DNA of 52,683 bases from Ichthyobacteriaceae bacterium (lineage in GTDB: Bacteria; Bacteroidota; Bacteroidia; Flavobacteriales; JADGDT01): NCBI GenBank assembly GCA_023145615.1, contig JAGLDK010000032.1, forward strand, positions 1 to 52,683, given 5' to 3'. Below, piece by piece: positions 1-52,683 of this stretch. The notes under the pieces were generated by a model. It was given only the letters and a program-made list of their open reading frames with translations. It was not told the origin of the DNA and searched no databases. The number at the start of each line of letters is the position of its first letter. The first letter of the stretch is position 1. The position numbers and the translations under genes were made by a program.

Positions 1-450
1 ACCAAAAACATAGCACAGGGTAAGAAATTCTCTGAAATGCTAGAGGCAGTAATAAAACGCTATCACAATAATCAGATAGATTCGGCACAGGTAATAAAAG
101 AACTTTCGGAGATAGCCAAAGAAATGCGTGTAGAAGACAGCAAAGCAGATGAACTAGGTTTAACATCAGCAGAATATGCTTTTTACAGCGTATTATCGCA
201 AAATGAGTCTACCAACATGCTCGACGACCATAAAATGAAAGAGCTGATACACGTAATAGTAGAAACAGTTCGTAAAAATGCCACAGTAGATTGGAGCAAA
301 CGAGATGATGTAAGAGCTAAGCTCCGACTCACAGTAAAGAAAATACTAATCCGCTACGGCTACCCCCCAGACTTAGCACGCATAGAAGCTGACAGAGTAT
401 TAGAGCAGAGTGAGAACTTGGCGGAGGAGTTTAGTAGTAAGAAGCATTAA
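1..450 (+). CDS. hsdR: Type I restriction enzyme R subunit, C-terminal (DUF3387) part; 5'-truncated by the window edge
   Basis: Frame is open from base 1 (TKNIAQGKKFSEML...). Motifs RYHNNQIDSAQVI, LGLT..EYAFY and TVDW..RDDVRAKLRLTVKKILIRYGYPPD are typical of the HsdR C-terminus. Confidence 0.88.
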   Translation, partial: TKNIAQGKKFSEMLEAVIKRYHNNQIDSAQVIKELSEIAKEMRVEDSKADELGLTSAEYAFYSVLSQNESTNMLDDHKMKELIHVIVETVRKNATVDWSKRDDVRAKLRLTVKKILIRYGYPPDLARIEADRVLEQSENLAEEFSSKKH

Positions 451-568
451 CAACGTTGCGAAATTTTACAGCATATTAATTTTTATATAAAATAGATTAC
501 TTATTATTGTTAATAAAAGCACAGCAGTTCATTTGTTCATTAATTTGTTTAATACTAAAATAGTAGAT

Positions 569-898
569 ATGAAAATACAGGAATTAATAGATAAGTTAGA
601 TTTAAAAATTTTCAATAAACATATAAATCAGGACATAGAAGTAACTGGTGGCTATGTTGGTGATTTACTGAGTCATGTTATGGGAAATAGCGATGAGGGA
701 GAAGCATGGATAACAGTTCAAACTCATAAAAACGTATTGGCAATTGCATCGTTAAACGATTTAAGCGCGGTTATTTTAATTGATAGTCAGGTGCCTGATG
801 CTGATATGCTTGAAGTTGCCGAAGATGAACAAATACCTGTTTTAGGAAGTGATAAAAGTGCATTTTATATTGCAGGAGAGCTTTATAAATTAATTTAG
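569..898 (+). CDS. DRTGG-domain protein (HPr kinase N-terminal-like), of the type found in [FeFe]-hydrogenase regulatory clusters
   Basis: VTGGYVGDLLSHVMG and WITVQTHKNVLAIA motifs. ATG at 569 preferred to the TTG at 533. Confidence 0.8.
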   Translation: MKIQELIDKLDLKIFNKHINQDIEVTGGYVGDLLSHVMGNSDEGEAWITVQTHKNVLAIASLNDLSAVILIDSQVPDADMLEVAEDEQIPVLGSDKSAFYIAGELYKLI

Positions 899-923
899 GC
901 TACGTATTTAAAAATTAGTTAAG

Positions 924-1214
924 ATGAAAGATGTTAGAATTTACGTTGATTTTGATGAGTTGATTGAAGAAGATTTAGTTATTCTATCAAGTACTGATAT
1001 AAAACACGATTCGAAAGGAAAAAAAATTACATTAAAAGAAGGGCTAAAAGTAAAAGTTTATTCTGATGATTTGTGTGGATGTAATATGAATGATAATTTA
1101 ATAGCCGATGGTGTAGTTGAATTAAATACAGGCGATTGGGAACGAACCGCAAAGTGGTATTGTAGAATAAATAAAGACGGTATTTATAATGAATCGCAGA
1201 AGAGAAAAAAATAA
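924..1214 (+). CDS. Hypothetical protein, 96 aa
   Basis: Protein-like composition (RIYVDFDE...DDLCGCNMNDNLIADGVV...KWYCRIN). Tightly packed between same-strand genes (25 and 9 nt gaps). Confidence 0.7.
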   Translation: MKDVRIYVDFDELIEEDLVILSSTDIKHDSKGKKITLKEGLKVKVYSDDLCGCNMNDNLIADGVVELNTGDWERTAKWYCRINKDGIYNESQKRKK

Positions 1215-1223
1215 TTTTAAAGT

Positions 1224-1931
1224 ATGATAGCCGATTTACATACACATACAGTATTGTCGCCTTGTGGCGATTTAGAAATGAGCCCGATTTTAATGCTTGA
1301 AAAGGCAAAAGAATTGGGCATTGATATTTTGGGTATTACCGATCATAACAGCACATTAAATGCTGTTGTTTGTAAAGATATTGGCAAAGATTTAGGGGTG
1401 TTTGTATTAATGGGTGCTGAGGTTACAAGTAAAGAAGAAGTGCATTGTTTGTGTTTTATGCCCGACGAAGAAAAACTTAAAATTCTGCAAGAATACATTG
1501 ATAATAATATTGGAAAAAAGAAAAACAAACCTGAGTTTTTTGGAGAACAACTTATTGTTGATAGAGATGAAAATATAATAGGAGAGGAGGAAAAATTATT
1601 GTTTCAAGCTATTAATCAATCGGTATCGGAAATTGCAAATAAAGTTAATAAACTTGGAGGTATATTTATTCCAGCACACTCAAACGCACACCGTAATAGT
1701 ATAGGGTCGCAATTGGGCTTTGTGCCCGATAATTTGTATTTCGATGCTATTGAAATTATAGAAAATTCAAACAAAGATGATGTTTTTTATAAGCTAAATT
1801 TACCATCAAACACATCTTATATTACTTCTTCTGATGCACATTATTTAAAAGATATTGGTAAACGCACAACTAATATTGATGTTGATGAGTTGAGTTTTGC
1901 AGGAGTAAAATCGGCATTAAAAAACAAATAA
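1224..1931 (+). CDS. PHP-domain metal-dependent phosphoesterase
   Basis: DLHTHT, GITDHNS, GAEV...EEVH, PAH and SSDAH PHP metal-binding motifs. Confidence 0.9.
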   Translation: MIADLHTHTVLSPCGDLEMSPILMLEKAKELGIDILGITDHNSTLNAVVCKDIGKDLGVFVLMGAEVTSKEEVHCLCFMPDEEKLKILQEYIDNNIGKKKNKPEFFGEQLIVDRDENIIGEEEKLLFQAINQSVSEIANKVNKLGGIFIPAHSNAHRNSIGSQLGFVPDNLYFDAIEIIENSNKDDVFYKLNLPSNTSYITSSDAHYLKDIGKRTTNIDVDELSFAGVKSALKNK

Positions 1932-1934
1932 TCT

Positions 1935-2477
1935 ATGAAAGAACTTTCGTTACACATATTAGATATAGCAATGAATTCGGTAAAAGCACAAGCAACCGAA
2001 TTGAAAATATATATTGAAGAAAATATAAAATTAGATTTATTAAAAATAATAATAATTGATAACGGAGTAGGCATGACGGAAGATGAGCTTGTAAAAGTTG
2101 TAGATCCGTTTTTTACCAAACGTACCACTCGAAAAGTGGGGTTAGGTATTCCATTATTTAAAGCAAATGCCGAATGTTGTGGAGGTTGTTTTTCAATAGA
2201 TTCAACAAAAAATGTAGGAACAATAATGAAAGTCGAATTTCAACTTTCGCATATTGATAGACCAATAATGGGAGATATTGCAACAGTTATTTCAATGCTT
2301 TGCACTTCTCATCCTGATATTAATACTATATTTAAATATGATTTAAATTCGGATGAATTTTTAATTACTTCTGAAATGATAAAAGATGAATTAGGCGGTG
2401 TTTCAATTCAAGACCCAGAAGTTGGGTTGTTATTGAAGGATATAATTAATAACGGCATTGAATCTTTAAAACAATAA
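1935..2477 (+). CDS. Stand-alone HATPase_c (histidine kinase-like ATPase) protein
   Basis: N box (HILDIAMNS), G1 (DNGVGM), F box (DPFFT) and G2 (VGLGIP). No HisKA or sensor domain. Confidence 0.88.
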   Translation: MKELSLHILDIAMNSVKAQATELKIYIEENIKLDLLKIIIIDNGVGMTEDELVKVVDPFFTKRTTRKVGLGIPLFKANAECCGGCFSIDSTKNVGTIMKVEFQLSHIDRPIMGDIATVISMLCTSHPDINTIFKYDLNSDEFLITSEMIKDELGGVSIQDPEVGLLLKDIINNGIESLKQ

Positions 2478-2569
2478 TCATTTTGTTAATGATTATATGA
2501 TTTTGATATGTGAAAGTTTAGATTTGAAGTTTAATTTGTTATAAATTAGGTGTAAGTGTAAAATAATTA

Positions 2570-2577
2570 TATTTTTG
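2570..2577 (+). promoter_or_regulatory. Bacteroidota sigma-A -7 element upstream of tig
   Basis: TATTTTTG(C) matches TAnnTTTG, about 120 nt before the tig ATG. Confidence 0.55.
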
Positions 2578-2696
2578 CACGTCTAAAAATTAAGTGAATA
2601 AATTAGGATATAAAGACGTTATCTCAATAATATATTAAATTCTGTAAGGTTTTTGTATGTTTTGTAGGTGTCTGATACTTTAAAAAAATATATTGT

Positions 2697-4040
2697 ATGC
2701 AAGTTACAAGAGAGAATTCTGATGCGTTAAACGCAGTGTTGAATGTGCAAATAGTAGCAGATGACTATAAAGCACAAATGGATAAAATATTAAATGGTTA
2801 CCGTAAAAAATCTAATATTCCTGGATTCCGTAAGGGATTAGTTCCAATGGGGTTGATTAAGAAACAATACGGTAGAGGAGTATTGATAGAGGAAGTAAAT
2901 AAAGTTTTACAGGGTGCTGTAAATCAATATATTAAAGACGAAAAAATTGAAATTCTTGGTAATCCATTACCAATGGTTCAAGATGATATTAATTGGAACG
3001 GTACTGAATTCAACTTTAAATTTGAATTAGGTTTAACTCCTGAATTTAACGTAGAGTTAGATAAATTAGAGGGAATTAAGGCTTACAAAGTTGTTATCGA
3101 CGATGAGTTGATTAACAAGCAAATTGAAGATTTTACAACTCGTTTCGGAAAAGTAATATCTAAAGAAGAGGTTGCTGAAGATTGTAATGTTTCTGCAACT
3201 ATAGTAGAGTTAAACGAAGATGGTTCTTTAAAAGAAGAAGGTATCTCTAATTCTACAGTTCTTTCTATTGCTGAATTGAAAGGAAAAAGAAACCCAAACA
3301 AGTTTATGGGTAAAAAAGTAGGTGATGTAGTTAAAGTAAAAACTAAGAGCTTATTTGAAGAAGAGACTAAATTAGCTAACCTACTTGGATTAAAAGTTGA
3401 AGAGGTTAAAGATTTAGATATTGAGCTTCAGATTACTATTGTAGAAGTTAATTTTGTTGAAAAGCACGAAATTAATCAAGAGTTATTTGATAAGATTTAC
3501 GGAGAAGGTGCTATCGATTCTGAAGAAGCTTTCCGTGCAAGAATTAAAGAAGAAGCTGGAAAAGTTTATATCGGAGAAACTGACCGTTATTTCCTAAACC
3601 AAGTAACTGATAAGATTGTTGATGCAACTGTAATGGAGCTTCCAAAAGAGTTTTTAATTAAGTGGTTAAAATCATCGTCTGAAACTCCTAAAACAGACGA
3701 AGAGGCTGTTTTAGAATACGAAAAATCAGAAAAAGGTATTAAGTACCAGTTAATTGAAGGAAGAATTTTTGCTGATAATAAAATTCAGTTAACTTTCGAA
3801 GAAATTAAAGCTAGTGCAATTGAGCTAATTAAAGTTCAAATGGCTCAGTATGGTCAGGCTAATATGGAAGACAAAGATGCTGAAGATATAGCAATGAGAG
3901 TTCTTCAGAATAAGGAAGAATACCAACGTATTACTGAACAAGTAAAAATGGAAAAACTTTCGGCTGTTTATAAAGAAAAAGTTAACGCTGAAGTTGAAGA
4001 GTTATCTTTTGACGAATTTGTTGCTGCAATTAGCAAATAA
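2697..4040 (+). CDS. tig: Trigger factor
   Basis: IPGFRKG ribosome-binding signature, 447 aa, upstream of clpP-clpX. Confidence 0.96.
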   Translation: MQVTRENSDALNAVLNVQIVADDYKAQMDKILNGYRKKSNIPGFRKGLVPMGLIKKQYGRGVLIEEVNKVLQGAVNQYIKDEKIEILGNPLPMVQDDINWNGTEFNFKFELGLTPEFNVELDKLEGIKAYKVVIDDELINKQIEDFTTRFGKVISKEEVAEDCNVSATIVELNEDGSLKEEGISNSTVLSIAELKGKRNPNKFMGKKVGDVVKVKTKSLFEEETKLANLLGLKVEEVKDLDIELQITIVEVNFVEKHEINQELFDKIYGEGAIDSEEAFRARIKEEAGKVYIGETDRYFLNQVTDKIVDATVMELPKEFLIKWLKSSSETPKTDEEAVLEYEKSEKGIKYQLIEGRIFADNKIQLTFEEIKASAIELIKVQMAQYGQANMEDKDAEDIAMRVLQNKEEYQRITEQVKMEKLSAVYKEKVNAEVEELSFDEFVAAISK

Positions 4041-4082
4041 AGTTATTAACCTATTTTAGGTAATAACTTTGCATAAAAAATT

Positions 4083-4123
4083 AGATAGGGTATTAAATTT
4101 ATTATAAATTTAATACCCTATCT
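4083..4123. terminator. Perfect 20-bp inverted repeat after tig (probable terminator or stabilising hairpin)
   Basis: AGATAGGGTATTAAATTTAT-T-ATAAATTTAATACCCTATCT. A second smaller hairpin lies at 4039-4070. Confidence 0.6.
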
Positions 4124-4328
4124 GTTTATATATAATTAATGCATTATTGTTTTTTTGTATTGATTATAATTTATAGATTACTAGTTTACTAACTAGGTTT
4201 TACATTACAACTTATAAATCTTTTTTAGATTAAAGATGTACTTAATATTTATTTGGTAATTATTAAAACTTATAACTAATCAAGCCATGTGTTTTTACTA
4301 GAACTTATTGGCTAAAGGTAAAATTTAT

Positions 4329-5006
4329 ATGACAAACATAGGAGACGAATTTCGCAATTACGCTACCAAGCACCTTGGTATATCAAGTATGCATTTAAAT
4401 CAATTCGAATCGATACACAATAGCTACATTTCGCCAACAATTATTGAAGAACGCAGAATGAATGTTGCATCAATGGATGTGTTTTCTCGTTTAATGATGG
4501 ATAGAATTATTTTCTTGGGTACCGGAATTGATGATCATGTATCTAATATTATTCAAGGACAATTGTTGTTTTTAGAGTCGGTTGATGCTACAAAAGATAT
4601 TCAGATTTACTTAAACTCTCCGGGAGGAAGCGTTTATGCTGGATTAGGTATTTATGATACAATGCAGCTTATTGCTCCAGATGTGGCAACAATTTGTACA
4701 GGTATTGCAGCATCAATGGGTGCGGTATTGTTAACCGCAGGTGCGGCCGGAAAACGTTCGGCATTAAAGCACTCAAGAGTAATGATACATCAACCACTTG
4801 GCGGAGCACAGGGTCAAGCATCAGATATTGCTATTACTGCCAGAGAAATTGCAAAATTAAAAGAAGAGCTTTATACAATAATTTCGGAGCACTCGGGGCA
4901 GACTTACGATAAGGTTTGGGAAGATAGTGATAGAGACTATTGGATGACTGCAAAAGAGGCTGTAGATTACGGAATGGTTGATGAAGTGCTAATTAGAAAA
5001 AAATAA
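4329..5006 (+). CDS. clpP: ATP-dependent Clp protease proteolytic subunit
   Basis: DVFSRLMMDRIIFLG, YLNSPGGSV, AASMG (catalytic Ser), MIHQP and DRD. ATG at 4329. Confidence 0.97.
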   Translation: MTNIGDEFRNYATKHLGISSMHLNQFESIHNSYISPTIIEERRMNVASMDVFSRLMMDRIIFLGTGIDDHVSNIIQGQLLFLESVDATKDIQIYLNSPGGSVYAGLGIYDTMQLIAPDVATICTGIAASMGAVLLTAGAAGKRSALKHSRVMIHQPLGGAQGQASDIAITAREIAKLKEELYTIISEHSGQTYDKVWEDSDRDYWMTAKEAVDYGMVDEVLIRKK

Positions 5007-5033
5007 TTGATTAATTGATATAAAATTATGATG

Positions 5034-5062
5034 AAGCTACAGCTTGCTGTAGCTTTTTTTTT
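5034..5062 (+). terminator. Intrinsic terminator between clpP and clpX
   Basis: AAGCTACAG-CTTG-CTGTAGCTT followed by a T run. Confidence 0.7.
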
Positions 5063-5063
5063 A

Positions 5064-5071
5064 TATTTTTG
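5064..5071 (+). promoter_or_regulatory. -7 promoter element immediately before clpX
   Basis: TATTTTTG(C), 5 nt before the ATG at 5077. TTG at 5044-5046 is a possible -33. Confidence 0.5.
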
Positions 5072-5076
5072 CGCCT

Positions 5077-6303
5077 ATGAGTAAAGAAGAACTATCATGC
5101 TCTTTCTGTGGAAGAAAGAAAAGCGAAACAAACTTATTAATTGCAGGTATGGATACTCATATTTGCGATAGATGTATTGAACAGGCACACGGAATAGTTT
5201 TAGAAGAAATTTCTAATACTGAAAAAGATGATACTGTAGATGATATAGTACTGCGTAAGCCACGAGAAATAAAGGATTTTATGGACCAATATGTAATTGG
5301 TCAGGAAGATGCTAAAAAAGTACTTGCGGTAGCTGTTTACAATCATTATAAAAGATTGTTGCAGAAAGAAACTCACGATGATGTAGAGATTGAAAAATCA
5401 AACATCGTTATGGTGGGGCGTACAGGTACGGGTAAGACTTTACTTGCAAAAACAGTTGCAAGATTGTTGAATGTGCCTTTTGCTATTGTTGATGCTACAA
5501 TTTTAACAGAAGCAGGTTATGTAGGAGAGGATGTTGAAAGTATTTTAACAAAATTACTACAAGCTGCCGATTATGATGTGGCTAAAGCTCAAAAAGGAAT
5601 AATTTTTATTGATGAAATTGATAAAATTGCTCGTAAAAGCGATAATCCATCAATTACCAGAGATGTTTCGGGAGAAGGAGTTCAGCAGGCTATGCTTAAA
5701 CTTCTTGAAGGTTCGGTTGTAAATGTTCCGCCAAAAGGTGGACGTAAGCATCCCGATCAAAAATTTGTTGAGGTAAATACAAAAGATATTCTTTTTATTG
5801 CCGGAGGAGCATTTTCGGGAATTGAGAGAAAAATTGGAGAGAGGTTAAATACTCGTGCAATTGGATATCAAAAAGATATTCATTCTCAGGTTGACGAAGA
5901 AAATATGTTGGATTATGTATTGCCAATGGACTTAAAGTCGTTTGGTTTAATACCTGAACTTATTGGTCGTTTTCCGGTATTAACACATTTAAATCCGTTG
6001 GATGCCGATGCGTTAAAGCGTATTTTAACAGAACCAAAAAACGCCATCACAAAACAATACCATAAATTGTTTGATTTTGATGATGTTAAACTTCATATTG
6101 AAGATGATGCAATAGCTTTTATTGTTGAAAAAGCAATGGAGTTTAAGCTTGGTGCTCGTGGATTAAGATCAATAATGGAAGCTATTTTAACTGATGCAAT
6201 GTTCGATATTCCATCGGAAGAAGGTACAGAACTTGTTGTTACTCGTGAGTATGCAGAGGGTAAAATGTCGCAGTCGAAACTAAGAAGAATGAAAGCTGTT
6301 TAG
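5077..6303 (+). CDS. clpX: ATP-dependent Clp protease ATP-binding subunit
   Basis: CSFCG...ICDRC zinc finger, Walker [26 protein letters not shown] and GARGLR. Confidence 0.97.
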
Positions 6304-6342
6304 AAATTTAGCATAAAAAACGGTTTTTACTATAAAAAGTAT

Positions 6343-6408
6343 AACTACTTTAATTATTTTTGCCACCGGATTTATTCCGATAGCATAAATAATTAAAGTA
6401 GTTTTTTT
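6343..6408 (+). terminator. Long interrupted hairpin with T tract after clpX
   Basis: AACTACTTTAATTATTT...AAATAATTAAAGTAGTT with inner TGC/GCA and CGGA/TCCG stems, then TTTTT. Confidence 0.6.
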
Positions 6409-6470
6409 ATGCCCTTACTTTTTATAAGTAACCTTAAGTACTACTTGTTGTAATTTTAACTTTGTTGAAT

Positions 6471-7556
6471 ATGAATACTGATTTTTTTATACCTAAAAAC
6501 TTGAAAACCGAAGGCGTTGATAGTCATGTTGAAAAGTGGACAAGTCCATCGAATATTGCTTTAGTTAAATACTGGGGTAAATTCGGAAATCAAATGCCGG
6601 CTAATCCATCGTTGAGTTTTACGTTGAAAAATAGTTATTCTGAAACCGAAGTTCGTTTCGAAAAAAAGTATTCGAATACTGATGAAATTGATTTCGAGTT
6701 ATTTTTTGAAGGAGTAAAAAGTCAATCGTTTTCTAAAAAAGTATCAACATATCTTAATAATATAGTTGATTACGTACCATATATATTAAATTATAAATTG
6801 GTAATTAATACAACTAATTCTTTTCCTCATTCAAGCGGAATAGCATCTTCGGCATCTGGCTTTAGTGCACTTTCGGCATGTTTAATTTCTTTTGAAAAAA
6901 CAATTAATGCTGATTTAACCGAAAAATTGTTCAACAAAAAAATGTCTTTTATATCAAGATTAGGATCGGGTAGCGCAAGTAGATCGTTGCAAGGGCCTGT
7001 TATGGTTTGGGGTACAAGTAAGGTTTTTGAAGGATCGACAGATTATTATGCCATTGTGCCAAATATGAAATTAGATAAAATTTATACTGATTTTCAGGAT
7101 ACAATTTTATTGATTGATGAAGGGAAAAAAGAAGTTTCGAGTACTGTTGGGCATGGTTTAATGAATGGGCATCCTTTTGCAGAACAACGATTTGTACAAG
7201 CAAATAATAATATTGCCGAGCTAAAAGAGGTTTTAGAAAACGGAAATATTACCCTATTTGGAGAAATTGTTGAAAATGAAGCACTATCGTTACATGCAAT
7301 GATGATGACCTCTACACCTTCGTATATTTTAATAAAGCCAAACACTTTGGCGGTAATTGAAAAGGTTAAAGAATTTAGAAAAGCTACCGGAGTGCATTTG
7401 TATTTTACTCTTGATGCTGGGGCAAATATCCATTTACTTTATCCTAAATCGGTAAAAAAAGAAGTGCTTACTTTTATTGATGCCGAGTTATCGGTGTTTT
7501 GTGAAAATGAACGTTATATTTGCGATGAAATTGGTAACGGAGCTAAAAACGTGTAG
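6471..7556 (+). CDS. mvaD: Diphosphomevalonate decarboxylase
   Basis: SPSNIALVKYWGK, NPSLSFTL, GIASSASG, RLGSGSASRS, VSSTVGH and FTLDAGANIH. Confidence 0.93.
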   Translation: MNTDFFIPKNLKTEGVDSHVEKWTSPSNIALVKYWGKFGNQMPANPSLSFTLKNSYSETEVRFEKKYSNTDEIDFELFFEGVKSQSFSKKVSTYLNNIVDYVPYILNYKLVINTTNSFPHSSGIASSASGFSALSACLISFEKTINADLTEKLFNKKMSFISRLGSGSASRSLQGPVMVWGTSKVFEGSTDYYAIVPNMKLDKIYTDFQDTILLIDEGKKEVSSTVGHGLMNGHPFAEQRFVQANNNIAELKEVLENGNITLFGEIVENEALSLHAMMMTSTPSYILIKPNTLAVIEKVKEFRKATGVHLYFTLDAGANIHLLYPKSVKKEVLTFIDAELSVFCENERYICDEIGNGAKNV

Positions 7557-7686
7557 TTTTTAGTCGAGTAATCAGTAGTTTATATGTAAAACACTTGTTT
7601 TTAATGAGTTGTTGTCTTAGATTGCCAAATTAAATTATGGTTATACAATAAATATTGTTGGTTCTCTGACAAATTAAGTGGAAATA

Positions 7687-7728
7687 TTAAAATTAGTTAT
7701 TATCGTAACAAGCGTTATAGTCTAAAAA
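7687..7728 (+). repeat. Dispersed 42-bp intergenic element, copy 1
   Basis: TTAAAATTAGTTATTATCGTAACAAGCGTTATAGTCTAAAAA, 39/42 identical to the reverse complement of 24821-24862. Confidence 0.8.
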
Positions 7729-7787
7729 TAGTGATAACGCTATATTGATTATAACGTTTTATAATTGTAAGGATAATGATAATTTAT

Positions 7788-7803
7788 CAAATCACGTGAT
7801 TTG
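7788..7803. promoter_or_regulatory. Perfect 16-bp palindrome, possible operator upstream of mevalonate kinase
   Basis: CAAATCACGTGATTTG is its own reverse complement. Confidence 0.35.
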
Positions 7804-7943
7804 TTAGAAAACCATATTTTTAAGTAGTTATTAGTTGTGGTTTTTTACTTCTACTAATAATTTTAAATATTTGTTTCAAACCCTAATATTATATATAATT
7901 ATTATGCCTGATGCAACTTGCTAAAGGCGAAAATCTTTTTTAG

Positions 7944-8888
7944 ATGAAAGGACCTTTATTTTATGCTAAAGTATTGCTATTTGGTGAGTACGGAATTATA
8001 AAAGACTCAATGGGGTTGTCAATTCCGTATAATTTTTACAAGGGTACATTAAAACTGCCTGTTAAGGGTGTGCGTACTAAAAGTACTGAAAAAGATTCGA
8101 ATATTAGCTTAAATAAATATGCTCAATACATAAAAACTCTTACGTTAGATAAAAGTTTTGGTGTAGAATTTAACATAGATGCTTTACAAGCTGATGTTGA
8201 TTCGGGTGCGCATTTCGATTCTAGTATTCCTCAAGGTTACGGAGTAGGTAGTTCGGGGGCTTTGGTGGCCGCTATTTACGATAGGTATGCTAATAATAAA
8301 CTATCGGCAGATTCGTATATTAACAAAGAAAAAATCAACAAACTAAAATCAATATTTGGCGTTATGGAATCATATTTTCATGGCACAAGTTCGGGTATCG
8401 ATCCTTTAATTTGTTATTTAAATATTCCAATTTTAATTAAGTCGAAAAATGATGTTGATGTAGTTGGTATTCCGAAAGAAGTAAGCGGAAAAGGAGCTGT
8501 GTTTTTAATTGATTCTGGAACTCCGGGAGAAACTGAGCCAATGGTTAATGTGTTTATGGAAAAATGCAAAAACGAAGGTTTCAGAAATATGCTTAAACAT
8601 CAGTTTGTAAAGTATAACGATTCTTGTATTCAATCTTTTGTAAAGGGAGAATTTAATACCTTATTTAAGGATTTAAAAAGTTTATCAACTTTAGTGTTAG
8701 ATAATTTTAAACCTATGATTCCTACTAACTTTCATGCATTATGGAAAAACGGAATTGAAACTGATGATTATTATATGAAACTTTGCGGATCGGGCGGAGG
8801 TGGATACATACTTGGATTTGCCGAAGATTTTGAAAAAGCAAAAGAATCATTAAAAGGTCAGAAACTAGAGGTTATATATAGATTTTAA
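7944..8888 (+). CDS. mvk: Mevalonate kinase (GHMP family)
   Basis: AKVLLFGEY, SSIPQGYGVGSSGALVAA, HGTSSGIDP and KLCGSGGGG. Adjacent to mvaD. Confidence 0.88.
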   Translation: MKGPLFYAKVLLFGEYGIIKDSMGLSIPYNFYKGTLKLPVKGVRTKSTEKDSNISLNKYAQYIKTLTLDKSFGVEFNIDALQADVDSGAHFDSSIPQGYGVGSSGALVAAIYDRYANNKLSADSYINKEKINKLKSIFGVMESYFHGTSSGIDPLICYLNIPILIKSKNDVDVVGIPKEVSGKGAVFLIDSGTPGETEPMVNVFMEKCKNEGFRNMLKHQFVKYNDSCIQSFVKGEFNTLFKDLKSLSTLVLDNFKPMIPTNFHALWKNGIETDDYYMKLCGSGGGGYILGFAEDFEKAKESLKGQKLEVIYRF

Positions 8889-9111
8889 TTAATTGTAAGT
8901 GTCAAATTTAGTTGTTTGTAATTAGTCTGTTATTTACTAATTTGTTTTTACTTTATAAGTACTAAAATTAGTTGAGTAACTTATGTTGTTTTTGCTTTAA
9001 GATGTAAAACTAATAGCTTAGAATTAAATAATCAACATCCATTTTACTAACACTTTCCGAAAAACCCTAAATATTATCTCGAACAACACAATTAAATATG
9101 GCTTAAAAAAA

Positions 9112-9957
9112 ATGATTGGTCTTTTATCGGTGGTAAGAGGTTATAATATTTTGGTTATTATTATTGCGCAATATCTAGCGTCTATTTATATTTTATCGGA
9201 TGATGTTTGTGTGGTAAGTGTACTTTTAAATAAACAATTATTTTATTTAGTTTTTAGTACATCTTTACTTATTGCTTCGGGGTATATTATTAATGATTTT
9301 TACGATACAGAAAAGGATAAAATTAACAAACCTCAAAAAGTTATTATTACCGAATTTGTAAGTAAAAAATTTAAACTAACAATGTATTTAGTACTTAATA
9401 CCATTTCGGTATTGGTTAGTATATTTGTTTCGTGGCGTGCTTCATTATTTATGCTATTGTTTGCTTTTGCAATTTGGTTGTATTCTCATAAACTCAAACG
9501 TATTGCTATTATCGGAAATATTTCGGCATCGGCACTAGCTATTACTCCATTTTTTGCTGTATTTCTTTACTATAAAAATATTTCAGAAGCCATTGTTTTA
9601 CATGCTATTTTTCTTTATTTATTAATTCTTGTCCGTGAGCTTTTAAAAGACTTGGTTAATTACGAAGGCGATTTAATTTATGGTTATCAAACCTTGCCTG
9701 TGCGTTTTAGTTTGATAGTTGCAAAATATATAGTTTCGTTTTTAATAGTTATATCATCGTTAGTTGGTTATGTTTTATCTCAACTTCCAGAAGTTGGAGC
9801 AATGTTTGGGTATTTTTATTTTAGTATTGTAGTGCTTGTGGTTTCGGGGGTTCTAGTGCATTTTTTCAGAACAAAAAAATGGTATCTTTTTCAGTATAAT
9901 GTAATTAAGGTGTTAATATTGTTTGGTGTTTTCTTTATTGCTTTGGTTTCTTATTAA
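9112..9957 (+). CDS. UbiA-family prenyltransferase (geranylgeranylglyceryl-phosphate geranylgeranyltransferase-like)
   Basis: GYIINDFYDTEKDKINKP first Asp-rich motif, YSHKLKR, RELLKDL...GD second motif, multiple TM helices. Confidence 0.88.
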   Translation: MIGLLSVVRGYNILVIIIAQYLASIYILSDDVCVVSVLLNKQLFYLVFSTSLLIASGYIINDFYDTEKDKINKPQKVIITEFVSKKFKLTMYLVLNTISVLVSIFVSWRASLFMLLFAFAIWLYSHKLKRIAIIGNISASALAITPFFAVFLYYKNISEAIVLHAIFLYLLILVRELLKDLVNYEGDLIYGYQTLPVRFSLIVAKYIVSFLIVISSLVGYVLSQLPEVGAMFGYFYFSIVVLVVSGVLVHFFRTKKWYLFQYNVIKVLILFGVFFIALVSY

Positions 9958-10106
9958 ATTTTTTTAATGACTTTTCTGCTTTTTTTCGAGTTTACATTCC
10001 TGTAATACTTCTTTTATTTGGTGTTGATTTTATAAAATTTACACAACATATTAGTTAATATGTTGTTGTATAGTTTGTTAGTTTGCAATTTTATTTAAAA
10101 TATTGA

Positions 10107-10137
10107 TTGCCAGTTAATTATAAAAGCTTTACTTTTG
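10107..10137 (+). promoter_or_regulatory. sigma-A promoter of the pseudouridine synthase gene
   Basis: TTG (10107-10109), N20, TACTTTTG (10130-10137). Confidence 0.6.
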
Positions 10138-10160
10138 CAAAAAATTACATAGATATATAT

Positions 10161-11147
10161 ATGGCAGAAAGAAATCGTCCTTCATCTGGGAAGAGGGAAG
10201 GAAAATCAAGAGCTTCGAATACCGATAATAAAAAAGGGCTTCGATCGGGTCGTCATCAAAATGCTGATAACAGACGTCGTGATAGAGAATTAAGTTCAGA
10301 GAATTTTAGTAAGAAAAGAACTGAAGGTTCCGAAGAAGATAAACCGAGTGGTGAATTTCATAAGAAAAAAACTCGTCCTGATTTTAGAAAGAAGAAAAAG
10401 GTAGAATCTCAAGCTAATGTTGAAAAACGTGTTGAAAAGGAAGGTATCCGTTTAAACAAGTTTATTGCAAATGCTGGTATTTGTTCTCGGCGTGATGCCG
10501 ACAAGCACATTGTTGCTGGGTCAGTTACCGTAAATGGTAAAGTAGTTGATTCGATGGGTTATAGAGTAATGCCTAATGAAGAGGTTAAGTTTGACGGTAC
10601 AACTATACAATCTGAAAAGAAAGTATATTTGGTATTAAACAAGCCTAAGAATTTCATTACTACTATAGATGATACTCACGGTAGAAGAACTGTAATGGAT
10701 CTTTTGGGTGGAGTAGGAAAAGAAAGAATTTATCCTGTTGGTAGATTAGACAGAAACACTACTGGTGTTTTAATGTTTACTAACGATGGTGAGATGACAA
10801 AACGTTTAACTCACCCTCAGTATGGAGTAAAAAAGATGTATCATGTTTCGCTTGATAGCAAGTTGACACAGGCAGATCTTGAAAAAATTCTGGAAGGTGT
10901 ACATCTTGATGATGGTACTGTTTTTGTAGATAGTTTATCGTACGTAAACAATGCACCAAAAAATGAGATTGGAATAGAAATTCACTCTGGTAAAAACCGT
11001 GTAGTGCGTCGTATCTTCGAATCGTTTGGTTATGAAGTTACCAAGCTTGATAGAGTTACGTTTGCAAGTTTAACCAAGAAAAATATTGCTCGTGGACAAT
11101 GGCGTTTCCTTACTGAGGAAGAAGTTAATTTCATGAAGATGCTATAA
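10161..11147 (+). CDS. rluB: rRNA pseudouridine synthase, RsuA/RluB family, with S4 domain and basic N-terminal extension
   Basis: RLNKFIANAGICSRRDAD (S4), LNKPK, PVGRLDRNTTG and GKNRVVRR. ATG at 10161 lies downstream of the promoter. Exact paralog assignment is tentative. Confidence 0.85.
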   Translation: MAERNRPSSGKREGKSRASNTDNKKGLRSGRHQNADNRRRDRELSSENFSKKRTEGSEEDKPSGEFHKKKTRPDFRKKKKVESQANVEKRVEKEGIRLNKFIANAGICSRRDADKHIVAGSVTVNGKVVDSMGYRVMPNEEVKFDGTTIQSEKKVYLVLNKPKNFITTIDDTHGRRTVMDLLGGVGKERIYPVGRLDRNTTGVLMFTNDGEMTKRLTHPQYGVKKMYHVSLDSKLTQADLEKILEGVHLDDGTVFVDSLSYVNNAPKNEIGIEIHSGKNRVVRRIFESFGYEVTKLDRVTFASLTKKNIARGQWRFLTEEEVNFMKML

Positions 11148-11172
11148 TTTTATATTATTAGCAATAAATAAC

Positions 11173-11210
11173 AAAAATCTCCGTTTTTTTTAAACGGAGA
11201 TTTTTTTTTT
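11173..11210 (+). terminator. Intrinsic terminator
   Basis: AAAAATCTCCGTTT...AAACGGAGATTTTT followed by a T run. Confidence 0.8.
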
Positions 11211-11366
11211 GGTTAATGGTTTTTTGCAATGTAAGTGTTGTTGTTGCGGTATTGTTTTAGTTTTTTGAGGTGTAGCTTGTTTTTCATGAAAAAGTACTTG
11301 TAATGTAGTTTATGTGGATGTTGACTATTATGTAGCCTCTATCAGAACTAAAAAAAAATTAAGCAC

Positions 11367-11403
11367 AAAAAAAACCGTAACAAATAAATGTTACGGTTTT
11401 TTT
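11367..11403 (-). terminator. Intrinsic terminator of the tRNA-Phe operon
   Basis: A8-CCGTAACA-AATAAA-TGTTACGG-T7, about 10 nt beyond the last tRNA on the minus strand. Confidence 0.8.
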
Positions 11404-11412
11404 ATTGTAAAG

Positions 11413-11485
11413 TGGTGCCTCCAGGAATCGAACCAGGGACACATGGATTTTCAGTCCATTGCTCTACCAACTGAGCTAAGGCACC
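11413..11485 (-). tRNA. tRNA-Phe(GAA), last copy in transcription order
   Basis: Minus strand GGTGCCTTAGCTCAGTTGGTAGAGCAATGGACTGAAAATCCATGTGTCCCTGGTTCGATTCCTGGAGGCACCA. Cloverleaf, anticodon GAA, CCA not encoded. Confidence 0.97.
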
Positions 11486-11504
11486 TTACATGTGAAAAAT
11501 TTTG

Positions 11505-11577
11505 TGGTGCCTCCAGGAATCGAACCAGGGACACATGGATTTTCAGTCCATTGCTCTACCAACTGAGCTAAGGCACC
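11505..11577 (-). tRNA. tRNA-Phe(GAA)
   Basis: Identical 73-nt copy. Confidence 0.97.
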
Positions 11578-11591
11578 ATAAAAAATAAAAG

Positions 11592-11664
11592 TGGTGCCTC
11601 CAGGAATCGAACCAGGGACACATGGATTTTCAGTCCATTGCTCTACCAACTGAGCTAAGGCACC
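11592..11664 (-). tRNA. tRNA-Phe(GAA)
   Basis: Identical 73-nt copy. Confidence 0.97.
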
Positions 11665-11699
11665 GTTATTTTTTATTGTAATAATGTTAAGAACTTAAG

Positions 11700-11772
11700 T
11701 GGTGCCTCCAGGAATCGAACCAGGGACACATGGATTTTCAGTCCATTGCTCTACCAACTGAGCTAAGGCACC
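11700..11772 (-). tRNA. tRNA-Phe(GAA), first copy in transcription order
   Basis: Identical 73-nt copy. Confidence 0.97.
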
Positions 11773-11790
11773 ATTTTGTCATTGCGGGTG

Positions 11791-11798
11791 CAAATATA
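11791..11798 (-). promoter_or_regulatory. -7 element of the tRNA-Phe operon promoter
   Basis: Minus strand TATATTTG followed by GC-rich CACCCGC, 18 nt before the first tRNA. Confidence 0.75.
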
Positions 11799-11927
11799 TG
11801 ATAATATTTTAAAGATATGCAATGTTTTTAAAATAATCTGCAATTAAATATTTAAATAGCTGTTTATTAGAGTATAAAGTTTTGTATTTTTTGTTTGATT
11901 ATTGTTTTTGTAACGTTTTTACTTTTA

Positions 11928-11935
11928 TATTTTTG
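11928..11935 (+). promoter_or_regulatory. -7 element upstream of the coaX cluster
   Basis: TATTTTTG(C), with TTTG at 11907-11910. Confidence 0.55.
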
Positions 11936-11956
11936 CTTTTCTAAAATGTGTTAAAG

Positions 11957-12685
11957 ATGAATTTGATTGTTGATGTTGGAAATACCAGAGTAAAGTTGGC
12001 GGTTTTTAATAATAATGAGTTGGTTGATAGTTGTGCTGTAAATTACAATGTGGTTATTGATGCAATTAAAAAATATCAGAATAAATATAAGATCAATAAA
12101 GCAATAGTATCAAATGTATCGGCAAAAATTGATGGGTTAGAGGAGTATTTAAAAAATAATTTTTCAACAATAATATTAAACTCCCAAACCAAGTTGCCTA
12201 TTAAAATAAATTATACTAACCCCGAAACTCTTGGAGTTGATAGGCGTGCTTTAGCTGTTGCTGGTAATCAACTTTATCCAAATGGTAATTGTTTGGTTAT
12301 TGATATGGGTACATGTATAACTTACGATTTTGTCACTTCCGATGGTGAGTATTTAGGAGGGGCAATTAGTCCGGGTATGAGGATGAGATTTAAGTCGATG
12401 CACGAATTTACGGAGTCGTTACCGTTGGTTGATGGGAATGTTCCGAAACGTTTTGTAGGAAAAAACACGCAAGAGTCGATAAATAACGGGGTTGTGTTGG
12501 GTATTTCGGCAGAGATTGATGGCTATATATCGGGCATACAGGCTGAAAAAGGTGATGTTTCGGTTTTGATTACAGGAGGAGATGCTAGTTTCTTTGAAAA
12601 AAGCTTAAAAAATAGCATATTTGCAGATTCTATACTGTTGCTGTATGGCTTGAATATAATATTACGTCATAATGAAGTAAGATGA
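11957..12685 (+). CDS. coaX: Type III pantothenate kinase
   Basis: IVDVGNTRVK, LGVDR, VIDMGTCITYD, GGAISPG and ITGGD. Confidence 0.94.
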   Translation: MNLIVDVGNTRVKLAVFNNNELVDSCAVNYNVVIDAIKKYQNKYKINKAIVSNVSAKIDGLEEYLKNNFSTIILNSQTKLPIKINYTNPETLGVDRRALAVAGNQLYPNGNCLVIDMGTCITYDFVTSDGEYLGGAISPGMRMRFKSMHEFTESLPLVDGNVPKRFVGKNTQESINNGVVLGISAEIDGYISGIQAEKGDVSVLITGGDASFFEKSLKNSIFADSILLLYGLNIILRHNEVR

Positions 12686-12728
12686 TGAAGGAAGATGGCA
12701 ACTATTGAAATATGAAAAACAATAAACT

Positions 12729-14075
12729 ATGAATGTAAACTCTGTAAAAGTACTTTTGTTAATGCTGATGATTCCTGTTTTGGGAATTTCGCAGTCACTT
12801 TCAACCTCTCCGTATTCGGCATTTGGTTTGGGAGAACAAAAATATAACGGACCAGCTGAGTCGGTTAATATGGGAGGTTTAGGAAGTATTTATATGGATA
12901 ATATTCATGTAAACCCACAAAACCCTGCAACATATTCTTTCTTGTCTATTACCAATTTATCGGTTGGTGTTTATGGCGAGCAGGTTACTATGAAAACAGA
13001 TACCCAAACCGAACAAGGTAATCATTCTGGAATTAGCCATTTAGTTATGGGTATTCCGATGGGAAAATTTGGTGCGGCGTTTGGTATTATGCCAACTTCA
13101 TCAACCGGGTATGATATTACATCGGTTAAGTCGATTTTCGATTCTCAACTTGCTACTGACAGGTTTGATGGTAATTACGAAAGAATTAATCGTTACACTG
13201 GTTTTGGTGGAATGAATAGGTTTTTTGTAGGTACATCATACAGTCCGGTTAAAGGATTGTCGGTAGGAGTAAATGCAGGTTATAATTTCGGAAATTTAAG
13301 CCGTACTGTTAGTCAGCATGTGCCACCGGTTTTACTTATCGAAGAAGGTAAGCCTACAGAAATGTTATATGAAGGAAACCAGTTTCAGACTAAAGAGGAG
13401 GAAAGAATACAAATTTCGGCTTGGAATTTTGATACAGGTTTAATTTATAGAGGAGATTTTAAAGAAGATTTAAAATATACAGTTGGTTTAACTTATGGTT
13501 TTGGTGGAGATACCGAAATTAATTATACACACTACATGTACACTTTTGCATTAGATGGTTACGAAGGTGGAGTAGGAGCTAGAGATACTATTATTGGATC
13601 GGATTTTGAAACGGATAAATTAACATTACCTAAAAAAGGTAGTATTGGATTTAGTATCGGAAATTATTCGAAATGGATGATTGGTGTTGATTATAAATTT
13701 GCAGATCCTATTGATTTAGAATTCGGAACTGAGTTTGATGGTTTTAAAGCCGTTAAAAGTCAGAAGTATTCTTTGGGAGGTTATTTTACTCCAAAATACA
13801 ACTCGTTAATGAGTTATTGGGATAAGGTAACTTACCGTGCAGGTATTAAGTACAAAGAGATTGGTTTGAATATTTATGGTACTAACATAGTTGATTACAG
13901 TGTTAATTTCGGACTTGGATTGCCGGTGGGTAACGGAATGAGTAATATTAATATTGGCGGTAGTTACGGAGTTAGAGGAACTACTGATAATGGCTTAATG
14001 AAAGAAGATTATTTTAGTTTTGTACTGAATATGTCGTTAGGTGATAGATGGTTTAAGAAAGTTAAATATCAGTAA
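12729..14075 (+). CDS. Outer-membrane beta-barrel protein (FadL/PorV-like), function unknown
   Basis: Signal peptide, SPYSAFGLG and NPQNPA N-terminal hatch motifs, alternating beta strands, DRWFKKVKY C-terminus. Confidence 0.75.
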   Translation: MNVNSVKVLLLMLMIPVLGISQSLSTSPYSAFGLGEQKYNGPAESVNMGGLGSIYMDNIHVNPQNPATYSFLSITNLSVGVYGEQVTMKTDTQTEQGNHSGISHLVMGIPMGKFGAAFGIMPTSSTGYDITSVKSIFDSQLATDRFDGNYERINRYTGFGGMNRFFVGTSYSPVKGLSVGVNAGYNFGNLSRTVSQHVPPVLLIEEGKPTEMLYEGNQFQTKEEERIQISAWNFDTGLIYRGDFKEDLKYTVGLTYGFGGDTEINYTHYMYTFALDGYEGGVGARDTIIGSDFETDKLTLPKKGSIGFSIGNYSKWMIGVDYKFADPIDLEFGTEFDGFKAVKSQKYSLGGYFTPKYNSLMSYWDKVTYRAGIKYKEIGLNIYGTNIVDYSVNFGLGLPVGNGMSNINIGGSYGVRGTTDNGLMKEDYFSFVLNMSLGDRWFKKVKYQ

Positions 14076-14138
14076 AAAAAGTAAAATAGAAGTAACATCA
14101 ATAAAATAGAACACTAAAAAAGAAACAACAAATTAATT

Positions 14139-15530
14139 ATGAAAGCAAAAATTATTGGATTGGTATTATTTTTAGTTGGATTAGGGGCAAACTTAAATGC
14201 TCAGGATACTGCTTGTAAAAATGATCCTGTTATCAGAGAAAAATTATCTATTTATACGGAATATTATAAATCGAAAAATTACGAAGATGCATATACTAAC
14301 TGGAAAGAAGTTTATGAAGAATGTCCTAATGCAACAAAAAACCTTTACATACACGGACCTCGTTTAGTAACTAAGCAAATTAAAAAGGCTAAATCTCCTG
14401 AGGAGAAAGAAATTTTAGTTGGTCAGTTAGTTAAACTATACGACGATCGTATGGAGTATTATCCTTCTGCCAAGAAAAAAGGTTATGTTTTGGGTAAGAA
14501 AGGTGTTACTATGGTAAACTATAAATACGGAACTAGTAAAGAGGCTTTTGATGTTTTAGATGAGGCTTATAAAATTGATGGAGACAACCTTTCATCAACT
14601 TCACTAAACCGTTATTTTGTTTCTTCAGTAAGATTGTTTCAAGAGAAAGAGTTTACTGATGAGCAGGTTTTTGAGGTTTACGATAACGTAATGGTTTCAA
14701 TTGAAAACAGTTTAGATAAAGAAAACGATATTATTGCTAAGCTTGAACAAAAGAAAAATGAAGGTACTGAGTTGAGTAAAAAAGAAGCTAAAAAATTAAA
14801 AATAGCTAAAAACCACGTTGGTGCTTACGAAACTAACGCTGCTAGTTTAGAAAAAACTATTGGAAAAATTGCTACTTGCGATAGATTAGAAGCTTTATAC
14901 GGAGTTAAATTCGAAGAGAATAAAGACAATATTAAGTGGGTAAACGGTGGAGTTAAAATGATGAGCCGTAAAAAATGTTTCAGTAGTGATGTATTTTTTA
15001 AGTTGATAGATTCTAAATCGAAATTAGCTCCAGATGCTTCTTCATCTCGTGTTGCTGGTTTATTATCTTTATCAAACAAAAATTTTACTGAGGCAATTAA
15101 GTATTACGACGAGGCTATTGCTCTTGAATCTGATCCAAAGAAAAAATCGAAAGATTACTTAAACGGTGCAAAAGCATTATTTAAAATTGGTAAAAAATCG
15201 AAGGCACGTACTTATGCTAGAGAAGCTATTAAATTGAATAAAAACTGGGGTGATCCTTATATTTTAATTGGAGATATGTATGCATCTAGTGCAAACTCAT
15301 GTGGTACAAACGGATTTGAAAAGAAAGCTGTATATTGGGCTGCACTTGACAAATATTCGAAAGCTCGTAGAGTAGATCCTAAAGCTGCAAGTACTGCATC
15401 AAAGAAGATTTCTCAGTGGGGTACTCAGGTTCCTAACAAAACTATGATATTTCAGTTTGGATATATTGGGAAGCCAACATACAAAATTGAATGTTGGATA
15501 CACGAAACTGTAAAAGTTCCTCAATCATAA
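14139..15530 (+). CDS. Exported TPR-repeat protein
   Basis: Signal peptide ending LNA|Q. TPR-like helices (NFTEAIKYYDEAIALE, ARTYAREAIKLNKNWGDPYILIGDMY). Confidence 0.8.
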   Translation: MKAKIIGLVLFLVGLGANLNAQDTACKNDPVIREKLSIYTEYYKSKNYEDAYTNWKEVYEECPNATKNLYIHGPRLVTKQIKKAKSPEEKEILVGQLVKLYDDRMEYYPSAKKKGYVLGKKGVTMVNYKYGTSKEAFDVLDEAYKIDGDNLSSTSLNRYFVSSVRLFQEKEFTDEQVFEVYDNVMVSIENSLDKENDIIAKLEQKKNEGTELSKKEAKKLKIAKNHVGAYETNAASLEKTIGKIATCDRLEALYGVKFEENKDNIKWVNGGVKMMSRKKCFSSDVFFKLIDSKSKLAPDASSSRVAGLLSLSNKNFTEAIKYYDEAIALESDPKKKSKDYLNGAKALFKIGKKSKARTYAREAIKLNKNWGDPYILIGDMYASSANSCGTNGFEKKAVYWAALDKYSKARRVDPKAASTASKKISQWGTQVPNKTMIFQFGYIGKPTYKIECWIHETVKVPQS

Positions 15531-16111
15531 TGATGAGAATAAATAAAAGTAAAATATTATTGAAAAGCATTGCTGCCATTTTTATGGGAGCAATGCTTTT
15601 TTCGTGTGAAAATGATATGAAAAAGGTAAAGGAAATTACCAATACTGATATTAACACCGACAATAAAATTACTGAACTTAATATGGTTTATACCGATTCG
15701 GGTATTGTTAAATTAAGATTGTTAGCACCTATTGCAATAATTCACGAAGGAGAAGAAAAGCCTTTTAGAGAGTTTCCGGAAGGGTTAGAAGTGTTTTTTT
15801 ACAAAGACAGAGATACTGTGGTTGAAAATTACATTAAATCGGATTATGGAATTAGTTGGGGAAAAGAAAAACTTGCCGAACTAAAAGGAAATGTAATAGT
15901 TGTAAATACCGACGGAGATACTATTAAAACCGAACAAGCTTTTTGGGACTCGAAAAAAAAGATTATTTATTCTGATAAGCAGGTTCGTATTATTCAAGAA
16001 AATCAGGAAATTATAGGTAAAGATGGTTTCGAAGCCGATGAATCTTTTTCGTACTACACCATACTAAATTCTTCGGGAGATATAAATGTTGACAATGATG
16101 AAGGTAAATAA
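15530..16111 (+). CDS. lptC: LPS export ABC transporter periplasmic protein LptC (lipoprotein type)
   Basis: Lipobox-like AMLFSC, YTDSG, EFPEGLEVFFY, GNVIVVN..GDTIKTEQAFWD beta-jellyroll pattern. Start overlaps the TPR stop (TAATG). Confidence 0.82.
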   Translation: MMRINKSKILLKSIAAIFMGAMLFSCENDMKKVKEITNTDINTDNKITELNMVYTDSGIVKLRLLAPIAIIHEGEEKPFREFPEGLEVFFYKDRDTVVENYIKSDYGISWGKEKLAELKGNVIVVNTDGDTIKTEQAFWDSKKKIIYSDKQVRIIQENQEIIGKDGFEADESFSYYTILNSSGDINVDNDEGK

Positions 16112-16222
16112 GTAAAGGTTAATTAGCTAATACCTTAAAATCTCATTGTCTTAATTTTTTATTAATATAAAAAGTAGTGTCTGTTATTTAAACAAATATT
16201 GATATAATTGAATGCCTATATT

Positions 16223-17488
16223 ATGGTTGAAAAAATAGTTATAATTGTAATTACTATATTGTTATCTGCGTTTTTTTCGGGTATGGAAATTGCGTTTGTA
16301 ACAGCCAATAGACTTCAGCTTGAACTTGAAAAAAAACAAGGAAATTGGTTTTCGGGTATTGTTACAAAGCTAACAAAACACAGTAGTAAGTTTATTACAA
16401 CCATGCTTGTTGGTAATAATGTGGCATTGGTTGTGTACGGTATTGTTATGGGAGATTTAATTATTTCCTTATTATTTCCGCAGTATATAAATTCAAATGT
16501 ATATCCTATTTGGGTGCTTTTGGTGCAAACTGTAATATCAACTTTGGTTATTTTGGTTACTGCCGAATTTATTCCGAAGGCAATTTTTAGAGTTTATGCC
16601 AATGAATTGCTTGAATTTTTTGCCATACCTGCATTTATAATTTTTTATCTGTTTTACTTTCTATCAAGTTTTATTGTTTGGCTTTCTAAAATAGCTATCA
16701 GACTAATTACTGGTACAAATTTAGAGGAGGAAGTTGAGGTTTTTAGAAAAGTAGATTTGGGTAATTATATTTCGGAGCAAATAGAAACTACCGCACAAAA
16801 AGAAGAAATGGATGTTGAAATACAAATGTTTCAGAATGCTTTAGATTTTGGAGGTGTTAAAGCCCGAGAGTGTATGATTCCTCGTACCGAAATTATAAGT
16901 ATTGATGTTAATGCAACATTAAACGAGTTGAAAAACGTTTTTGTGTCGACAGGTAAATCTAAGATTTTGGTGCACGATAGCGATATTGACGATATAATTG
17001 GTTATGTTCATTCTTTCGAGATGTTTAAGAAGCCGAAGGAAATTAAGAGTATTTTATTGCCTGTTGAATTTGTGCCCGAAACTATTCCGGTAAACGAATT
17101 ACTTGCAACATTAATGCGTAAGCACCGTTCGGTAGCTTTGGTTTTAGATGAATATGGTGGTACAAGCGGATTAATTACTATTGAAGATATTGTTGAAGAG
17201 TTGTTTGGAGAAATAGAAGATGAACACGATAATGATGTTTTAGTAGAGAATGTAATATCAGAAACCGAATTTATTTTTGCTGCAAGGCTTGAAATAGATT
17301 ATGTAAACGAAAAATATAAGTTAAATATACCCGAAAATGAGGAGTATGAAACTATTGGAGGTTGTGTTTTGCATAATTTACAAGATATACCCGAAAAAAA
17401 TCAAACTTTAATTATTGAAGGATATAGGTTTAAAGTGTTACAGGTTTCGAATAATAGGATAGAAGAAGTTGAAATAAGTAAGTTGTAA
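16223..17488 (+). CDS. Hemolysin-family / CNNM (DUF21)-CBS-CorC membrane protein
   Basis: SAFFSGMEIAF, MLVGNN, AEFIPK, MIPRTEI and VLDEYGGTSGLITIEDIVEELFGEIEDE. Confidence 0.9.
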   Translation: MVEKIVIIVITILLSAFFSGMEIAFVTANRLQLELEKKQGNWFSGIVTKLTKHSSKFITTMLVGNNVALVVYGIVMGDLIISLLFPQYINSNVYPIWVLLVQTVISTLVILVTAEFIPKAIFRVYANELLEFFAIPAFIIFYLFYFLSSFIVWLSKIAIRLITGTNLEEEVEVFRKVDLGNYISEQIETTAQKEEMDVEIQMFQNALDFGGVKARECMIPRTEIISIDVNATLNELKNVFVSTGKSKILVHDSDIDDIIGYVHSFEMFKKPKEIKSILLPVEFVPETIPVNELLATLMRKHRSVALVLDEYGGTSGLITIEDIVEELFGEIEDEHDNDVLVENVISETEFIFAARLEIDYVNEKYKLNIPENEEYETIGGCVLHNLQDIPEKNQTLIIEGYRFKVLQVSNNRIEEVEISKL

Positions 17489-17644
17489 TAGGTTGGATTT
17501 ATGATTATATAAACTTTATATTGTTTTTTAAATTTTATATGACGAATAAGAGTTTAAAATGAATAAACATAGTATTTCATTATTAAATTTAAAAATGTAT
17601 TTTCGCCTTCTATATTAAGTAAATAAAACTAATTAAAAATAATA

Positions 17645-19798
17645 ATGGCAGCATTAAATCAAATACGAGCTAAGTCTGGTTGGCTAATTGTAATAATAGG
17701 TTTTGCATTGTTTGCATTTGTACTAGGAGATCTTGTAAAATCAGGTACTTCAATTATGAATGGTAACCGCACAGTGGTTGGAGTTATCGATGGTAAAGAA
17801 ATTTCGTATCAGGAGTTTAACCCTGAAGTGAAAAGAACACTTGATGCTTATAAAAGACAAGGATTAAATTCTACAACTCAAGCATCGAATATTGCTTGGA
17901 ATAATATGGAGCAAACTGTATTAGTTGATAACGAAATTGAAAAACTAGGAATTAATATTGGAGAAGAGGAACTTTGGGATTTAATAATTAATGATGCTAG
18001 TATTCAAAATGCACCTTCGTTTAAAAATGCTGCAGGTACTTTCGACGAAAACAAAGTAAAAGAGTACTTGGCTTATTTACGTCAAAATGCTGGATCGAAC
18101 GCACAAGCTGGTCAGCTTTGGTACGATTGGGTAAACTTCGAAAAGTCGTTAAAAGAACGTAGTATTGTTAATAATTACTATAACCTAATTAAGGCAGGTA
18201 TTAGTGCTACTGATGTTGAAGGTGAAACTGAATACAAAAACAGTAGCGATAAAGTAAGTGCTAAATATGTTTACTTACCTTATAGCGGTGTTGATAATAA
18301 AGATGTGAAAGTTTCGGATAGCGAAATTAAAAGTTACATTTCTAATAATCAAGACGAATTTAAAGCTGATGCTAGTAGAGATATTCAATATGTATTTTTT
18401 GCCTTAGAAGCTTCGTTAAATGACGAGCAGAAAGCAAAAGAAGAAGTTGAATTTTTAATAAAAGATCGTGAGGAGTTTAATAACTCAACAAAAAGTAACG
18501 ATGTTATTTCTGGATTTAAAAATACTACAGAAGATTCATTATTTGTATCTGTAAAATCGGATGTTAGATTTGATAGTAAATTTTACCACGAAGGAGCTTT
18601 AACTAACGATCTTAACAAATTTGCTTTTGCTGCAAAGGTTGGAGATATTTATGGTCCTTATAAAGATGGTAATGCTTATGCTGTATCAAAATTAATTGAC
18701 ACTAAGGTTATGCCAGATTCTGTTAAGGCAAGTCACATACTTATATCTTACAAAGGAAGTCAATCTGCAAAGCCTGAAACTACTCGTACAATTGACGAGG
18801 CTAAAAATTTAGCTGATAGTTTAGCAAATGTACTTAATAAAACATCAAGCAAATTTGTTGAATTAGCAACTGATTTTTCTGAAGGACCTACTGCTACTAA
18901 AGGTGGAGATTTAGGTTGGTTTACTAACGGTACAATGGTTCCTGAATTTAACCAATATGCTTTTGCTAATAAAAAAGGAAGCATTGGAGTTGTTAAAACT
19001 GTTTTTGGATACCACGTTATAAAAATTGAAGATCAAAAAAACATTGCTAAAGCTGTTAAGTTAGCTACTATTGTTAGAAATATTGTAATATCTGACGATA
19101 CTGATAATGATGTTTACAACAAGGCATCGGCTTTTAATAATTCAAATAAAGATCTTGCTTCTTTCGGAGCTGCTGCACAAGCTAAGTCTTACCAATTAAG
19201 AAACGTTGAAGGACTTACTGCTATGGATTATAATATTCCTGGTATTGGAGATCAAAGAGAAATTATACGTTGGGCATTTAACGAAGATACTAAGATTGAG
19301 GAAACAAAATTAAAGTCGGTAGAAAATGGTTACTTAGTAGCTATGCTTACTAATAAATCAGTTGAAGGTTTAAAATCGGTAGACGTTGTACGTGCTCAGG
19401 TTGAACCATTATTGATTAACGAAAAAAAGGCGGCTATTTTAGAGGAGAAGTTAAAAGGAAAAACTTTAGATGCTATTGCTGCATCGGCTAAAGTAGAAGT
19501 TAAAACTGCAAACAGCATTAGTTTCAGCAACCCTGTACTTGCAGGAGCTGGACGTGAGCCAAAAGTAGTTGGAGAAATGTTCGGAATGAAAAAGAACGTT
19601 GTATCTGAGCCTATTGAAGGTAAAAACGGAGTGTACGTTGTAGAGGTAACAGAAGCTAAATCAGCAACTGATTTATCAAACTACGCATCATATACCAAAA
19701 AACTTGAAGGTACTCAGAAATCATCTGTAAACAGAAACGTAGTACCAGCATTAAGAAACTCAGTACAGATTACTGATAACCGTGCAAAATTCTACTAG
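17645..19798 (+). CDS. ppiD: PpiD-like membrane-anchored parvulin peptidyl-prolyl isomerase/chaperone
   Basis: N-terminal TM anchor, SurA_N-like region, VKASHILI...GGDLGWF...MVPEF...TVFGYHVIKI. Confidence 0.85.
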   Translation: MAALNQIRAKSGWLIVIIGFALFAFVLGDLVKSGTSIMNGNRTVVGVIDGKEISYQEFNPEVKRTLDAYKRQGLNSTTQASNIAWNNMEQTVLVDNEIEKLGINIGEEELWDLIINDASIQNAPSFKNAAGTFDENKVKEYLAYLRQNAGSNAQAGQLWYDWVNFEKSLKERSIVNNYYNLIKAGISATDVEGETEYKNSSDKVSAKYVYLPYSGVDNKDVKVSDSEIKSYISNNQDEFKADASRDIQYVFFALEASLNDEQKAKEEVEFLIKDREEFNNSTKSNDVISGFKNTTEDSLFVSVKSDVRFDSKFYHEGALTNDLNKFAFAAKVGDIYGPYKDGNAYAVSKLIDTKVMPDSVKASHILISYKGSQSAKPETTRTIDEAKNLADSLANVLNKTSSKFVELATDFSEGPTATKGGDLGWFTNGTMVPEFNQYAFANKKGSIGVVKTVFGYHVIKIEDQKNIAKAVKLATIVRNIVISDDTDNDVYNKASAFNNSNKDLASFGAAAQAKSYQLRNVEGLTAMDYNIPGIGDQREIIRWAFNEDTKIEETKLKSVENGYLVAMLTNKSVEGLKSVDVVRAQVEPLLINEKKAAILEEKLKGKTLDAIAASAKVEVKTANSISFSNPVLAGAGREPKVVGEMFGMKKNVVSEPIEGKNGVYVVEVTEAKSATDLSNYASYTKKLEGTQKSSVNRNVVPALRNSVQITDNRAKFY

Positions 19799-19855
19799 TA
19801 GATGTTGTATTAAAAGTTTGTAACAGTATTTTTACTGATACTTATTTATAAATAA

Positions 19856-19899
19856 AAAAAAAGGCGGAATAGGATTTATATCTTATTCCGCCTTTTTTT
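19856..19899 (+). terminator. Intrinsic terminator
   Basis: AAGGCGGAATAGGAT-TTAT-ATCTTATTCCGCCTT followed by a T run. Confidence 0.85.
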
Positions 19900-20159
19900 G
19901 TGCTTTTTTCTTTTTTCGAAATAAATGATTATTTGTTTTTTATATAGGTTTAAATATTAAACATCAATAATAGTAGTAAGTGTATTTTGTATGATAGAAC
20001 CATAAAATAATAGTTTGTTTTATAGCTTTTATCATATAAAATAATCATTTAAACAGTGTTATTATTTGTAATTAATTAGCATAAACTACATTGTAGTTAC
20101 TTAATTTTAAAAGGTTAGTTGTTTTAGTTTGATGTTTAATTATTAATTATATACTCGAA

Positions 20160-21941
20160 ATGATGAAATTTAAATTAGTGTTTTTGTTGATGGTATTTCT
20201 GTCAACACCTGAATTTGCATTTAGCCAAAGTGGGTTGCCTATGAATGACGAGATAGTACCTGAGCACCCAAAACGAGAAGTTAGAGGAACTTGGATTTCA
20301 ACAGTTTTAAACCTCGATTGGCCAATACTTGGAGCGTCTGCACAATCTCAAAAAGATGATTTAATTAAAATATTTGATGATTTATACGAATCAAATATTA
20401 ATGTTATTTACTTTCAAGTTCGTCCGGTTGCCGATTGTTTTTATAAATCTGAAATTGTGCCATGGTCTTATTATTTAACAGGTGTTCAAGGTAACGATCC
20501 GGGTTACGATCCGTTAGAGTTTGCAATTATCGAAGCTCATAAAAGAGGAATAGAACTTCATGCTTGGTTAAATCCTTTAAGATCAACAAAAGGAAGTTAT
20601 AGTTTAGCTGCAAATCATGTTTTAAACGAGCATCCTGATTGGGAAATGGTTGGTAAGTATATTATAAATCCAGGTTTGCCAGAAGTACGACAGCATATTG
20701 TAGATGTAGTAGAAGAGATAGTTAAGAATTATGATATTGATGGTATTCATTTCGATGATTTCTTTTATTCGTATAATGGAACTAGTTTAGAAGATGATGA
20801 AGAATCATATAATAATTATAATCCAGAAGGTTTGCCAATTTTCGATTGGAGAAGAGATAATATAGATAAAATGATTACAGGTGTGCAAACTGTAATACTT
20901 GAAAATAATATTGCACAACAAAAAGGTATTGTTTTCGGAATTAGTCCTTCAGGAATATGGAAGGCAGGTAACCCTCCTGGTATTTCAGGTACATCTTCGT
21001 ATAGTGCAATTTATGTTAATTCTAAAAAGTGGTTAGAAGAGCAAATGGTTGATTATTTAATGCCTCAACTTTATTGGGAATTTGGCGGTGGTCAGGATTA
21101 TGAAAGTTTATCTGGTTGGTGGGATGATATTGCTGAAAGCGGAGAACGATATCTTATGCCAGGTTTGGCTTCATATAAATTAAACGATAGTCATGATTGG
21201 CCAAAAGAAGTAATTATTAATCAAGTTAAAGAATCAAGATCATTAGAAAATGAAAATACTTATGGTGTTTCTTTTTTCAGATCAGATTATGTTACTGAAG
21301 ATATAAAAGGTGTAAGCTCAACTTTAGTTGAAGAAGAATATAAATACACATCTTTTTCTCCTGCTTATATGTGGGTTGATAATGTGCATCCTTATCCTCC
21401 AGGAAAGGTAACTTTGGTTGATAATACTCTTTCGTGGACTCCTTCTCCGGTAGCTACCGATGGTGATTATGCTCGTAGATATGTTGTTTATAGGTTTGAT
21501 GATAATAATTTTGTAGCTAACGATTATTACGACGGTACTAATATTGTTACTGTAACTTATAATACTACTTATGAAATTGCTGATACCCCGGCTAAGGCAG
21601 CAGAAGATACTGGAGTGTATGTTGTTACTGCATTAGATGATGTAAATAATGAGAGTTTTGCAACAATAGCAAACGATAATGGATTAGGTTTGTCGGTTGA
21701 TGTTAATGAAGTAATTGAGATAAATATGTATCCAAACCCTGCAAAAGGAATTGTAAGTGTTGATTTAACTAACGGAACTAAGAATATAGTTGTTTTTGAT
21801 GTAGTAGGAAAAACAGTTTATAATACTACTACATCTGCAAGTAATGTTTCTATTGATGTTAACAATTGGAGTAGGGGAATTTATTTTGTAAATGTTTATC
21901 AAAATGGAATTAAAAAAGTATCTCGACTTATTAAAGAATAA
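20160..21941 (+). CDS. GHL10 (DUF187, YddW/DigH-like) glycoside hydrolase with FN3-like domain and T9SS type A CTD
   Basis: REVRGTWISTVLNLDWP, FQVRP, YDPLEFAIIEAHKRGIELHAWLNP, YDIDGIHFDD and DYLMPQLYW. CTD MYPNP...GIYFV...RLIKE. Confidence 0.9.
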   Translation: MMKFKLVFLLMVFLSTPEFAFSQSGLPMNDEIVPEHPKREVRGTWISTVLNLDWPILGASAQSQKDDLIKIFDDLYESNINVIYFQVRPVADCFYKSEIVPWSYYLTGVQGNDPGYDPLEFAIIEAHKRGIELHAWLNPLRSTKGSYSLAANHVLNEHPDWEMVGKYIINPGLPEVRQHIVDVVEEIVKNYDIDGIHFDDFFYSYNGTSLEDDEESYNNYNPEGLPIFDWRRDNIDKMITGVQTVILENNIAQQKGIVFGISPSGIWKAGNPPGISGTSSYSAIYVNSKKWLEEQMVDYLMPQLYWEFGGGQDYESLSGWWDDIAESGERYLMPGLASYKLNDSHDWPKEVIINQVKESRSLENENTYGVSFFRSDYVTEDIKGVSSTLVEEEYKYTSFSPAYMWVDNVHPYPPGKVTLVDNTLSWTPSPVATDGDYARRYVVYRFDDNNFVANDYYDGTNIVTVTYNTTYEIADTPAKAAEDTGVYVVTALDDVNNESFATIANDNGLGLSVDVNEVIEINMYPNPAKGIVSVDLTNGTKNIVVFDVVGKTVYNTTTSASNVSIDVNNWSRGIYFVNVYQNGIKKVSRLIKE

Positions 21942-21972
21942 ATAGAGCTTATTTAACTGAGTGGTATTAAAT

Positions 21973-22028
21973 AAAAGACCTCAGTAATAGATGAAAACAA
22001 TTGGTTTTATTTATTGCTGGGGTCTTTT
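21973..22028 (+). terminator. Long terminator hairpin
   Basis: AAAAGACCTCAGTAATAGAT...ATTTATTGCTGGGGTCTTTT with G-U pairs. Confidence 0.65.
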
Positions 22029-22378
22029 GTTTTAAGTTTTTAAACATGTTGTGTTTACTTAATTTAAACTAATTAATGCAAGTTGTTTGTGTTTTTTAAT
22101 CATATTTAATTATTTCTTAAAGCTATTTTAATAGAGGAGGTAAAAATCTCGGATTACTAAATTTAAATTACTAAACTCAATTTTGTAAAATCTATCGTAT
22201 AAATATATGTTTTAAATCATTTTGTTTGTTTTGTGTTGATGCATATCTAAATGTTTGTGTTTTAATCTTAATTGCAATTAAAAGTGGCGTGTTTGTAATA
22301 TTTTTATAATTGTAATTGATTATTTTATGAATGATTAATTATAATGCTTTAATTATTAATCAGATACACTAAATTAAC

Positions 22379-24661
22379 ATGATTAAGAATATTACATTAA
22401 CGCTTTTGCTTGCAATGTTTGTAAGTTTTGCATTTGCACAAAATAAATTGAATTTAGAAAATTCTTCATCTCGATTTACAGTAGGCAATAGAGATTGGCC
22501 AGCAGGAGAAGGTGAAGCTTCTGTTTGTTTGTGGGACGATGATAGGCTTGCTGCTTTTACCATTACTATTGATGATAATATTGAAAATAATATTCCATTT
22601 TGGAAATCAATGAATGCTAAATATGGCTTTAATTTTACATGGTTTTTAATAACAGAAGCTGCTACTCAGTATAATGTTTCGCCAAAAGGTTGGGATTTAT
22701 ATAATGAACTTGCTGAAACTGGAAATCAAATTAATGGTCATGATGATAGAAATTGGTACACCATAACGCCTCTTCCTCCTGGAGTTACAAACCCTACCGA
22801 TGCTGAATATTTAGATCGTATTACTGCTACAAAAACTAAGGTTGAAACTGAGGTAACTTCGGGAAATAATAAGTGTTTAACTTATGCGTTTCCTTTTGGA
22901 GAAGGAAACGAAACAGAAGCAAGAAAAATATTTATTGCAAATAGAGGAACTACTGGAACTTTGAATCAAGCTAATGAAATAAATTATTTTAATGTAAACT
23001 CAATTTCAAACCCATATGTTTACACCGATCAATCGAGTAGAGATAAGTATATACTTCCGCTTATTACAACATCATCTACTTTATTTGGCGAAAATTTTTA
23101 TAGAGGATGGGGGTCTACACATTTTCATGCTTTACATACTACTGCCGAAGAAGGTATAGTTGATGATTTTTTACAGTATTTATCGGATAAAGAAGACGAT
23201 ATATGGGTAGATGGTTTTACCAGAGTAGCTCAATATTCTCAGTCTTTTGCTACGCATAATTTGGTTATTGATGAGGCAACTCCAGTACAAATTAAGTTTA
23301 CGCTAACCGACGATATGTTAGATTCGGCTTTCGATTATCCATTAACGGTTAAAATAAAAGTGGGAGATGCTTGGGCAAATGTAACAGCAACACAAAACGG
23401 AGCTTCGGTTGCGGCTAAAATAATATCATATATTGGTAGTAAATATGTTTTGGTTAATGCTGTGCCAGATGGTGGTCAGGTTATAGTTAATGGAGTTATA
23501 GACGATGATCCTGCTATTTTTGATCCAATAGGAGACCAAACAGTTATGGAAGAAGAAGTATTAGAGCTGAACTTTTCGGCATCTAACTTTGCAGATAGTG
23601 ATATTACATTTATAGTTGATGGTGTTGATGAAACAGGTTTTGGGGTGTTTACTGATAATGGAGATGGAACAGGTAGCATTGTATTTTCTCCACAGTTATA
23701 CGATAAAGGAACATATAATATAACAATTAATGCATACAACGGAGTTAGCACAACTTCTATAAGTTTTGTTTTAACAGTTACTGATGATGGATCAGTAAAC
23801 GAAATTACAGCTAGTAAAGAAGATGCAGCAGTGTACGATCCTGAACATGGTTTTGTTGATAATAAAAACAGAACAGAAATTATTGCAGGTGGATCGTATA
23901 GTGATGATGGTAAACAATTGTCGGCAGTTTTTCCTTTTTTATTACCATTGCCTAATGGTTTTGAAGTAATAGATGCTAATTTTTCATTAAATTTAGAAAG
24001 AACAAATGGCGATGTATCAGGTATTAGTCTTGATTTGTATGGATTAGATTATAGAACAGCAGCAACAGTTTTGGTTACCGATAATTATTCGGGTACGTAT
24101 AATGGAGATACGTCGGCAGATGCTTTGCAAGAAAGCTTTACTACAGATGCAACACCAGTTGGAGTGGTAGAAGTTAACTCAAGTGGGAAATTGAAATTGA
24201 TAGATTACCTAAATACTCAGTACGATAATAACGGAGCCGAAAGTTTTGTATTTATACGTATAAGTCCTGATGTGTCGGTAAATAATCAATATAATCGTTA
24301 CTATTTTACTTCGTCGGATGGAGCTGAATTAAATGATGGTATTTACCCAACTTTATTAATTAAATTCGGAAAAGATAAACCATTAAGTAATAATGATAAT
24401 TACGAAAAATTATCTCCTATAAATATTTACCCAAATCCTTCAAATGGTGGAGAGTTAAATATATCATCTAAAAACTTTGCTAATAGCGATGTTTCAATTG
24501 AATTAATAAACATTAGCGGACAAAGTATATTTGTTAAATATAAAAATGCTAAACAAGGTAATTTTACTGTAAATTTAGATAGTGGTATTGCTAAAGGAAT
24601 GTATTTTCTGAAAATAGAAGGAAACAATACTATATCAGTTACTAAAATATTTATTGACTAG
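22379..24661 (+). CDS. Secreted polysaccharide deacetylase (CE4/NodB-like) with Ig-like domains and T9SS type A CTD
   Basis: Signal peptide AFA|Q, FTITIDD, NGH, YAFPFG, HFH and IWVD. Ig-like repeat (DNGDGTGSIVFSP). CTD IYPNPS...GMYFLKI...TKIFID. Confidence 0.78.
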   Translation: MIKNITLTLLLAMFVSFAFAQNKLNLENSSSRFTVGNRDWPAGEGEASVCLWDDDRLAAFTITIDDNIENNIPFWKSMNAKYGFNFTWFLITEAATQYNVSPKGWDLYNELAETGNQINGHDDRNWYTITPLPPGVTNPTDAEYLDRITATKTKVETEVTSGNNKCLTYAFPFGEGNETEARKIFIANRGTTGTLNQANEINYFNVNSISNPYVYTDQSSRDKYILPLITTSSTLFGENFYRGWGSTHFHALHTTAEEGIVDDFLQYLSDKEDDIWVDGFTRVAQYSQSFATHNLVIDEATPVQIKFTLTDDMLDSAFDYPLTVKIKVGDAWANVTATQNGASVAAKIISYIGSKYVLVNAVPDGGQVIVNGVIDDDPAIFDPIGDQTVMEEEVLELNFSASNFADSDITFIVDGVDETGFGVFTDNGDGTGSIVFSPQLYDKGTYNITINAYNGVSTTSISFVLTVTDDGSVNEITASKEDAAVYDPEHGFVDNKNRTEIIAGGSYSDDGKQLSAVFPFLLPLPNGFEVIDANFSLNLERTNGDVSGISLDLYGLDYRTAATVLVTDNYSGTYNGDTSADALQESFTTDATPVGVVEVNSSGKLKLIDYLNTQYDNNGAESFVFIRISPDVSVNNQYNRYYFTSSDGAELNDGIYPTLLIKFGKDKPLSNNDNYEKLSPINIYPNPSNGGELNISSKNFANSDVSIELINISGQSIFVKYKNAKQGNFTVNLDSGIAKGMYFLKIEGNNTISVTKIFID

Positions 24662-24680
24662 TATTTATTCAGTTTTAAAT

Positions 24681-24722
24681 AAAAAAACAGCCCAATGGTT
24701 TTTAATCATTGGGCTGTTTTTT
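24681..24722 (+). terminator. Intrinsic terminator (potentially bidirectional)
   Basis: A7-CAGCCCAATGGTT-TTT-AATCATTGGGCTG-T6. Confidence 0.85.
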
Positions 24723-24820
24723 ATTGTACTTTTAATAAAGTTGCTTATAGTATTGAATTTTCGAAATAAATAGGGGTAGATTTATTAATGATTGCGATTT
24801 TATAAAAAGTATATCACATT

Positions 24821-24862
24821 TTTTTAGACTATAACGTTTGTAACGATAATAACGAATTTTAA
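24821..24862 (-). repeat. Dispersed 42-bp intergenic element, copy 2
   Basis: Minus strand TTAAAATTCGTTATTATCGTTACAAACGTTATAGTCTAAAAA, 3 mismatches to 7687-7728. Confidence 0.8.
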
Positions 24863-24889
24863 AAATTTAAGGTTGTTAACGTTGCTCAC

Positions 24890-24930
24890 AAAAAAAGCCT
24901 CCGCTTTAAATAAATAAAGTGGAGGCTTTT
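24890..24930 (-). terminator. Terminator of the aromatic amino acid operon
   Basis: Plus strand A7-GCCTCCGCTTTA...TAAAGTGGAGGC-TTTT. Confidence 0.8.
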
Positions 24931-24958
24931 AATATGTTAATACAAAATTTACTGATGA

Positions 24959-26044
24959 TTATTTCATCAACTTATCTTGCTTGTTTATTGATTCTTCGTG
25001 TACAGCATCTAAGAATTTTTTAGTGAATTTATCACTTAATCCAGCAGCTTCACCTTTTTGTTTTCTGTCTTCTAAAAGCTCATCCCAACGGTTAGCTTGT
25101 AATACTGCTACATTCGATGATTTTTTAACCTCACCAATTTGTCTAGCAACATCCATACGTTGTCCTAAAATAGCAATTAAGCGGTGGTCAAGCTCATCAA
25201 TTTGAGTTCTTAAAGCATCTAGTTTTTTAACCTCAGCAGTGTTTTCTGCTTGCTCTTTTCTTAACTGAAGCTCTTCAGTCATTTCAATAGCACGTGCAGG
25301 CACAACTTGTTGTTTAGCATCAGACCAAGCCTCATCAGGATTAACGTGAGATTCAATCATTAAACCATCAAAGTTAAGGTTTAATGCAGTTTGAGATATG
25401 CTAAATAACAACTCTCTGTTACCAGCAATGTGCGAAGGATCACAAATTACAGGAATGTTTGGTAATCTACGTTTAAACTCTATTGGAATTTGCCATTTTG
25501 GAGCGTTACGATATTGTATTTTTTCGTAAGTTGAAAAACCACGGTGTATAGCACCTAATTTTTTAACACCAACAGCGTTTAATCTTTCTAAACCACCAAT
25601 CCATAAATCTAAATCTGGGTTTATTGGGTTTTTAACTAAAACCGGAATATCTAAACCTCCAAATTCTTTAATAGCATCAGCAATTTCCTGTACAGCAAAA
25701 GGGTTTACTGTAGTACGAGCACCAACCCAAAGCATATCCATTTTATATTGAATAGCTAAACGTACGTGATCTCTAGTAGCAACTTCAGTACCAACTTTTA
25801 AACCGTAAGTATCTCTTACTTTGTTTAACCATTGAAGTCCTGGTTCACCAACACCTTCAAAAGTTCCGGGCTTAGTACGAGGTTTCCATACACCTGCACG
25901 AAATACGTGCACGTTTTTGTGAATTAAATCTTTTGCAGTTGCCATTACTTGCTCTTCAGTTTCTGCACTACAAGGACCAACAATTCCTAATGGTAATGAA
26001 TCATCACCTTTTAATCCCCAATCTTTTAAATCTACTGTATCCAT
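24959..26044 (-). CDS. Bifunctional DAHP synthase (type I-beta) / chorismate mutase
   Basis: GPCSAE, RAGVWKPRT, GARTTVNPF, IHRGF and CDPSH. C-terminal AroQ domain LRTQIDELD...QRMDVARQIG. Confidence 0.93.
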   Translation of the reverse strand: MDTVDLKDWGLKGDDSLPLGIVGPCSAETEEQVMATAKDLIHKNVHVFRAGVWKPRTKPGTFEGVGEPGLQWLNKVRDTYGLKVGTEVATRDHVRLAIQYKMDMLWVGARTTVNPFAVQEIADAIKEFGGLDIPVLVKNPINPDLDLWIGGLERLNAVGVKKLGAIHRGFSTYEKIQYRNAPKWQIPIEFKRRLPNIPVICDPSHIAGNRELLFSISQTALNLNFDGLMIESHVNPDEAWSDAKQQVVPARAIEMTEELQLRKEQAENTAEVKKLDALRTQIDELDHRLIAILGQRMDVARQIGEVKKSSNVAVLQANRWDELLEDRKQKGEAAGLSDKFTKKFLDAVHEESINKQDKLMK

Positions 26045-26149
26045 ATCTATTTAGTTTTGGTTCTTGTCTATAGCTGTTAGCTTAAAACCTAAACCTGTAT
26101 TAGTTTTATTTATATACTTATTAACTACTTGTTAATAACTGTTTTTTTA

Positions 26150-26989
26150 TTAAAGTACTTTTTTAACCTCGTTAGCTTGACTGATTAAAGTTTTAACTAC
26201 TTCGGCATTTCCGCTTTTAATAGCGTGTTTAAATAATGTTATACTCTCAATATAATTATCAAGCACTTCAAGTACATTATCTTTATTTTCCGAGAAAATT
26301 GCTTCCCACGTATCTTTATTACTCTTTGCTAATCTAACAGTTGATCTAAATCCACCACTTGCTAAAGTTGTAATGTTTTTGGCACTTTTTTCTTTATTTA
26401 AAACCGTTAGTGCCAATGCAAATGATGTAATGTGTGATATATGAGAAACGTAAGCTGCACTAATATCATGCTCCTTTCCGCTCATATATTCAATATCTCC
26501 ACCAATCGACTTATATATTTGCTCAACCTTTTCTACCCTGTCAATATCCGATTTATCAGCATCGCATATAATAATAGCTTTGTTGTTGAATAAATTTCCA
26601 ATTGCAGCTTCCGGACCCGAAAATTCAGTACCTGCCATTGGGTGTGTTGCCACAAACTGACTTCTTTTAGGATGATTCTCTAACTCCAGAAGTATTCCTT
26701 CCTTTGTTGATCCTACATCAATTAAAGTTTGATTTTTTAGCTTGTCAAGTAATTTCGATGCAATGTTTTTTGCACTAGTTACCGGTATTGCAAGTATAAT
26801 AAAATCTGCTTTTGTAATAGCATCATCTAAATTTAAAATTTCATCAACTAAACCAATTTCTAAAGCCTTATTAGCATGTTCAGTATTATTTTCAACACCA
26901 ATAAAATATTTAAACTGATTTGCGTGCCTAAAATCCTTGGCTAACGAACCTCCTATAAGTCCAAGACCTATTATTGCAACACTACTCAT
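26150..26989 (-). CDS. tyrA: Prephenate dehydrogenase
   Basis: IIGLGLIGGSLA, DVGSTK, HPMAGTE, HD...AYVSHISH and GGFRSTVRLA. Confidence 0.93.
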   Translation of the reverse strand: MSSVAIIGLGLIGGSLAKDFRHANQFKYFIGVENNTEHANKALEIGLVDEILNLDDAITKADFIILAIPVTSAKNIASKLLDKLKNQTLIDVGSTKEGILLELENHPKRSQFVATHPMAGTEFSGPEAAIGNLFNNKAIIICDADKSDIDRVEKVEQIYKSIGGDIEYMSGKEHDISAAYVSHISHITSFALALTVLNKEKSAKNITTLASGGFRSTVRLAKSNKDTWEAIFSENKDNVLEVLDNYIESITLFKHAIKSGNAEVVKTLISQANEVKKVL

Positions 26990-28169
26990 TATTAAGTTTT
27001 AAAATACTACTTAGTACATCACTATTTTCTATTCTACTAATTGCTTCTTCTATTTTATCGGAACTTGAACAAAGAGAAATACGTAAAAAATTATTTCCAT
27101 TCGATCCAAATATCATACCTGGAGTTATAAAAACATTAGCTTCCTTTAAAATAATATTTGAAACATCAAGTGCCTTAGCGTTGTTTGGTAACTTAGCCCA
27201 AACAAACATTCCAACTTCGTGTTTGCGATATTCGCATCCTAAAACATTAAATAACCTTTGTGCTACTTTTTTTCTTTCAGCGTAAAGGTTACTCATTTTT
27301 TTGTACCACGATGCATCAAGATCTAATGCCGCCGCAGCTCCTTCCTGTACAGGTAAAAACATACCGCTATCCATATTACTTTTAACTCTAAGTATTTTTG
27401 TAATATAATACTCATGCCCAATAACCATACCAACACGCCATCCAGCCATGTTAAAAGTTTTGCTTAACGAGTTTAATTCAATAGCAACTTCTCTGGCATC
27501 AGGAACCTGCATTATCGACATCGGAAATTTATTCATTACATAACTGTACGGATTATCGTTTACAATTAATATGTTATGTTTTTTTCCAAAAGCTACTAAA
27601 TCTCTAAATAAACGTATCGAAGCATCAGCTCCAGTAGGCATATTTGGGTAATTAACCCACATTATTTTAATCTTTGTTAAGTCTAGTTTTTCTAATTCTT
27701 CAAAATTAGGATACCAACCTCTTTTTTCTTCAAGATTGTAAGTGTAAATTTTAGCTTGCAACAAATCGCTTACCGATTTGTAAGTTGGATATCCTGGATT
27801 TGGAACTAAAACACCATCGCCTGGATTTAAAAATGCCATTGAAATATGCATTATTCCTTCCTTCGACCCCATAAGAGGTAAAAGCTCACTTTTATAATTT
27901 ACCTCAACAGCATAAGTTTTTTTATACCAATTGGCAATTGCTTTTCTGAATTTGTCAACACCTTTGTAACCCTGATATCCATGAGATTCGGGTAAAAGCA
28001 ACGATTTACTTGCTGCTTCTAAAACCCTTGGATGTGGAGGCGTATCCGGACTACCAATACCCAAGTTTATTACATCCTTGCCAGCTTCATTCATCGACTT
28101 AATTTGTGCAAGTTTTATCGAAAAATAATATTCCTTTACTTCGCCTAGTCTTTTTGCTGCTGAAATCAT
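26982..28169 (-). CDS. Class I/II PLP-dependent aminotransferase (likely serving Phe/Tyr synthesis, by context)
   Basis: INLGIGSPD, GSKEG, PNPGYPTY, NYPNMPTG, NDNPY and SLSKTFNMAGWRVG. Confidence 0.9.
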   Translation of the reverse strand: MISAAKRLGEVKEYYFSIKLAQIKSMNEAGKDVINLGIGSPDTPPHPRVLEAASKSLLLPESHGYQGYKGVDKFRKAIANWYKKTYAVEVNYKSELLPLMGSKEGIMHISMAFLNPGDGVLVPNPGYPTYKSVSDLLQAKIYTYNLEEKRGWYPNFEELEKLDLTKIKIMWVNYPNMPTGADASIRLFRDLVAFGKKHNILIVNDNPYSYVMNKFPMSIMQVPDAREVAIELNSLSKTFNMAGWRVGMVIGHEYYITKILRVKSNMDSGMFLPVQEGAAAALDLDASWYKKMSNLYAERKKVAQRLFNVLGCEYRKHEVGMFVWAKLPNNAKALDVSNIILKEANVFITPGMIFGSNGNNFLRISLCSSSDKIEEAISRIENSDVLSSILKLNNE

Positions 28170-28179
28170 ATTAGTAGTT

Positions 28180-29058
28180 TTATTTTTTTATTTCTTCCGA
28201 ACGCATTGCATCTCTATTAATGTGTTCCATTTTCCATTCTTTATAAACCCCTAAAACTTCAACCTTTTCGGCCTGATGTTTCATAATTTCCATAACCGAT
28301 TTAAAAGTATCGTAAGTAGGAAATTCAAGATCAACAAAGAAATTATACTGCCACGGTTTTTCCATAATTGGCATCGATTGAATTTTTGTTAAATTCATTC
28401 CATGTATCGAAAATATAGATAATACCTTAGCCAAACTACCTTTTTCATGACTTAACACAATTCTCATTGATGCCTTGTTAATTTCGGGGTTTGCTGTATA
28501 ATTATGCTTGTGCGTTCCTATTATAAAAAAACGAGTATAATTGTTTTTTATAGTTTGTATGTTGGTTTTTATTGCTTCAAGACCATAAATTTCTCCAGCA
28601 ATTTCTCCAGCAATTGCACCAACATCTTTCAAATTTTTATCTGCAACTTTTTTTGCCGACGATGCAGTGTCAGTTTCCTCAACAAGTTTAATGTGTGGAT
28701 ACTGTTCGAAAAACTGTTCGCTTTGCAAAATAGCCATTGGATGAGAATGAACCTCTTTTAAATCTTCAATAGTTTGCCCTTTATTTACAAGTAAACTATG
28801 CTCAATAGGAATGTAAATTTCTCCTTGTATACATTGCCCTTTTTGTCCAAGTAACTTGTAATTTTGAAGCAACGATCCAGCAATTGAATTTTCAATAGCC
28901 ATTACTCCATACTGTGCAGTACCATTTGTTATATGTTGAGGAATTTCCTTAAAATTTTCGCATTGAACCAAATCAACTTCTTCTCCAAAAAACATACGTG
29001 CTGCTTGGTGGTGATAACTTCCTTTAATTCCCTGAATTGCTACTTTTTTCTTTTCCAT
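28180..29058 (-). CDS. pheA: Prephenate dehydratase with ACT domain
   Basis: AIQGIKGSYH, AIENSIAGS, SHPMAILQ, NYTRF and NLTKIQSMP. Confidence 0.94.
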   Translation of the reverse strand: MEKKKVAIQGIKGSYHHQAARMFFGEEVDLVQCENFKEIPQHITNGTAQYGVMAIENSIAGSLLQNYKLLGQKGQCIQGEIYIPIEHSLLVNKGQTIEDLKEVHSHPMAILQSEQFFEQYPHIKLVEETDTASSAKKVADKNLKDVGAIAGEIAGEIYGLEAIKTNIQTIKNNYTRFFIIGTHKHNYTANPEINKASMRIVLSHEKGSLAKVLSIFSIHGMNLTKIQSMPIMEKPWQYNFFVDLEFPTYDTFKSVMEIMKHQAEKVEVLGVYKEWKMEHINRDAMRSEEIKK

Positions 29059-29077
29059 TACTCTCTCTCATTCAATC

Positions 29078-29113
29078 AAAAAAATCCCGCTTCAAAAATT
29101 TTGAGCGGGATTT
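29078..29113 (-). terminator. Attenuator terminator upstream of pheA
   Basis: Minus strand AAATCCCGCTCAAAATTTTTGAAGCGGGA-T7, ending about 20 nt before the pheA ATG. Confidence 0.85.
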
Positions 29114-29141
29114 AATGTTTATCGTTTTTAACCTTTACATA

Positions 29142-29216
29142 CTAAATCCCGCTCTTTCTTCCATAGAAGAAAAAGTAAAAGAAATTATTTAAATATGATT
29201 CGGTTAATAAATTCAT
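29142..29216 (-). CDS. Phe/Tyr attenuation leader peptide, 24 aa MNLLTESYLNNFFYFFFYGRKSGI
   Basis: Translated by hand. Seven consecutive Phe/Tyr codons. Its 3' end GAGCGGGATTTA is complementary to the terminator 5' arm. Confidence 0.88.
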   Translation of the reverse strand: MNLLTESYLNNFFYFFFYGRKSGI

Positions 29217-29240
29217 CTGTTTCGTTTTTTATTACTTCGA

Positions 29241-29270
29241 CAAAAGTAAAAATATTTTCGAGACTACAAA
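29241..29270 (-). promoter_or_regulatory. sigma-A promoter of the leader-pheA operon
   Basis: Minus strand TTTG (29270-29267), N18, TACTTTTG (29248-29241), 24 nt before the leader ATG. Confidence 0.7.
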
Positions 29271-29853
29271 TATTATTTTCAAATATTTTAAATCAATTGT
29301 TGTTGCAGTTTGCAGTAGTAAAATCAACTTTAACTAACACTATTTGTGTAAAATTCATTATTATACTTCATATTAGTTATTGTTGGGCTGTAGTAACTTG
29401 TAGTAAGCTTACATTTTAGAATAAAAACATAATTTTTATAAATACAAATTATCGGTGTATTTATAATGTATATATCGTTTTTAGGCTGAATTTACTTGTT
29501 GTATATCGAATTTAGTAGGGTTGTTAAAATAAGTAATGGTCAAATTTTAATTATCAATAGTTAATTATCTAAAACCTCATGGGTTATAAAACTATGTACA
29601 CAAATAATTCTGTTATATCTCTTACATGATTATTTAAATGTATTAAACACCAATTTATTTATCACATTTTTTGTAAAACATCTATTAATTATTGTTGTAT
29701 GATTTGATGTTTGTTGCTTATGTTTTTATTGTTTCTGAAGTTGTTAATTGTTTTACGGGCTTTATATCAGTAGTTTATCAAAAAAAACTCTTATATTTCT
29801 TATAGTAAAACTAAGCGTATTAAGCTAATTAACCCAAATAAGAAACCTTTAAT

Positions 29854-31359
29854 ATGAAAAACAACAACAAATCTCCAAAACCATTTGATTGCAACTACGA
29901 TCCACAATTTGCTCTTTTATTAGATAAACTTGGTATTTCGCTTGCAATAAGTACTTATCAGGCTGGTAAAATAGTTTTTTTAAGTTCGGTTAACGAGGAT
30001 AAATTAGTACAACTTCCAAGAAATTACAAAACTGCAATGGGAATGGCTTCTGCCGATAATAAACTTGCCATTGCTGCTGAAAATAAAGTAACCGTTTTGC
30101 ATAACCGCCCTGAATTAGCAGAAAATTATGCTGCTGGTAATAATAAATACGATGGAATTTACATTCCTACTGCAACATATAATACAGGAGGTATTGATTT
30201 GCACGACATGGAATTTATAGACGATAAGCTTGTTGCTGTAAATACTAAATATTCGTGCTTATCGTATATTGATGATAATTATAGTTTTACTCCGTTTTGG
30301 CAACCACCTTTTATTACCGGTATGGTGCCCGAAGATAGATGCCATTTAAATGGAATGGCTGTTGAAAATAACGAAATAAAGTATGTTACTGCCTTAGGAA
30401 AAGGAAATACCGAAATGCAGTGGAGAGAAGATAAAATGAATAGCGGTATTTTAATGGAATATCCATCGGGTAAAATTATTATTGATGGCTTAAGTATGCC
30501 ACATTCTCCACGAATTTACAATGGTAAATTATATGTGTTAAACTCGGCTAAAGGAGAACTTATTTGTGTTGATACCGAAAAACAAACTTACGAGGTTGTT
30601 GTTAAATTAGGTGGTTTTGCACGAGGAATGTCTCAACACGGAGATTATTTATTTATAGGAGTATCTAAACTACGACATAATAGTGCTGTTTTTAGTGATT
30701 TAGAAATTGCTAAAACATCGTTTGCCGGAGTTGTTGCAGTTTATTTACCATATAATAGTATTGCCGGACGTTTTGAATATGAAATGACAGTTGATGAGAT
30801 TTACGATGTAAAAGTATTATCAAACTCAACACGACCTTCAATTTTATCTCCCGAAATGGTTGATGATAATTTAAATATTACCTATCCTGGAGGTGCTTTG
30901 TGGCAAAACAAAGAAGAAGGTTCTGAAAAATCAGAGAATAAAAATAGTACGGTTAACTCAAAAGATGAAAATGTTGAACCCGAAAAGTTCTCTTTCAAAC
31001 TATTAAGTAATATAGGTATAGATAAATTATTAGCTGATTTTTCTCCACTTATTATACCCGAGTTAAAAAAGAATTTACGAGCAAATACTACATATAATAC
31101 ACTGCATGTTTTGGCAACAATAAATAGCAAAAATCAGGCAGTAGCAATTACGGTTTTCGATGTTGATGAAAATAAAGAAGCCTCTATACTATCGATATTT
31201 GTGCACAATGATATGAGAAATCAAAAAATAGCTAAAAATATGGTGCGTCAGTTCAATATTTTAATAGAACGAAATAATATTAATTCTATTGAATTAAGTA
31301 GTGAATATTCTAATAAAATAGCTGTAAAAATAATGCAGTCTATTTTGGTTACTAACTAA
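29854..31359 (+). CDS. TIGR03032/DUF4915-family protein with C-terminal GNAT-like domain
   Basis: SLAISTYQAGK, TGGIDLHDM, VNTKYSCL, SFTPFWQPPFI..MVPEDRCHLNGMA, GLSMPHSPR and GFARG. Charged linker, then SIFVHNDMRNQKIAKNMV. No signal peptide. Confidence 0.88.
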   Translation: MKNNNKSPKPFDCNYDPQFALLLDKLGISLAISTYQAGKIVFLSSVNEDKLVQLPRNYKTAMGMASADNKLAIAAENKVTVLHNRPELAENYAAGNNKYDGIYIPTATYNTGGIDLHDMEFIDDKLVAVNTKYSCLSYIDDNYSFTPFWQPPFITGMVPEDRCHLNGMAVENNEIKYVTALGKGNTEMQWREDKMNSGILMEYPSGKIIIDGLSMPHSPRIYNGKLYVLNSAKGELICVDTEKQTYEVVVKLGGFARGMSQHGDYLFIGVSKLRHNSAVFSDLEIAKTSFAGVVAVYLPYNSIAGRFEYEMTVDEIYDVKVLSNSTRPSILSPEMVDDNLNITYPGGALWQNKEEGSEKSENKNSTVNSKDENVEPEKFSFKLLSNIGIDKLLADFSPLIIPELKKNLRANTTYNTLHVLATINSKNQAVAITVFDVDENKEASILSIFVHNDMRNQKIAKNMVRQFNILIERNNINSIELSSEYSNKIAVKIMQSILVTN

Positions 31360-31394
31360 AATGTTATGTAAGCAAATATTATATAAAACTTAAA

Positions 31395-31434
31395 AAAAGC
31401 TGAATGATATAGTTAAATATATCATTCGGCTTTT
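31395..31434 (+). terminator. Terminator-like hairpin after the TIGR03032 gene
   Basis: AAAAGCTGAATGATATA-GTTAAA-TATATCATTCGGCTTTT. Confidence 0.65.
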
Positions 31435-31632
31435 ATTGATAATTGAGTATTACTATCAAATTTATTTGGAATTTATTGTGTTTGTTGGTTTACTAAAAAT
31501 AGATGCTTTGTAAGCTAGTACACTTTAAATTTTGTAATAATACTTAAAAACAACTTTATGCTTTATTTGTTACAAAGCATAAATGGTAAAATCTACAACA
31601 GATACTCTAAAATATAAATAACCCAAATTACT

Positions 31633-34600
31633 ATGAAAAAGAAGTATATGTTTTTTTCTGGCGCTAGACGTTGGAATACATTGATTAATAAATTTAATAA
31701 TTTATATAAATCAATAAAGGAGGGAGTTGAAAATGAAGTTAAGCTTCAGCAAAAAATCAACAAACTCCAAGTATTATATACTAGGTTAGAAAAAATGCAG
31801 TACAAAACTGGGTTTCAAATTGCAAGTACTTCTTTGGCGGTTATGTTATCAACTGCATCGGTGTATTCTCAAACTCCAATTGAGTTGTTAAGTGGAGTAA
31901 ATATTCAGCAAGAAATTTCGGAAGGATCTAATACTTTCAATGACATTAATATAGGTAACCATTCGGCACCTGTATTTGTTTTTATTGATGCCGATGAGTA
32001 TGTTGATTTAGTAGTTGGTACGCAAAATGGTTATGTAAAAGTATTTAAAGGAAATGCCGATAATACTTTTAGTACAGGGTATAATTTACAAGCAGGAGGT
32101 GCCGATATTAATGTTGGATCTTTTGCTACTCCAACTTTTACTGATATTAATAACAATGCTAAAGTTGATTTGGTAGTTGGTAATAAAGATGGTAAAATAA
32201 ATGTTTTTAGGCGTGATGCTAATAATAACTTTAATGGAGGTTATTTGTTATCGGCAGGAGGAACAGTTATTGATGTTGGAAATTCATCGGCACCTGCATT
32301 TTCGGATATCGACGAGGATGGGAATGTTGATTTGATTGTTGGCGATCAATACGGATACTTGCAAGTTTTTAAAGGAGGAGCATCAAATACTTTTAATGCC
32401 GGTTATAATTTAGAAGTTAGTGGAAGTGAAGTTTCTGTTAATTCTTATTCGAAACCAACTTTTGCGGATATTGATACCGATGGAAATATTGATTTAATAG
32501 TTGGAGATAAAAGAGGGTATTTAGCTGTTTTTAGAGGTAATGAAGATTTTACATTTGGAGGTTCGTACTTGTTAGAAGTTGATGAAAAAAATGCTGACGT
32601 AGGAGAATATTCATCTCCTGTTTTGGTGGATTTTGATGGCGATGGAGATATTGATTTAATATCGGGAAATGAAGCTGGAAACGTAATTTTATATAAGAGT
32701 GTAGTAGGTCAGTTACCCGAAATTAGTGTTTTAGGAAACGATGTTGAAATAGTTGATGGAGATATTATTTCGAGTTATACTGATAATACATTCTTTGGAA
32801 ATAATGAAACTGAAAACGCATTTAAAGAAAACACCTTTGTTATTAAAAACGAAGGAGATGCAGTATTAGAATTAACCGATTTAGGAACAGGATTTGTTAC
32901 AATTAGCGGAGCAAATGCCGATGACTTTACAGTAGTAACTCAACCCGAAACCGATATTGCAGTTGGTGATGAATCTGTTTTTGTTATAAGTTTTAATCCG
33001 TCAGAAACTGGAGAAAGAAACGCCACTATAACAATAAATAATAACGACTTAAACGAATCGGAATACACTTTTGCTATTCAGGGTGGAGGAACAACTATTA
33101 TGCCTATTGATTTAATGTTGGGTGTTAATATTGAGGCCGAAACTTTAGAAGGGTCTAATGTTTTCGAGATTATTAATGATGAAGAATACCGAATTCCAAC
33201 TTTTGCAGATATTGATGGAGATGGAAATCAGGATTTAATTATTGGAGAATTTGGAGGGTATATAAAGGTGTTTAAGGCAAACGAAAATAACACTTTTAAA
33301 ACTGGCTATAATTTACAATCTAATAATTATGATATTAAAGTAGAATCGGGTGCAGCTGTAACGTTTGCCGATGTTAATGCCGATGAAAGTATTGATGTTA
33401 TTGTTGGAGAAATTGGAGGAACAATTAGAGTATTTGAAAATAAAGGAGATAATACTTTTGATGTGCCATATAATTTGCAAGCAAATGGTGTTGATTTAAG
33501 CATTGAATATGCTAAACCTGTTTTTGAAGATGTTGATGGCGATGGGTTTATTGATTTAGTTGTTGGAGAAAAAGGAGGTGCTATATTAGTTCATACAGGA
33601 AATTCGGATAACACTTTTAATTCGGCATACACTTTACAAGCCGGAGAAAAGGAAATAAAAGTTTCAGGAAATAGTGCTCCAACTTTTGCTGATGTTGATA
33701 ATGATGGGAATAAGGATTTAGTAGTAGGTGCTTTTTTAGGAAATATTACTGTATTTAAAGGAAATGCAAACCATACTTTTGCAAGCGGATATAATTTAAA
33801 AATTGATGATGTTAATATAAATGTTGGTCAATATTCTGCTCCGGTTTTTGTTGATTTCGACAATGATGGAGATATTGATTTAATTTCGGGTAGTAATAAT
33901 GGAAGTGTTAAGTTGTTTAAAAACAAAATGTACACATCGCCTGAAATTAGCATTGTTGCAAAATCGGTTGAAATTATAAATGGAGATAATACTCCAAGTA
34001 TTTCAAATGACACTTATTTTGGAGCAAACGAAATTGAAAGCACTCATATAGATAAGGTTTTTACAATAAGAAATTTAGGAGATACTGAACTTAAATTATC
34101 AGATATAGGAGGGAAGTATGCTAATATTACAGGCGATACCGATGAGTTTGCAATTATTACTCAGCCTAATGCCGTTATTGAACCAGGAACTTCAACAAAC
34201 TTTACAATTAGATTTAATCCAACTTCGGTAGGAAATAAATTTGCCCAAATAATTATTGCTAACAACGATACTGATGAGGCATTATTCTCGTTCGATATAA
34301 AAGGATTAGGAACTAAATCTACACCAATTATACTTCAGCCCGGAGTAAAAGTTAATTACAAAACTACTGCCGAACCAATTACATTCAATAATATTGATAT
34401 AGGTACTTTGTCGGCACCGGCATTTGCCGATATTGATAACGATGGAATTAAAGATTTAGTTATAGGAGGAAAATCAGGGTTTATAAATATTTGTAAAGGA
34501 AACTCGGATGGCGGATTTGCCGAGGCTTATAATTTACAATCGAATGGAGCTGATATAAATGTTGGAATGAATTCTACCCCAACTTTTATTGATGTTGATA

Positions 34601-37524
34601 ACGATGGAGATGAAGATTTGGTTGTTGGAAATATGACAGGTAAAGTAACCGTTTTTAAAGGCGATGTTTTTCATCCATTTGACACAAGTTACGATATAGA
34701 GGTTGATGGAAGTGTAACATACACATCTCCAGCTTTTGCTGATATCGACAACGATGGAAATGTTGATTTAGTTGTTGGTGTTAAATCAGGAGAAATAAAA
34801 ATACTTGATGGAAAGGCTGATAATATGTTTAACGAAATTTATCATAATATAGAATTTGCCAATGGTACCGAACTCGAAAATATAGGAAGTCAAAGCCCAA
34901 CACCATCGTTTGCCGATGTTGATGGAGATGGAAATGTAGATTTGATTGTTGGTTTATGGAACGGAAAAATAAATGTTTATAGAGGAAATTCGGATAACAC
35001 TTTTAACTCTCCGTACTTATTAAAAATAGAAGATGGAACAGTAATTGATTTAGCTAATACTTCGGCACCGGTTTTTGTTGATTTCGATGATGATGGAGAT
35101 GTTGATTTAATTTCGGGAGATAGTTATGGAAATGTAACTTTTTTCGAAAATGGAATTTCTCAATCAATTACATTTAACAATTTTGATGATGCCGTTTACG
35201 GAGACGAAGATATTTTGTTAGAAGCAACATCTAATATTCCTGATTTAGTAGTTACGTTTAGTAGTAGTAACGAGGAAGTTGCCACAATAGTAGATGGTAA
35301 AATTCATGTTACTGGAGCGGGTACTTGTAATATTATAGCAAGTCAATATGGAAGTTCGGAATATGCAAATGCACCTATTGTATCAAAAGAATTTAAGGTT
35401 GATAAAAAGGACGTTTCGGTTATAGCTGTTGACGTAGAAAAGGTTTATAACGGAGATGTTTATGCCGATTTAATTAGTGGAACATTAGAAGGTGTAATTT
35501 CGGATGATGATGTTAGTGTAGGTATATTAAACGTTGTTGTAGAATTTGAAACGTATAATGTAGGAACCGATTTGCCAGTGGCTTTATCAGAGTTAATTCT
35601 TAAAGGAAACGATGCAAATAACTATTCAATATTGCCTCATCCATCAGGATTAGTTGCCGATATTACTCCAAAAGAACTTATTGTAAGTGGAGTTACTGCA
35701 ACTGATAAAATATACAACGCAAATACCGATGTTGTAATTGATTTAACCGGTGCTATGTTAAGTAATTTAGTTGCAGAAGATAACGTAACTGTTAATTATG
35801 ATTTGGCAACAGCACATTTTAATGATAAAAATGCAGGTATAGATAAGCAAATTACAGTATCGGATTTTAGTATAAGCGGTGAGGATGCAATAAATTATAG
35901 TATTTCTCAGCAAACATTTACAGCCGATATTACTCCGCTAACAATTACTGTGCCCGGAATAAATGCAGTTAATAAAATTTATAATGGAGATGCTTTTGCA
36001 GTTTTAAAAGGAGGAATATTAACAGGTGTTATTGAAGGAGATGAAGCAAGTATGAATTATGAAGATTCGGTTGCAGAATTTGAAGATGAAAATGTTGGTA
36101 TTGAAAAATCGGTTACCACAACATCAATAGCCTTAAGCGGAATTGATGAAGGAAATTATACGGTAGAGTTACCACCTGTTTTAATAGCCGATATAGTTGC
36201 AAAAGTACTTACCGTTACTGCCAATAATATAGAAGTGGCTTATAACGAAGTAATTCCGGAATTAACTTTTACTTACGATGGTTTTATTGATGAAGAAGAT
36301 GAAACATTTTTAACAACAATACCAGAAATATCAACAGATGCAACTGCGTTTAGCGATGAAGGAAATTATGATATTGTAGTTTCGGGTGGTTTAGCTGATA
36401 ACTATAGGTTGGTTTATGTTTCGGGAAGTTTAACCGTTGGAATACTTACTCTTGATGAAGATGTTTTATACGATATAGCATTAGAGGTTAGAGAAAATAT
36501 AACAGATTTCCCTACCGCAAATAATGGAGATATTATAGGTACAACAACCGACGATTTGGTTTATTATATTCCGGGTAACTATGTTATTAATTGGGAATTT
36601 ACCGATATAAATGGAGTTGTATTTACTCAAACTCAAAATATAATTGTTTACAGAATTTACGAACAAGCAGGAGTTTTAAATGTTGTTGTTGATGGCGATT
36701 TTGAAACTCAGTGGTATGTTGGAGATAAACCTGTAAGTGGAGGAACAAACACACTTACTTTCGAGCCTACAATTGATGGTGTTTATACTATTGCTTTTAT
36801 AAACGACTCAACAAATACAAAATCGAAAGGAGTAGTTGTAGGAGAACCTGATACTACAAATCCTATTCCTGATATTTTAAATTTGCAAAGTATTTTGGTT
36901 GAGGTTGATAAAAATATAGTTGATATTCCTACTGCCGATAATGGTGTAATTACCGCATTTACTTCAGATGAAATTAGTTTCGAAACTTACGGAACATATC
37001 AAGTAAATTGGAATTATGTTGATTATAGTTTTAATTCGTTTACACAACGTCAGGAGGTTGTAGCATTTAGCGTTGTAGAGGAACAGAAGGGCGTTTTTAA
37101 AGTTAATATTGAAGGAGAATTTAATTATCAATGGTATGTTGATGGTGTGGAAATTGCCGATGCAAATTCTAACACATACAAGCCAAGTGCTGTAGGTGTT
37201 TATAATGTAGAGGTTAGCTCTAATGTAAGTAAGGCTTTTTCTAGAAGTATTTCTTTTGGTATTTTGGCTGTTGATAAATTTTATAACGAAACCAATAATT
37301 TATCTGCTTGTCCTAATCCTACCACTAATAATGTTATTATAAAAAATAACAATCAAAAATTATTAGATATACAGGTGTACGATTCGAAGAGTATACTTTT
37401 TACTAAAGTGATTTCTGATAATTCAGAGGTAGAGCTAGATTTATCAACCTGCCCAGGTGGTGTACTTATGGTTTTAATAAAAAGCGATGATGAGGTTGTG
37501 GTAAAAAAGATAATTAAAAAGTAA
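31633..37524 (+). CDS. Large T9SS-secreted adhesin-like protein: 3 x [5 FG-GAP/VCBS repeats], 2 choice-of-anchor-D Ig domains, a Big-like domain, 3 YDG-like, MBG-like, 2 x (HYR-like + Ig), CTD
   Basis: 15 P.F.D.D.DG..DL..G repeats; PEI...DGD...FG...F.I.N.G domains; K.YN..T/D repeats; LTVTAN...Y...P..TFTYDGF; CTD CPNP...VKKIIKK. Confidence 0.88.
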   Translation: MKKKYMFFSGARRWNTLINKFNNLYKSIKEGVENEVKLQQKINKLQVLYTRLEKMQYKTGFQIASTSLAVMLSTASVYSQTPIELLSGVNIQQEISEGSNTFNDINIGNHSAPVFVFIDADEYVDLVVGTQNGYVKVFKGNADNTFSTGYNLQAGGADINVGSFATPTFTDINNNAKVDLVVGNKDGKINVFRRDANNNFNGGYLLSAGGTVIDVGNSSAPAFSDIDEDGNVDLIVGDQYGYLQVFKGGASNTFNAGYNLEVSGSEVSVNSYSKPTFADIDTDGNIDLIVGDKRGYLAVFRGNEDFTFGGSYLLEVDEKNADVGEYSSPVLVDFDGDGDIDLISGNEAGNVILYKSVVGQLPEISVLGNDVEIVDGDIISSYTDNTFFGNNETENAFKENTFVIKNEGDAVLELTDLGTGFVTISGANADDFTVVTQPETDIAVGDESVFVISFNPSETGERNATITINNNDLNESEYTFAIQGGGTTIMPIDLMLGVNIEAETLEGSNVFEIINDEEYRIPTFADIDGDGNQDLIIGEFGGYIKVFKANENNTFKTGYNLQSNNYDIKVESGAAVTFADVNADESIDVIVGEIGGTIRVFENKGDNTFDVPYNLQANGVDLSIEYAKPVFEDVDGDGFIDLVVGEKGGAILVHTGNSDNTFNSAYTLQAGEKEIKVSGNSAPTFADVDNDGNKDLVVGAFLGNITVFKGNANHTFASGYNLKIDDVNINVGQYSAPVFVDFDNDGDIDLISGSNNGSVKLFKNKMYTSPEISIVAKSVEIINGDNTPSISNDTYFGANEIESTHIDKVFTIRNLGDTELKLSDIGGKYANITGDTDEFAIITQPNAVIEPGTSTNFTIRFNPTSVGNKFAQIIIANNDTDEALFSFDIKGLGTKSTPIILQPGVKVNYKTTAEPITFNNIDIGTLSAPAFADIDNDGIKDLVIGGKSGFINICKGNSDGGFAEAYNLQSNGADINVGMNSTPTFIDVDNDGDEDLVVGNMTGKVTVFKGDVFHPFDTSYDIEVDGSVTYTSPAFADIDNDGNVDLVVGVKSGEIKILDGKADNMFNEIYHNIEFANGTELENIGSQSPTPSFADVDGDGNVDLIVGLWNGKINVYRGNSDNTFNSPYLLKIEDGTVIDLANTSAPVFVDFDDDGDVDLISGDSYGNVTFFENGISQSITFNNFDDAVYGDEDILLEATSNIPDLVVTFSSSNEEVATIVDGKIHVTGAGTCNIIASQYGSSEYANAPIVSKEFKVDKKDVSVIAVDVEKVYNGDVYADLISGTLEGVISDDDVSVGILNVVVEFETYNVGTDLPVALSELILKGNDANNYSILPHPSGLVADITPKELIVSGVTATDKIYNANTDVVIDLTGAMLSNLVAEDNVTVNYDLATAHFNDKNAGIDKQITVSDFSISGEDAINYSISQQTFTADITPLTITVPGINAVNKIYNGDAFAVLKGGILTGVIEGDEASMNYEDSVAEFEDENVGIEKSVTTTSIALSGIDEGNYTVELPPVLIADIVAKVLTVTANNIEVAYNEVIPELTFTYDGFIDEEDETFLTTIPEISTDATAFSDEGNYDIVVSGGLADNYRLVYVSGSLTVGILTLDEDVLYDIALEVRENITDFPTANNGDIIGTTTDDLVYYIPGNYVINWEFTDINGVVFTQTQNIIVYRIYEQAGVLNVVVDGDFETQWYVGDKPVSGGTNTLTFEPTIDGVYTIAFINDSTNTKSKGVVVGEPDTTNPIPDILNLQSILVEVDKNIVDIPTADNGVITAFTSDEISFETYGTYQVNWNYVDYSFNSFTQRQEVVAFSVVEEQKGVFKVNIEGEFNYQWYVDGVEIADANSNTYKPSAVGVYNVEVSSNVSKAFSRSISFGILAVDKFYNETNNLSACPNPTTNNVIIKNNNQKLLDIQVYDSKSILFTKVISDNSEVELDLSTCPGGVLMVLIKSDDEVVVKKIIKK

Positions 37525-37561
37525 AGTATTTAATTCTTATTAAGAATTAAGCAAAAGTAAA

Positions 37562-37620
37562 AAAGGTGTATAATTTATATAAAGTTGATAAAATCATCTT
37601 TATATAAATTATACACCTTT
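37562..37620. terminator. 23-bp perfect inverted repeat between convergent genes (probable bidirectional terminator)
   Basis: AAAGGTGTATAATTTATATAAAG-N13-CTTTATATAAATTATACACCTTT. Confidence 0.65.
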
Positions 37621-37690
37621 AGTGTTTTTTATGTTTTTAATATAAAAACTAAAATAGTTAGTTAAACTAGTTTAGCCAATAAAAAAGATA

Positions 37691-38623
37691 TTATAACGGA
37701 CTAATAATCTGAGTGTCTTCGGTTAAAATAACACCTCTAACTATTGAGCTTATTGTTTTTTCTAAAGCTTTTATAATCTGAAGTTTCAATTGACTTTTAC
37801 TGTAAAGCAAACTTACTTCTCTTGATGGAACAGGATTTTCAAATTCTCTTATAAACTCTCTATCACTATCCGAAAGTCGTTTTGTGTGTAAGTATGGAAG
37901 TAAAGTATATCCAAAACCATCTTGAGTTAATTGCATTAAAGCATCAAAACTACCTGTGTTTAATCTTAGTTTACTTGTGCGTATTTCATGATCGGGTTTG
38001 CACAAATTTATTACGTTATTTCTAAAACAATGCCCTTCCTCTAAAAGCAACATATCTTTAACTTCTAAATCGGTAGGTTTTATTTTCGATTTCTTTAATA
38101 AAGAATGTCCTTGTGGTAAATAAGCTGCAAATGGTTCGTAATACAACGGTTTTTCAATAAGATCTTGCTCATTAAGTGGAGTTGCAACAATACCAATATC
38201 TAAAACACCATCTTTTAATTGCTTAATTATTTCATGAGTTTGTAACTCTTCAACAATAACATTTACTTCGGTATATCGTTTGGTAAACGTTTTTAAAAAC
38301 AAAGGTAAAAGTGTAGGTATAATAGTAGGTATAATTCCTATTTTAAACTCACCGGTTACTCTTCCTTTTTCTTTATCAACAATATCACTAATACGTTTCG
38401 ATTCGGTAACCACAGTATTTGCCTGATCAACTATAACCTTACCAATGGCAGTTAATTCAATAGGTTTTTTACTTCTGTCGAAAATTTGTACCGAAAGTTC
38501 ATCTTCTAATTTCTGAATTTGCATACTCAATGTTGGTTGAGTAACAAAACATTTTTCAGAGGCTAAAGTAAAGTTTCTATGTTTTGCAACAGCCAACACA
38601 TATTCTAACTGAGTTATAGTCAT
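37691..38623 (-). CDS. oxyR: Hydrogen peroxide-inducible LysR-family activator OxyR
   Basis: MTITQLEY...CFVTQPTLSMQIQKLE HTH and the LLEEGHCFRNNVINLC two-Cys motif. Confidence 0.92.
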   Translation of the reverse strand: MTITQLEYVLAVAKHRNFTLASEKCFVTQPTLSMQIQKLEDELSVQIFDRSKKPIELTAIGKVIVDQANTVVTESKRISDIVDKEKGRVTGEFKIGIIPTIIPTLLPLFLKTFTKRYTEVNVIVEELQTHEIIKQLKDGVLDIGIVATPLNEQDLIEKPLYYEPFAAYLPQGHSLLKKSKIKPTDLEVKDMLLLEEGHCFRNNVINLCKPDHEIRTSKLRLNTGSFDALMQLTQDGFGYTLLPYLHTKRLSDSDREFIREFENPVPSREVSLLYSKSQLKLQIIKALEKTISSIVRGVILTEDTQIISPL

Positions 38624-38930
38624 TATTTAAACGTTTTAAATTTAATTTAAATAGCAGGCACTTAATACCAATTGCAATTTAAAAGGGATTACAAAGATTA
38701 AATATATATTTAACCTAACATAATATATATAAAAGTGTTTAGCCATTATCTTTAATAAATTAATGACAAAAAACAATCTTAAAAGATTATATACACTTTT
38801 ATATAGTTGAGTTTTATTGAAAGCTTTTGATTAACCGATTTTTTGTACAAAATAACGGTTTTCACTTGTTGTTAATTAAGTTTTATTTGCTTGTATTTAT
38901 ATTAAAATTAGGACTAAACTTATTTGTTCT

Positions 38931-39560
38931 GTGGAAAAAATTGTTACTATAATTGATGTTTGGGGTGTGTTTGTGTTTTCAATATCGGGAGCATTAAATG
39001 CAATGTCGAAAAAATTAGATCCTTTTGGGGTATTTATTATAGCCTTTATAACATCAGTAGGAGGTGGTACTTTACGAGATGTACTTATGGGGAGAACCGT
39101 GTTTTGGATGGAAGATCATATGTATATTTATATAATATCGGCAGGTACAATAGTGTCAATTATTTTAAGAAAAAAGATTACATATTTAATGAAAACCCTT
39201 TCTCTTTTCGATACACTTGGGTTGGCAATTTTTACTGTAATAGGTATTGAGGTTGGATTGAAGTACGATCTTTCGCCATCGGTAGCAATAGCACTTGGTG
39301 CAATGACTGGGTCGTTTGGAGGTGTGATAAGAGATATATCATTAAACGAAATTCCTCTTATTTTTCAAAAAGAAATTTATGCAACAGCAAGTATTGCTGG
39401 CGGTTTGATTTATATGCTTGGTTTAGAAATAGGATTAGAAAAACCGATTGTAGAATTAGTGGCCATAGCTTTTATTATAGTTGTTAGATTAATAGTGGTT
39501 AAGTACGAATTGCAATTGCCAAGTTTTTACGATAAAGAAGAGGTTGAAAAAGAAGTTTGA
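38931..39560 (+). CDS. TRIC / UPF0126 family membrane protein (putative glycine transporter)
   Basis: Two repeats, FSISGA...DPFGV...GGGTLRDVLMG and DTLGLAIF...GGVIRD...EIYATA. GTG start. Confidence 0.9.
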   Translation: MEKIVTIIDVWGVFVFSISGALNAMSKKLDPFGVFIIAFITSVGGGTLRDVLMGRTVFWMEDHMYIYIISAGTIVSIILRKKITYLMKTLSLFDTLGLAIFTVIGIEVGLKYDLSPSVAIALGAMTGSFGGVIRDISLNEIPLIFQKEIYATASIAGGLIYMLGLEIGLEKPIVELVAIAFIIVVRLIVVKYELQLPSFYDKEEVEKEV

Positions 39561-39758
39561 AAATAGTTTAACTTAAGGTTTACTTGCTAAGTATTATAAA
39601 ATTGTTGTTTTAATCTGTTTTATTATTATCAACCTTAGATTCAACTAATAGATACTTCTTTTTAAATAAAACTCTATAATAATATTAAAAGTAAAATAAA
39701 TATTTCTTCATAACATCCTCTGTATTTTACGTTGCTTTAGCATTATAGGTAAGAGCTA

Positions 39759-39793
39759 AAAACCCCCATTTATTTTAAATAAATGGGGGTTTT
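39759..39793 (-). terminator. Terminator after gcvP (possibly bidirectional)
   Basis: AAAACCCCCATTTATTT-T-AAATAAATGGGGGTTTT perfect inverted repeat. Confidence 0.75.
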
Positions 39794-39844
39794 AGTTTTT
39801 ATATAGCGTAAAGTTTACGCTTAATTTCTATGATAAAAATTAAC

Positions 39845-42757
39845 CTACTTGCTAAAATCAAATTTATTGTTATCATCAATATAATCTTCAATAGGTGCAC
39901 AAGTACATACTAAATTTCTATCTCCATAAGCATCGTCAACTCTACGTACCGAAGGCCAGAATTTATTGTCAGCAATCCAGTTTAATGGATACGCAGCCTG
40001 TTTTCTAGAATATGGTAAATCCCAATTATCGGCAGTTAACATTTCTAAAGTGTGCGGAGCATTTTTCAGCATATTGTTTTGTTTATCGCTTTTACCTTCG
40101 GCAATATCTAATATTTCTTTTTTAATAGAAACCATTGCTTCAATAAAACGATCTAACTCTTCAACACTCTCACTTTCGGTAGGTTCAATCATTAAAGTAC
40201 CTGCAACCGGAAACGAAACTGTTGGAGCATGATAACCGTAATCCATTAATCTTTTGGCAATATCGGTTACTTCAATACCGTACTCTTTAAAGTTGCGGGT
40301 ATCTAAAATCATTTCGTGCGCAACTCTGTCGGCATTTCCTGTATAAAGTATATTAAAATCTTCGGCTAATTTAGTTTTCATGTAATTAGCATTTAATATA
40401 GCCATTTTGGTACTGTGCTTTAAACCTTCTTCTCCAAGCATACGTATGTATGAGTAAGAAACAGAATGTACTAAAGCCGATCCCCAAGGTGCTGCTGAAA
40501 TTGCTGAAACTGCATTTTTCCCACCTGTAGCCACAACTGGGTTCGATGGTAAAAATTGTGCTAAATGTTCGGCAACTCCAATTGGTCCTACACCTGGGCC
40601 ACCACCTCCATGAGGTATTGCAAAAGTTTTGTGTAAGTTAAGGTGACAAACATCGGCACCAATTTCTCCCGGACTTGTTAGTCCTACTTGAGCATTCATG
40701 TTGGCACCATCCATATAAACCTGACCACCATTATCATGAATCATCTTTGTTATATCCTTAATAGCACTTTCGTAAACTCCGTGTGTTGATGGATAAGTTA
40801 CAAGCAAACAAGCCAAATTATCTTTGTGCTTTTCTGTTTGTAATTTCAAATCTTCAATATCAATATCTCCTTTTTCGGTAGTTTTAATAACCACTACTTT
40901 CATACCCGCCATAACAGCCGATGCAGGGTTTGTACCATGTGCTGAGGCAGGAATTAAAGCAATATTTCTGTGCTCTTCTCCAATATATTTAAAGTGTTCT
41001 CTAATAACCATTAATCCAGCATATTCTCCTTGAGCTCCCGAATTTGGTTGCAAAGTTGTAGCCGAAAACCCTGTTATTTCGCTTAAATAACTTTCAAGCT
41101 TACGAAAAAGTTCGTGGTAACCTGCCGCCTGAGAACGTGGTACAAAAGGGTGTATATTACCCCACGATGGCCACGATAACGGAAGCATTTCAGTAGCCGC
41201 ATTAAGTTTCATTGTACAAGAACCTAATGCAATCATTGAATGATTTAACGATAAATCCTTTTTCTCTAATCTTTTAATATAACGCATCATTTCTGTTTCC
41301 GAATGATAAGCATCGAAAACAGGATTTGTCATAAAACTAGAAGTACGTACAAGCTCTTTCTGAATTTTATTTTCCGAATCATCAACCGAATAAAGTTTCG
41401 CACATTCAACATGTTTCGATTCGGCAAGTACATCTAAAATATCATTTATATCGTTTAACGATGTAGTTTCGTTTAACGAAATACCAATTTTAGTATCATC
41501 AATATATAAAAAGTTAACTTCTTTTTCTTCGGCAATACGCTTTACAGGTTCAATAGTAATTCCGCTTGGGTGTAAATCCTGACCTAAATCAACCACCAAA
41601 GTATCAAAATAAAATTCGTTTACCTGCTTAAAACCTAATCTTTCAATTCCTTTTTCAAGAGTTTTAGCTAAATTATGTATTGTATTTGCAATATGTTTTA
41701 ATCCTGATGCACCGTGGTAAACTCCGTACATACCCGACATAACCGCCAATAAAACCTGAGCAGTACAAATATTTGAAGTAGCTTTTTCTCTTTTAATATG
41801 TTGCTCTCTAGTTTGCAAAGCCATACGCAACGCTGTATTTCCGTCGGCATCTTTCGATACTCCAATAATACGTCCCGGAATATGACGTTTGTATTCTTCC
41901 TTTGTAGCAAAATATCCCGAGTGTGGTCCACCATATCCTAGCGGTAAACCAAAACGCTGAGTTGTACCAACAACAACATCTGCACCCCATTCGGCAGGAG
42001 GAGTTAAAATTGCTAACGATAATAAATCGGCAGCAACTGCAACTTTTACATCTATTAATGATGCTTTTTTAACAAAATCGGTATAATTATAAACTCCACC
42101 ATTTTTTGCAGGATATTGAATTATTGCACCGAAAAATTCATCGGTTAATTCAATGTTATTATGATTTCCAAAAACTAATTCTATACCAATAGGTGTAGCA
42201 CGAGTTTTTATTACATCAATGGTTTGAGGAAAAAGTTCTTCGGAAACAAAAAACTTATTAGCATTTAATTTTTTCTTCGTTCGGCTACGAGAGCTAAAAA
42301 GCATACCCATAGCTTCGGCAGCCGCAGTGGCTTCGTCTAAAAGAGATGAATTTGCCAAATCCATACCAGTTAAATCGGTAATCATTGTTTGATAATTCAA
42401 CAATGCTTCTAATCTACCCTGTGCAATTTCGGCCTGATACGGGGTGTAAGCAGTGTACCAACCCGGGTTTTCGAAAATATTACGTTGTATTACTCCTGGC
42501 AAAGTTGATGCATTATATCCAAGACCAATGTATGTTTTATATACCTTGTTTTTTCTGGCTAATTCCTGAATATGCCCCATGTACTCAACCTCTGTTAAGG
42601 CTTCGGGCAAATTCAAAATATTTTTTAATCTTATATTATCTGGCAGAGTTTCGTTTATTAGTTCGTCAAGAGTATTTACTCCAACGGTATCTAACATTTT
42701 CTGCACTCCATCATTCATCGATCCAACATGGCGATGTAAGAATTTTCCAGTTCTCAT
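39845..42757 (-). CDS. gcvP: Glycine dehydrogenase (decarboxylating), glycine cleavage P protein
   Basis: YTAYTPYQAEIAQGRLE, QTREQHIKREKATSNICTAQ, LGSCTMKLN, HLNLHKTFAIPHGGGGPG and YGDRNLVCTC. Confidence 0.97.
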   Translation of the reverse strand: MRTGKFLHRHVGSMNDGVQKMLDTVGVNTLDELINETLPDNIRLKNILNLPEALTEVEYMGHIQELARKNKVYKTYIGLGYNASTLPGVIQRNIFENPGWYTAYTPYQAEIAQGRLEALLNYQTMITDLTGMDLANSSLLDEATAAAEAMGMLFSSRSRTKKKLNANKFFVSEELFPQTIDVIKTRATPIGIELVFGNHNNIELTDEFFGAIIQYPAKNGGVYNYTDFVKKASLIDVKVAVAADLLSLAILTPPAEWGADVVVGTTQRFGLPLGYGGPHSGYFATKEEYKRHIPGRIIGVSKDADGNTALRMALQTREQHIKREKATSNICTAQVLLAVMSGMYGVYHGASGLKHIANTIHNLAKTLEKGIERLGFKQVNEFYFDTLVVDLGQDLHPSGITIEPVKRIAEEKEVNFLYIDDTKIGISLNETTSLNDINDILDVLAESKHVECAKLYSVDDSENKIQKELVRTSSFMTNPVFDAYHSETEMMRYIKRLEKKDLSLNHSMIALGSCTMKLNAATEMLPLSWPSWGNIHPFVPRSQAAGYHELFRKLESYLSEITGFSATTLQPNSGAQGEYAGLMVIREHFKYIGEEHRNIALIPASAHGTNPASAVMAGMKVVVIKTTEKGDIDIEDLKLQTEKHKDNLACLLVTYPSTHGVYESAIKDITKMIHDNGGQVYMDGANMNAQVGLTSPGEIGADVCHLNLHKTFAIPHGGGGPGVGPIGVAEHLAQFLPSNPVVATGGKNAVSAISAAPWGSALVHSVSYSYIRMLGEEGLKHSTKMAILNANYMKTKLAEDFNILYTGNADRVAHEMILDTRNFKEYGIEVTDIAKRLMDYGYHAPTVSFPVAGTLMIEPTESESVEELDRFIEAMVSIKKEILDIAEGKSDKQNNMLKNAPHTLEMLTADNWDLPYSRKQAAYPLNWIADNKFWPSVRRVDDAYGDRNLVCTCAPIEDYIDDNNKFDFSK

Positions 42758-42945
42758 AGACTTATAATTAAATTTTATTTTAATACTAATATCTAGCTAT
42801 ATGTAAGTTGTGTAGCAAGTATTTGTTAACCTTTTTATAAGAACAAACAGTTTGCTTGGCAATTTATTACGCTACTGATAACGTAACTTACAATACTACT
42901 GATATTACATTTTAAGGTATTATTAATCGGTCGTTAAATTTTTTG

Positions 42946-42953
42946 CAAAATTA
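42946..42953 (-). promoter_or_regulatory. Candidate -7 element for gcvP
   Basis: Minus strand TAATTTTG(C), about 190 nt upstream of the gcvP ATG. Confidence 0.45.
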
Positions 42954-43129
42954 CAAAAACTATAACAATAGACTGTGTTTTATTTTACTAACTATTGTAG
43001 TGTTTAAGGTTGTGGTGTATTGTCAGTTTGTTATCGGTTTAATATTTGTTTTAAGCTGAGTATTTTGTAAAATATTATATCATAATTACTCATTAAATAA
43101 GTATTTTTAATATCTAAAAATCATTTAAT

Positions 43130-44365
43130 ATGAACTTTACGTTAATGCTGATTATTGTATCTGTAATATTTATTACTATTGATACATATGCTTTTAGAGC
43201 TATAAAAAGGCTTACATCAAATAAAATTATTTGGTTTGTTTATTGGGCTACAACTTTTGTGGTTTTGCTAAATGCTTTACTTGTTATGCGTAATTTTTCG
43301 TATTACGAAGGCACAACTTTATCAACATTAAAAGCATCGGGTTGGTTATCTGTAATTTATCTGCCCAAATTAATAATGGTGACTATAATGTTTGGAGAAG
43401 ATATTTTCAGACTTATTTATACAGGAATTGACTTTGTGTTTAAAAAACTTTTATTGAAATCGGACGAGGAAAAGTTTATGCCTCAACGCCGTAAATTTAT
43501 AAGCAAAATGGCAATAGGTTTGGCATCAATTCAGTTTGGGGCTGTTGCATACGGAATTGTAAAAGGAAAATTCAACTTTAAAGTTTTTAAGGAGAATGTT
43601 TTTTTCGACGATTTACCAACTGAATTCGATGGTTTTACAATTACCCAAATATCGGATGTGCATATTGGTAGCTTTCAGGATAAGAAAGAAATTGCCAAGG
43701 CCATTGAAATGATAAACGAACTACAATCGGATATTGTTGTTTTTACGGGTGATTTGGTTAATAATAAATCGACAGAAATGGATGGTTGGATTGATTGTTT
43801 TTCCAAAATAAAAGCCAAGCACGGAAAATATAGTGTATTAGGAAATCATGATTACGGAGATTACGTTAAATGGCATTCGGAAGAAGAAAAAGAAAACAAC
43901 ATGAAACAGATGTACAATGTTCATGAAAGTATTGGTTTTGAGTTGTTGAATAATCAAAATAAAATGTTTACCCGAAACAACAAAAGCATATCGTTAATTG
44001 GAGTTGAAAATTGGGGTTTAAAGTTTAAGCAACGTGGAGATGTTGATTTGGCAATGCAAGGAATTGATGAAAATGATTTTAAAGTTCTTCTGTCTCACGA
44101 TCCTTCGTATTGGGATGAAGTTATAAAAACACACAAAAACAAAATTCATTTAACACTTTCGGGGCATACACACGGTATGCAATACGGAATTGAAGTGCCC
44201 GGAATTAGTTGGAGTCCGATACAATATATTTACAAACATTGGGCGGGTTTGTTTAAAGAGCACAATAGATATTTATACGTAAATAGAGGTTTTGGGTTTC
44301 ATGCTTTTCCGGGAAGAGTTGGTATTTGGCCTGAAATAACAAAAATTACTTTAAGAAAAACTTAG
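43130..44365 (+). CDS. Membrane-bound calcineurin-like metallophosphoesterase (YkuE/YaeI-like)
   Basis: N-terminal TM helices, QISDVHIG, TGDLVN, LGNHDY, LSHDP, LSGHTHG and YVNRGFG. Confidence 0.92.
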   Translation: MNFTLMLIIVSVIFITIDTYAFRAIKRLTSNKIIWFVYWATTFVVLLNALLVMRNFSYYEGTTLSTLKASGWLSVIYLPKLIMVTIMFGEDIFRLIYTGIDFVFKKLLLKSDEEKFMPQRRKFISKMAIGLASIQFGAVAYGIVKGKFNFKVFKENVFFDDLPTEFDGFTITQISDVHIGSFQDKKEIAKAIEMINELQSDIVVFTGDLVNNKSTEMDGWIDCFSKIKAKHGKYSVLGNHDYGDYVKWHSEEEKENNMKQMYNVHESIGFELLNNQNKMFTRNNKSISLIGVENWGLKFKQRGDVDLAMQGIDENDFKVLLSHDPSYWDEVIKTHKNKIHLTLSGHTHGMQYGIEVPGISWSPIQYIYKHWAGLFKEHNRYLYVNRGFGFHAFPGRVGIWPEITKITLRKT

Positions 44366-44487
44366 TAGTTTTATTATGGATAATTGTGTGTGAAATTTGG
44401 TTGGTTTAATTGATTAGTAGTGAAGTTTAGTGTTAAGTTTTATTACGTAGTTGTATTATAGTAAGTTAAAGTATATCCCCGAAATTT

Positions 44488-46863
44488 ATGAAAACAAAAA
44501 TAATATTTGCATTGCTGATGTTTTGCACATCTTTTCTTTTTTCTCAAAATAAAAACATAACAATATCGGGTTATGTAAAAGAGAAAGGTTCGGAAGAGTT
44601 GTTAATAGGAGTTAATGTTTATTTAAAAGGTACTTTATATGGAACTACAAGTAATTCGTATGGATTTTATTCTTTAACATTTCCTGCTCAAAGCGGAGAA
44701 GTTGCGTTTTCGTATGTTGGATTTACATCGATAGTTTTAAAAGAAAATTTTGACAAAGATAAAATAGAAAATACTTATTTGGTTGTTGATAATTTACTTG
44801 ATGAGGTTGTTGTTACTGCCGATATTGACGAAAAAATATCATCGAAAGTAGAAATGAGTGTGCTTAATTTAAAGGCAAATCAAATAAATGAAATTCCGGC
44901 TTTGCTTGGAGAAAAAGATGTTTTTAAAACTTTGCAACTTATGCCTGGCGTACGTTCGGGTAGTGAGGCAAGTTCGGGGCTTTATGTTAGGGGTGGAGGT
45001 CCCGACCAAAATTTAGTTATTTTAGATGATGCGCCGGTTTATAATGCCATGCACTTATTCGGATTTTTCTCGGTTTTTAATGGTAATGCAATTAAAAATA
45101 TTGAAATGTTTAAGGGAGGTTTTCCTGCACGTTTCGGAGGCCGACTTTCTTCGGTTGTTGATATTAGCATGAAAGATGGTAATAAAAGTGAGTTTGGAGG
45201 AGAGGCAAGTATAGGTTTAATATCATCGAATTTAATTTTAGAAGGACCTATTGGAAAGAATAAAAAATCATCGTTTATAGTATCGGGTAGGCGTACTTAT
45301 ATTGATATTTTGACTGCTCCAATAATAAAAATTCAATCGGGAGGTACTGATGCGGGATATTATTTTTACGATTTAAATGCTAAACTTAATTACGAAATTA
45401 GCAATAGAGATAAGTTGTATTTAAGTGGATATTTTGGAAAGGATAGGTTTTATGGAAATGAGGAAAATGAGCAGACAGAATTGTATTGGCAAAACGCTAC
45501 ATCAACAGTTAGGTGGAATCATTTATTTAGCGGTAAGTTGTTTAGTAACACATCGTTTATTTACAGTAATTATAATTTAAATATTTCGTCGGAAGAAAAT
45601 TATACAAATCAAACATCAAAAAGTAGTTATAAATCGGGGATAAGAGATTTTAGTTTGAAAACCGATTTTACGTGGGTGCCAAACAATTTTAATTATATAC
45701 GTTTTGGTGCGTCAATTACTCATCATTTATTTACTCCAAGTGCTGTACGGTTTCAAAATTCATCATCTCAGAACGATGAAAGCATAAGTGTTAAAGAGTT
45801 AAATTCGGTTGAAACTTCGGCTTATATTGAAGATGAATGGAAAGTTACCAGTAAAATAAAAGTAAATGCAGGAGTTAGATTAAATAATTTTCAGCACGAA
45901 TCTACATCGTATTTTAAAATAGAACCTCGTTTATTAACAAGTTTTATTATTGCAAATAATATGTCGGTAAAGGCTTCTTATACCGAAATGAATCAGAATA
46001 TACATTTGTTAACTTCAACCGGAATAGGCTTGCCAACCGATTTATGGGTTCCGGCAACCGACAGAATTGCTCCACAATTTGCACGTCAGTTTGCGGTTGG
46101 TATAGATAAAGATTTCGATAAGCCAACACTTTCGGTTTCGTTAGAGGGGTACTACAAAGCCATGAATGATATTATATCGTATAAAGAAGGAGCAAATTTT
46201 ATGATGATTTCGAACCCCGACGAAAACGATGAGTTTAATTACGAAGATGCAGTTACTGTTGGAAAAGGGTATTCATATGGTGCCGAATTATTAATTCGTA
46301 AAAAGGTTGGCAAACTTACTGGCTGGATTGGTTACACGTTATCGTTAACAAAATATAAGTTTGATGATTTAAATAATGGAAATGAATTTTTTCCTCGTCA
46401 TGATAGAAGGCACGATATTTCGGTAGTAGGTGTTTATAAACTTTCGGAAAATATAACACTTAGTTCAACATGGGTTTATGGTACTGGAGATGCTATTACT
46501 TTGGCAGGAAGTACATATAACGCAACTACAAACGATGCTAATAATACTAGCACTTATAACGATTATTTACAGAGTATAAGTAATGGTTATCAGTTAGGAA
46601 ACGCAAGAGGGGTTAGTTATTACAACGATAAAAATTCGTTTAGAATGGGTGCTTATCATCGACTAGATTTTGGAGCCCGATTTAAAAAGGTTTTAGAAAG
46701 CGGAAATACCCGAACTTGGGAAGTATCGGTTTATAATATCTATAACCGAAATAATCCGTTTTATTACGAAAATGGTTTCGATTACGAAACTAAAGAAACC
46801 AAGTTATATCAAGTGTCGTTATTTCCAATTATACCAAGTGTTTCATATACTCTGAAATTTTAA
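44488..46863 (+). CDS. TonB-dependent receptor with N-terminal carboxypeptidase-regulatory-like domain
   Basis: ISGYVKE...GTTSNSYGFYSL, LDEVVV, plug LQLMPGV...YVRGGGPDQNL, GGFPARFGGRLSSV and C-terminal SVSYTLKF. Confidence 0.92.
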   Translation: MKTKIIFALLMFCTSFLFSQNKNITISGYVKEKGSEELLIGVNVYLKGTLYGTTSNSYGFYSLTFPAQSGEVAFSYVGFTSIVLKENFDKDKIENTYLVVDNLLDEVVVTADIDEKISSKVEMSVLNLKANQINEIPALLGEKDVFKTLQLMPGVRSGSEASSGLYVRGGGPDQNLVILDDAPVYNAMHLFGFFSVFNGNAIKNIEMFKGGFPARFGGRLSSVVDISMKDGNKSEFGGEASIGLISSNLILEGPIGKNKKSSFIVSGRRTYIDILTAPIIKIQSGGTDAGYYFYDLNAKLNYEISNRDKLYLSGYFGKDRFYGNEENEQTELYWQNATSTVRWNHLFSGKLFSNTSFIYSNYNLNISSEENYTNQTSKSSYKSGIRDFSLKTDFTWVPNNFNYIRFGASITHHLFTPSAVRFQNSSSQNDESISVKELNSVETSAYIEDEWKVTSKIKVNAGVRLNNFQHESTSYFKIEPRLLTSFIIANNMSVKASYTEMNQNIHLLTSTGIGLPTDLWVPATDRIAPQFARQFAVGIDKDFDKPTLSVSLEGYYKAMNDIISYKEGANFMMISNPDENDEFNYEDAVTVGKGYSYGAELLIRKKVGKLTGWIGYTLSLTKYKFDDLNNGNEFFPRHDRRHDISVVGVYKLSENITLSSTWVYGTGDAITLAGSTYNATTNDANNTSTYNDYLQSISNGYQLGNARGVSYYNDKNSFRMGAYHRLDFGARFKKVLESGNTRTWEVSVYNIYNRNNPFYYENGFDYETKETKLYQVSLFPIIPSVSYTLKF

Positions 46864-46873
46864 AGCTAAAATT

Positions 46874-47785
46874 ATGAAAATATTTTTAAGAATATTAGTG
46901 GTGTTATTAATTGTTTCATCGTGCCGAAAAGAAGCTGATATTGATGTGCCAAATGGAGACCCGCAGTTGGTTGTAACTAATTTTATTACTGTAAATACTG
47001 ATACTTCTTTTGTAAGAGTATTGTGGAGTGAGCCAATTTATAATAATGCAGGTTTTAATCAGTACAATAATAATTACAAACATGTTGAAAATGCCGATGT
47101 TAATATTATAAATAATGGCAAAAAGCATAAGTTGATATACGATAAGTTAGGGGTTTATTATACAGCTGATGTTGATTTTAATATTGGAGATAAAGTTGAA
47201 CTAAGTGTTAATTATGATGAAAAAAATAAACTAACAGCTTTGTGTAAAATACCTGTAGAGCCAAAATATAAAATTGAGTATTTAAATACCGATAGTATTT
47301 ATGTTGATGAGTGGAGTGTTAAAATTATGGAAGAATTTAAGTTTACAGCTTTAAATAAAGGTAGTAACTATTATGCTTTGCATTTAAATGTTTTTTACGA
47401 AAGCAATATTTACAATTATAATGATAAAGACAAGTTGGTAGATGGTGTTAAAAGTGTGCAAAAAAGTACATCGTGGTTCGATAAAAGTTATTTTGAATTA
47501 GACGAAAATAAAAGTGTTATTCTCCGTCATATTAAATATGTAAATGCAAACCGAGAAACTGATTTAGATGTGATTTATTCTAATAAAGAAATTAACGATT
47601 CAATTGAGTTTATAGCACTTACCTGTGATGTTGATTATTTTAAATATCATAAATCTATTGAAAAATATGGCTATGGAGGAGCTGATGTTTTTACCGAACC
47701 TGTTATTGTTTATAGTAATGTAATTGGAGGTTTGGGTGTTTTTGGTGCTTATAATAGAGTAACACAAAATGTACTTATTAAATAA
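46874..47785 (+). CDS. DUF4249-family lipoprotein
   Basis: Lipobox IVSSC, PQLVV near the N-terminus, C-terminal EPVIVYSNVIGGLGVFGA. Starts 10 nt after the TonB receptor. Confidence 0.82.
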   Translation: MKIFLRILVVLLIVSSCRKEADIDVPNGDPQLVVTNFITVNTDTSFVRVLWSEPIYNNAGFNQYNNNYKHVENADVNIINNGKKHKLIYDKLGVYYTADVDFNIGDKVELSVNYDEKNKLTALCKIPVEPKYKIEYLNTDSIYVDEWSVKIMEEFKFTALNKGSNYYALHLNVFYESNIYNYNDKDKLVDGVKSVQKSTSWFDKSYFELDENKSVILRHIKYVNANRETDLDVIYSNKEINDSIEFIALTCDVDYFKYHKSIEKYGYGGADVFTEPVIVYSNVIGGLGVFGAYNRVTQNVLIK

Positions 47786-48035
47786 ATTGAATGTTGTTGA
47801 TTACTGTTTTTAATGAACTTAATTATAAGTTTTTTCATTTAAGACTTGAATTCAAGAAATATATTTATTTACAATAAATAATTGCAATATTTTTAGGGAA
47901 ATTGATGTTGTATCTAAAACACTATAAATACGTTGTTTGTCGAAAATAAACAACTGTTAGTCAGTGAGTTGTTATCTTTATTATTGATTCTGCCCATTTC
48001 CATGTACAGATGACAATAATAAAAAAAATGATGTT

Positions 48036-49301
48036 ATGTTTATAAGGTACACCTTCCACTTTGCATTAATAATTATGTTTGGTGCATTAATTTCTTCGTG
48101 TAGCGAAGAACCAAAAAAAACAGCACCACCTGTTTTAAAAATTCCAGTAGTAAATGTTAAGCAAATGGATTTTCCGGTTAAAGGAGAATTTGTAGGGCAG
48201 ACCTTTGGACAAAAAGATATTCAGATACGGGCTCGTATTGATGGTTTTTTAGAAGGAATATATTTTAAAGAAGGTAAGGAAGTTAAAAAAGGTCAGCTTT
48301 TATATAAGATTGATTCTAAAACATTCAGAGCCAATGTAGCTACTGCAAAAAGTAAACTTGCAGCATCGCAAACATTGCTTACAAAAGCACGAAATGATTT
48401 AAACAGAATGACACCCCTTGCTGAACAAAATGCGGTAAGTCAAAGTCAGTTAGATCAATCAAGAGCAAGTTACAAAGGAGCCGAGTCGGGTGTAGCAGCT
48501 GCAAAGTCAGGTTTAAGAGTTGCCGAAATTCAATTGAGTTATGCCGAAATACATTCTCCAATTAATGGAGTTATAGGTATGACATTTGCACGTGTTGGAG
48601 ATTATGTAGGTATGGCACCAAATCCTATTATATTAAATACGGTATCTCAGGTAGATAATGTGTTAGTTAAGTTTAGTATTCCTGAAGCTATGTATTTGAA
48701 GTATGCCAGAGCAAAAGGAAAAATTGATACTATGTCAGTGTCTCCTCAAAATCCAATTTTAGAGTTAATACTTTCTGATGGTTCGTTGTACGATCATACC
48801 GGAGAGATTGATTTAATTGATAATCAGGTTGATCCACGTACAGGTTCGGTACGTGCTCAGGCTCACTTTCCTAATCCCGATGGAATATTACGTCCAGGTT
48901 TATTTGCAAGAATACGTACTGTGTTAAGTGTTAAGAAAAATGCCTTGCTTGTGCCACAAACAAGTGTACAATTTATACAGGGTAAACCAAATGTTTTACT
49001 TGTTGATGCTGATAATAAAATAAAGTTTCAGCTTGTAGAAGTTGGAGAGCATTATAAGAATTTTTGGGAAATTGTTAGTGGAGTTAAATCAGGAGATAGG
49101 GTAGTATTAACTGGAGCTCAAAAATTGCGAACCGGAAGCGAAATATCTCCTATTGAAACTGAGTTTAAAATTAAAGATATTACATCTCCTTTAGATACTG
49201 TTAAAGCTAAAGTACAAGCTGATACAACAAAAGCTAATACAAAAGTTAATGCAAAATCGGATACAAAAGTTAATGAAAAAAAAATAAAAGATAAAAAATA
49301 G
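48036..49301 (+). CDS. RND efflux periplasmic adaptor (MFP), lipoprotein
   Basis: ISSC lipobox, IRARIDGFL...EGKEVKKGQLLYKID, IHSPING, VDPRTGSV and LRPGLFARI. Confidence 0.93.
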   Translation: MFIRYTFHFALIIMFGALISSCSEEPKKTAPPVLKIPVVNVKQMDFPVKGEFVGQTFGQKDIQIRARIDGFLEGIYFKEGKEVKKGQLLYKIDSKTFRANVATAKSKLAASQTLLTKARNDLNRMTPLAEQNAVSQSQLDQSRASYKGAESGVAAAKSGLRVAEIQLSYAEIHSPINGVIGMTFARVGDYVGMAPNPIILNTVSQVDNVLVKFSIPEAMYLKYARAKGKIDTMSVSPQNPILELILSDGSLYDHTGEIDLIDNQVDPRTGSVRAQAHFPNPDGILRPGLFARIRTVLSVKKNALLVPQTSVQFIQGKPNVLLVDADNKIKFQLVEVGEHYKNFWEIVSGVKSGDRVVLTGAQKLRTGSEISPIETEFKIKDITSPLDTVKAKVQADTTKANTKVNAKSDTKVNEKKIKDKK

Positions 49302-49308
49302 AATTACT

Positions 49309-52300
49309 ATGGCAGAACAAGATGGAAACTTTTTTGTGAGTAGACCTATTGTGGCAATGGTAATTGCTATTATAATGGTTATAGTAGGAGTAATTGCAAT
49401 GACGGGTTTGCCAATGGAGCAATATCCCGATATTACACCTCCCTCAGTACGTGTACGTACTTTTTATACCGGAGCTAGTGCGCTTACGGTAGAACAATCG
49501 GTAGCAACCCCGCTTGAGCAAGAGCTTAATGGTGTTGATAATATGCTTTACATGAAAAGTATAAATGCCGATAATGGATCGATGGTTATTGTTATTTCAT
49601 TCGAGGTTGGATCGGACCCCGATATGAACAATGTACTTACTCAAAACGGAGTTAGTGCGGCAACATCTAAATTACCGGTTGAGGTTAAGCGTTTTGGTGT
49701 AATTGCCAAAAAAGCAATGAGTAACGTGGCAATGATTGTTGCACTTACCGATACTAGTGGACGTTATGATAAAACGTTTTTAGGAAACTATGGATTAATA
49801 AATATTAAAGATTATTTAGCACGTTTGCCTGGTGTAGGTAGGGTTGATGTAATGGGATCGAGTGATTATTCAATGCGTATTTGGGTTCGTCCCGATAAAT
49901 TATCGCAAATGGGTATTTCGGTAACCGAAATTTCTGCAGCTATTCGTTCTCAAAACGTAACATCTCCGGGTGGTAAGTTTGGTGCCGAACCTGCTCCAAA
50001 AGGAAATGCTTTAACATATACAGTACGTTTACCAGACAGGCTTTCGAATAAAGAAGAATTCGAAAATATTGTTATTCGTACAAACCCTGATGGATCTCAA
50101 GTAAAAGTAAGAGATGTTGCTAGGGTAGAATTAGGTACCGTAATGTATTCGATGAATCCTAGTGTGAACGGAAAAGATGCGGCTATTATTGCTGTTTATC
50201 AAGCTCCGGGATCTAATACAGTTGCGTTAAGTAAAACTATAACAGATAAAATGGATGAGCTTCAAACTAACTTTCCTGAAGGAATGAAGTATGAAGTTAC
50301 ATTAGATGGTTCGGCTCCAGTTGTTGCTGGTATCGACGAAATTATAGAAACCCTTATTATTGCATTGTTACTTGTAATATTTGTAGTGTTTATTTTTATT
50401 CAAAATTGGAGGGCTACATTAATTCCAATACTTGCAATTCCGGTATCGTTAATTGCAACATTTGCATTGTTTCCGGTGTTCGGATTTTCTTTAAATGTAC
50501 TTTCGTTATTAGGTTTAGTATTAGCAATAGGTATAGTTGTGGATGATGCCATAGTGGTGGTAGAAGCTGTGGAGGTAAATATGGCAAAAGGTATGAACCC
50601 CAAGGCAGCTACAATTCAAGCAATGAAAGAAGTTACAGCGCCAGTAATAGCAACTACTTTGGTATTGATGGCAGTGTTTATTCCTGTGGCTGGTATGCCC
50701 GGTATTACAGGTAAGTTGTATCAGCAATTTGCACTTACTATAGCTATTTCGGTATTCTTTTCGGCAATAAATGCATTGTCGCTTACTCCAGCTTTATCAG
50801 CATTGATATTAAAAGAGCATTCGCACGAAGAAAAGAAAAAAGTATTACTCGATAAATTATTCGATTGGTTCAATGTAAAGTTCGATAAATTTACTGGCTC
50901 GTATATGAATATGAGTAAAAAAATAGGTAAAAAATCTCCAAGAGCTTTTATTTTTATAATGATTGTTGCAGTTAGTATTTGGGCGGTTGGTAAAGCATTG
51001 CCAGGTGGATTTGTGCCAGGAGAGGATCAAGGTTATTTCTTTGTAAATATTCAACTTCCCGATGGGGCATCACTTCAGCGTACAACTAAAACGTGTAAAG
51101 ATGTTGAGGCTATTTTAAATAAACACCCCGAAATTAAATTTGTTACAACAGCAGCGGGTATTAGTTTGTTGTCAACAACTAAATCAACAAACTCAGGATT
51201 TATGTTTGTTAAAATGGTTGATTGGGACGACAGAGAAATTACCGCAAAAGAATTATCAGCACAAGTTAATAAAGAGTTGTATATGGGTATAAACGATGCA
51301 CAAGTGTTTTCGTTTCAACCACCTCCAATACCAGGTTTAGGTACCGGAGCAGGTTTCTCAATTATGATTCAAGATAGGGGAGGTAATACAGTAGAGTATT
51401 TGGCCGAAAATGCAAACAAGTTTATTGCAGCAGCAAATGCTCGTCCCGAAATTGCACGTGCATTTACAACTTTCCGTGCAGCAGTACCTCAAAAATACTT
51501 GAAGGTTAATAAAGAAAAAGCACTTAAAATGGGTGTTGATTTAAATGAGCTTTATTATACAGTTGGTGCATTTTTAGGAGGATCGTATGTAAATGACTTT
51601 AATAAATTTGGTAGATTATATAAAACATATATTCAGGCCGAACCAGAATATAGAATTGATGAATCGAAGTTAAGTTTGTTTTATATCAATAATAAAGAAG
51701 GTGCTAGTGTGCCATTAAAAACTTTAATTGATGTTGAGGATGTTAGTGGTCCGGAATATACAAACAGGTTTAACTTGTTAAGATCGGTAAAAGTAACAGG
51801 TGCACCATCTCCCGAATATACATCGAAAGAAGCAATGGATGCTTTAGAGGAAGTTGCAGCTGAGGTGTTGCCGGCTAATATGACTTATTCTTGGGCGGAT
51901 ATGTCGTATCAAGAAAAGAAAGCCGATTCTGGTACAGGGATATTCTTATTATCGTTAGTGTTTATTTTCTTGGTATTAGCAGCTCAATACGAAAGTTGGA
52001 CATTGCCATTTACAATACTTTTAGGAACACCGTTTGCGGTTTTAGGAGCAATGACAGCATTGTTTGTAGCACGATTTTTCTCAAATAGTTTCGAGTTTAA
52101 TGTTTATGCACAAATATCGTTGGTTATGTTAATAGCCATGGCAGCCAAAAATTCAATACTGATAATTGAGTATGCAAACGAGTTGTTTAAAGAAAAAGGA
52201 TTGTCGTTGTACGATGCGGCAATGGAAGGTGCAAAATTACGTTTCCGACCAATTTTAATGACTGCATTTGCATTTATATTCGGAATATTTCCGTTGGTAG

Positions 52301-52485
52301 TTGCATCAGGAGCAGGAGCCGAAGCTCGTAAAGTAATGGGTATGGCATTGCTTGGAGGAATGGGTTTAGCAACGTTTTTAGGAGTATTTATTACGCCAGC
52401 ATTATTTATTTTAATAGGAAAGACGTTTAAGTACGAAGAGAAAAGAGCTAAGGAATTAAAGGAAAAAGAATTAAAAGAAGAATAG
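49309..52485 (+). CDS. RND efflux permease, HAE1/AcrB family
   Basis: FFVSRPIVA, QYPDITPP, AIGIVVDDAIVVVE, AAKNSILIIE and RFRPILMT. Confidence 0.96.
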   Translation: MAEQDGNFFVSRPIVAMVIAIIMVIVGVIAMTGLPMEQYPDITPPSVRVRTFYTGASALTVEQSVATPLEQELNGVDNMLYMKSINADNGSMVIVISFEVGSDPDMNNVLTQNGVSAATSKLPVEVKRFGVIAKKAMSNVAMIVALTDTSGRYDKTFLGNYGLINIKDYLARLPGVGRVDVMGSSDYSMRIWVRPDKLSQMGISVTEISAAIRSQNVTSPGGKFGAEPAPKGNALTYTVRLPDRLSNKEEFENIVIRTNPDGSQVKVRDVARVELGTVMYSMNPSVNGKDAAIIAVYQAPGSNTVALSKTITDKMDELQTNFPEGMKYEVTLDGSAPVVAGIDEIIETLIIALLLVIFVVFIFIQNWRATLIPILAIPVSLIATFALFPVFGFSLNVLSLLGLVLAIGIVVDDAIVVVEAVEVNMAKGMNPKAATIQAMKEVTAPVIATTLVLMAVFIPVAGMPGITGKLYQQFALTIAISVFFSAINALSLTPALSALILKEHSHEEKKKVLLDKLFDWFNVKFDKFTGSYMNMSKKIGKKSPRAFIFIMIVAVSIWAVGKALPGGFVPGEDQGYFFVNIQLPDGASLQRTTKTCKDVEAILNKHPEIKFVTTAAGISLLSTTKSTNSGFMFVKMVDWDDREITAKELSAQVNKELYMGINDAQVFSFQPPPIPGLGTGAGFSIMIQDRGGNTVEYLAENANKFIAAANARPEIARAFTTFRAAVPQKYLKVNKEKALKMGVDLNELYYTVGAFLGGSYVNDFNKFGRLYKTYIQAEPEYRIDESKLSLFYINNKEGASVPLKTLIDVEDVSGPEYTNRFNLLRSVKVTGAPSPEYTSKEAMDALEEVAAEVLPANMTYSWADMSYQEKKADSGTGIFLLSLVFIFLVLAAQYESWTLPFTILLGTPFAVLGAMTALFVARFFSNSFEFNVYAQISLVMLIAMAAKNSILIIEYANELFKEKGLSLYDAAMEGAKLRFRPILMTAFAFIFGIFPLVVASGAGAEARKVMGMALLGGMGLATFLGVFITPALFILIGKTFKYEEKRAKELKEKELKEE

Positions 52486-52497
52486 GAAATTATAAGA

Positions 52498-52548
52498 TGT
52501 AAATCGAACACAAAATCAACGTATAATTTGTTTGTTGTTCGGTTTACA
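52498..52548 (+). terminator. Hairpin downstream of the RND permease
   Basis: TGTAAATCGAACA...TGTTCGGTTTACA, 13-bp stem with one G-U pair. No strong T tract. Confidence 0.35.
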
Positions 52549-52683
52549 AACTTATTGCTTTAAAAGTTTTTTTTAGAATGTGTATTTGATAATTAATAAC
52601 TATTGTTAGATAATTATACAATTATTTTAAATCAATTTACTGTTGTAATAGTCTGTTTTTTTTTGTAGTAACACATTGTTTAT

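Follow-up and report, generated by a model that had tools for sequence, protein, structure and literature searches.

The window (the whole stretch of DNA analysed, 52,683 nt from an Ichthyobacteriaceae bacterium) contains an isolated block of two genes on the same strand, the first encoding a predicted cytoplasmic protein and the second a giant surface protein with a type IX secretion system (T9SS) sorting domain (Table 1). Upstream lie minus-strand genes for a prephenate dehydratase and an aminotransferase, and downstream lie an OxyR-like LysR regulator (a best match that scores under its cut-off) and gcvP. The original prediction had described such a block between housekeeping loci, with a terminator-like hairpin between the genes and a long hairpin behind them, and these features were all recovered. 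Only the non-coding region in front of gene 1 needed correction: it is 795 nt long, not about 580 nt. In genomes of the same genus, different genes flank the site on either side and the contigs are short, so we call it a variable spot and claim no clean insertion.

Table 1. Features of the two-gene locus, with positions counted in the window.
Feature	Position	Strand	Evidence
Divergent intergenic region before gene 1, 795 nt	29059..29853	.	sequence
Dispersed repeat of ~100 nt, inside the intergenic region	about 29523-29637		blastn
Gene 1, 501-aa predicted cytoplasmic TIGR03032/DUF4915 protein with GNAT-like tail	29854..31359	+	ORF, HMM
TIGR03032 domain, aa 13-340, six-bladed beta-propeller model	29890..30873	+	HMM, AlphaFold2
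GNAT-like C-terminal domain, aa ~380-499	30991..31350	+	HMM, model
Terminator-like hairpin between genes 1 and 2	31392..31437	+	fold, inverted repeat
Short dispersed repeat in the 273-nt spacer	31455..31553	.	blastn
Gene 2, 1963-aa FG-GAP/choice-of-anchor-D/YDG/MBG protein with T9SS sorting domain	31633..37524	+	ORF, HMM
Leader of gene 2, aa 1-80	31633..31872	+	leader profile, model
T9SS type A C-terminal sorting domain, aa 1894-1963 of 1963	37312..37521	+	HMM
Long hairpin behind gene 2, then U-run	37562..37620	.	fold, self-match

The hairpin between the genes, first placed at 31395-31434, consists of an A-run, a 17-bp stem and then UUUUAUU, and is an inverted repeat with 23-nt arms. It folds at -22.8 kcal/mol (z -9.0), and none of 200 shuffled sequences did equally well. 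Many gaps between TIGR03032 and its client gene in relatives are just 12-90 nt. Given the terminator-like hairpin and the 273-nt spacer, the pair may not be co-transcribed in this genome. The spacer also holds a short repeat with three more copies in the genome (74-77% identity), and the repeat in the upstream intergenic region has 21 further blastn matches on other contigs of the same genome. Behind gene 2, the 116-nt stretch that holds the rear hairpin (37525-37640) folds at -36.3 kcal/mol (z -8.3), and the hairpin appears as an opposite-strand self-match of 92% identity.

Searches for known regulatory elements gave little. An Rfam scan of 29000-31700 found no family, only sub-threshold chance matches, and the exact TAnnTTTG motif is absent from both upstream regions. 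A scan for sigma-70-type promoters returned 49 sites against 50.4 expected; the terminator rule of that scan missed the AT-rich intergenic hairpin. No RNA sequencing runs covering the stretch were found, while six DNA runs from two studies cover all or part of it.

Gene 2 is the giant FG-GAP T9SS protein it had been taken for. It contains FG-GAP_3 repeats in ten stretches (PF13517, 175 bits), a match to the FG-GAP model PF01839 (65.8 bits), choice-of-anchor D in two stretches, YDG in three and MBG_2, and it ends in a sorting domain that exceeds the cut-off of TIGR04183 (31.1 bits, cut-off 23) and just reaches that of PF18962 (27.2 bits, cut-off 27).

The N-terminus of gene 2 had been singled out as abnormally extended, and this extension proved to be a real, conserved leader family. 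The leader consists of two basic helices followed by a signal-peptide core that closes in A/S/G-Q; in the model (pLDDT 84), helices at aa ~13-30 and ~35-59 precede a hydrophobic helix at aa ~65-78 and then S-Q. Cleavage would presumably occur before Q80. Of 956 ORFs searched with a leader profile until it converged, 53 were retained: gene 2 (76 bits) and 52 others that adjoin TIGR03032 genes and share the conserved leader. The Gln after the hydrophobic core is invariant in 32 aligned leaders, and since no other leader residue is, no modification site stands out. We also considered a mis-called start, with Met55 as the true start, and rejected it because residues 12-54 are conserved at the amino-acid level in the 52 other ORFs.

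The leader is family-specific. Residues 1-86 were compared with Pfam at E values up to 10, which gave three unrelated weak matches and no family (ESPR included), and with NCBIfam at the same limit, which gave one unrelated weak match and left the KxYKxGKxW model unmatched. A six-frame search of the home genome with the leader profile matched one of 5343 segments at E<0.01, and that segment is gene 2. Across the sequence library the profile matched 476 clusters; of the 150 top-ranked matches, 149 have a leader that begins no later than residue 37. Most of 46 leader-bearing proteins contain FG-GAP_3 (42) and Por_Secre_tail (33), and seven contain CHU_C.

Gene 1 is the sole TIGR03032 copy in its genome. 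Its translation has no hydrophobic N-terminal segment, in keeping with the prediction that it lacks a signal peptide. Over aa 13-340 it scores far above the cut-offs of both TIGR03032 (359.3 bits, cut-off 251.5) and PF16261 DUF4915 (367.3 bits, cut-off 35). TIGR03032/DUF4915 is a family without assigned function, of which more than 5000 90%-identity clusters matched our query, and a literature search returned no mention of either name. A profile of the alignment of gene 1 with its relatives found no match among PDB sequences at E<=0.1, and the protein-atlas leads for the propeller (NHL, Str_synth, SGL) all scored below 0.9.

Structure was more informative. The AlphaFold2 model (mean pLDDT 86) superposes on solved propellers as a six-bladed beta-propeller of the YWTD/NHL/SGL type: VIA-align placed 238 residues on 1npe_A with Z 22.7 and rmsd 3.0 and returned more than 40 further propellers at Z 17-22, with nidogen and LRP YWTD propellers at Z 22.7, lactonases, NHLRC2 and PAL at Z 18.5-19.8, and lactonase and NHL propellers at about 19-20. 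Foldseek gave a propeller match probability of 1.00, with YWTD and Kelch among the top fold matches. In an alignment of 110 domains spanning identities down to about 30%, H117, T131, D161, C163, H164, N166, H217, R257, S271, R274 and E315 are invariant, as are G167, M215, P216 and P219, with the window's own domain included. The EDRCHLNG and MPHSPR motifs noticed at the outset are thus present, and they supply nine of these residues (D161, C163, H164, N166, G167, M215, P216, H217 and P219).

His, Asp, Cys, Asn, Arg and Glu are among the invariant residues, a set that suggests an enzyme, and metal-dependent propeller enzymes share the fold. The TIGR03032 propeller is probably an enzyme with its active site at the propeller centre. 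YWTD and Kelch propellers, which only bind, have the fold to the same extent, and that gene 1 is catalytic is something that we infer. When TIGR03032 (aa 1-345) and the leader were modelled as a complex, the score was 0.00, which in a run without controls we count neither for nor against binding.

The C-terminal tail of gene 1 follows a linker (aa 354-375) that is disordered in the model. It had been described as GNAT-like, and this stands as a weak similarity: there is a rimI match (E 1.8e-5), while PF00583 is marginally missed (20.5 bits against a gathering score of 20.7, aa 415-492). The tail is modelled as a mixed beta/alpha domain with pLDDT mostly 74-92; the fold searches, made with the whole protein, were taken up by propeller matches. 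Among the matches listed, precomputed PF00583, PF13508 or PF13673 annotations are frequent in homologues of ~500 aa and ~670 aa, and PF00583 is annotated in many of the close homologues whose alignment extends across the tail. The acetyl-CoA loop motif of GNAT enzymes is Q/R-x-x-G-x-G/A. Gene 1 departs from it with R-N-Q-K-I-A, at a position where two relatives read R-K-Q-G-I-A (P0012) and R-R-K-G-L-A (P0019). With a sub-threshold score and a lysine in place of the loop glycine, the tail may be inactive.

The survey of gene neighbourhoods that the original prediction had proposed was run on 80 Bacteroidota loci, collected via TIGR03032, with six-frame searches of their flanks. Within 3.5 kb of TIGR03032, a leader was found at 49 loci, an FG-GAP-like sequence at 39 and either at 50; the figure for loci with at least 4.5 kb downstream was 37/54. 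Leader matches lay downstream of TIGR03032 on the same strand in 45 of 54 cases. When 1045 ORFs from 90 loci were clustered without regard to prior expectation, the FG-GAP/leader family was the commonest TIGR03032 neighbour (52/90 loci). In a tree of the domain, gene 1 groups with loci L025-L028, and the best matches of gene 2 lie in those very loci, which speaks for co-inheritance of the pair.

Leader and TIGR03032 also keep company when they are not neighbours. In TIGR03032-positive genomes without a leader in the flanks, the leader was found elsewhere in 10/10, while it was found in 0/10 TIGR03032-negative genomes (four of the same genus, none of which has TIGR03032, and six of the same order) at E<=0.001. 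In a sample of 401 Bacteroidota genomes, TIGR03032 exceeded its cut-off in 10, and all three full-length leader matches fell within these; at most 14 candidates were scored per genome, so negatives from this sample are weaker than those of the other searches. There is variation as well. One Bacteroidota clade (four genomes) has a different N-terminal extension, and one genome has a full leader gene 120 kb from TIGR03032 and an adjacent FG-GAP gene with a short basic N-terminus only.

Other phyla and other neighbours widen the picture. The original prediction stated that FG-GAP genes recur beside TIGR03032 in other phyla, which we found to hold in Pseudomonadota as in Bacteroidota. TIGR03032 exceeded its cut-off in 39/401 sampled Pseudomonadota genomes, and among 20 Pseudomonadota loci, FG-GAP proteins lay within 3.9 kb in seven and GT41 within 600 bp in six, while ten had neither within about 9 kb. 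No leader was found at these 20 loci; the two FG-GAP giants that were scanned both have RTX repeats too, and the survey included one TPR-GT41-DUF4915 fusion protein. At the 80 Bacteroidota loci, a GNAT was fused or adjacent in 22 and GT41 was present in nine. Several loci have a separate ~300-aa GNAT gene directly after TIGR03032, and other neighbour families are NAD-dependent sugar epimerase (13 loci), P450 (12), PAPS-reductase-like (11) and acyl-carrier protein (ACP, 10). Many loci hold TIGR03032 and its client alone, without a second enzyme. The home genome (68% complete) had no match to GT41 (PF13844), while Synechococcus elongatus, used as a control, had matches to TIGR03032 as well as to GT41. 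A literature search for FG-GAP together with GT41 found nothing.

The observed gene linkage, leader family, genome-wide co-occurrence, fold and conserved residues point to an undescribed step that acts on the adhesin before secretion. We are highly confident that genes 1 and 2 are functionally coupled. Our preferred reading, for and against which we find the balance about even, is that they form a conserved functional pair in which the propeller, probably an enzyme, acts on the leader-tagged FG-GAP preprotein before export. Gene 2 would encode its client, a surface protein with FG-GAP repeats that crosses the inner membrane through Sec and is then exported by the T9SS. Its leader, a basic helical hairpin before the signal-peptide core, would stay on the cytoplasmic side until export and would hold back or dock the preprotein, and the TIGR03032 protein would act on it before translocation. 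The GNAT would work with TIGR03032 here, as a GT41 glycosyltransferase would in other lineages. Taking the parts separately, we lean slightly towards the gene 1 protein acting on the preprotein in the cytoplasm, and slightly away from the leader being a hold-back or recognition element.

This bears on the central claim of the original prediction, that gene 1 is a dedicated cytoplasmic maturation factor for the adhesin. That it is a dedicated partner is strongly supported by the neighbour counts (52/90 loci), by the genome comparison (10/10 against 0/10) and by the recurrence of a GNAT, fused or as a separate neighbour, with GT41 in a comparable position in other lineages; that it acts on the adhesin is what we infer. 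The analogy drawn with adhesins that have extended signal peptides is apt, since the extension is a conserved leader.

A bolder form of the preferred reading is offered tentatively, as we think it will more probably fail than hold. Here the leader and TIGR03032 would constitute a maturation pathway, not recognised before, that operates in the cytoplasm on some T9SS cargo and is guided by the leader: the hairpin would recruit the propeller, as a metal-dependent enzyme, along with its GNAT, GT41 or acyl-carrier partners, and FG-GAP adhesins would be covalently modified ahead of Sec export. The same enzyme would serve FG-GAP/RTX giants exported by T1SS in Proteobacteria.

The strongest alternative, which we nonetheless think unlikely, is that TIGR03032 is a non-catalytic cytoplasmic holdase or targeting adaptor: by binding either the leader or FG-GAP repeats that are still unfolded, the propeller would maintain the preprotein in an export-competent state without modifying it. 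The ligand-binding YWTD and Kelch propellers among the top fold matches would suit such a role, as would a leader with no conserved modifiable residue, a GNAT tail that is apparently degenerate here and the many loci that lack a second enzyme. However, eleven polar residues (three His, Asp and Cys among them) are invariant in 110 sequences down to ~30% identity, as would be expected of an active site or metal site sooner than of a peptide-binding face, and recurrent fusion or adjacency with GT41, GNAT, ACP and P450 genes points to chemistry.

Such chemistry could have another target, and we give somewhat less credence again to an indirect link, i.e., that TIGR03032 and its GT41, GNAT, epimerase, ACP and P450 neighbours make a glycan or small molecule that later serves the FG-GAP protein, itself unmodified, as a ligand or an anchor. 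Ligand binding is typical of FG-GAP propellers, and the epimerase, PAPS-reductase-like, P450 and ACP neighbours fit metabolite or glycan synthesis. This would leave unexplained why a cytoplasm-facing leader tracks TIGR03032 from genome to genome, and TPR-GT41 enzymes are protein glycosyltransferases in known cases.

We consider it improbable that the leader is a signalling element whose cleaved hairpin stays in the membrane and reports adhesin export to the cytoplasmic TIGR03032 protein. Its modelled fold, a helical hairpin plus a transmembrane helix, and its co-occurrence with TIGR03032 are consistent with this, but HMM scans of gene 1 found no DNA-binding or signalling domain, and the leaderless T1SS-type FG-GAP/RTX proteins near TIGR03032 in Pseudomonadota argue that what the systems share is the FG-GAP body and not the leader. 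Least credible by far is that two unrelated accessory genes landed by chance in one variable spot between housekeeping genes: the hairpin between them and the break in synteny would allow it, but pairing at 50/80 Bacteroidota loci stands against four FG-GAP-like frames in the whole 2.1-Mb home genome, and leader and TIGR03032 co-occur even when unlinked.

The pairing of a cytoplasmic propeller with a leader-tagged preprotein gives the orphan TIGR03032/DUF4915 family a concrete, testable client that carries a dedicated N-terminal tag. If the preferred reading is true, the biogenesis of T9SS surface proteins would include a step in the cytoplasm that depends on the leader, and the pair would join the HMW1C and accessory-Sec systems as a further case in which a giant adhesin is made ready ahead of its export. 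The leader profile can also improve the annotation of start codons and signal peptides in hundreds of FG-GAP proteins.

Compared with what is known, gene 1 is a full member of the TIGR03032/DUF4915 family with all invariant motifs, and among the homologues listed, many of those with ~500 aa or ~670 aa also have a GNAT-like tail. It shares its fold with SGL/gluconolactonase, NHL, strictosidine synthase, PAL and YWTD propellers, but it belongs to none of them at the sequence level and has a conserved set of its own (three His, Asp, Cys, Asn, two Arg and Glu). With its many FG-GAP/Ca-loop repeats, gene 2 resembles the bacterial integrin-type FG-GAP propellers of Chouhan et al. 2011 (PMC3192720), whose abstract mentions neither a leader nor a cytoplasmic partner. 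Among the titles and abstract openings returned by a literature search on extended signal peptides and the T9SS, none concerned a T9SS leader.

Three known systems are similar in logic. The ESPR of autotransporters and two-partner-secretion proteins is an extension before an ordinary signal peptide, thought to slow or control inner-membrane translocation. Our leader likewise stands ahead of the signal peptide on very large surface proteins; unlike the ESPR, which it does not match in sequence, it has a greater length, with about 55 residues ahead of the hydrophobic core, is modelled as a helical hairpin and follows one particular cytoplasmic protein in its occurrence. In the accessory Sec system, serine-rich-repeat adhesins of Gram-positive bacteria carry a KxYKxGKxW extended signal peptide and are modified by cytoplasmic GtfA/GtfB before export. 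There too a giant adhesin is recognisable by an extension of its N-terminal signal region that is particular to the family, but our leader does not match the KxYKxGKxW model, and it occurs in another phylum where the outer-membrane route is the T9SS. In Haemophilus influenzae, the large secreted adhesin HMW1 has a signal peptide of unusual length and is encoded beside HMW1C, a cytoplasmic GT41 glycosyltransferase that modifies it before export. The pair described here shares the arrangement of an adhesin beside a cytoplasmic partner, and TIGR03032 is adjacent or fused to GT41 in other lineages, although GT41 was not found in this 68%-complete genome. Unlike in the HMW1 system, the client is an FG-GAP T9SS protein and not a two-partner-secretion beta-helix, and the constant partner is a beta-propeller.

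The window carries two same-strand genes, gene 1 (the TIGR03032/DUF4915 protein) and gene 2 (the FG-GAP T9SS protein), between housekeeping loci: prephenate dehydratase and an aminotransferase on one side, an OxyR-like regulator and gcvP on the other. The original observation of such a block is confirmed with small corrections. In HMM scans, residues 13-340 of gene 1 match TIGR03032 (359 bits, cut-off 251.5) and Pfam DUF4915, and the translated N-terminus has no hydrophobic segment, in agreement with the original reading that gene 1 lacks a signal peptide. The GNAT-like tail predicted alongside is a weak match, just under the PF00583 gathering score (20.5 vs 20.7 bits; rimI E 1.8e-5). Gene 2 contains ten FG-GAP_3 stretches, two choice-of-anchor-D, three YDG and one MBG domain, and its extreme C-terminus is a T9SS type A sorting domain. 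Both hairpins noted originally are present: a terminator-like one 3' of gene 1 (46 nt with a U-tail, -22.8 kcal/mol, z -9.0) and a longer one 3' of gene 2, inside a 116-nt stretch folding at -36.3 kcal/mol (z -8.3). The non-coding region in front of gene 1, put at ~580 nt, measures 795 nt.

Coordinates of features in the window, in its own genome (G000) and in fetched TIGR03032 loci (L numbers)
Feature	Location	Strand	Description
Gene 1	window 29854-31359	same as gene 2	ORF, 501 aa
Gene 2	window 31633-37524	same as gene 1	ORF, 1963 aa
Inverted repeats	window 29079-29154		two, overlapping (15- and 19-nt arms)
Intergenic element	window 29523-29637		~100 nt, before gene 1
Spacer repeat	window 31455-31553		between gene 1 and gene 2
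Gene 2 paralogue	G000 contig C29:28654-33546	minus	1631 aa
Fusion protein	L171:9018-12461		TPR-GT41-DUF4915, 1147 aa
Second-type extension proteins	L115:12910-16008 and 16282-19383; L114:1764-4919; L116:12723-15908; L117:3685-6789
Short ORFs beside second-clade FG-GAP/T9SS genes	L114:5236-5487; L115:12614-12886, 16023-16271		82-90 aa

Other contigs of this genome hold another 21 matches to the intergenic element (72-91% identity), which matches no Rfam family; a small dispersed repeat and a shared regulatory element are both possible readings. The spacer repeat has three further genomic copies (contigs C49, C72 and C65). The inverted repeats lie immediately upstream of the minus-strand prephenate dehydratase gene. 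Rfam gives a Leu-leader-like match there that stays below threshold (20 bits vs 50), and attenuation of the Phe operon is a possible role.

Across 80 Bacteroidota loci fetched via a TIGR03032 alignment, the gene directly after TIGR03032 is mostly related to gene 2, including over gene 2 residues 1-80 (hereafter the leader). An iterated profile converged on 53 of 956 ORFs, gene 2 among them, so the N-terminal extension originally called abnormal is a conserved element, and one covered by no Pfam or NCBIfam model. It consists of an aromatic/basic helix, a turn with a second basic helix, and a hydrophobic core ending in A/S/G-Q, and AlphaFold2 models it as three helices (pLDDT 84). All 32 aligned leaders have the final Gln; Bacteroidota signal peptidase I habitually cleaves in front of Gln, so cleavage at this point would fit. 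Because the leader is conserved, a true start of gene 2 at Met55 is ruled out.

The 46 leader-bearing proteins that reach 300 aa contain FG-GAP_3 (42), FG-GAP (37), Por_Secre_tail (33) and CHU_C (7) domains. A word-based search of a large protein collection added 28 leader proteins, 27 with FG-GAP families and 27 with a T9SS C-terminal domain. Searched exhaustively with the leader profile, 1.84 billion representatives yield 476 clusters at E<=0.001, of which 155 reach E<=1e-10; the match starts at or before residue 37 in 149 of the best 150.

By six-frame search of the 80 loci, 49 have the leader no more than 3.5 kb from the TIGR03032 domain, 39 have FG-GAP-like sequence and 50 have one or the other, bearing out the association that the proposed neighbourhood survey was meant to check. 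Restricted to loci with 4.5 kb or more of sequence downstream, the figure is 37 of 54. Of 54 leader matches, 45 lie on the same strand as TIGR03032 and downstream of it. Unbiased clustering of 1045 ORFs likewise gave the leader/FG-GAP family as the commonest neighbour (52/90 loci), followed by TPR-GT41 (14), NAD-dependent epimerase (13), P450 (12), PAPS-reductase-like (11) and acyl carrier protein (10). The window's own 2.1-Mb genome has only four FG-GAP-like frames, and one of its 5343 six-frame segments, gene 2, matches the leader profile at E<0.01. GNAT is fused or adjacent in 22/80 Bacteroidota loci; several have separate ~300-aa GNAT genes immediately 3' of TIGR03032, and one genome has the order TIGR03032, GNAT, FG-GAP protein.

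The gene 2 paralogue shares gene 2's type of C-terminal sorting domain and has a different ~50-aa N-terminal extension, unmatched by the leader profile. In Fulvivirga and Cyclobacteriaceae-type loci (L063, L066, L068, L070, L081, L086, L090, L100), TIGR03032 is separated from the leader-bearing FG-GAP gene by acyl carrier protein and cytochrome P450 genes, which lie ~0-1.5 kb downstream of TIGR03032. Their gene content hints at acyl or oxidative modification in this clade.

Seventeen Bacteroidota loci with enough room have neither leader nor FG-GAP gene nearby. Whole-genome searches for ten of the seventeen found at least one leader-bearing frame elsewhere in every one, and these unlinked leaders keep the helix, core and Gln layout. 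With every candidate scored, ten TIGR03032-negative genomes (four same genus, six same order) gave no leader match at E<=0.001; their sole match at E 0.008 is in a frame that lacks a signal-peptide-like segment. TIGR03032 exceeds its cut-off in 10 of 401 sampled Bacteroidota genomes, and with up to 14 candidates scored per genome, the only three full-length leader matches all fall in TIGR03032-positive genomes (3/10); four additional matches are partial (E 2e-4 to 5e-4). Because relatedness between genomes breaks independence, we give co-occurrence as counts without a probability.

Four same-genus genomes (75-99% complete) have neither TIGR03032 nor leader, and their gene order differs at both block edges. 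In a tree of 110 domains, gene 1 groups with four loci (L025-L028) that all have leader, FG-GAP and GNAT, and the best matches of gene 2 lie there too; the two genes seem to travel as a pair. The block's base composition shows no sign of recent import.

TIGR03032 also exceeds its cut-off in 39/401 sampled Pseudomonadota genomes. The predicted recurrence beside or fused to FG-GAP proteins in other phyla holds in Pseudomonadota as adjacency, with FG-GAP proteins within 3.9 kb in 7/20 loci; the two giants scanned against Pfam both have RTX repeats. A TPR-GT41 glycosyltransferase lies <600 bp from TIGR03032 in 6/20, and one locus encodes a TPR-GT41-DUF4915 fusion adjoining a 2207-aa FG-GAP/RTX protein. 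FG-GAP and GT41 are both absent from 10/20, and the leader from 20/20. In a second Bacteroidota clade (genomes G100, G172, G184, G236), GT41 precedes TIGR03032 and FG-GAP/T9SS proteins lie ~4 kb away, with an unrelated ~65-aa extension before the signal-peptide core that is conserved in the four genomes. Given the GT41/GNAT variation and the leader's absence from the 20 Pseudomonadota loci and this clade, the constant elements are TIGR03032 and its exported FG-GAP client, with a variable second enzyme and the leader as a Bacteroidota-type addition.

At their C-termini, the short ORFs beside the second-clade genes combine a Pro-Ile-Asp-Gly-Gly-Leu-Gly motif with a hydrophobic segment and a basic tail, which we take to resemble a PEP-CTERM/PID-CTERM-type sorting signal.

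The AlphaFold2 model of gene 1 (mean pLDDT 86) has an all-beta domain (aa ~9-330) joined by a disordered linker to a beta/alpha tail. VIA-align matches the model to YWTD propellers (Z 22.7, rmsd 3.0, 238 residues) and to lactonases, NHL domains and PAL (Z 18.5-20), and Foldseek likewise supports a six-bladed propeller. This predicted fold does not tell enzymes from binding modules. Eleven residues are invariant in 110 TIGR03032 domains (to ~30% identity): H117, T131, D161, C163, H164, N166, H217, R257, S271, R274 and E315. Propeller enzymes with a central site have one or few conserved residues per blade, and since the invariant residues appear to follow this pattern, we read the domain as a putative enzyme. 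Acetyltransferase activity of the GNAT tail is doubtful, because it has lysine at a loop position where relatives keep glycine.

T1SS clients remain cytoplasmic until synthesis of the C-terminus; early exit is possible for Sec clients. Ahead of the signal peptide, a basic helical extension such as the leader could slow or regulate targeting and also serve as a docking site for a cytoplasmic enzyme, letting it act on the client first. Such a delay/docking element would explain why, among the clients that go with TIGR03032, the T9SS (Sec-dependent) ones have the leader and the RTX-type ones do not.

A full-text literature search found no paper naming TIGR03032 or DUF4915. The closest known parallels are serine-rich adhesins of the accessory-Sec system, which have a special signal peptide, autotransporters carrying an ESPR and the HMW1 adhesin paired with the cytoplasmic GT41 enzyme HMW1C. 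Although membership tests place the window's locus in none of these, it may, by analogy and in outline, work like them.
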